In this document: piece by piece, positions 1 to 32,386 of the stretch
How the letters are laid out: every line of letters begins with the position of its first letter
Position numbering within the stretch: the first letter of the stretch is position 1
NCBI GenBank assembly: GCA_049424465.1
Contig: JBMSSR010000001.1
Location: forward strand, 1-32,386
Length of the DNA stretch: 32,386 nt
Origin: Ilumatobacteraceae bacterium
GTDB taxonomy: Bacteria > Actinomycetota > Acidimicrobiia > Acidimicrobiales > Ilumatobacteraceae
Direction: 5' to 3'
Notes under the pieces: model-generated
Databases searched by the model: none
The model's input: only the letters and a program-made list of their open reading frames with translations
What the model was told of the DNA's origin: nothing
Made by a program: the position numbers and the translations under genes

Positions 1-717
1 GCTGACCGACACCTTGTCGGCTATGAGGCTCCACGAGGCGCCCGACACGACGGTGTAGCGACCGCTGCAGGACGACTGCGCCGTGACCGGGCTGGACGCA
101 TCGCCGTCGGGGTCCAGCAGCGGCAGGGCCGACATGTCGATCGTGCCGGTGGGTGCCTGCTGCTCGCCGGCACCGGGGTTGAGCAGCACGAGCGGTGCAT
201 CGGTGGACGGCGAGGTGCCGACGGCGAGCGTGGCCGCCTGACCGGAGGCGTTCTCGGCCTCGGCGCCGGTGGGTCGGAGCGCCGACACGACGGGTGCCGC
301 CATCAGCACGGTGGCGGCGATGAGGGCGATACGACGGGCGAACGGCGTGCCGAGGCCGGGCAGCCGGGCGACCCGGTCGGCGAGAGAGAGGGGCCGGGTG
401 CCCTGAGCGTCGGGACGGGCGTTGCGGCGAGCCGGTCGGGCGGCACTGCGGGGGATCGGACGCCTCGGTGCCGGCGCGGCGGGGCGCTGGATGCCGTTGC
501 TGGTGGTGCGGGAGTCGCGGATCGCACGCACGGCACCGGTGAGGCGCTGCGCCGCAGAGGGGGAGTCGTCCACCCAGAAGTCGGGGTCCTCTGGTGCGCC
601 GAAGGCGTCGTACTCGGCGCCCAGGGCCAGATCGTGCGGGCCGGTGACGTCGTCGTACCCCTCGAACTCGTCGAGGTCGGCGAACAGGTCGTCGGCGGAG
701 ATCGGGCGGTCGTTCAT
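1..717 (-). CDS. LysM domain-containing membrane protein, partial (C-terminal part lies beyond window start)
   Basis: Absent from the ORF track because no stop lies in the window. Hand translation of the minus strand from ATG 717 is open to position 1 (239 codons, no stops): MNDRPISADDLFADLDEFEGYDDV... It shows an acidic N-terminal region, a hydrophobic helix (RRIALIAATVLMAAPVV), then RYTVVSGASWSLIADKVSVS, which matches the start of a LysM repeat (YxVxxGDxLxxIA). GGGAGGGGG Shine-Dalgarno lies 8 nt upstream of the ATG. Confidence 0.6.
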   Translation of the reverse strand, partial: MNDRPISADDLFADLDEFEGYDDVTGPHDLALGAEYDAFGAPEDPDFWVDDSPSAAQRLTGAVRAIRDSRTTSNGIQRPAAPAPRRPIPRSAARPARRNARPDAQGTRPLSLADRVARLPGLGTPFARRIALIAATVLMAAPVVSALRPTGAEAENASGQAATLAVGTSPSTDAPLVLLNPGAGEQQAPTGTIDMSALPLLDPDGDASSPVTAQSSCSGRYTVVSGASWSLIADKVSVS

Positions 718-942
718 GATGGTCACCCCCTCCCGGACGGGCAGGGACCGGCAGAGTCTCGCCGCAGTGTCATGAGATTGCAACAGAGCGGGCGGGCCCC
801 CGAGGGGTCGGATGACGCAGGAAATCGGGCCGTGTGTCGCCGAAACCGACCGAAAATGGTCGAAATCGCTGCCGCTGTGGCCACGTGTGGGTCCACGTGC
901 AGTCACCGCCGCCGGGAACGGGCGGTGGGCGGGTGGCCCGAC

Positions 943-2433
943 TCAGTGCACGGTGCCGTCGAGGACCTGGAACATCTTCAGGTCGCTGTAGAAGTCGAGC
1001 GCGTAGTCGCCGCCCTCGCGCCCGATGCCGCTGATGCCGCAGCCGCCGAACGGGGCGGTCAGGTCGCGGACGAGGAAGCAGTTCGTCCACACCGTGCCGG
1101 CCCGCACGGCCCGGCCCATCCGCTCGGCCCGCTCGGCCGACCCGGTGTAGACGATGGCACTCAACCCGTACGCAGTGCTGTTGGCGAGGGCGATGGCCTC
1201 GGCCTCGTCGGCGAAGGTCTGGAAGGTGAGTACCGGCCCGAAGATCTCGTGCTGCACCACCTCGCTGTCGTTGCTGCTCGGCTCGATGAGCGTCGGCTCG
1301 TACCACAGACCGTCGTCGCCGCCGAGGTCGCTGCGCCGCCCGCCGCGCAGGATGGTGTCGCCCGCCGCGCGGGCCCGCTCGACGAATCCGGCGACCCGCG
1401 ACGCGTGGTCGGGGTGGATCATCGGGCTGATCGTGGTGCTGCCGTCTCGCGAGTCGCCGAGGACGTGGGCGTCTGCGTACCGGTGGAACCGCTCGAGGAA
1501 CTCGTCGCGCACCGACGCCTCGACGAGCAGTCGGGTGCCGGCGAGGCACACCTGGCCCGAGTCGTCGTACTGGCCGGCTGCCTTCTTGGCCGCGGCATCG
1601 AGGTCGGCGTCGGCGAACACGACGAACGGCCCCTTGCCGCCCAGCTCGGCGGTGAACGGGACGATGTTGCGTGCCGCGGCGACACCGATGTGGCGCGCCG
1701 TCTCGGGCGACCCGGTGAAGCTGATGCGTGCGAGGCGCGGGTCGCTGACCAGTGCGGCACCGACCTCCTCGCCGATGCCCTGCACGACGTTGAACACGCC
1801 GGGCGGCATGCCGGCCTCGTGGCACAGGTCGGCCAGGAGGCTGCAGCTGAGCGGGCTCCACTCGGCGGGCTTGAGGATGACCGTGTTGCCGGCGGCGAGC
1901 GCGGGTGCGCACTTCCAGGTGCTCAGCATGAACGGTGCGTTCCACGGCGTGATGACCACAGTGGGGCCGGCCGGCATGCGCATGACACGGTTGTTGGTGC
2001 CGTTGCTGGCCCACACGCGCTCGTCGTACTGCTCGGCGAGCTCGGCGTAGGCGCGGAAGTTGCGGGCGCCGCGCGACAGCACGCGGAGGCGCAGGCTCTC
2101 CTCGAGCATCGCCATGTCGAGGCACTCGACGGTGGCGAGCGAGGGCACGTGCTCGTCGATCAGGTCGGCGACGCGACGCATGACCTCGCCGCGGCCCTTG
2201 ACGCCCATCGCGGCCCACTCGGGGAATGCGTCGACTGCCGCGGTGACCGCCTGGTCGGCGATCGACGCGTCGCCGCGCGACACGTGGGCGAGGGTGATGC
2301 CCCAGTCGAGCGGCGAGCGGTCCTCGAACGTCGCCGACGACGCGACGCGCCGGCCCCCGATGTAGTGGTCGGTGCCGACCGACACTCCACCGACGTCGAC
2401 CCGGGTACCGCCAGTGAACGGTGAGGTGCTCAC
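943..2433 (-). CDS. NAD(P)-dependent aldehyde dehydrogenase
   Basis: 496-aa ORF with ALDH hallmarks: ELGGKGP, FTGSPETARHIG, catalytic-Cys region SGQVCLAGTRLLV. GTG start (2433) overlaps the upstream FAH-family stop as GTGA. Confidence 0.92.
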   Translation of the reverse strand: MSTSPFTGGTRVDVGGVSVGTDHYIGGRRVASSATFEDRSPLDWGITLAHVSRGDASIADQAVTAAVDAFPEWAAMGVKGRGEVMRRVADLIDEHVPSLATVECLDMAMLEESLRLRVLSRGARNFRAYAELAEQYDERVWASNGTNNRVMRMPAGPTVVITPWNAPFMLSTWKCAPALAAGNTVILKPAEWSPLSCSLLADLCHEAGMPPGVFNVVQGIGEEVGAALVSDPRLARISFTGSPETARHIGVAAARNIVPFTAELGGKGPFVVFADADLDAAAKKAAGQYDDSGQVCLAGTRLLVEASVRDEFLERFHRYADAHVLGDSRDGSTTISPMIHPDHASRVAGFVERARAAGDTILRGGRRSDLGGDDGLWYEPTLIEPSSNDSEVVQHEIFGPVLTFQTFADEAEAIALANSTAYGLSAIVYTGSAERAERMGRAVRAGTVWTNCFLVRDLTAPFGGCGISGIGREGGDYALDFYSDLKMFQVLDGTVH

Positions 2434-3410
2434 GACTGCATTCCCGGGGGGAGCTTGGGCCGCACTCGCGGGAACGGCAGTTGGTCGCGCTCGGTGTTGA
2501 GCGGACGGCGCTGACCGCGCAGCGGCCAGTCGCCACCCAGTGCGGTGCTCAGCACTTCCTCGGTCTCGGTGGGCTGTGCGCCGATCTCGTCGCTGACGGG
2601 TGCAGGGCCGTTGACGATGTGGTTGGTGAGTGACCCGAGGCCCTCGACCTCGACGGTCACCACGTCACCGGGCACGACCGGGCGGCTGATGGCCGGTGTG
2701 CCCGACAGGATGATGTCGCCCGGCACGAGCGTGATGAGGCGGGCGATGTCGGCGACCAGGTAGTGCATGTCCCACGCCATCTCGTCGGTGCTGCCGTCCT
2801 GGCGTACCTCGCCGTTGACGAGCGTGCGGATGCGCTTGCCGCGGAAGTCCCAGTCGGTGATGAGTCCGGGGCCGACGGGGCACAGCGTGTCGGCGCCCTT
2901 GACGCGCAGCATCGAGCCGCTGTCGGTGTCGCGGAAGTCGTGCAGGCCGTAGTCGTTGGCCACCGTGTAGCCGGCGATGTAGTACGCGGCCTCGGCGTGG
3001 CTGACGTTGCGGCACGTACGGCCGATGACGATGGCGACCTCACCCTCGTAGTTCAGCCACTTGCAGTTGCTCGGCCGCACGACGGCCGCCTTGTGCGAGT
3101 TGAGCGCACTGATGGGCTTGTGGAAGTACGTGGGGGCGGGCGGGAGGCTGACGCCGAACTCGAGCACCCGCGACACGTGGTTGAGGTGGCAGCAGATGAT
3201 CTTGGTCGGCTCGACCGGCGGCAGGTGCACGGCGTCGTCGACACCCACCCACCGACCGTCGCGGGCGACGAGGCGTTCGCCGTCGCGCACCATGACGGTC
3301 GGGAAACCGTCGAGCAGGATCCTTCGGATGTCGGCCACTGGCACCCCCGGCACAAGGTCGTTAGGGGCCAAACTATAGTGACCCGCCATGACCGCGATGA
3401 ACGGGTTCAT
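2430..3410 (-). CDS. fumarylacetoacetate hydrolase (FAH) family protein (hydratase/isomerase/decarboxylase type)
   Basis: FAH-fold motifs: PTKIICCHLNH, YEGEVAIVIGR, GYTVANDYGLHDF, LVPGDIILSGTP. The start is uncertain: in-frame candidates at 3443, 3410 (GAGGG just upstream), 3389, 3353 and 3293. About 60 extra C-terminal residues follow the FAH core. Confidence 0.85.
   Translation of the reverse strand: MNPFIAVMAGHYSLAPNDLVPGVPVADIRRILLDGFPTVMVRDGERLVARDGRWVGVDDAVHLPPVEPTKIICCHLNHVSRVLEFGVSLPPAPTYFHKPISALNSHKAAVVRPSNCKWLNYEGEVAIVIGRTCRNVSHAEAAYYIAGYTVANDYGLHDFRDTDSGSMLRVKGADTLCPVGPGLITDWDFRGKRIRTLVNGEVRQDGSTDEMAWDMHYLVADIARLITLVPGDIILSGTPAISRPVVPGDVVTVEVEGLGSLTNHIVNGPAPVSDEIGAQPTETEEVLSTALGGDWPLRGQRRPLNTERDQLPFPRVRPKLPPGMQS
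3374..3379 (+). promoter_or_regulatory. -10 box TATAGT (within palindrome ACTATAGT), leaderless promoter of the ADC-like gene
   Basis: TANNNT hexamer 8 nt upstream of ATG 3388, in the only AT-rich 8-mer of the divergent region. Confidence 0.45.
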
Positions 3411-4188
3411 CTTCCCTCGCACGGCCACCGGTGGGGCGAGCATGCTGCCGCCGATGCCGTGGCACTACAGCGGCGACCTGCTGACGGTCGAGTACCGCAC
3501 CGACCCGGCCCGTGTCGCCGAACTGTTGCCCGAGCCGCTCACGCTCGTGCCCGACGACATGGACCCCGGCGCCGTGGCGATGATCTTCGCCGACTGGCAG
3601 AGTTGTGGTCCCGACTTCGCCGAGCTCGACGACCCGGTGCGCGCGCAGTACAAGGAGGCGTTCGTCGTCGTGCGCTGCATGTACAAGGGCACGGTCTACA
3701 GCCGCTGCGTGTACATCTGGGTCGACAAGGACTTCGCAATGGTGCGCGGCCACTTCCAGGGCTATCCGAAGAAGCTCGGCAGCCTCTGGATGACCCGTCC
3801 CGTCACGATCGGCAAGGCCGGGCCGCGCATCGCCCCCGGTGGTCGGCTTGCCGCAACGGTGTCCAACTACGACCGTCGCGTCGTCGACATGCGCGTCACG
3901 CTGCGGGGTACCAGCGATACCAACGGCTTCGTCAACGGGCACCCGATGGTGCACTCGCGCTACATGCCGCGCATCGAGAACGACGGCACCGACAGCTTCC
4001 ACGAACTGGTGACGATGCGCGGTGTCGACGTCGAGCTGGGCCAGGCATGGGCAGGTGACGCAGAGATCGAGCTGTCGCCCAGCCCGGTCGAGGAGCACAC
4101 CCGCCTCGACGTGCGCGAGGTGATCGGCGGCTACTGGCGCAGCGTGGGCACCACGTTCGCGGGTGGGACGACCCTGGAGGTGCAGTGA
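3388..4188 (+). CDS. acetoacetate decarboxylase (ADC) family protein
   Basis: EYRTDPARVAELLPEPLTL and the GYPKK lysine pair are typical of the ADC family. With ATG 3388 the N-terminus has 35 residues before YRTD, the same as clostridial ADC. A TATAGT -10 box lies 8 nt upstream, suggesting a leaderless transcript. Confidence 0.85.
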   Translation: MTAMNGFIFPRTATGGASMLPPMPWHYSGDLLTVEYRTDPARVAELLPEPLTLVPDDMDPGAVAMIFADWQSCGPDFAELDDPVRAQYKEAFVVVRCMYKGTVYSRCVYIWVDKDFAMVRGHFQGYPKKLGSLWMTRPVTIGKAGPRIAPGGRLAATVSNYDRRVVDMRVTLRGTSDTNGFVNGHPMVHSRYMPRIENDGTDSFHELVTMRGVDVELGQAWAGDAEIELSPSPVEEHTRLDVREVIGGYWRSVGTTFAGGTTLEVQ

Positions 4189-4189
4189 C

Positions 4190-5500
4190 GTGAGCGCTGG
4201 TCCCACCATCACCGACGCCGGTGCGAGCGGCGCCCCCGACCTCGGGCGCGACGACCTCGACATCGTCGACCCCGACTCGTTCGTCCAGGGCTTCCCGCAC
4301 GCCACGTTCAAGCGGCTGCGAGACACCGACCCGGTCAGCTGGTGCTCCGAGCACGACGGTGGCAAGGGCTTCTGGTCGATCACGCGGTACGAGGACCTGC
4401 TCTACGTCAGCCAGCACGTCGAGCTGTTCAGCAGCGCGCAGGGCATCACGCTCGAGGAGATCACCGGTGACGACTTCGAGCTGCGCCGCAACATGCTCGA
4501 GTACGACCCGCCCGAGCACACCCGCTACCGCCGTCTCGTCAGCAAGCCGTTCAGCCGGCGCGAGGTGTACGGCTACGAGGAAGCCATCCGCGACCTTGCC
4601 CGCTCCGTGGTGCTCGAGGCGCGCGACCTCGGCGATCGGTTCGACTACGTCGACCGTGTCGCCAAGCAGTTGCCGATGCGCATGCTCGGTCGTCTGCTCG
4701 GTGTGCCCGACGAGGACGGCGACTGGCTCGTCGAGAAGGGTGACGCGCTGCTGGGCAACTTCGACCCGGAGATGACCGACTATCCGCTCGGTCTCACCGA
4801 CACCGACCAGTTCAAGCACATCCCGTTCCGGTCGCCGGCCGCGCTCGACCTGTACAACTACGCCGCCGCGGCCGCCGAGCAGCGGCGCGGCTGCCCGCAC
4901 AGCGATGTGCTGTCCAAGCTGCTCGAGCCCACCATCGACGGCGAGTGCCTCACCGACCTGCAGTTCAAGAACTTCTTCGTGCTCATGGTCAGCGCGGGCA
5001 ACGACACCACGCGCTACTCGATGGCCGGTGCACTGAAGGCACTCGCCGAGCACCCCGACCAGTTCGCCCGCCTCCGCCAGGCGTGCATCGACGGCGACTC
5101 GCAGTTCGTCGAGCGCGCTGTCGAGGAGGTGCTGCGCTGGACCACGGTCACGATGCACTTCCGCCGCACCGCGACCCAGGACGTCGAGCTGCACGGGCGC
5201 ACCATCACACAGGGTGACAAGGTCGTCATCTGGTTCAGCTCGGCCGACTACGACGAGCGCCAGTTCGCCGACCCGTTCCGGTTCGACATCACCCGCTGGC
5301 CCAACGACCACGTGGCGTTCAACCTGCGCAGCCCGCACCTGTGCCTCGGCGCGCAGTTGGCGCGCATGGAGCTGAAGCTGCTGTTCGAGGAACTGCTGCC
5401 GCTCGTACGCCACATCGAGGTCGACGGCCCTGTCGAGCGGTTGCGATCCAACTTCATCTGCGGCATCAAGCGCCTGCCCGTACGGTTCGACTGGGCGTGA
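4190..5500 (+). CDS. cytochrome P450 (CYP125/CYP142-like architecture)
   Basis: I-helix SAGNDTTR, EXXR (EEVLRW), Cys-ligand segment FNLRSPHLCLG, N-terminal GFWSITRYEDL...FSS. GTG 4190 is preceded by GGAGG (4176-4180) with 9-nt spacing. The alternative GTG 4163 has no SD and overlaps the ADC gene. Confidence 0.9.
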   Translation: MSAGPTITDAGASGAPDLGRDDLDIVDPDSFVQGFPHATFKRLRDTDPVSWCSEHDGGKGFWSITRYEDLLYVSQHVELFSSAQGITLEEITGDDFELRRNMLEYDPPEHTRYRRLVSKPFSRREVYGYEEAIRDLARSVVLEARDLGDRFDYVDRVAKQLPMRMLGRLLGVPDEDGDWLVEKGDALLGNFDPEMTDYPLGLTDTDQFKHIPFRSPAALDLYNYAAAAAEQRRGCPHSDVLSKLLEPTIDGECLTDLQFKNFFVLMVSAGNDTTRYSMAGALKALAEHPDQFARLRQACIDGDSQFVERAVEEVLRWTTVTMHFRRTATQDVELHGRTITQGDKVVIWFSSADYDERQFADPFRFDITRWPNDHVAFNLRSPHLCLGAQLARMELKLLFEELLPLVRHIEVDGPVERLRSNFICGIKRLPVRFDWA

Positions 5501-6246
5501 CGGACACCGTGTCACGCCCCACCCTCCCGCTCATCGGTCTGTCCGGCCGCCGCTGGCCGGCCGAGCGCATCCCACTGCTCGACTACACCGCCCTGCACGG
5601 CGAGGAGGTCGACCTGCACCTCAGCGAGTACCCGAAGATGGTCGAGCGGGCCGGTGGCCTGCCGGTGCAGCTCACGCACAACACGTCGCCGCTCGACATC
5701 GTCGCCCGGCTCGACGGCCTGGTGATGACGGGTGGTGCTGACGCCGACCCGGCGCTGTACGGAGAGGAGCCCCACCCCGAGCTCGGCCGCGTCGAGCGCA
5801 ACCGGGACGACTGGGAGCTCGAGCTCATTCGTGCGGCGCTCGAGGCACACCTCCCGATGCTGTGTGTGTGCCGCGGTGCGCAACTGCTCAACGTCGCGCT
5901 CGGCGGCACCCTCATCCAGCACCTCGACGAGTCCGACGTGCACGCCCGGTGGGACCTGCCGCGCATCGATCGGTGCCACACGGTACGTGTCGCGTCCGGC
6001 AGCCGTGCCGAGCAGCTGTATGGCAGCGAGACGCTCACCAACAGCCTTCACCACCAGGCGGTGGGCCGACCCGGCGACGGGGTGATCGTCACCGGCACGT
6101 CACCCGACGGTGTGGTCGAGGCGTTCGAGCTCGACGGCCGCCCCGAGGTGCTCGCCGTGCAGTGGCACCCCGAGATGCTGAGCGATCAGGTCGACCCGTC
6201 GTTCACGTGGCTGGTCGACGAGGCCCGGCGGCGTCACGCCGGCTGA
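5497..6246 (+). CDS. gamma-glutamyl hydrolase, PuuD-like class I glutamine amidotransferase (peptidase C26)
   Basis: Nucleophile elbow LCVCRGAQLLN, WHPE His/Glu pair, GGADADPALYG. GTG 5497 overlaps the P450 stop as GTGA. The longer ORF from 5341 lies inside the P450 gene. Confidence 0.88.
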   Translation: MTDTVSRPTLPLIGLSGRRWPAERIPLLDYTALHGEEVDLHLSEYPKMVERAGGLPVQLTHNTSPLDIVARLDGLVMTGGADADPALYGEEPHPELGRVERNRDDWELELIRAALEAHLPMLCVCRGAQLLNVALGGTLIQHLDESDVHARWDLPRIDRCHTVRVASGSRAEQLYGSETLTNSLHHQAVGRPGDGVIVTGTSPDGVVEAFELDGRPEVLAVQWHPEMLSDQVDPSFTWLVDEARRRHAG

Positions 6247-6264
6247 CCGACTGCGGTTGACCGG

Positions 6265-6786
6265 TCAGAGGTCGAGGGCGTCGACCGTGCGCAGGATGAC
6301 GCGCAGGTTCCGTGCGAGCGCGTCACTCTCCTCGTCGGTGAGCGCCTGTGTCACCAGTGCCTCGTGACGGTTGAAGCCGGGCATGATCTGGTCGACGACG
6401 CGTCGCCCGGCTGCCGTGAGCGACACCAGCACCCGTCGGCCGTCGGTGCGGTCACCGCGCCGTCGCAGCAGACCACGCGTCTCGAGGGTCTTCATCACCC
6501 CGGTGAGCGTCGCGGCAGTGATGCCGGCCTCGGCCGCGAGCGACCGCGCATCGGTCTCGCCCCACACCCGCAGGACGAACAGCGTGGTGAAGGCGCTCCA
6601 CGACAGATCGTGTTCGGCGAGCACGACGTTCTCCATGTGATTGCGCACCGCAGTGGCGGCCCGGAAGATGTTGCTGACGGTCGCGAGCGCACGCAGGTCG
6701 AGGTCGAGCCCCGTGAACGCCGCGCGCACCTCTCGCTCGGCCTTGACGGAGTCGTTGTCGTCGTCGCTGGCGAACAGGCGCGGCAC
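6265..6786 (-). CDS. MarR family transcriptional regulator
   Basis: 173 aa. Winged-helix segment LTGVMKTLETRGLLRRRGDRTDGRRVLVSLTAAGRRV is typical of MarR. Confidence 0.88.
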   Translation of the reverse strand: MPRLFASDDDNDSVKAEREVRAAFTGLDLDLRALATVSNIFRAATAVRNHMENVVLAEHDLSWSAFTTLFVLRVWGETDARSLAAEAGITAATLTGVMKTLETRGLLRRRGDRTDGRRVLVSLTAAGRRVVDQIMPGFNRHEALVTQALTDEESDALARNLRVILRTVDALDL

Positions 6787-6790
6787 CGGG

Positions 6791-7645
6791 TCAGCCCCTC
6801 ATCACGGCCAGCTCGTCGGCGATCAACTGGCGGGTGCGGTCGCGCAGTGCGGCAACGTCGTCCTTGCCGAGCCCTGTGGTGTCGATCGGCTCGAGCACGC
6901 GCACCTCGGCCGTGGTCACGTTCATGCGCCAGTCACCCTTGTTGAGCGCCTCGCGACTGCCGCACACGACGAGCGGAAGAATCGGCACCTGCTCCTCGAT
7001 CGCGATGCGGAACGCCCCGTCCTTGAACTCGCCGAGCGTGCCGTCGTGGGTGCGTGTGCCCTCGGGGAACATCATCACGCTCACGCGCTTCTTCAGCCGG
7101 TCGTGCGAATCGTTCACCGCCTTGATGATGCTCTCCTTCTTGCCGCGCACCAGGTAGATGTCACCGGCCATCCGCATCATCCAGCCCAGGAACGGGATGC
7201 GGAAGAACATCTCCTTCGACATCCACTTCATCTCCCACGGCAGGTGCGAGATGAGCAGCATGTCGACGAAGCTCTCGTGATTGCTGACGACGACGTACGG
7301 GTGCCGCGGGTCGTGGATCCTCACGCCGCTCGTCCTGAAGCGCCACAACGGATTGAGCCAGTTGTGCACGACGCACACCTTGCGGAAGAGCCATCCGGGC
7401 CAGTAGCGGCCGCGGTCGAACGGTGCCGTGACGACCCAGACGATGAACACGAGGAACGTCCAGACGATCACCAGCACGACGATGAGTGCCCAGCCCCATG
7501 CCGACAGCACGGTGCGGGCAACAGGGTTGCCCAGGAGGCGGCGGCGGAGCGGTGAGACAGGCACGACGAGATGATGACACGCCGGGGTGACCCTCCGATC
7601 ATCACCGTGACACTGGTCGTCGGGCCGTTGGCGGTTGCGGCGCAT
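6791..7645 (-). CDS. plsC: 1-acyl-sn-glycerol-3-phosphate acyltransferase family protein
   Basis: HX4D motif (VVSNHESFVDML), FPEGTRT block, N-terminal TM helix. The start is uncertain (ATG 7645 or GTG 7564). It ends 4 nt before the marR start on the same strand. Confidence 0.8.
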   Translation of the reverse strand: MRRNRQRPDDQCHGDDRRVTPACHHLVVPVSPLRRRLLGNPVARTVLSAWGWALIVVLVIVWTFLVFIVWVVTAPFDRGRYWPGWLFRKVCVVHNWLNPLWRFRTSGVRIHDPRHPYVVVSNHESFVDMLLISHLPWEMKWMSKEMFFRIPFLGWMMRMAGDIYLVRGKKESIIKAVNDSHDRLKKRVSVMMFPEGTRTHDGTLGEFKDGAFRIAIEEQVPILPLVVCGSREALNKGDWRMNVTTAEVRVLEPIDTTGLGKDDVAALRDRTRQLIADELAVMRG

Positions 7646-8881
7646 AGCCTTCGGTCCGTGGAGGAGGACGTCCAGCCCGGGTCGGCGAGCGACTCGTCGC
7701 TGCGGTGGCTACCGGGTGTCACCCGCCTGGTGTGGCGCATCCCGTCGCTCGCCGCGCTGGTTGCGCTCGTGGCGCTCGGCGTCATCCGACTGCCGGGCGG
7801 CGACTCGTCGTCGGTCGCGGCGCTGGTCGATGGCCTCGAGCGACCGATCCCGCGCCACGACGTGATCGAGGTGTGGGTGTGCGACGTGCCGGCCGACAGC
7901 ACGGCTGCGGTGTACGGCGGACTGCCGCTGCGCTTCGACCTCGACCCGGCGCAGCTGGCCGCGACATTCGATGACGGTGTGGCGGGCTACTTCTCGTCGA
8001 TCTCGCACCTCCAGTACACGCAGTCGTTCACGCCTGGTGGGACGGTCTCGATGGGGCGCGATGACGACTACGTCGCGTGTGTCGACGCGGCCATCGCCGG
8101 CGCCCGACTCGACACGACGGTGGTCCTCGCGGTCGCGACCGCCGAGCACGCACCCGGATCGCCGGGTGGCTTCGGCCAACCGGGCAGGGGATGCACCGAC
8201 CGTTCGACCGGCGAGTGCGACGTGGCGGAGTCACGGCGCTACGCCTACGTGGGTGCCTCCGACTTCGGGCCGCAGTGGGCCGACAACCCACCGCTCGACC
8301 TCGTCGAGCACGAGCTCGGGCACACCCTCGGCTGGGTGCACAGCGGCGTCGACCCGGTCTCGGGCGACTACCTGAGTGCGCTCGACGTGATGAGCAACAG
8401 TGCCGCACCCCGCGACGTCGACCGGTCGCGTCGTGATGCACCCGACACGCTGGGAGTGCACCGCCTCGTCGCGGGATGGTTGCGTGGTGTCGAGGTCTCG
8501 GCGGTCGACGATGCGGTGACGGCAACCCTGTCGCCGTCGAACGTGTGGCTCACCGACGTCACTGCAGCCGCTGTCGGCACTCGCCTGCTGGTGCTGCGGA
8601 TCGACGACACATCGTTCCTCACGGTCGAGCTGTTCGTCGCGACGGGGCACGACTCGCATCTGCCGTCGACGGGAGTCGCCGTGCACCGCGTGCGGTGTCG
8701 AGACGACGACCCCACGGTGATCGAGTCGATCGACCCGATCACACCCGGCGGGGTGCTGCCGTTCACCGACCTGCTCCAGTCGAAGGGCTCGCTGACGACG
8801 GACGGCTGGACGATCGAGGTCGTCGAGTGGAGCGACGACGGCTGGGTGGTGTCGGCGACACCCATAGGCTCGACGCCGTGA
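7571..8881 (+). CDS. putative secreted/membrane-anchored zinc metalloprotease with metzincin motif (family unassigned)
   Basis: HELGHTLGWVH (8309-8341) fits HExxHxxGxxH, and a possible Met-turn (ALDVMSN) lies 20 residues later. N-terminal hydrophobic anchor: IPSLAALVALVALGV. The start is uncertain: ATG 7571, or GTG 7658 which sits 7 nt after a TAGCCT -10 box. Confidence 0.6.
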   Translation: MMTRRGDPPIITVTLVVGPLAVAAHSLRSVEEDVQPGSASDSSLRWLPGVTRLVWRIPSLAALVALVALGVIRLPGGDSSSVAALVDGLERPIPRHDVIEVWVCDVPADSTAAVYGGLPLRFDLDPAQLAATFDDGVAGYFSSISHLQYTQSFTPGGTVSMGRDDDYVACVDAAIAGARLDTTVVLAVATAEHAPGSPGGFGQPGRGCTDRSTGECDVAESRRYAYVGASDFGPQWADNPPLDLVEHELGHTLGWVHSGVDPVSGDYLSALDVMSNSAAPRDVDRSRRDAPDTLGVHRLVAGWLRGVEVSAVDDAVTATLSPSNVWLTDVTAAAVGTRLLVLRIDDTSFLTVELFVATGHDSHLPSTGVAVHRVRCRDDDPTVIESIDPITPGGVLPFTDLLQSKGSLTTDGWTIEVVEWSDDGWVVSATPIGSTP

Positions 8882-9279
8882 CACCCGAGCAGCACGAGAT
8901 GTTCGAGGCGGCGCTCGCCGCGTACGGCAACGCACACGCCCCGTACAGCGGGTTCCCGGTGGGTGCCGCAGTGCGCAGTGCCAGTGGGCGCGTCTATTCC
9001 GGGTGCAATGTCGAGAATGCTGCCTACCCGCAGGGCTGGTGCGCCGAGGCGAGCGCGATCGCGGCGATGGTGACAGCGGGAGAGCGGCGCATTGCCGCCG
9101 TGCTGGTCGTGGCCGGCGGTACCGAGACCATCACGTGCTGCGGTGGCTGCCGGCAGAAGATCCGCGAGTTCGCGTCGGCGGACGTGCCGGTGTGGTCGTG
9201 CGACCCGGCGGGGCTGCGCGCAGCCTTCACGCTGGGCGAGTTGCTGCCGCATTCCTTCGGCCGCGACAACCTCGCCTGA
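8878..9279 (+). CDS. cdd: cytidine deaminase
   Basis: CAE zinc/catalytic motif (GWCAEASAI) and CCGGCRQ (PCGxCRQ-type), giving a 133-aa homotetrameric-type CDA. GTG 8878 overlaps the protease stop as GTGA. Confidence 0.88.
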   Translation: MTPEQHEMFEAALAAYGNAHAPYSGFPVGAAVRSASGRVYSGCNVENAAYPQGWCAEASAIAAMVTAGERRIAAVLVVAGGTETITCCGGCRQKIREFASADVPVWSCDPAGLRAAFTLGELLPHSFGRDNLA

Positions 9280-9281
9280 AC

Positions 9282-9287
9282 TAGCGT
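9282..9287 (+). promoter_or_regulatory. -10 box TAGCGT upstream of the aminotransferase
   Basis: TAGCGT, then 7 nt, then ATG 9295. No SD is present. The context CTAGCGTC is shared with the ccr and GNAT promoters. Confidence 0.4.
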
Positions 9288-9294
9288 CGCCCGC

Positions 9295-10464
9295 ATGTCG
9301 ACGCGGGCACCGCACCTCACCGCCAAGTTGCAGGGCTTTGGCACCACGATCTTCGCCGAGATGTCAGCGCTCGCCGTGCAGACCGACAGCGTCAACCTCG
9401 GCCAGGGGTTCCCCGACACCGAGGGGCCCCGTGAGGTGCTCGACGCGGCGATCGACGCGATCAACGGCGGACTCAACCAGTACCCACCCGGCCCGGGCAT
9501 GGCGGTGCTGCGCGAGGCGATCGCCGCGCACCAGCAGCGCTTCTACGGGCTGCAGTACGACCCGGCGACCGAGGTGCTCGTCACCGCCGGCGCGACCGAG
9601 GCGCTCGCGGCGACGCTGCTGTCGATGCTGGACACCGGCGACGAGGTCGTGGTCCTCGAGCCGATGTTCGACAGCTACGCGCCGTGCATCGCACTGGCCG
9701 GTGCCGTCGCCAAGCCGGTCACCATCCGCCCGCCGCACTACACCATCGACCCCGACGAGCTCCGTGCGGCCTTCAGCGCGAAGACCAAGCTCGTGCTGCT
9801 GAACACGCCGCACAACCCCACCGGACGAGTGTTCACGCGCGCCGAGCTCGAGATCATCACCGACCTCGTCAAGGAGTTCGACGTCACGCTCGTGACCGAC
9901 GAGGTGTACGAGCACCTGGTGTTCGACGGCCTGACGCACGTCTCACCGGCGTCGCTGCCCGGAATGCGCGAGCGAACGGTCGTCATCTCGAGCGGCGGCA
10001 AGACGTTCAACACGACGGGGTGGAAGGTCGGCTGGATCACCGGCCCCGCCGCGATGGTCGCCGCCGTGCGAACGGCGAAGCAGTTCCTCACGTACGTGAA
10101 CTCGGGACCGTTCCAGCCGGCCATCGCGGTCGGCCTGCGGCTACCCGACTCGTTCTACGCCGACCTGGCGGCCGACCTGCAGGCCAAGCGCGACCGCCTG
10201 CTGCCGGGCCTCGAGGCAGCGGGCTTCGACGTGTTCGCCACCTCGAGCACCTACTTCGTGACGGTCGACGTCACGCCACTGCAGCCCGATGGTGACGGCA
10301 TGGCGTTCTGCCGCAACCTGCCGAATGCGTGTGGTGTCGTGGCGATCCCGACCGAGGTGCTGTACATGAACAAGCACGAGGGCCGTCACCTCGTGCGGTT
10401 CGCGTTCTGCAAGCGACTCGAGGTGCTCGACGAAGCCGTGGCGCGGCTCGCCCGTCTCGGCTGA
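9295..10464 (+). CDS. PLP-dependent class I aminotransferase (glutamine transaminase K / YbdL / DapC-like)
   Basis: 389 aa with fold-type I motifs: LNTPHNPTG and the PLP-lysine region SSGGKTFNTTGWKVGW. TAGCGT -10 box 7 nt upstream of the ATG. Confidence 0.88.
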   Translation: MSTRAPHLTAKLQGFGTTIFAEMSALAVQTDSVNLGQGFPDTEGPREVLDAAIDAINGGLNQYPPGPGMAVLREAIAAHQQRFYGLQYDPATEVLVTAGATEALAATLLSMLDTGDEVVVLEPMFDSYAPCIALAGAVAKPVTIRPPHYTIDPDELRAAFSAKTKLVLLNTPHNPTGRVFTRAELEIITDLVKEFDVTLVTDEVYEHLVFDGLTHVSPASLPGMRERTVVISSGGKTFNTTGWKVGWITGPAAMVAAVRTAKQFLTYVNSGPFQPAIAVGLRLPDSFYADLAADLQAKRDRLLPGLEAAGFDVFATSSTYFVTVDVTPLQPDGDGMAFCRNLPNACGVVAIPTEVLYMNKHEGRHLVRFAFCKRLEVLDEAVARLARLG

Positions 10465-10499
10465 CACTCCGCCAGTCGACCGACGCCGCCAGATGTGCG

Positions 10500-11273
10500 C
10501 TACGAGCGCCGGTCGGGCAGGAAGCGGAAGCGTTCGCGCACGGCCGCCACGTGCGCCGGCTCGATGTCCGCGAACAGGATGGTCTCGCCCTGTGAGCCGG
10601 TCGCCAGCAACTCGCCCAGCGGGTCGATGATGCGGCTGTCACCGACGTACTTGAGGCCACCACCCTCGCCGACGCGGTTGCAGCCGACGACGTAGGCCTG
10701 GTTCTCGATGGCGCGCGCCTGCAGCAGCGACATCCAGTGGGCACGACGCACCTCGGGCCAGTTGGCCGGCACGAGGTAGAGGTCGGTCGTGGTGGCGAGC
10801 TGCCAGAACTCGTCGGCGAACCGCAGGTCGTAGCAGACGAAGGGCGACACGCGAACGCCGTCGATGACGATCTGCACCAGCTCGGTGCCGGGACGGAAGT
10901 ACTTGTCCTCACCGCCGTATGTGAACGGGTGGATCTTGCGGTAGCGGTGCACGATGCCGTCGGGGCCGGCCAGGACGAACGAGTTGGCGGGGCGACGATC
11001 TGTGGGATCACTGCCGGTCGGGATCTCCGGGCACGTGCCACAGACCCACACCCCGTGCCGCCCTGCCTGCTCGACGAGGAACTGCGACGACGGCCCGCCC
11101 TCGGGCTCGCCGAGATCAGGGTCGTCCATGACGAAGCCGGTCGAGAACGTCTCGGTCAGCAGCACGAGACGCGCACCACCTGCGACGGCGGCGGCGATCT
11201 GTGGCTCGAGTCGCGCGAAGTTCGCGCTGCGGTCCTTCCAGACGATGTCGTGCTGCACGGCGGCGAGTCGCAT
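10500..11273 (-). CDS. carbon-nitrogen hydrolase family protein (omega-amidase/YafV-like)
   Basis: Start taken at MRLAAVQ (ATG 11273). Glu-Lys-Cys triad contexts: LLTETF, RKIHPF, VCYDLRF. TACGAT -10 box 6 nt upstream. Confidence 0.88.
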   Translation of the reverse strand: MRLAAVQHDIVWKDRSANFARLEPQIAAAVAGGARLVLLTETFSTGFVMDDPDLGEPEGGPSSQFLVEQAGRHGVWVCGTCPEIPTGSDPTDRRPANSFVLAGPDGIVHRYRKIHPFTYGGEDKYFRPGTELVQIVIDGVRVSPFVCYDLRFADEFWQLATTTDLYLVPANWPEVRRAHWMSLLQARAIENQAYVVGCNRVGEGGGLKYVGDSRIIDPLGELLATGSQGETILFADIEPAHVAAVRERFRFLPDRRS

Positions 11274-11279
11274 GTCGTG

Positions 11280-11285
11280 ATCGTA
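11280..11285 (-). promoter_or_regulatory. -10 box TACGAT upstream of the C-N hydrolase
   Basis: Minus strand: TACGAT, then 6 nt, then ATG 11273. Confidence 0.4.
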
Positions 11286-11297
11286 CGCTCGGTACGA
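11281..11297. promoter_or_regulatory. inverted repeat TCGTAC-N5-GTACGA, candidate TetR operator
   Basis: 6-bp perfect arms (7 of 8 if extended to 11279-11299) in the 51-nt divergent spacer. It overlaps the TACGAT -10 box of the hydrolase promoter. Confidence 0.45.
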
Positions 11298-11312
11298 ACG
11301 GAGCGTGCGCCC

Positions 11313-11318
11313 TAAGGT
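11313..11318 (+). promoter_or_regulatory. -10 box TAAGGT upstream of tetR
   Basis: TAAGGT, then 6 nt, then GTG 11325. Confidence 0.4.
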
Positions 11319-11324
11319 GGCGGC

Positions 11325-11933
11325 GTGTACGACGCGCGCCCTTCGCCGCAGCAGGAGCGGAGCCTCCGATCGATCGATGCCATCGTCGACGCCGCCGAGC
11401 ACCTCATCGACGTGCGCGGCCAGGTGACGCTGTCGGCGCACGAACTCGCTGCAGCGGCGGGCATCTCGGTGGGGCGGGTCTACTACTGGTTCCCCGACAT
11501 GCCGTCAGTGGTGGCTGCGCTGTGCGATCGCGGCATCCAGCGGCTCGAGCAGCACTTCGCCGATGCGCTCGACCTCTCCGAGAGCGCCACCGAGCGGGGC
11601 GAGTTCGTCCACCGGCTCGGTGAGCTGGTGGCCGAGTTCTTCGGTGCCAACCCCGCGCTCGTCGTGCTGTGCCTGTCCGGCGGCTCGCTCGAGGACCACG
11701 GCGCGTCGATCCGTGCGGCAGTGCACGACCTCGCCGCAGGTGTGTTCGCCAACCGGGCGCCGCACCTCGATCGCGAGGTACATCGCCGTCTCGGTGTGGA
11801 CGCGACGTCGATCATGCTGTCGATGGTTCGCGAGGGTCAGCGCCGGGGAAGCCTCGACGGTGTCGCCGAGTCGATCGCCCTCGTCATGGGTGGCTGGGTG
11901 GCCGCAGTCGTCGGGCAGCGCGTCACCGAGTGA
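11325..11933 (+). CDS. TetR/AcrR family transcriptional regulator
   Basis: N-terminal HTH: SIDAIVDAAEHLI...LSAHELAAAAGISVGRVYYWFPDM. GTG start 6 nt after a TAAGGT box. Confidence 0.88.
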   Translation: MYDARPSPQQERSLRSIDAIVDAAEHLIDVRGQVTLSAHELAAAAGISVGRVYYWFPDMPSVVAALCDRGIQRLEQHFADALDLSESATERGEFVHRLGELVAEFFGANPALVVLCLSGGSLEDHGASIRAAVHDLAAGVFANRAPHLDREVHRRLGVDATSIMLSMVREGQRRGSLDGVAESIALVMGGWVAAVVGQRVTE

Positions 11934-11951
11934 CGTGTCCACCCGATCTGG

Positions 11952-12443
11952 TCACTGCGCGTCGAGCGGCAGCGCCAACAGGCTGACGGTCTTCTTGCCG
12001 CCGTCGGTGTCCTGGCGACCGACCTCTCGGAAGCCGATCGCCTCGTGGAACTCGAGCGACGCGTCATTGCGTGGCCGCACGTTGACCTCGCAGGTCAGCA
12101 GCGGCCACGACCCCCGGAGGCGCGTGCAGAGTTCTGCATAGAACGCGCGCCCGATGCCGAAGCGGCGGAAGTCGGGGTGCACCGCGATGCGGTCGAGATA
12201 GACGAACTCGTCGTAGGTGCGGCTGAACCACGCGTAGTTGAGGCTGCCGTAGGGCTGGCCGGGGGCGATCGCCCAGCAGAACCCGGCGAACGTGCCGTCC
12301 ACCTCGGCCACGAGTGCCACCTCGGCGAGCGCGGCGAGGCGCGCCACCTCGGCGGCATCCAGTTCGTTGAGCGCCGGCACGTTGGCGTTGTTGAGCGCCA
12401 GCACCGCCGGCACGTCGCCCGCAGCGAAGTCCCTGATGTGCAC
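11952..12443 (-). CDS. GNAT family N-acetyltransferase
   Basis: Acetyl-CoA binding motif RIAVHPDFRRFGIGRAFY. Start set at GTG 12443 (VHIRDF...), 7 nt after a TAGCGT box. The longer ORF to 12707 would overlap msrA. Confidence 0.82.
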   Translation of the reverse strand: MHIRDFAAGDVPAVLALNNANVPALNELDAAEVARLAALAEVALVAEVDGTFAGFCWAIAPGQPYGSLNYAWFSRTYDEFVYLDRIAVHPDFRRFGIGRAFYAELCTRLRGSWPLLTCEVNVRPRNDASLEFHEAIGFREVGRQDTDGGKKTVSLLALPLDAQ

Positions 12444-12450
12444 CTTCGTG

Positions 12451-12456
12451 ACGCTA
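12451..12456 (-). promoter_or_regulatory. -10 box TAGCGT upstream of the GNAT gene
   Basis: Minus strand: CTAGCGTCAC, with 7 nt between the hexamer and GTG 12443. Confidence 0.4.
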
Positions 12457-12483
12457 GAGGATGCACCGCGCACGGGGTGTTCG

Positions 12484-12489
12484 TAGGCT
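12484..12489 (+). promoter_or_regulatory. -10 box TAGGCT upstream of msrA
   Basis: TAGGCT, then 6 nt, then ATG 12496. Confidence 0.4.
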
Positions 12490-12495
12490 GCGTGC

Positions 12496-13143
12496 ATGCT
12501 GTTCCGCCGCTCGACCGCGATGGTGACGCCCGATGCAGCACTGCCGGGCCGCACCGACCAGACCATGCCCGTTCCCGCCGCGCACTTCGTGCTCGGCACA
12601 CCGCTCGTGGGGCCGTGGCCCGACGGCACGCAGACCGCTGTGTTCGGGATGGGTTGCTTCTGGGGTGCCGAGCGCGTCTTCTGGCAGCTCGAGGGCGTGT
12701 ACTCCACCGCCGTCGGCTACGCGGGTGGCTACACGCCCAATGCCACGTACGAGGAGGCATGCAGCGGGCTGACCGGCCATGCCGAGGTCGTGCTCGTCGT
12801 GTTCGACCCTGCGGTCATCTCGTTCGAGCAACTGCTGCAGGTGTTCTTCGAGCGCCACGATCCCACGCAGGGCATGCGCCAGGGCAACGATGTGGGCACG
12901 CAGTACCGCAGCGCGGTGTACACCACCGATCCCGCGCAGACGGCGGCAGTCGAGCGCACGATGGCACGCTTCGGCGAGCGCCTGGCCGCTGCCGGGTTCG
13001 GTGCGATCACGACCGAGGTTCGTCCGCTCGACCACTTCTGGTATGCCGAGCCGTACCACCAGCAGTACCTGGGCAAGAACCCCGACGGCTACTGCGGCCT
13101 CGGTGGTACCGGCGTCAGCTGCCCGGTCGGGGTCGGCGCCTGA
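12496..13143 (+). CDS. msrA: peptide-methionine (S)-S-oxide reductase
   Basis: GMGCFWGAE active-site motif, GHAEVV, YHQQYL. TAGGCT box 6 nt upstream of ATG 12496. Confidence 0.92.
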
Positions 13144-13166
13144 CGGTCGAGGCCTGACCGACGTCG

Positions 13167-14339
13167 TCAGCGGTTCGACGGCGACCCGTCGCCGAACGCG
13201 TCCCAGCCCGACGCGCGGATCGCGTCGCCGTCCTCGTCGAGGCCGCGACCCTTCCACCGCAGCACACCCGGTGTGGCGCTGAGCTTGGCGAGCAGACCCT
13301 GCATGGGTGTGCCCTCGAGGTCGACGATCGCGTCGCGAGCGCGGTAGTGCTCGTCGACGGCGATGTCGGCCATCGTCATGACCGGCCCGATCGCCGCCTC
13401 GGCCGCGGTGAACGTGGCGATCACCTCGTCGCGGGGGCGCGCCGTGCACCACGCGGTCATGATCTGCTCGAGCTCGTCACGGTGCTGCATCCGCGCCGCG
13501 AAGTCGACGAAGCGCGGGTCGTCGTGCACACCGAGCACGCGCAGCACTCGTGCGGCGACCGACTCGCTCGAGGTGCTGAGACCGACCCACCCGCCGTCGG
13601 CGCACTGGTACGTGCCACGCGGCACCGAGTACGGCAGGCCGGCACCGAGCCGTTGCTGTTGCTCGCCGGTCAGGCCGAACAGGGTGACGAGCGGACTCAT
13701 CACCTGCAGCAGGCTCTCGACGAGGCTGACGTCGACGACCTGGCCGACGCCGCTGTGCAGCGCGACCATCGTCGCGAAGGCCGCCGCCAGGCCGGTGAGC
13801 TCGTCGGTGAGCGCGATCGGCGGCAGCAGGGGCTGACCGTCGGGCACACCGCTGATGGCAGCGAGGCCCGACATGCTCTCGGCGACAGTGGCGAACCCCG
13901 GGCGCTGTCGGTAGGGGCCGGTCTGGCCGAAGCCGGTGACGCGCGTGACGACGAGCCGTGGGTTGCGGGCGTGCAGGACCCCGGGGCCGAGACCGAGGCG
14001 CTCGAGCGTGCCGGGGCGGAAGTTCTCGACGAGTACGTCGGCGTCGTCGACCAGCCCGAGCAGCACCGCGACGTCGGCGGGATCCTTCAGGTCGAGCGCG
14101 ACCGTGCGCTTGTTGCGGTTGACGAGCTGCCACCACATGCTCTCGCCGGTGCGCTCGTCGATCCACGCAAAGCGGCGCATCGAGTCGCCGCCGTCGGGTC
14201 GCTCGACCTTGATGACATCAGCACCGAAGTCGCCGAGGTACCGCGCGCAATTGGGGCCGGCGAGCACGGTCGCGAGGTCGAGCACGCGTAGACCGGCGAG
14301 TGGTGCCGGAACCGAGTCGTGCGGTGCCACGTGTGTCAC
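13167..14339 (-). CDS. class III CoA-transferase (CaiB/BaiF family)
   Basis: N-terminal LAGLRVLDLATVLAGPNCARYLGDFGADVIKVERPDGGD is typical of family III CoA-transferases. GTG 14339 overlaps the upstream stop as GTGA. The 538-aa track ORF is an upstream extension into the neighbouring gene. Confidence 0.88.
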   Translation of the reverse strand: MTHVAPHDSVPAPLAGLRVLDLATVLAGPNCARYLGDFGADVIKVERPDGGDSMRRFAWIDERTGESMWWQLVNRNKRTVALDLKDPADVAVLLGLVDDADVLVENFRPGTLERLGLGPGVLHARNPRLVVTRVTGFGQTGPYRQRPGFATVAESMSGLAAISGVPDGQPLLPPIALTDELTGLAAAFATMVALHSGVGQVVDVSLVESLLQVMSPLVTLFGLTGEQQQRLGAGLPYSVPRGTYQCADGGWVGLSTSSESVAARVLRVLGVHDDPRFVDFAARMQHRDELEQIMTAWCTARPRDEVIATFTAAEAAIGPVMTMADIAVDEHYRARDAIVDLEGTPMQGLLAKLSATPGVLRWKGRGLDEDGDAIRASGWDAFGDGSPSNR

Positions 14340-15364
14340 CGCAGCCCGATGGTGAAGCAGCGCTGCTCGAGCACGCCGAGCGCATACGACTGGTAGTCGA
14401 TGCCGAAGTCGCGGTAGAGGCCGCGGCAGCGCTCGCTCCAGCGAAGTGCATCGGGGTGCGAGATGCGGTGGACCACCTGCATCACGCCCCCCTCGTACAC
14501 GCGGTACTCGGCCCACGTACCGGGGAAGTCCTTGACGCACCCGATCTCGACGCTCGGCACACCGGATGGCATGTATCGCACCCGATGGCGGTGCGTGTGT
14601 CCCGCCGTGTAGGCGACGAACGAGGCACGGCGCTCGGCGATCTCGCCGAGCCGGTCGCTCGGGTCGGGGTGCAGGCCGAAGTAGTCGTCGCTGCGGTGTC
14701 CGTTCTCGCCGGGCAGCCACTGTTGGTGGTGGCCCATCACGAGCGTGGGTCGGTCGGCCCCTGTCAGCATCGTGTCGAGCCACTCGAGTTGCTCGTCCTC
14801 GAGGAACCCGGTGGTCATGCCGGCCGTCACGGTGTCCAGCAGTGCGACGTGCGCACCCGGCGTCGTGATCCAGTGGTCGCCGACGTACTGCTGCTGACCG
14901 CGGTAGCTGTCGTGGTTGCCGCGCACCACGTGCAGGCGCTCGCCGAACGCGTCGCGGTAACAGGCCTCGAACGCGGCGAACTCGTCGTCGGCACCGTCCT
15001 GCGTGAGATCACCCTTGACGACCACGGCGTCGACGCCGGTCGCCGCGATCTCGGCGACGGCGGCGCGGTTCATCGTCTCGGGGTACGGCGGCTCGCCGGG
15101 CTCGGGGCGCTGGATCGGGCCCTGCGGATGGTCGTCGATCCGTCCGCACTCGACCTCGCCGAAGTGCACGTCGTTGACGGTCGCGATGCGGCACAACAGC
15201 TCGCCCGGAGGACGCTGCAGGGTGGTGACCACCACGCCGTCGATGTCGTAGGTCGTGCCGGGCGCGAGCCCGTCGAGGCGGATGACCTCGGTGCCGCGGT
15301 GCGCGACCACGAGGTCGTCTGCGACGGTGGTGATCTCGAGCACCTGGTCGGGCACGAGGATCAC
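14336..15364 (-). CDS. metallophosphoesterase (calcineurin-like, CpdA/Rv0805-type motif set)
   Basis: Ordered motifs: NDVHFG (DxH), GDLTQDG (GD), RGNHD (GNHD), GHHQ, GHTHRH (GHxH). GTG start. Confidence 0.85.
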   Translation of the reverse strand: MILVPDQVLEITTVADDLVVAHRGTEVIRLDGLAPGTTYDIDGVVVTTLQRPPGELLCRIATVNDVHFGEVECGRIDDHPQGPIQRPEPGEPPYPETMNRAAVAEIAATGVDAVVVKGDLTQDGADDEFAAFEACYRDAFGERLHVVRGNHDSYRGQQQYVGDHWITTPGAHVALLDTVTAGMTTGFLEDEQLEWLDTMLTGADRPTLVMGHHQQWLPGENGHRSDDYFGLHPDPSDRLGEIAERRASFVAYTAGHTHRHRVRYMPSGVPSVEIGCVKDFPGTWAEYRVYEGGVMQVVHRISHPDALRWSERCRGLYRDFGIDYQSYALGVLEQRCFTIGLR

Positions 15365-15389
15365 GGTACCCGTGCGCGGGCGGGGTGGG

Positions 15390-15581
15390 TCAGCGGAACG
15401 GCCGGTCGCGGCGGGTCGGCAGGGGACGCGCCCACCACCGATTGCTGAACCGCCACGTCGGCACCCGCAGCGGGCTGTCGGCCGGCCTGGCGAGGAACGG
15501 CCGCGGCCAGAGGGCCTCGACGGCAGCCGCGATGGCGGCGGCCTCCTCGTCGGTGGGGGACGGCGTGATGTCGGCGTTCAT
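15390..15581 (-). CDS. acyl-CoA carboxylase epsilon subunit
   Basis: 63-aa ORF, the tail of the 615-aa shadow ORF: MNADITPSPTDEEAAAIAAAVEALW...WRFSNRWW. It has the PTxEE-AAA-IAAA and C-terminal Trp/Arg pattern of AccE/PccE proteins, and starts 8 nt after the carboxyltransferase stop. Confidence 0.7.
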   Translation of the reverse strand: MNADITPSPTDEEAAAIAAAVEALWPRPFLARPADSPLRVPTWRFSNRWWARPLPTRRDRPFR

Positions 15582-15589
15582 CGGCGTGA

Positions 15590-17131
15590 TCAGAGCGGCA
15601 CGTTGCCGTGCTTGCGGCGGGGCAGTTCTTCGCGCTTGGTGCGCAGCATGCGCAGGCCGGCCACGACCTTCTGGCGGGTCTCGGCCGGGTCGATGACATC
15701 GTCGACGTAGCCCCGCTCGGCCGCGTTGTACGGGTTGGCGTACTTGTCGGTGTACTCGGCGACGAGCTCGGCGCGGCGTGCGGCGGGATCGGCGGCCTGC
15801 TGCAGCTCGCGGCGGTAGACGATCTCGACCGCGCCCTGCGGGCCCATCACGGCGAGTTCGGCGGTGGGCCACGCGTAGGCGAGGTCGGCGCCGATGCTCT
15901 TGCTGTTCATGACGACGTACGCACCGCCGTATGCCTTGCGGGTGATGATCTGGATGCGCGGCACCGTGGCCTCGCAGAACGCGTACAGCAGCTTGGCGCC
16001 GTGGCGGATGATGCCGTTGTACTCCTGGTCGACGCCGGGCAGGAACCCCGGGACGTCGACGAACGTGACGAGCGGGATGTTGAACGCGTCGCACGTGCGC
16101 ACGAAGCGCGCCGCCTTCTCGCTGCTCTCGATGTCGAGCACGCCGGCCAGCACCATCGGCTGGTTGCCGACGATGCCGACGGTCTGCCCGTCGACGCGGC
16201 TGAACCCGCAGATGATGCTCTTCGCCCAGTGCGGGAAGTACTCGAAGAACTCGCCGTCGTCGACGACCGCGCGCACGACCTTCTTCATGTCGTACGGCTG
16301 GTTGGGGCTCGCCGGCAGGATGGTGCGCAGGTCCTCGCACAGCCGCTCGCCGTCGTCGTCGGTGGCGACCGCCGGTGCTTCCTCGAGGTTGTTGCTGGGG
16401 AGGAAGCTGAGCAGGAAGCGCACGTCGTCGAGACAACTCTTCTCGTCGTCGGACACGAACGTGGCCACGCCGCTCTTGCTGGCGTGGCTCATCGCGCCAC
16501 CGAGTTCCTCGAGCGTCACGTCCTCGCCGGTGACGGTCTTCACGACGTCGGGGCCGGTGATGAACATGTGGCTGGTCTCGCGCACCATGAAGATGAAGTC
16601 GGTCATCGCCGGGCTGTACACGGCGCCGCCGGCGCACGGGCCGAGGATGACCGAGATCTGCGGCACGACACCACTGGACAGCACGTTGCGGTAGAAGATG
16701 CCGCCGTAACTGGCGAGGCTGACGACACCCTCCTGGATGCGCGCGCCGGCCCCGTCGTTGAGGCCGACCACGGGTGCGCCCACCTTGAGGGCGAGGTCCA
16801 TCAGTTTGTGGATCTTCTCGGCGAACACCTCGCCGAGTGCCCCACCGAAGACGGTGAAGTCCTGGCTGAAGACGAACACCTTGCGGCCGTCGATGGTGCC
16901 CCACCCGGTGATGACACCGTCGGTGTACGGGCGCTCCTCGATGCCAGCGGCGTGCGCACGGTGGCGGGCGAGGAGGTCGAGCTCCTGGAACGAGCCCGGG
17001 TCGAGCAGGTACTCGATGCGCTCGCGGGCGAGCATCTTGCCCTTCTCGTGCTGGCGCTCGACGGCGCGCTGTGAACCGGCGTGGTACGCCTGCTCGCGGC
17101 GCTGCCGCAGGTCGTCGAGCTTGGAGGCCAT
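15590..17131 (-). CDS. pccB: acyl-CoA (propionyl-CoA) carboxylase beta subunit, carboxyltransferase
   Basis: Start at [13 protein letters not shown] (ATG 17131; alternative GTG 17146). Family-typical segments: [50 protein letters not shown]. Confidence 0.92.
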
Positions 17132-17252
17132 GGGATCGCTGGTCACGGCGCCCCAACCTAGTCGGCCGGGGGCGCCGTCCCCGCCTGGCGGCACCTGTCG
17201 CCGGGCGTGTGATCGGTCCGTGCCGGACCCGCTCCACGGCGTGGGCCGACGC

Positions 17253-17993
17253 TCAGCCGAGGGCGAACACCACGCTGACCGACACCGACAGTTCCTGACT
17301 GCCCGACTCGATCGGGGTGGGGGCGCTGCCGCCGCCCTCGGTGTCGACCCTGCCGTAGATCGGGGGGCTCGAGACACTGGTCTCGCTGATCAAGAGCACG
17401 TCGCCCACCTCGACGCCAGCGGCTGCCGCGTACTGATCGGCACGCGCCCGGGCGTTCTCGATCGCATCGGTGCGGGCGCTGTCGAGCGCCGACTCGGTGT
17501 CGTCGACGGAGAAGCTGATGCCGCTGATGCTGATCGCCCCGCTCGCCGCACCCGCTGCTGCGTCGATCACCGCGCCGGCCTTGTCGATGTCGCGCACGGT
17601 CACCGTCACCATGTTCGACGCCGTGTACGACGACACCGTCGAGTCGCTCGAGTACATCGGGTACACGTACAGGCTGGTGGTGCGGATGTCGGCCTCGTCG
17701 ACGCCCTCGCCCTTCACCGCGGCGATCAGCGCGTCTGCCGCATCGTTGGCCTGCTGGAGGGCGACGTCGGCGGTCGCTGCCGTCACCTGCACGCCCACGG
17801 TGACGTCGGCCGTGTCGGGGCGCACGGTCACCGTGCCCTCGCCCGTCACCGACAGGGTCCTCGGCGCGCGGGCTGCGTCGTCGACGACCACGGTGTCGCC
17901 ATCGTGGTCGTCATCGGTGACCACCGTGACGGCGACCACCACTGCCGCAGCGAGTGCTGCACCGACCGCCGCTGACCAGAGTTCTCGTCGCAT
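17253..17993 (-). CDS. SIMPL (DUF541) domain-containing secreted protein
   Basis: Start at MRRELW (ATG 17993, AGAGGTG SD upstream). N-terminal TM/signal, then [23 protein letters not shown]...[17 protein letters not shown], typical of the SIMPL family. Confidence 0.78.
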
Positions 17994-18155
17994 GTTGCAC
18001 CTCTCGACCCGTGCCGTCGTGTGGTCGACGACCTCGCGAGGTCGATGGTTCCGCACGCGGGCCACGGCCACACGTGGCGGTCGGCCCTCGCTGTGCGGTC
18101 GGCTGCCGTGCTGGCGTCTGCCGATCGGCGGCCCGACCGTGTCGCGACGCGGCGA

Positions 18156-19994
18156 TCAGGGCGATGTGGTGCTGGTGGGTGTGGCGAGCTCGCTGCCGAC
18201 GAAGACATCGCTGCGCGCGACCTCGAGCGAGCCCAGCCTGACGACCACCGTCCACGTGCCGGACGACCCGAGCGAGAAGCCGTCGGTCTTCTCGAGCACG
18301 GCGGCGCCGGCACCGGTGAGCGGGATCGGGGCGATGCGCAACCCGTTGACGGTGCTGCCGGCGGGCGGCAGGAACTCGACCACCAGATCGGCCAGTTCGG
18401 TGGTGGGCGTGACCACCTCGATGCGCACGTCGTTCGCGCCGACCGTCTCGCTGAACGACACGACGATGTCGGCATTGAGCGTCGAGTTGACGAAGCGGTG
18501 AGGGGGACCGAGGTCGAGTGTGGGGCCCTCGCTGCGCACCAGGCCGGGGGGCGACAGCGCCATCAGCCACGAGGTCAGCGCCAGGACGACGAGACCGATG
18601 ATGGCCTCGATCGTGAGCGCTCGACGCAGGCGGAACACCATCGACTTCTTCACCCGCCGCGCGGTCGACAGCGCCTCGGCGACGAACTGCCGCGCCGCCA
18701 TCGCCACGAAGACCATCATCGCGACGACGATCGTCTTGACGATCAGCACCAGGCCGTGGCTGCTGCCGAGCTCGCCACGATCGAGGCGGAACAGCAGCAC
18801 CACACCCGAACCGACCGCCGCCCACAGCACGGGTGTCGACCATCGCGAGTACTGGCGCACCGCTGCCGTGGTCTCGTCGTCGCCGCGCCCGGCGAGCACG
18901 ACGCGCACCATGAGGGCGAGACCGCCGAACCAGAGCGAGACCGCCGCGGCGTGCACGATGCCGGCGAACCACTCGATCAACCCGAAGTCGGGTCGGTCGA
19001 AGCCCATCGTGACGATCGCGATCGCCGGCAGGCCGAGCGCCTGGAGGCGGAAGCTCGGGTCGATCGCGCGCTCGGGCCGGACGACGACCCACCCCGTCGC
19101 TGCAGTGAACGCGAGCCGCAGCAGCGCCGCCTTGCCGTGCGCGGTGTCGATGAGCGGGCCCCAGCCGGTGGGCGACATCGAGCTGGCGAGCGAGGCCTTG
19201 CCGATGTGCGCGGCGAGTGCGCCCGCGAAGAGCACCGTGCTGACGAGGGCAAGCGCGTAGACGGTGCGCAGGAAGCGCTGTGTCTCGAGCCAGTCGACCC
19301 CCGACGGCCAGCACGTGGCGAGCGTGACGATCGCACCGAAGAGCACGGCGACGAACAGGTTCGACATCCACCGGAACAGCCCGAGCGGCCCGGCAGGGTC
19401 GGACACCGTCTCGGTCTCGGCACCGTCGACGGTGCCGGTGGTCGGCTGACCTGCCACGGACGTGGGTGTGGTGGCGGTGGGGTCGACCGCCTGGCCGGGG
19501 ACGGTGGTCGTGGTGGTCGGGGCGGTGACCACGGTGTCGTTCGCGACGACGAACGTGTAGCTGCCGCTGCCGGCGGGCTGCAGGTTGGTGTCGGTGACGC
19601 GCCACACCACGTTGCACACCCCCTTGGGGATCGGCGCGGTGAGGGTGACCGACAGTGTCACCAGATCGGCGAGCACCAGCGGCTTGGGTGTGCTGATGAC
19701 AGCGGCCGGCTGGCCCTCGGCACCGCACGTGAGCGTGACGGTGTTGGTGGGACCGAGGGGGCTGGCGAAGGTGAGCACCAGCGTGGCCGGGGACACGTCG
19801 ATGGTCGTGTTGGGGGCCGGGGTCGCACTGGCGAGGCTGTTGTCGACCGCTGCTGCGGGGCTGGCGCCGAGCAGTGCCAGGGCGGCGCTGGCTGCGAACG
19901 TCGCCACGACCATGGTGGTCAGCGGGCGGCGGCGCCGACTGCCGGTGGTGGCAGGCGCGGCGCGGCGCAGGACGATCGACGGGAACACGGCCAT
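18156..19994 (-). CDS. CopC-CopD fusion copper-handling membrane protein with C-terminal YtkA/FixH-like beta domain
   Basis: RR-containing signal peptide. CopC-like beta domain: SLASATPAPNTTI...LTFASPL...VCNVVWRVTDTNLQPAGSGSYTFVV. Then a Thr/Pro linker, a polytopic CopD-like region, and a soluble C-terminal domain. Start is ATG 19994 (or TTG 20006). Confidence 0.78.
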   Translation of the reverse strand: MAVFPSIVLRRAAPATTGSRRRRPLTTMVVATFAASAALALLGASPAAAVDNSLASATPAPNTTIDVSPATLVLTFASPLGPTNTVTLTCGAEGQPAAVISTPKPLVLADLVTLSVTLTAPIPKGVCNVVWRVTDTNLQPAGSGSYTFVVANDTVVTAPTTTTTVPGQAVDPTATTPTSVAGQPTTGTVDGAETETVSDPAGPLGLFRWMSNLFVAVLFGAIVTLATCWPSGVDWLETQRFLRTVYALALVSTVLFAGALAAHIGKASLASSMSPTGWGPLIDTAHGKAALLRLAFTAATGWVVVRPERAIDPSFRLQALGLPAIAIVTMGFDRPDFGLIEWFAGIVHAAAVSLWFGGLALMVRVVLAGRGDDETTAAVRQYSRWSTPVLWAAVGSGVVLLFRLDRGELGSSHGLVLIVKTIVVAMMVFVAMAARQFVAEALSTARRVKKSMVFRLRRALTIEAIIGLVVLALTSWLMALSPPGLVRSEGPTLDLGPPHRFVNSTLNADIVVSFSETVGANDVRIEVVTPTTELADLVVEFLPPAGSTVNGLRIAPIPLTGAGAAVLEKTDGFSLGSSGTWTVVVRLGSLEVARSDVFVGSELATPTSTTSP

Positions 19995-20006
19995 GGTGGT
20001 GCTCAA

Positions 20007-20012
20007 ACGCTA
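20007..20012 (-). promoter_or_regulatory. -10 box TAGCGT upstream of copCD
   Basis: Minus strand: TAGCGT, then 12 nt, then ATG 19994 (a short leader). It abuts the TTG at 20006, which argues against that start. Confidence 0.3.
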
Positions 20013-20108
20013 CCCCGTCGGGGTCGATCGGGTCCCCCGTGCAGTGCCCGTCGGCCCGTCGGCGCGGGCTGCTCGGCCAGCGGTGGCAGGGCCGTCGTAC
20101 CCCGTGGG

Positions 20109-20114
20109 TAGAGT
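20109..20114 (+). promoter_or_regulatory. -10 box TAGAGT upstream of dnaX
   Basis: TAGAGT, then 7 nt, then ATG 20122. No SD. Confidence 0.45.
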
Positions 20115-20121
20115 CGCACCG

Positions 20122-21891
20122 ATGGCCACCCAGTCGCTGTACCGCCGCTATCGACCCCGCCGGTTCAGCGAGGTCAAGGGCCAGGAACACGTGGTTCGCG
20201 CCCTGCGCAATGCGGTCATCAACCATCGCGAGGGGCAGGCCTACCTGTTCTCGGGCCCCCGCGGCACGGGCAAGACCACGTCGGCCCGCATCCTCGCCAA
20301 GGTGCTCAACTGCGAGCGCCCGGTCGACGGCGAGCCGTGCTGCGAGTGCGACTCGTGCCTGTCGGTCGAGCGTGGCACCAGTTACGACGTGCACGAGCTC
20401 GACGCGGCCAGCAACAACGGCGTCGATGCCATTCGCGACATCATCGACAAGGCGTCACTCGGCACGCCGGGACGCCACAAGGTGTACATCCTCGACGAGG
20501 TGCACATGCTCTCGAAGGGCGCAGAGGCCGCCCTGCTGAAGACGCTCGAGGAGCCACCGCCGCACGTCGTGTTCGTGCTGGCCACCACCGATCCGCAGAA
20601 GGTCTCCGAGACCATCCGCAGCCGCACGCAGCACCTGCAGTTCCACCTGCTCCCGATGGACGTCATGGAGGACCACGTGCGGTGGCTCGCCGCCGACGCC
20701 GGCATCGACATCGGTGACGACGCCATCCAGTCCGTGCTCCGCCAGGGCGGTGGCTCGGCACGCGACACCATCTCGGCGCTCGAGCTCGTGGCGTCGGGTG
20801 GTGGCGAGCCGCTCGACATCACGCCGCTCGACGAGTTCGTCGAGGCGTTCATCGCCCACGACACCGGTCGGGCGCTGTCGGCCGTTGCGCACTCGGTGCA
20901 GCGTGGGCTCGGTCCGCGCACGCTGGCCGAGGACGTGGTGCGCCACCTGCGCGACTGCTTCCTCGCGATCATGGCGCCCGAACTGGTGCAGCTGCCGGCC
21001 CAGCGTGCCGACGAGGTCGCTGCACTCGCGCAGCGCCTCGGTGCGGGTGGCATCGTGCGCGCGATGGAACGTCTCGGCGAGGTGCTCGTCGAGATGCGCC
21101 ACGCCCCCGACCCGCGCGTGCTGCTCGAGGTCGCGCTCGTCCAGCTCACGCACGAGGCATCCAGCGTCGACATCGGTGTCCTGCTCGAGCGCATCGAGCG
21201 TCTCGAGCACCAGGTCGCCCAGGGCGCGGCTGCCGCACCGGCGTCCCGCCCGGTGGCGATCGACCCCGCCACGGGCCGCGCCATGCTCGGCGGCCGGGCC
21301 CGACGCGAGTCGCCTGCGGCCAGCGGTGCACCCGCACCGGCATCCATACCGGCCGCAGCGTCCGAGAGCCCGGCACCACCGCCGGCTCCGGCGCCCAGTG
21401 CCCCGGCCGCGTCGAGCGCACCGCGCAGCGGCGAGGCGTCGAGTGCCGACATCGCGTCTGCTGCTGCGGCGTGGCACGGCGAGCTGCTGCCCAACCTGAA
21501 GGGCATGGCCCGGGCGATGTTCTCGCCGCTGCGCGTCCTCGGCGAGCGCGACGGCGCGCTCGCCTTCGCGGTCTCGCGCGAGTCGGTGCGCGACAAGTGC
21601 GCCAAGCACCTTCCCGAGCTGCAGGCAGTCATCGCCGACAAACTGGGCGTGCAGATGCGTGTCTCACTCGTCGTCACCGGCGAGCCCGATCACGAGCTCG
21701 ACAATTCCGCACCGATACCGCGGCCGCCCGAGGCGCGCCGACCCGAGGCCCCGCCGCCGGTCGAGATCATCGAGGACGACGACATCGACGTCACTGCGCT
21801 CGAGGACGTGCCGCCCGAGGCGGTGCAGACACCCGAGGCGATGCTGCAGGACCTCTTCCCCGGCTCGAGCATGATCGAGGAGCAGCGCTGA
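20122..21891 (+). CDS. dnaX: DNA polymerase III subunit gamma/tau
   Basis: [24 protein letters not shown]..., Walker [10 protein letters not shown], Walker B ILDEVHML, Cys cluster CCECDSC, SRTQ sensor motif. TAGAGT box 7 nt upstream of the ATG. Confidence 0.95.
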
Positions 21892-21892
21892 C

Positions 21893-22498
21893 GTGGCGGT
21901 GTACACCCAGCCGGTGCAGGCGCTGATCGACGAACTCGGTCGGCTGCCGGGCATCGGTCCCAAGTCGGCACAGCGCATCGCCTTCCACCTGCTCAAGGTG
22001 CCTGCCGACGACGTGGCGCGACTGGCGATGGCGATCGCCGAGGCGAAGGCCAAGGTGCGGTTCTGCGACCGTTGCTGGAACGTGGCCGAGGCCGAGCTGT
22101 GCCCCATCTGCGCCGACGAGCGTCGCGACCCGACGGTGCTGTGCGTGGTCGAGGAATCGCGCGACATCATCGCCATCGAGAAGACGGGCGAGTTCCGCGG
22201 TCGCTACCACGTGCTCCTCGGCGCGATGAGCCCGCTCGAGGGCATCGGTCCCGAGCAGTTGAAGATGAAGGAACTCTTCACCCGCCTCGAGCCTGAGGGC
22301 GTGCAGGAGGTCATCTTGTGCACCAACCCCAATACCGAGGGCGAGGTCACGGCGATGTACCTGGCGCGCATGCTCACCCCGTTCGGGGTGAAGGTCACCC
22401 GTATCGCCAGCGGGCTGCCGGTGGGTGGCGACCTCGAGTACGCCGACGAACTCACCCTCGGCCGCGCCCTCGAGGGCCGGCGCGAGATCACCGGCTGA
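21893..22498 (+). CDS. recR: recombination protein RecR
   Basis: HhH motif [18 protein letters not shown]4 zinc finger [16 protein letters not shown], Toprim region. GTG start 1 nt after the dnaX stop. Confidence 0.95.
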
Positions 22499-22559
22499 CG
22501 CACCACCCAGCGGCGGCGTCACCGACCGGGCTCGAGCACGCCAGCGCAGGCAGGTACCG

Positions 22560-22672
22560 AAATGGACTGGGGCACCACCCCCATGTCTGGTGCGGGCGTA
22601 TGGGCCAGACACGGGGGCGGTGCCCCAGATTCGGACGTGGTGCCGGGAGGTCGCACCACGTCGTGAATGTTT
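22560..22672 (-). ncRNA. candidate promoter-driven structured small RNA (unclassified; two hairpins)
   Basis: Minus-strand transcript predicted from the TTGACA-17-TAATGT promoter. Hairpin A has a perfect 10-bp stem (22662-22653 / 22643-22634) with loop GACCUCCCG. Hairpin B has a 22-bp stem (22626-22605 / 22590-22569) that is fully paired on the minus strand only (two G.U pairs). A tail AGUCCAUUU follows, and there is no credible ORF. The ends are approximate. Confidence 0.4.
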
Positions 22673-22674
22673 CA

Positions 22675-22693
22675 GTCACATTACAAATGTGAC
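22675..22693. promoter_or_regulatory. perfect inverted repeat GTCACATT-ACA-AATGTGAC overlapping the -10 box (candidate operator)
   Basis: 8-bp arms at 22675-22682 and 22686-22693 with a 3-nt centre. It covers the spacer, the -10 and positions up to about +1 of the minus-strand promoter. Confidence 0.45.
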
Positions 22694-22706
22694 GAACACG
22701 TGTCAA
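22678..22706 (-). promoter_or_regulatory. near-consensus housekeeping-sigma promoter (TTGACA - 17 nt - TAATGT)
   Basis: Minus strand: TTGACA at 22706-22701, a 17-nt spacer, TAATGT at 22683-22678. It sits in the AT-rich island between two convergent gene ends. Confidence 0.5.
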
Positions 22707-22783
22707 GCATTTCCTTCTCCGCCGTCGGCGTGCGGCCCGCCCACAGGGACCGTGACGGGGGCTCCGCCTGCGGGTCGGGGGTG

Positions 22784-23965
22784 TCAGACGGTGCGGACGA
22801 CGAGGGCGTCGCCCTGGCCGCCACCGCCGCACAGCGCAGCAGCACCGACGCCGCCACCGCGGCGCTGCAGTTCGAGCAGCAGGGTGAGTGCCAGGCGGTT
22901 GCCGCTCATGCCGATCGGGTGACCGAGCGCGATCGCACCACCGTTCACGTTGACGACCTCGTCGCTGATGCCGAGCTCGCGCATCGACGCGAGACCGACG
23001 GCGGCGAATGCCTCGTTGATCTCGAACAGGTCGACGTCGCCGACGGCCATGCCCGCTCGGGCGAGAGCGGCGTTGATGGCGCGGCTCGGTTGGTGCAGCA
23101 GCGACGCGTTGTCGGGTCCGGCAACCATGCCGTAGGACACGAACTGCCCGAGTGGCGTCACGCCTCGTGCGGCGACAGCACGCTCGCTCATCAGCACCAC
23201 GGCCGAGCCACCATCGCTGATCTGTGACGCGTTGGCGGCAGTGATGGTGCCCTCCTTCTCGAACGCCGGCTTGAGCGTCGCGAGCGTGTCCATGGTGGTG
23301 TTGGCGCGGACGCCCTCGTCGGTGTCGACGACGACGGCGTCACCCTTTCGCTGGGGGATGGTGACGGGCACGATCTCGTCGCGGAAGCGGCCGGACGCGA
23401 TGGCATCGGCCGCCCGTCGGTTGCTCTTCATCGCCATGTCGTCCTGTTGCTCGCGCGAGATGCCACCGGCCGAATAGCGCTCGGTGCTCGCACCCATCAG
23501 GCACGCGTCGAACGCGCACCACAGACCGTCCTTCACGATCGCATCCGCGAGCTCGGTGTTGCCGTAGCGGAAGCCACCGCGTGCGCCCGCAGCGAGGTAC
23601 GGCGCGTTGGTCATGCTCTCCATGCCGCCGGCGACGACGATGTCGGCATCGCCCGCCATGATCATCTGGTTGGCGAGGTAGATGCTGTTGAGACCGCTGA
23701 GGCACACCTTGTTGATGTTGACCGACGGGACGTGCAGCGGAATGCCGGCGTTGGCGGCCGCCTGTCGGGCGGGCACCTGACCCTGTCCGGCCATCAGGAC
23801 CTGACCCATGATCACGTGCTCGACCTCGTGCGGCGCGACGCCCGCGCGCTGGAGTGCGGCAGCGATCGCCATGCCACCGAGGTCGGCGCCGCTGAACTGG
23901 GCGAGCGCGCCACTCATCTTGCCGATCGGCGTGCGGGCACCCGCCACGATGTACGAACCGGACAT
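22784..23965 (-). CDS. acetyl-CoA C-acetyltransferase (thiolase II)
   Basis: Start MSGSYIVAGARTPIGK (ATG 23965, GGAGG SD 7 nt upstream). Thiolase motifs: NKVCLSGLNSI, NVNGGAIALGHPIGMSG, ALCGGGGQG. Confidence 0.93.
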   Translation of the reverse strand: MSGSYIVAGARTPIGKMSGALAQFSGADLGGMAIAAALQRAGVAPHEVEHVIMGQVLMAGQGQVPARQAAANAGIPLHVPSVNINKVCLSGLNSIYLANQMIMAGDADIVVAGGMESMTNAPYLAAGARGGFRYGNTELADAIVKDGLWCAFDACLMGASTERYSAGGISREQQDDMAMKSNRRAADAIASGRFRDEIVPVTIPQRKGDAVVVDTDEGVRANTTMDTLATLKPAFEKEGTITAANASQISDGGSAVVLMSERAVAARGVTPLGQFVSYGMVAGPDNASLLHQPSRAINAALARAGMAVGDVDLFEINEAFAAVGLASMRELGISDEVVNVNGGAIALGHPIGMSGNRLALTLLLELQRRGGGVGAAALCGGGGQGDALVVRTV

Positions 23966-24059
23966 GTCGAACCTCCACCGGCCGTGGCTCTCGCAGTGGC
24001 CACGCCGCATCGAAGCGTATGCCGTCGGCGCAACCGCGGCGGAATGGTAGAGAGAGGGA

Positions 24060-25280
24060 GTGCCCGCCTACGACGATCCCGCCGTCGTCCGGCGCGCCCA
24101 GCGGCTCGAGATCGCCCGGTCGGTCCCCATGGGCCTGTTGGCCCCGATGGAGGCCACCATCCTGCTCACCATCGCGATCAAGCACTTCGACGCATCGTGG
24201 TGGGTGAAGTGGCTCGTCGCCGGGGCGGGCGGGATCGGGCTGGTCGTGGCGCCCTGGGCGACGTCGGTGGCGCGCAAGTGGGGGCGTCCGGCGATGCTGC
24301 CCACCGCGCTGGTGTCGGTGGTGATCGGTCTCGGCCTGTTCGTGGCGGCCACCGGCACCATCACTGCATTCGTCCTCGGCACGATCGCCGCGACCGTGGC
24401 GCTCAATCTCGTCTTCCCGCTCATCACCACCACGTACTCGCAGGTGTTCCCGCCCGCCGAGGTCGGTCGCCGCGTCGGCTGGGGAATGTCGACGAAGGTG
24501 TTGTTCTCCGGTGTGTTCGGCATCGCGGTCGGCGAGTTCCTCACCGATCGCATCGACCTGTGGTGGGTGGTCGTCGTCGCGGCGGGAGTGCTGGCACTCG
24601 TCATGGCCGCTGTCGAGCTGCGCATGCCCAGCGAGCCGATCCCGCTCGTCGCCGGCGGGCGCACCTCGGGCCGGCCCCACTTCCACCTGATGGCCGAGGA
24701 CCGCCGGTTGCGGCTCACGATCAGCGCGTGGATGTTGATGGGCTTCGGCAACCTCATGCTGTTGCCGCTCCGCGTCGAGTACCTCGCCCAGCCGCGCTAC
24801 GGCATCGATGCCAGCCCGGCCAAGATCCTCGTGCTGACCGCCGTGGTGCCGGCGGCCGTCCGGTTGCTCACCATGCCGGTGTTCGGCCAGCTCTTCGACC
24901 GCATCAACTTCTTCGCCGGTCGCATCCTCGTCAATGTGCTCTTCGCGCTCTACATCGGCGCGTTCTTCACCGGCACCAACGACATCGGGCTCACCGTCGG
25001 CGCAGTGTTGTTCGGCGTGGCGAGTGCCGGTGGCGACATCATGTGGACACTCTGGGTCGTCAAGTTCGCACCGCCCGATCGCACGGCCGACTACATGGGC
25101 CTGCACACGTTCTTCACCGGTGTCAGGGTGTTCTTCGCGCCGTTGCTGGCGTTCGCGATCGTGGGCCACGTCTCACTGGTGTGGATCGCGGTGATCTCGT
25201 CGTTGCTCATCGTCGCGGCGTCGGTCCTGCTGGTTCCCGACTACCGGCTCGAGCGCGCCTCGCGGGCGGCTGCGCCGTAG
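24060..25280 (+). CDS. MFS transporter
   Basis: 406 aa, about 12 hydrophobic helices in a 6+6 arrangement with a central loop (RMPSEPIPLVAGGRTSGRPHF). GTG start; the exact start is uncertain. Confidence 0.75.
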   Translation: MPAYDDPAVVRRAQRLEIARSVPMGLLAPMEATILLTIAIKHFDASWWVKWLVAGAGGIGLVVAPWATSVARKWGRPAMLPTALVSVVIGLGLFVAATGTITAFVLGTIAATVALNLVFPLITTTYSQVFPPAEVGRRVGWGMSTKVLFSGVFGIAVGEFLTDRIDLWWVVVVAAGVLALVMAAVELRMPSEPIPLVAGGRTSGRPHFHLMAEDRRLRLTISAWMLMGFGNLMLLPLRVEYLAQPRYGIDASPAKILVLTAVVPAAVRLLTMPVFGQLFDRINFFAGRILVNVLFALYIGAFFTGTNDIGLTVGAVLFGVASAGGDIMWTLWVVKFAPPDRTADYMGLHTFFTGVRVFFAPLLAFAIVGHVSLVWIAVISSLLIVAASVLLVPDYRLERASRAAAP

Positions 25281-25287
25281 CGACGCG

Positions 25288-26847
25288 TCAGGGCACCGGC
25301 ACCGTGGCGGTGCGGCAGCCGAGACCGGGACCGGTCGAGCCGCCCCACTGCACCAGTGACGCACACACGTTCCAGGTGCCCTCGGTCAGCGAGAACGTGG
25401 TCGACCACCCGTGGAACGGCCCAATGCCAGCGGGCACCGTCGAGACCGACCGCCGGGCGAGCACGGTGCGGACGAGCGCCGGTGTGGTGGCACCGCTGCG
25501 TGTGACGGTGAGGCGCACCGGTACGGGGAGGTCGAACTCGGGGTCGTAGGCGGTGCCGCTGAACGTTGCCGACGCGGGGGCTGCGCCGGTGGCGACGGTC
25601 AGTGAGGTGATCGACCCGGTGGGGACGCCGTTGGGCCGCTGCGCATCGACACCGCCCAGCAACTCGTACACGTCGGCGGTCTCGTAGCCGATCGCCCAGA
25701 CGGCGATGCCGCTCCACCCGGCTGCGAGCGCTCCCTCGGCCCGTTCGCGAATGGTGAGCGCATCGGGCACGAACACCGTGTGCTGCACCGTGCACGACGC
25801 GGGTGGATCGGGAGGGTCGAGGCGTACGGCGGGCTGCAGCCCCGTCATGGTGACCGGTTCGCCGATGCGGTCGATGATGACTGCGGTCGCGACGTTCGGC
25901 GCGGCGACCGCGACCGTGCCGCTCACCACCTCGGTCCACGCGAAGGTGAGCTCGCCGGACACGTCGCGCACGGGCTCGAGGCTGACCGACGCGGCGAGTG
26001 GCGCGGTCTCGCGCATCGTGATGCTGTCGCGGTACGTGGCGCCGGTCGGGCACGTCTGGTCGGCGTACTTCTTGGTCGCCCAGTGCCGCCCGTAGGCGGG
26101 CACACCGAGCTGCAGCTTCGAGACCGGGACGCGGGCCGAGCTCCACGCGATGACCGAGTCGACCCACCAACCGGGAGCGATCGGGCCGGGCGCCGAGGTG
26201 CTCCAGTCGTAGACCATGACGCGGAGCCGGTCGATGTGCGGGGCGATCTCCTGCTGGGCGTAGACCGTGTAGCCGGACGTCGTCGTACTGGTCGTCCACA
26301 CCGGTGGCACGGTCACCGACAGCAGCTTGCCGCGTGCATGCAGCAGCGAGCCCAGCTCGGAGACGAACGAGATCCAGTCGGGTCGGATCGAGTCCCACGC
26401 GGCCCGGCCGTCGCCGAAGGCGAACACCTCGTAGTCGAGGTCGATGCCGTCGTAGCCCTGCGACATCACCAGGTTGACGATGTTCTGCTCGTGCTGGGCG
26501 CGCCGGTACGGGTCGTCGAGGATGCCGCGCATCACGCCGGCGGCCTGTCCGTCGAAGATCGACGGTACGACCGGCAGCCCCTGAGCCCGGACGCTGGCCA
26601 CTGCGGCATCGATGTTGGTCTGCGAGGTCGACGGGTCGACGGTCGTGTCGTCGTCGGTGCCGTAGAGCATCAGCGACACCTCGGCGAACAGACTGGCGGC
26701 ACCGTCGTCGTCGATCACCGCCCTGCCGTTGGTGATACCCCACGACGGGATCCACCCCGTGACGAACCGGTTCGGGTCGCACGCGCTGAGCACCAGCGCC
26801 GCGAGCGCGACCCCAGCCACACGCTGGGCGAGCGGTCGTCGGCGCAT
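25288..26847 (-). CDS. glycoside hydrolase family 18 lipoprotein with C-terminal Ig-like domain
   Basis: Lipobox LVLSAC. GH18 catalytic motif YDGIDLDYE (DxxDxDxE). Barrel end AVWAIGYE, followed by a beta-rich tail of about 130 aa. Confidence 0.85.
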   Translation of the reverse strand: MRRRPLAQRVAGVALAALVLSACDPNRFVTGWIPSWGITNGRAVIDDDGAASLFAEVSLMLYGTDDDTTVDPSTSQTNIDAAVASVRAQGLPVVPSIFDGQAAGVMRGILDDPYRRAQHEQNIVNLVMSQGYDGIDLDYEVFAFGDGRAAWDSIRPDWISFVSELGSLLHARGKLLSVTVPPVWTTSTTTSGYTVYAQQEIAPHIDRLRVMVYDWSTSAPGPIAPGWWVDSVIAWSSARVPVSKLQLGVPAYGRHWATKKYADQTCPTGATYRDSITMRETAPLAASVSLEPVRDVSGELTFAWTEVVSGTVAVAAPNVATAVIIDRIGEPVTMTGLQPAVRLDPPDPPASCTVQHTVFVPDALTIRERAEGALAAGWSGIAVWAIGYETADVYELLGGVDAQRPNGVPTGSITSLTVATGAAPASATFSGTAYDPEFDLPVPVRLTVTRSGATTPALVRTVLARRSVSTVPAGIGPFHGWSTTFSLTEGTWNVCASLVQWGGSTGPGLGCRTATVPVP

Positions 26848-26860
26848 GTGCCGAGGCTAG

Positions 26861-27874
26861 TTGCGTGGGCTGCCTCGGTCCCGTCGTGGCCGAGTGAGTA
26901 CCGTGGGCCTCGATGCGGCGATGAGCACGACCGACTCGACGACTCGCTCGGCGACAGGCGTCTTCGGGCGCGCCTCGTCGAGCTCGATCGGCATCATGGC
27001 GGTGCTCGGCTCGACGGTGTTCTGGGGCATCGGCAGCTCGTTCGGCGCGCGGGCGCACCTTCCGGGCGTCGTGCTCTCGTTCTGGCGCATGTGGATCGCC
27101 GCCGCGATGATCTCGCTGCTCACGGTGGTCACCCGCCGGTGGCCGTCGTGGGCCGACTTCCGCCACTCGATCCCGATGGGTGTGCTGTTCGGCCTCAACA
27201 TCTGTGCGTTCTTCATCACGATCGAATACATCTCGATCTCGGTGGCGCTCATCATCGGCTCGCTCACGTCGGTGGTGGCTCTGCCGATCGCGGTCATCTT
27301 CATGGGCGAGCGGCTGAATGCCACCAAGGTGATCTGCGCGGTCGTCGCCGTGGCCGGTGTGGTGGGTGCGGTACTCAGCGCGCCGAGCAGCTCGTCGCCG
27401 GGCGATGCCGCCCTCGGGTACGTGTGGGCAGTGATCTCACTGGTCGCATGGACGACCTACCTGCTGGCCAGCAAGGTCGTGCGCCGGTCGGTCGAGACCA
27501 CGCGACTGATGATGTGCTCGACGGTCATCGGCAGCATCACGGTGTCGGTCATCGTCCCGTTCGTGCACGCCGACATCGGCATGATGACCGGCACGCGGTG
27601 GGTCTGGGTCTCGCTGCTGGCGCTGGTGCCCGGCCTGCTCGGCCACAGCCTGTTCGCGTGGGCACAACCACGCGTCGACGCCAGTGTCTCGTCGGTGCTC
27701 ATCCAGGGCGAGCCGGTCCTCGCCAGCGTGTCGGCGTGGCTGCTGCTCGGCCAGCAGGTCTCGCTGCTGCAGATGCTGTCGATGGGCGTCGTGGTGGGTG
27801 CGCTGGCGGTGTTGGCGTGGCGCGAGTCGCGCGAACCGAACGCGCTGTTGCCCGACGACGATCCGCGGGTCTGA
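26861..27874 (+). CDS. EamA/DMT family transporter
   Basis: Ten predicted TM helices in two EamA-like repeats. TTG start at 26861; ATG 26921 is an alternative. Confidence 0.78.
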   Translation: MRGLPRSRRGRVSTVGLDAAMSTTDSTTRSATGVFGRASSSSIGIMAVLGSTVFWGIGSSFGARAHLPGVVLSFWRMWIAAAMISLLTVVTRRWPSWADFRHSIPMGVLFGLNICAFFITIEYISISVALIIGSLTSVVALPIAVIFMGERLNATKVICAVVAVAGVVGAVLSAPSSSSPGDAALGYVWAVISLVAWTTYLLASKVVRRSVETTRLMMCSTVIGSITVSVIVPFVHADIGMMTGTRWVWVSLLALVPGLLGHSLFAWAQPRVDASVSSVLIQGEPVLASVSAWLLLGQQVSLLQMLSMGVVVGALAVLAWRESREPNALLPDDDPRV

Positions 27875-27927
27875 CGCAGTCGCAGCGGCGCAGTCGCAGC
27901 GCCGTCCGCGCAGCACCGACGCAGTGC

Positions 27928-28635
27928 CTAGGACTGCTCGATGGTGATCGAGGTGATGTCGATCGGCTCGAGCGGCGGGCCGTCGTTGGGGTTGGCCAGC
28001 GCGTCGAGTGCCGCCACGATGCCCAGGTCGTCGTCGTCGACCTGGCCGAACAGCGTGTAGGCCGCGGGCAGGGCGGCACCGTTGTCGCCGGTGATGATGA
28101 AGAACTGGCTGCCGTTCGTGCCGGGGCCGGCGTTGGCCATCGCCACCGACCCGATGCGGTAGCCGTCGAACTTGTCGAGTTCGTCGGCGAACTCGTAGCC
28201 CGGACCACCCGTGCCGGTCGCAGTGGGGTCACCGCACTGCACGACGAAGTACTGGATGGCCCGGTGGCAGGTCGTCGTGTCGAAGTAGTGGTAGCGGGCG
28301 AGGTTGACGAAGCTGTTGACCGTGAGCGGCGCGATCTCGGGTCGCAGGCGCACGTGAAGGGTGCCGTGGTTGGTCACGATGACCGCGACGTACGTGGAAC
28401 CGTCCTCGAGACACATCGGCGGGTACTCGGTGAACGTCTGCTGCGCGGCGCTGCTGCCGTCGGCGGCGGCACACCCGGCCGGCAGCGAGGCGGTGGGCGC
28501 AGTCGAGGCCGAGCCTGCCGCAGTCCCGGGTGTCGCATCGCCGCACGCCGTCGCGACGAGGCCGGTGGCGGCGATCAGGAGGGCGCCGAGCAGCGGCCGG
28601 CGACGAGTGGGGAGCAGCGATCGGAGCGGAGCCAT
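27928..28635 (-). CDS. cyclophilin-type peptidyl-prolyl cis-trans isomerase, lipoprotein
   Basis: Start MAPLRSLL (ATG 28635; alternative ATG 28653). Lipobox LVATAC. Cyclophilin motifs: FHRAIQYFVVQCGDP-type (CHRAIQYFVVQCGDPTATGTGGPGY) and MANAGPGTNGSQFFI. Confidence 0.88.
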   Translation of the reverse strand: MAPLRSLLPTRRRPLLGALLIAATGLVATACGDATPGTAAGSASTAPTASLPAGCAAADGSSAAQQTFTEYPPMCLEDGSTYVAVIVTNHGTLHVRLRPEIAPLTVNSFVNLARYHYFDTTTCHRAIQYFVVQCGDPTATGTGGPGYEFADELDKFDGYRIGSVAMANAGPGTNGSQFFIITGDNGAALPAAYTLFGQVDDDDLGIVAALDALANPNDGPPLEPIDITSITIEQS

Positions 28636-28696
28636 TTGGCAACTCTGGCACACGAACCTCGTCGAGGAGGGTTCGCCCTGTGCGAGAGGCCACTAC

Positions 28697-28702
28697 TAGC
28701 GT
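28697..28702 (+). promoter_or_regulatory. -10 box TAGCGT upstream of ccr
   Basis: CTAGCGTCAC, with 7 nt between the hexamer and ATG 28710. No SD. Confidence 0.45.
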
Positions 28703-28709
28703 CACACGG

Positions 28710-30041
28710 ATGCAGCAGATCCTCGAGGCCATCGAAGCGGGCGCATCGGCCGACGACTTCGCACGACTTCCGGTGCCCGAGTCCTATCGGGCGGCCCACG
28801 TGCGCAAGGCCGACCAGGACATGTGGAAGGGCGTCGCCTCGAGGGACAAGGACCCGCGCCGCAGCCTGCACATCGGTGAGGTGCCGACCCCCGAACTGGC
28901 GCCCGACGAGGCCTACGTCGCAGTGATGGCGAGCAGCATCAACTTCAACACCGTGTGGTCGAGCATCTTCGAGCCCATCAGCACGTTCGGGCCGATGGCA
29001 CGGCTCGCCCGCGAGAGCACGTGGGCGGCACGTCACGACCGCGACTACCAGGTGGTGGGCAGTGATGCCGCCGGCGTGGTGCTGCGGGTCGGCGCAGCGG
29101 TGCGCAACTGGAAGCCGGGCGACCGTGTCACCGTGCACTGCAACCACGTCGACGACCAGGACCCGTCGGCGCACGACGACTCGATGCTGGCGAACAACCA
29201 GCGCATCTGGGGCTACGAGACCAACTTCGGTGGTCTCGCCGACCTCGCGGTCGTCAAGGCCAACCAGCTGATGCCCAAGCCCGCCCACCTGACGTGGGAG
29301 GAATCCGCGGTCAATGCGCTCTGCAACAGCACGAGCTACCGCATGCTCGTCAGCGCCAATGGTGCGCGCATGAAGCAGGGCGACGTCGTGCTCATCTGGG
29401 GTGCCACCGGCGGCATTGGTGCCTATGCGACGCAGTACGTGCTCAACGGCGGCGGCATCCCCGTGTGCGTCGTCAGCTCTCCCGACAAGGCAGCGATCCT
29501 GCGCGAGATGGGCGTCGAGCACATCATCGACCGTTCGGCCGCCGGCTACCGGTTCTGGAAGGACGAGCACACACACGACGAGAGCGAGTGGCGGCGGCTG
29601 GGCAGCGACATCCGCGACCTGTGCGGCGAGGACCCCGACATCGTGTTCGAACATCCCGGTCGATCGACGTTCGCGGCGTCGATGTACGTGGTCAAGCGCG
29701 CCGGCACCGTGGTGACCTGTGCGGCGACGAGCGGCTTCATGCTCGAGTTCGACAACCGGCACTTCTGGATGCGGCTCAAGCGGTTGGTCGGCTCGCACTT
29801 CGCCAACTACAAGGAGGCGTACGAGGCCAACCGCCTGATCGGCAAGGGCATGATCCACCCGGTGCTCAGCCAGGTGTTCCCGCTCGACCAGACGGGCGAG
29901 GCCGCGTACCAGGTGCACCACAACATGCACGAGGGCAAGATCGGCGTGCTGGCACTGGCCCCGACCGAGGGCCTCGGGGTCACCGATCCCGAACTGCGGG
30001 CGAAGGTGGGCGACCACCTGCACCGCTTCCGGCGCGCCTGA
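28710..30041 (+). CDS. ccr: crotonyl-CoA carboxylase/reductase
   Basis: Start MQQILEAIEAG (ATG 28710, TAGCGT box 7 nt upstream). Ccr-typical segments: VAVMASSINFNTVWSSIFEP, QRIWGYETNFGGLA, IWGATGGIGAYATQ, DIVFEHPGRSTF, NRHFWMRLKRLVGSHFANYKEAYEANRLI. Confidence 0.9.
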   Translation: MQQILEAIEAGASADDFARLPVPESYRAAHVRKADQDMWKGVASRDKDPRRSLHIGEVPTPELAPDEAYVAVMASSINFNTVWSSIFEPISTFGPMARLARESTWAARHDRDYQVVGSDAAGVVLRVGAAVRNWKPGDRVTVHCNHVDDQDPSAHDDSMLANNQRIWGYETNFGGLADLAVVKANQLMPKPAHLTWEESAVNALCNSTSYRMLVSANGARMKQGDVVLIWGATGGIGAYATQYVLNGGGIPVCVVSSPDKAAILREMGVEHIIDRSAAGYRFWKDEHTHDESEWRRLGSDIRDLCGEDPDIVFEHPGRSTFAASMYVVKRAGTVVTCAATSGFMLEFDNRHFWMRLKRLVGSHFANYKEAYEANRLIGKGMIHPVLSQVFPLDQTGEAAYQVHHNMHEGKIGVLALAPTEGLGVTDPELRAKVGDHLHRFRRA

Positions 30042-30144
30042 CCTCGGCTCGGCCGTCCCCCTGACGAGGGCGGTCCGCGCCGCGTCGTCGATCGCTGCCG
30101 CCGCGGAGTGGGCGGCTCGCTGACCGATCTGGTTCACTGGCGGC

Positions 30145-30564
30145 ATGCTGCTGACCGAGATCGACCACGTGGCCATTGCCGTCAAGGACCTCGAGGCCGC
30201 GATTGCGTACTACCGCGAGGCGTTCGGTGCCGAGGTGCACCACCGCGAGATCGTCGAGAGCGACGGTGTCGAGGAGGCCCTCGTGAAGGTCGCCGACAGC
30301 TACATCCAGCTGACGGCGGCGACGCGCCCCGACAGCCCCATCGCGAAGTCGATCGAGAAGCGCGGCGAGGGACTGCACCACGTCGGCTACCGCGTCGATG
30401 ACTGCCAGGCAGCGCTCGACGCGATGGTGGCCGCCGGCGCGACGCCGATCGACAAGGCTCCTCGCCCGGGCAGTCGCGGCACCACCGTCGCCTTCATCCA
30501 TCCCAAGGGCAGTTTCGGCACGCTGATCGAACTGGTGCAGGAGAACCCGGGCTCGGGTCACTGA
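30145..30564 (+). CDS. mce: methylmalonyl-CoA epimerase (VOC family)
   Basis: 139 aa: IDHVAIAVKDLEAAIAYYREAFG...EGLHHVGYRVDD...VAFIHPKGSFGTLIELVQ, typical of Mce. Confidence 0.85.
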   Translation: MLLTEIDHVAIAVKDLEAAIAYYREAFGAEVHHREIVESDGVEEALVKVADSYIQLTAATRPDSPIAKSIEKRGEGLHHVGYRVDDCQAALDAMVAAGATPIDKAPRPGSRGTTVAFIHPKGSFGTLIELVQENPGSGH

Positions 30565-30565
30565 C

Positions 30566-30591
30566 GGGGTCGTCGCACACGCGACGCCCTC
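30566..30591. terminator. hairpin between convergent mce and rlmI-like genes (possible bidirectional terminator)
   Basis: GGGGTCGTCGC-acac-GCGACGCCCTC: a 6-bp core stem plus 3-4 outer pairs with one mismatch, 2 nt after the mce stop. No clear U-tract. Confidence 0.35.
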
Positions 30592-30603
30592 ACTCGACCT
30601 GGC

Positions 30604-31794
30604 TCACTCGACCTCGACGACGAGCCCCTTCAGGTACTCGGCCTCGGGGAAGGCGAGGGGCACCGGGTGATCACCCGGCTGGTGGAGGTGGTCGACGATG
30701 CGTGCGGTCCGTCCGGCGTCGACTGCTGCGCCGGCGACGATCTTCTGGAACAGGTCGGCGGTGACCGCGCCGCTGCACGACCACGTCATCAACACGCCAC
30801 CCGGCGCGAGCAGCTTGAGCGCCAGCAGGTTGAGGTCCTTGTAGGCGCGGCTCGCCTTGTCGACCTGTCGGTCGTTGGCGGCGAGCTTGGGCGGGTCGAG
30901 CAGCACGAGGTCGAACTGCCGTGCCCGGTCGCGCAGCCCGCGGAGCGCGGTGAAGGCGTCGGCCTCCATCAGGTCACCGACGTCGACCGAGTTGAGTGCG
31001 CCGCTGCGGCGTGCTGACTCGAGCGCAGGACCGGACGAGTCGATGGACAACACGCTCTGGGCGCCTCTCGCCGCGGCGATGACGCTGAACGCGCCGGTGT
31101 AGCAGAACACGTTGAGCACCCGTCGCTCGTCGGCCCACTGCTCGACGGCACGCCGCGCGGTGCGCTGGTCGAGGTAGAAGCCGGTCTTGTGGCCCGCGGT
31201 GGGGTCGACCGCGAACCGGAAGCCTGCCTCGTGTGCAGCGAGGTCGGGCGATGGCGCGGGGCCGTGCACGGTGCCCACCCGTGGGGGCAGCGACTCGCGC
31301 TCGCGGACGTCGGCGTCGCTGCGCTCGTGCACCGTGCGCACCCCCGGCAGTGCTGCGAGCGCGTCGATGATGACGTCACGCCAGTGGTCGGCACCCGCGG
31401 TGGTCAGCTGGAACACGACGGTGTCGTCGTAGCGATCGGCGACCAGTCCCGGCACACCGTCGGCCTCGCTGAAGACGAGGCGTGCCGAATCGGTGCGCTC
31501 GCGACGCAGCAGCGCCTCGCGCCGACCGGCCGCGGCGGCGATGCGGTCGGCCACGAACGCTGCGTCGACCACCTGATCGGGGTCGAAGGACCACATCCGG
31601 GCGCGGATCTGCGACGCCGGGCTGTAGGCAGCGGTCCCGAGTGGGGTGCCGTCGGCGGCCGTGACGAGCACCGTGGTACCGGGGGACGGCGACCCGTCGA
31701 CCGAGGCCACCGCACCGCTGAAGACCCAGGGGTGACGTCGCTGCAGCGACCGCTCGCGGCCGGGCTGCAGGCGGATCGTGCCGGCGACTCGCAT
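30604..31794 (-). CDS. rlmI: class I SAM-dependent rRNA (cytosine-C5) methyltransferase, RlmI/YwbD-like (PUA + MTase)
   Basis: Start MRVAGTIRLQPGRERSLQRRHPWVFSGAV (ATG 31794, TAGCCT box 7 nt upstream). SAM-binding region VLNVFCYTGAFSV. DLVLLDPP motif. Confidence 0.85.
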   Translation of the reverse strand: MRVAGTIRLQPGRERSLQRRHPWVFSGAVASVDGSPSPGTTVLVTAADGTPLGTAAYSPASQIRARMWSFDPDQVVDAAFVADRIAAAAGRREALLRRERTDSARLVFSEADGVPGLVADRYDDTVVFQLTTAGADHWRDVIIDALAALPGVRTVHERSDADVRERESLPPRVGTVHGPAPSPDLAAHEAGFRFAVDPTAGHKTGFYLDQRTARRAVEQWADERRVLNVFCYTGAFSVIAAARGAQSVLSIDSSGPALESARRSGALNSVDVGDLMEADAFTALRGLRDRARQFDLVLLDPPKLAANDRQVDKASRAYKDLNLLALKLLAPGGVLMTWSCSGAVTADLFQKIVAGAAVDAGRTARIVDHLHQPGDHPVPLAFPEAEYLKGLVVEVE

Positions 31795-31801
31795 GGGCCG
31801 G

Positions 31802-31807
31802 AGGCTA
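31802..31807 (-). promoter_or_regulatory. -10 box TAGCCT upstream of the rlmI-like gene
   Basis: Minus strand: TAGCCT, then 7 nt, then ATG 31794. It is immediately preceded by the 15-nt palindrome GCGACCCCGGGTCGC (31808-31822). Confidence 0.4.
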
Positions 31808-32001
31808 GCGACCCGGGGTCGCAGCGTTCGGCGGCTCACCGCCACCGCTCCCGCCCGTGGTCGAGCGACTTGATCTGAAACTGATGAAAAGATCCTCAAG
31901 GAGAGCCTGACGGGTGACGACAATCTGTGTGCGACCGTCGTGACCTGCTCGGAAACCTCGGCGTTCATCACTATCGGGCACAACATCAGCGGGAGGAACG
32001 C

Positions 32002-32340
32002 ATGAACGCCCAGACCAACTCCAAGAATGACAAGGGATTCACCCTCGTCGAACTCCTCATCGTCATCGTGATCCTCGGCATCCTGGCCACCGTCACGGTG
32101 TTCGCGGTGCAGGGCATCACCACCCGTGGCAAGGAAGCCACGTGCGACGCCGACTACAAGACGTACGAGACGGCCATCCAGGCGTTCTATGCCCAGAACG
32201 GCGCCTTCCCGACGTCGGACGCCGACCTCGTCACCGGTGGCTTCCTGACCTCCGAGTCGACCAACTACGACGTGGCAGCGGCCGGCGACGGCTCGATCGC
32301 CGTCGACGCAGCGGGTACCAACGACTGCACGCTGCCCTGA
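32002..32340 (+). CDS. type IV pilin / pseudopilin with prepilin N-terminal cleavage-methylation motif
   Basis: MNAQTNSKNDKG|FTLVELLIVIVILGILATV: a class III signal with G-1, F+1 and E+5. GGGAGGA SD (31991-31997) upstream of ATG 32002. 112-aa precursor with two Cys. Confidence 0.88.
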   Translation: MNAQTNSKNDKGFTLVELLIVIVILGILATVTVFAVQGITTRGKEATCDADYKTYETAIQAFYAQNGAFPTSDADLVTGGFLTSESTNYDVAAAGDGSIAVDAAGTNDCTLP

Positions 32341-32368
32341 TTCACAGCGCAGCTGAACAGCCTCGGAG

Positions 32369-32386
32369 CCGGGCCCTCGGGCCCGG
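32369..32386 (+). terminator. GC-rich hairpin downstream of the pilin gene (cut by window end)
   Basis: CCGGGCCCTCGGGCCCGG is self-complementary and starts 29 nt after the pilin stop. The downstream sequence is not visible. Confidence 0.35.

Follow-up and report, generated by a model that had tools for sequence, protein, structure and literature searches.

A candidate small RNA gene beside recR in Acidimicrobiia, with its own promoter and a conserved C-rich-loop hairpin

Gram-positive small RNAs (sRNAs) with C-rich motifs, such as RsaE/RoxS of the Firmicutes, seed on Shine-Dalgarno regions through unpaired C-rich motifs in their loops and end in a 3' terminator hairpin. Another short RNA, the small SRP RNA (RF00169), is often linked to dnaX-recR. 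The best point of comparison for the locus described here is 6C RNA (RF01066; B11/ncRv13660c in M. tuberculosis and cgb_03605 in C. glutamicum), which is ~80-100 nt long and is transcribed from a strong, SigA/SigB-dependent promoter (PMC5014011). It has two conserved stem-loops with at least 6 conserved cytosines per loop (PMC5014011), and through these C-rich loops it base-pairs, chaperone-free, to G-rich ribosome-binding sites, among them the one of dnaB (PMC6486639).

We analysed a 32,386-nt stretch of DNA from an Ilumatobacteraceae bacterium (hereafter the window), in which a sequence-only reading had proposed a novel sRNA in the spacer between recR and a thiolase gene. The candidate resembles 6C RNA in having its own SigA-type promoter and stem-loops with C-rich loops. 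However, its core consists of one 24-bp hairpin, with CGCCCGC in a loop of 14-20 nt, whereas 6C RNA has two short hairpins, and it differs further in its host class, Acidimicrobiia, and in its fixed neighbour, recR. Two conserved C-rich loops were not found: only the second of the two hairpins predicted in the window (hairpin 2) is conserved, with 8-10 C in its loop, and the loop of hairpin 1 in the window has 5 C. The candidate is unrelated to RsaE/RoxS in sequence and in Rfam; CGCCCGC, not a CCCC/UCCC run, is its universal motif, and a CCUCC-like loop occurs only in the optional hairpin 1. The candidate shares with intrinsic and two-way terminators a GC-rich hairpin placed between two 3' ends, as well as a U tail in some members, but it differs from them in its conserved promoter, unusually long stem, large invariant loop and selection on one strand, and in being missing from relatives that have the same gene pair. 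Finally, it is similar to small SRP RNA in its hairpin shape, its length of ~100 nt and its dnaX-recR neighbourhood. We rejected an assignment to SRP RNA, since the element had neither a match to the RF00169 model nor the domain IV motif, and a separate, canonical SRP RNA (66-69 bits) was found upstream of dnaX in three related loci (L015, L101 and L027).

The search of Rfam 15 returned no match at the gathering score for the whole window and none at permissive E-values for the spacer and 11 member loci, apart from spurious matches to miRNA hairpins in the permissive runs on the element. The 6C model, which the sequence-only reading had singled out for this check, gave no match at E-values up to 10 (window positions 22450-22850) or up to 5 (11 member loci). 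Membership of 6C was thus ruled out by both the covariance model and the architecture, and of the 6C-type likeness noted earlier only the analogy is left. In the literature searched and in Rfam 15, we found no description of an sRNA from Acidimicrobiia. On these comparisons, the element is best classed as an sRNA family of Acidimicrobiia that had not been catalogued before and that resembles 6C RNA by analogy and not by membership.

Genomic setting and promoter

The convergent genes recR (21893-22498, plus strand) and thiolase (22784-24010, minus strand) are separated by a 285-nt spacer, and both the gene coordinates and the spacer length given in the sequence-only reading were borne out on recheck. 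Pfam confirmed dnaX (ORF 19585-21891, plus strand), recR and the thiolase. In the window, recR lies directly 3' of dnaX (19585-22498), without an intervening ybaB/EbfC gene. As listed, the dnaX ORF begins with an N-terminal extension (~160-180 aa) that falls outside the alignment with its homologues, and it overlaps an opposite-strand CopC/CopD gene; the true start is probably near 20080. The 32 kb of the window contain neither a tRNA nor an SRP RNA, and copCD occupies the position upstream of dnaX where a tRNA and a canonical small SRP RNA were found in L015 (657-937), L101 (528-840) and L027 (9-928).

The G+C content of the window is 69.6%. Its lowest-GC 50-nt stretch (0.38, compared to 0.70 overall) falls within an island at 22641-22729, which agrees with the AT-rich island that had been described around the promoter. 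Another of its few low-GC stretches (31853-31931) precedes a pilin-like ORF (32003-32386, plus strand) that opens with MNAQTNSKNDKGFTLVELLIVIVILGILA, corresponding to the N-terminal motif of type IV pilins and pseudopilins (G/FTLVELL). The two ORFs that overlap the spacer had been dismissed as not credible, rightly so, as they are antisense or without a Pfam match and neither is conserved in relatives.

We sampled ~36 Acidimicrobiia loci, picked by RecR alone, and read the DNA 3' of recR in each. A promoter followed by a long hairpin with a CGCCCGC loop was present near recR in 14 of them, including the window. The features of the window copy are given in Table 1.

Table 1. Features of the candidate sRNA gene in the window
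Feature	Coordinates	Strand	Basis
-35 hexamer, TTGACA	22701..22706	-	Direct reading; TTGAC in 10 of 14 RecR-anchored loci
17-nt promoter spacer, with conserved CGTCA (22690-22694) and TTTG immediately 5' of the -10	22684..22700	-	Comparison of 14 loci
-10 hexamer, TAATGT (TANNNT type)	22678..22683	-	Direct reading; TAAYGT in most relatives
Conserved block 3' of the -10, consensus.A..G.aACa, with predicted transcription start and AACA motif of the RNA 5' end	22663..22677	-	RecR-anchored and metagenome sets
Hairpin 1 (predicted), perfect 10-bp stem, loop GACCUCCCG (22644-22652)	22634..22662	-	Fold prediction
Hairpin 2 (predicted), conserved core: 24-bp stem with 2 G-U pairs, 14-nt apical loop	22567..22628	-	Fold, covariance model, covariation
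Apical loop of hairpin 2, CCCAUACGCCCGCA, with CGCCCGC (22592-22598)	22591..22604	-	Invariant columns in the alignment
3' tail, UCCAUUUCGG, weak U tract, probable 3' end	22557..22566	-	Direct reading

The minus-strand promoter that had been read by eye, TTGACA, 17 nt and TAATGT, was confirmed, and the pattern TTGACA-N17-TANNNT had this single match in the 32 kb, compared to 0.02 expected. TANNNT is the usual form of the actinobacterial -10 element. A strict consensus scan based on TATAAT missed this promoter because TAATGT differs from TATAAT at three of its six positions. None of the 14 RecR-anchored loci departs from the 17-nt spacer length. The four loci without TTGAC had TTGTC, TTGAT or TTGTA as their -35, and the -10 variants among relatives were TAATCT, TAACCT, TAACAT, TATGGT and TAAAGT. 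Within the spacer, GTCA was exact in 7 of the 14 loci and T-T-y-G was conserved. The consensus of the 14 loci (TTGaC. / t...t..gtca..tTcG / TAA.gT /.A..G.aACa) indicates that conservation runs through the spacer and ~10 nt beyond the -10. We did not find this promoter block at the SRP RNA or tRNA genes of related loci, thus it is specific to the candidate sRNA gene. Based on the spacing to the -10, transcription is predicted to start near 22671. From the perfect -35, the optimal spacing and the TANNNT -10 we infer a strong, housekeeping-type promoter, from which the RNA would be strongly transcribed.

The promoter spacer also contains a partial palindrome, TGAC-N8-GTCA, which may be an operator. 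In one lineage (L003, L006, L009 and L018) the GTCA of the spacer is lost and an inverted repeat brackets the promoter instead, with a TGTTGCGA-like sequence ~10-20 nt 5' of the -35 and a TCGCAACA-like sequence just 3' of the -10; this repeat may be an alternative operator. Together, the spacer palindrome and the bracketing repeat hint at a putative regulator binding site.

Predicted RNA structure and covariation

The transcript predicted from ~22671 folds into two hairpins, with a fold energy of -75.7 kcal/mol and a z-score of -8.3. The perfect 10-bp stem of the first hairpin is as previously read; the second, taken for a stem of 22 bp, has 24 bp including 2 G-U pairs. In L091, the closest relative, hairpin 1 persists: one C-G pair has become G-C by compensatory change, and the loop is C-rich. 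Elsewhere it has CCUCC-like loops in several lineages and a UUCG loop in L100, and it is missing in the L015, L017, L082, L083 and L008 types. As judged from this distribution, hairpin 1 is lineage-specific and lies outside the conserved core, so that of the two hairpins ascribed to the sRNA in the sequence-only reading it is hairpin 2 that proved to be conserved. The CGCCCGC columns of its loop were invariant in 22 out of 22 distinct sequences while the stem sequences drift freely; the loop reads CGCCCG in the L015 type and GCCCGC in L027. U-rich tails were present in ~10 of 24 members, and the predicted RNA lengths ranged from 78 to 145 nt.

We built a covariance model (R1) of the 24-bp hairpin and aligned the members with it; it matches the window at 22559-22632 on the minus strand with 83 bits. 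Its match columns, re-aligned gap-free, gave an alignment of 22 distinct sequences (A4), in which 93.3% of the cells were standard pairs and 20 out of 24 pairs had changed on both sides. The covariation score of A4, an alignment that was fitted by the covariance model and leans towards structure, was 0.682, compared to 0.305 for shuffled alignments (0 of 500 reached 0.682) and 0.08-0.16 for slid controls. In a plain MAFFT alignment, changes on both sides were found in 10 of 13 predicted pairs.

Three comparisons separated the two strands. G-U cells outnumbered A-C cells in hairpin 2 (48 and 9, respectively), the model scored 83 bits on the minus strand and 47 bits on the plus strand, and the 12-nt tail contained on average 4.1 U on the RNA strand compared to 2.9 on the other (p ~0.03, for sequences that are not independent). 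The excess of G-U over A-C, the bit scores and the U-tail bias argue for a functional RNA on the promoter's strand, and the substitution pattern indicates that hairpin 2 is maintained by selection at the RNA level on that strand.

With regard to a REP- or MITE-like repeated palindrome, which would have many dispersed copies in a genome, the 32-kb window has one true copy of the element, and each locus carries one, in the same neighbourhood each time. A second covariance-model match in the window, at 29392-29471 on the plus strand, reached 17-20 bits and has a counterpart of similar sequence (GGGGTGCCACCGGCGGCATTGG) in L004 (5631-5710, plus strand); both look like a conserved glycine-rich coding segment and not an RNA.

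Occurrence and context in Acidimicrobiia

RecR places the window in the Acidimicrobiia, with the best matches in Ilumatobacteraceae-like metagenome-assembled genomes (MAGs) at 82-83% identity. In the RecR-anchored set, the promoter-hairpin unit lay directly 3' of recR in convergent orientation in the window and in L001, L002, L003, L006, L008, L009, L011, L015, L017, L027 and L070, and ~2 kb from recR in L018 and L028. In five other loci (L004, L005, L010, L012 and L036) recR and the thiolase gene nearly abut, with neither the element nor a hairpin between them; the hairpins are therefore not required as terminators of this gene pair.

A scan of metagenome contigs with a promoter-only pattern (TTGACN7CGTCANNTTYGTAAYGT) recovered 23 loci, and in 21 of them a long hairpin with an apical loop containing CCGCCCGC followed 40-125 nt downstream. 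Of these 21 hairpin-bearing loci, 18 were confirmed by covariance models and 3 were judged by eye. The subgroup of L015, L017, L082 and L083 was missed by both models (R1 and R2) and was assigned by eye on the basis of promoter, position and loop. A match to the pattern in L086 (1929-1957, minus strand) includes a GCAAC-like sequence after the -10 and has no recR or CGCCCGC hairpin nearby; it may be fortuitous or may mark a different gene with a related promoter.

Across the metagenome and RecR-anchored sets, recR was adjacent in 29 out of 31 member loci, and the 3' end of the RNA usually lay 15-100 nt from the recR stop codon. In L095 (~1100-1200), this gap is filled by tandem units of ~16 nt (GTCTGTTGTCTGCACG-like). 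The unit is found 0.6-2 kb away from recR in L018, L028, L097 and L102. In L081 and L085 it is downstream of recR and co-oriented with it, and these inverted copies indicate that promoter and hairpin travel together as one cassette. Promoter and hairpin kept a constant order and strand across the loci, inverted copies included, and the promoter geometry was conserved in more than 30 loci whose RecR identity to the window ranged from 66% to 93%. In alignments with close relatives, the conserved segment runs from exactly the -35 to a few bases past hairpin 2, and the flanks were unalignable even for L091, despite a RecR identity of 93%. A search with the exact RecR for closer relatives yielded a single contig, 997 nt long and ending at recR.

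Outside Acidimicrobiia, model R2 gave no credible match among L035-L080, and we found no match to the element in plasmid and phage collections, on which ground a mobile-element origin was rejected. One contig carrying a clear copy of the gene together with an actinobacterial-type dnaX-recR (L070, CAXMSE010000076.1, 3001-3800) is labelled as an uncultured Gammaproteobacteria MAG; given this gene content, the contig is probably mis-binned.

We also considered a small protein and a riboswitch or 5' leader. The former was rejected because no ORF, start or frame is conserved; the longest ORFs vary in where they start, in frame and in sequence, and most of them read through recR in antisense. The latter was rejected because the candidate has no co-oriented downstream gene: the next gene is convergent in nearly all loci, and the RNA would run into a convergent gene, recR or another, at its 3' end. 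The promoter-hairpin unit is self-contained and conserved across Acidimicrobiia, and is neither coding nor a leader. The comparative test that had been proposed for the orthologous spacers downstream of recR came out positive, with conserved hexamers, 17-nt spacing and hairpin and abundant compensatory changes in the stem, and the analysis supports the earlier proposal of a promoter driving a discrete, novel sRNA of ~100-115 nt.

Proposed function and competing explanations

The explanation we prefer is an independent sRNA gene on the minus strand, from ~22671 to 22558, with a product of ~113 nt (~80-145 nt in the family). Transcription would start near 22671 from the TTGACA-17 nt-TAATGT promoter, and the RNA would begin with a short conserved single-stranded AACA motif, followed by the lineage-specific hairpin with its CCUCC-containing loop and by the conserved 24-bp hairpin, whose large apical loop would display CGCCCGC. 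Transcription would terminate at hairpin 2 and the weak U tail, shortly before it reaches the 3' end of recR. By analogy with 6C RNA, the exposed C-rich loop or loops would pair with G-rich, Shine-Dalgarno-like segments of mRNAs, acting in trans and without a chaperone. We consider the existence of an independent sRNA gene beside recR highly probable, and its action in trans through loop pairing a tentative proposal with somewhat less than an even chance; to the combined statement, gene and mechanism, we assign a probability of roughly 0.55. The invariant loop and the near-invariant promoter suggest an important function and probably abundant expression.

Regarding targets, the loop complement GCGGGCG was not enriched in the window (32 matches, 35 expected), nor upstream of dnaX when members were compared with non-members. 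CGCCCGC is not an anti-Shine-Dalgarno sequence, and the anti-SD-like CCUCC belongs to hairpin 1, a hairpin that some lineages lack. Recognition by a protein would fit the invariant 8-nt loop motif equally well; the same sRNA gene could produce an RNA that binds or sequesters a conserved protein reading the invariant apical loop on a rigid 24-bp stem. The loop that stays constant while the stem drifts, the lack of a complementary target enriched nearby and the nature of the motif all speak for such a role, but only recR and dnaX are consistently linked to the element, which leaves no candidate partner gene, and the known actinobacterial sRNAs with C-rich loops use base pairing (PMC6486639); we give this serious alternative a rather low probability. 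Lower still is the chance that the RNA is a very divergent homologue of 6C, which we rate as very improbable. The SigA-type promoter, the length of ~100 nt, the stem-loops with C-rich loops and the Actinomycetota host would suit a 6C relative (PMC5014011, PMC6486639), yet the Rfam 6C model found nothing in the window or in the 11 member loci, and the core is one long hairpin whose companion C-rich loop is not conserved and is missing in several lineages.

Other explanations tie the element to its position. It could act locally to tune the dnaX-recR operon, by convergent transcription from the strong promoter, by two-way termination at the hairpin or by antisense pairing with a recR 3' UTR, as its tight linkage to recR and its stable hairpin fold on the plus strand too would suggest. 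The inverted and displaced copies weaken this reading, as do the relatives without spacer and hairpin; moreover, the G-U and A-C counts and the U tails favour the minus strand only, and a terminator needs no invariant loop, so we give local tuning a low probability. That there is no RNA gene at all, the hairpins being terminators of the convergent genes beside a chance promoter or the AT-rich block being a DNA operator only, is scarcely credible. The position between two 3' ends and the partial palindrome would be compatible with it, but not a promoter geometry held in so many loci, a fixed order and strand of promoter and hairpin even when inverted, the loss of the element where recR and thiolase abut, or pair changes that preserve G-U and argue for selection at the RNA level. 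We likewise rejected a reading of the hairpins as terminators only, given that a terminator scan detected nothing at the spacer, that abutting relatives lack the hairpin and that a conserved promoter is attached; the alternative offered in the sequence-only reading, terminators with a fortuitous promoter, is contradicted by the same hairpin-free relatives and by the unit moving as a whole when its orientation flips.

The independent sRNA gene is therefore the reading we carry forward, and its novelty is that of a new family of a familiar kind of RNA. As a more speculative and unlikely extension, the RNA could serve the whole class Acidimicrobiia as a highly expressed riboregulator tied to dnaX-recR, genes of replication and recombination. 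It would either fill the niche of 6C RNA (the lineage may lack 6C) or act via a dedicated protein reading CGCCCGC, and the unusually conserved spacer and flanking palindromes would be the operator for a conserved signal, for example DNA damage or an arrest of growth. The Acidimicrobiia (e.g. Ilumatobacteraceae, Ca. Microthrix), mostly uncultured, abound in freshwater, marine, soil and wastewater habitats. Defined by comparative evidence, the sRNA family can be annotated in their MAGs now by its recognisable promoter, its covariance model and its fixed place in the genome, and it can be tested in the few cultured strains. It also offers a second, independent case for asking whether C-rich loops are a general chaperone-free targeting device of high-GC Gram-positives.
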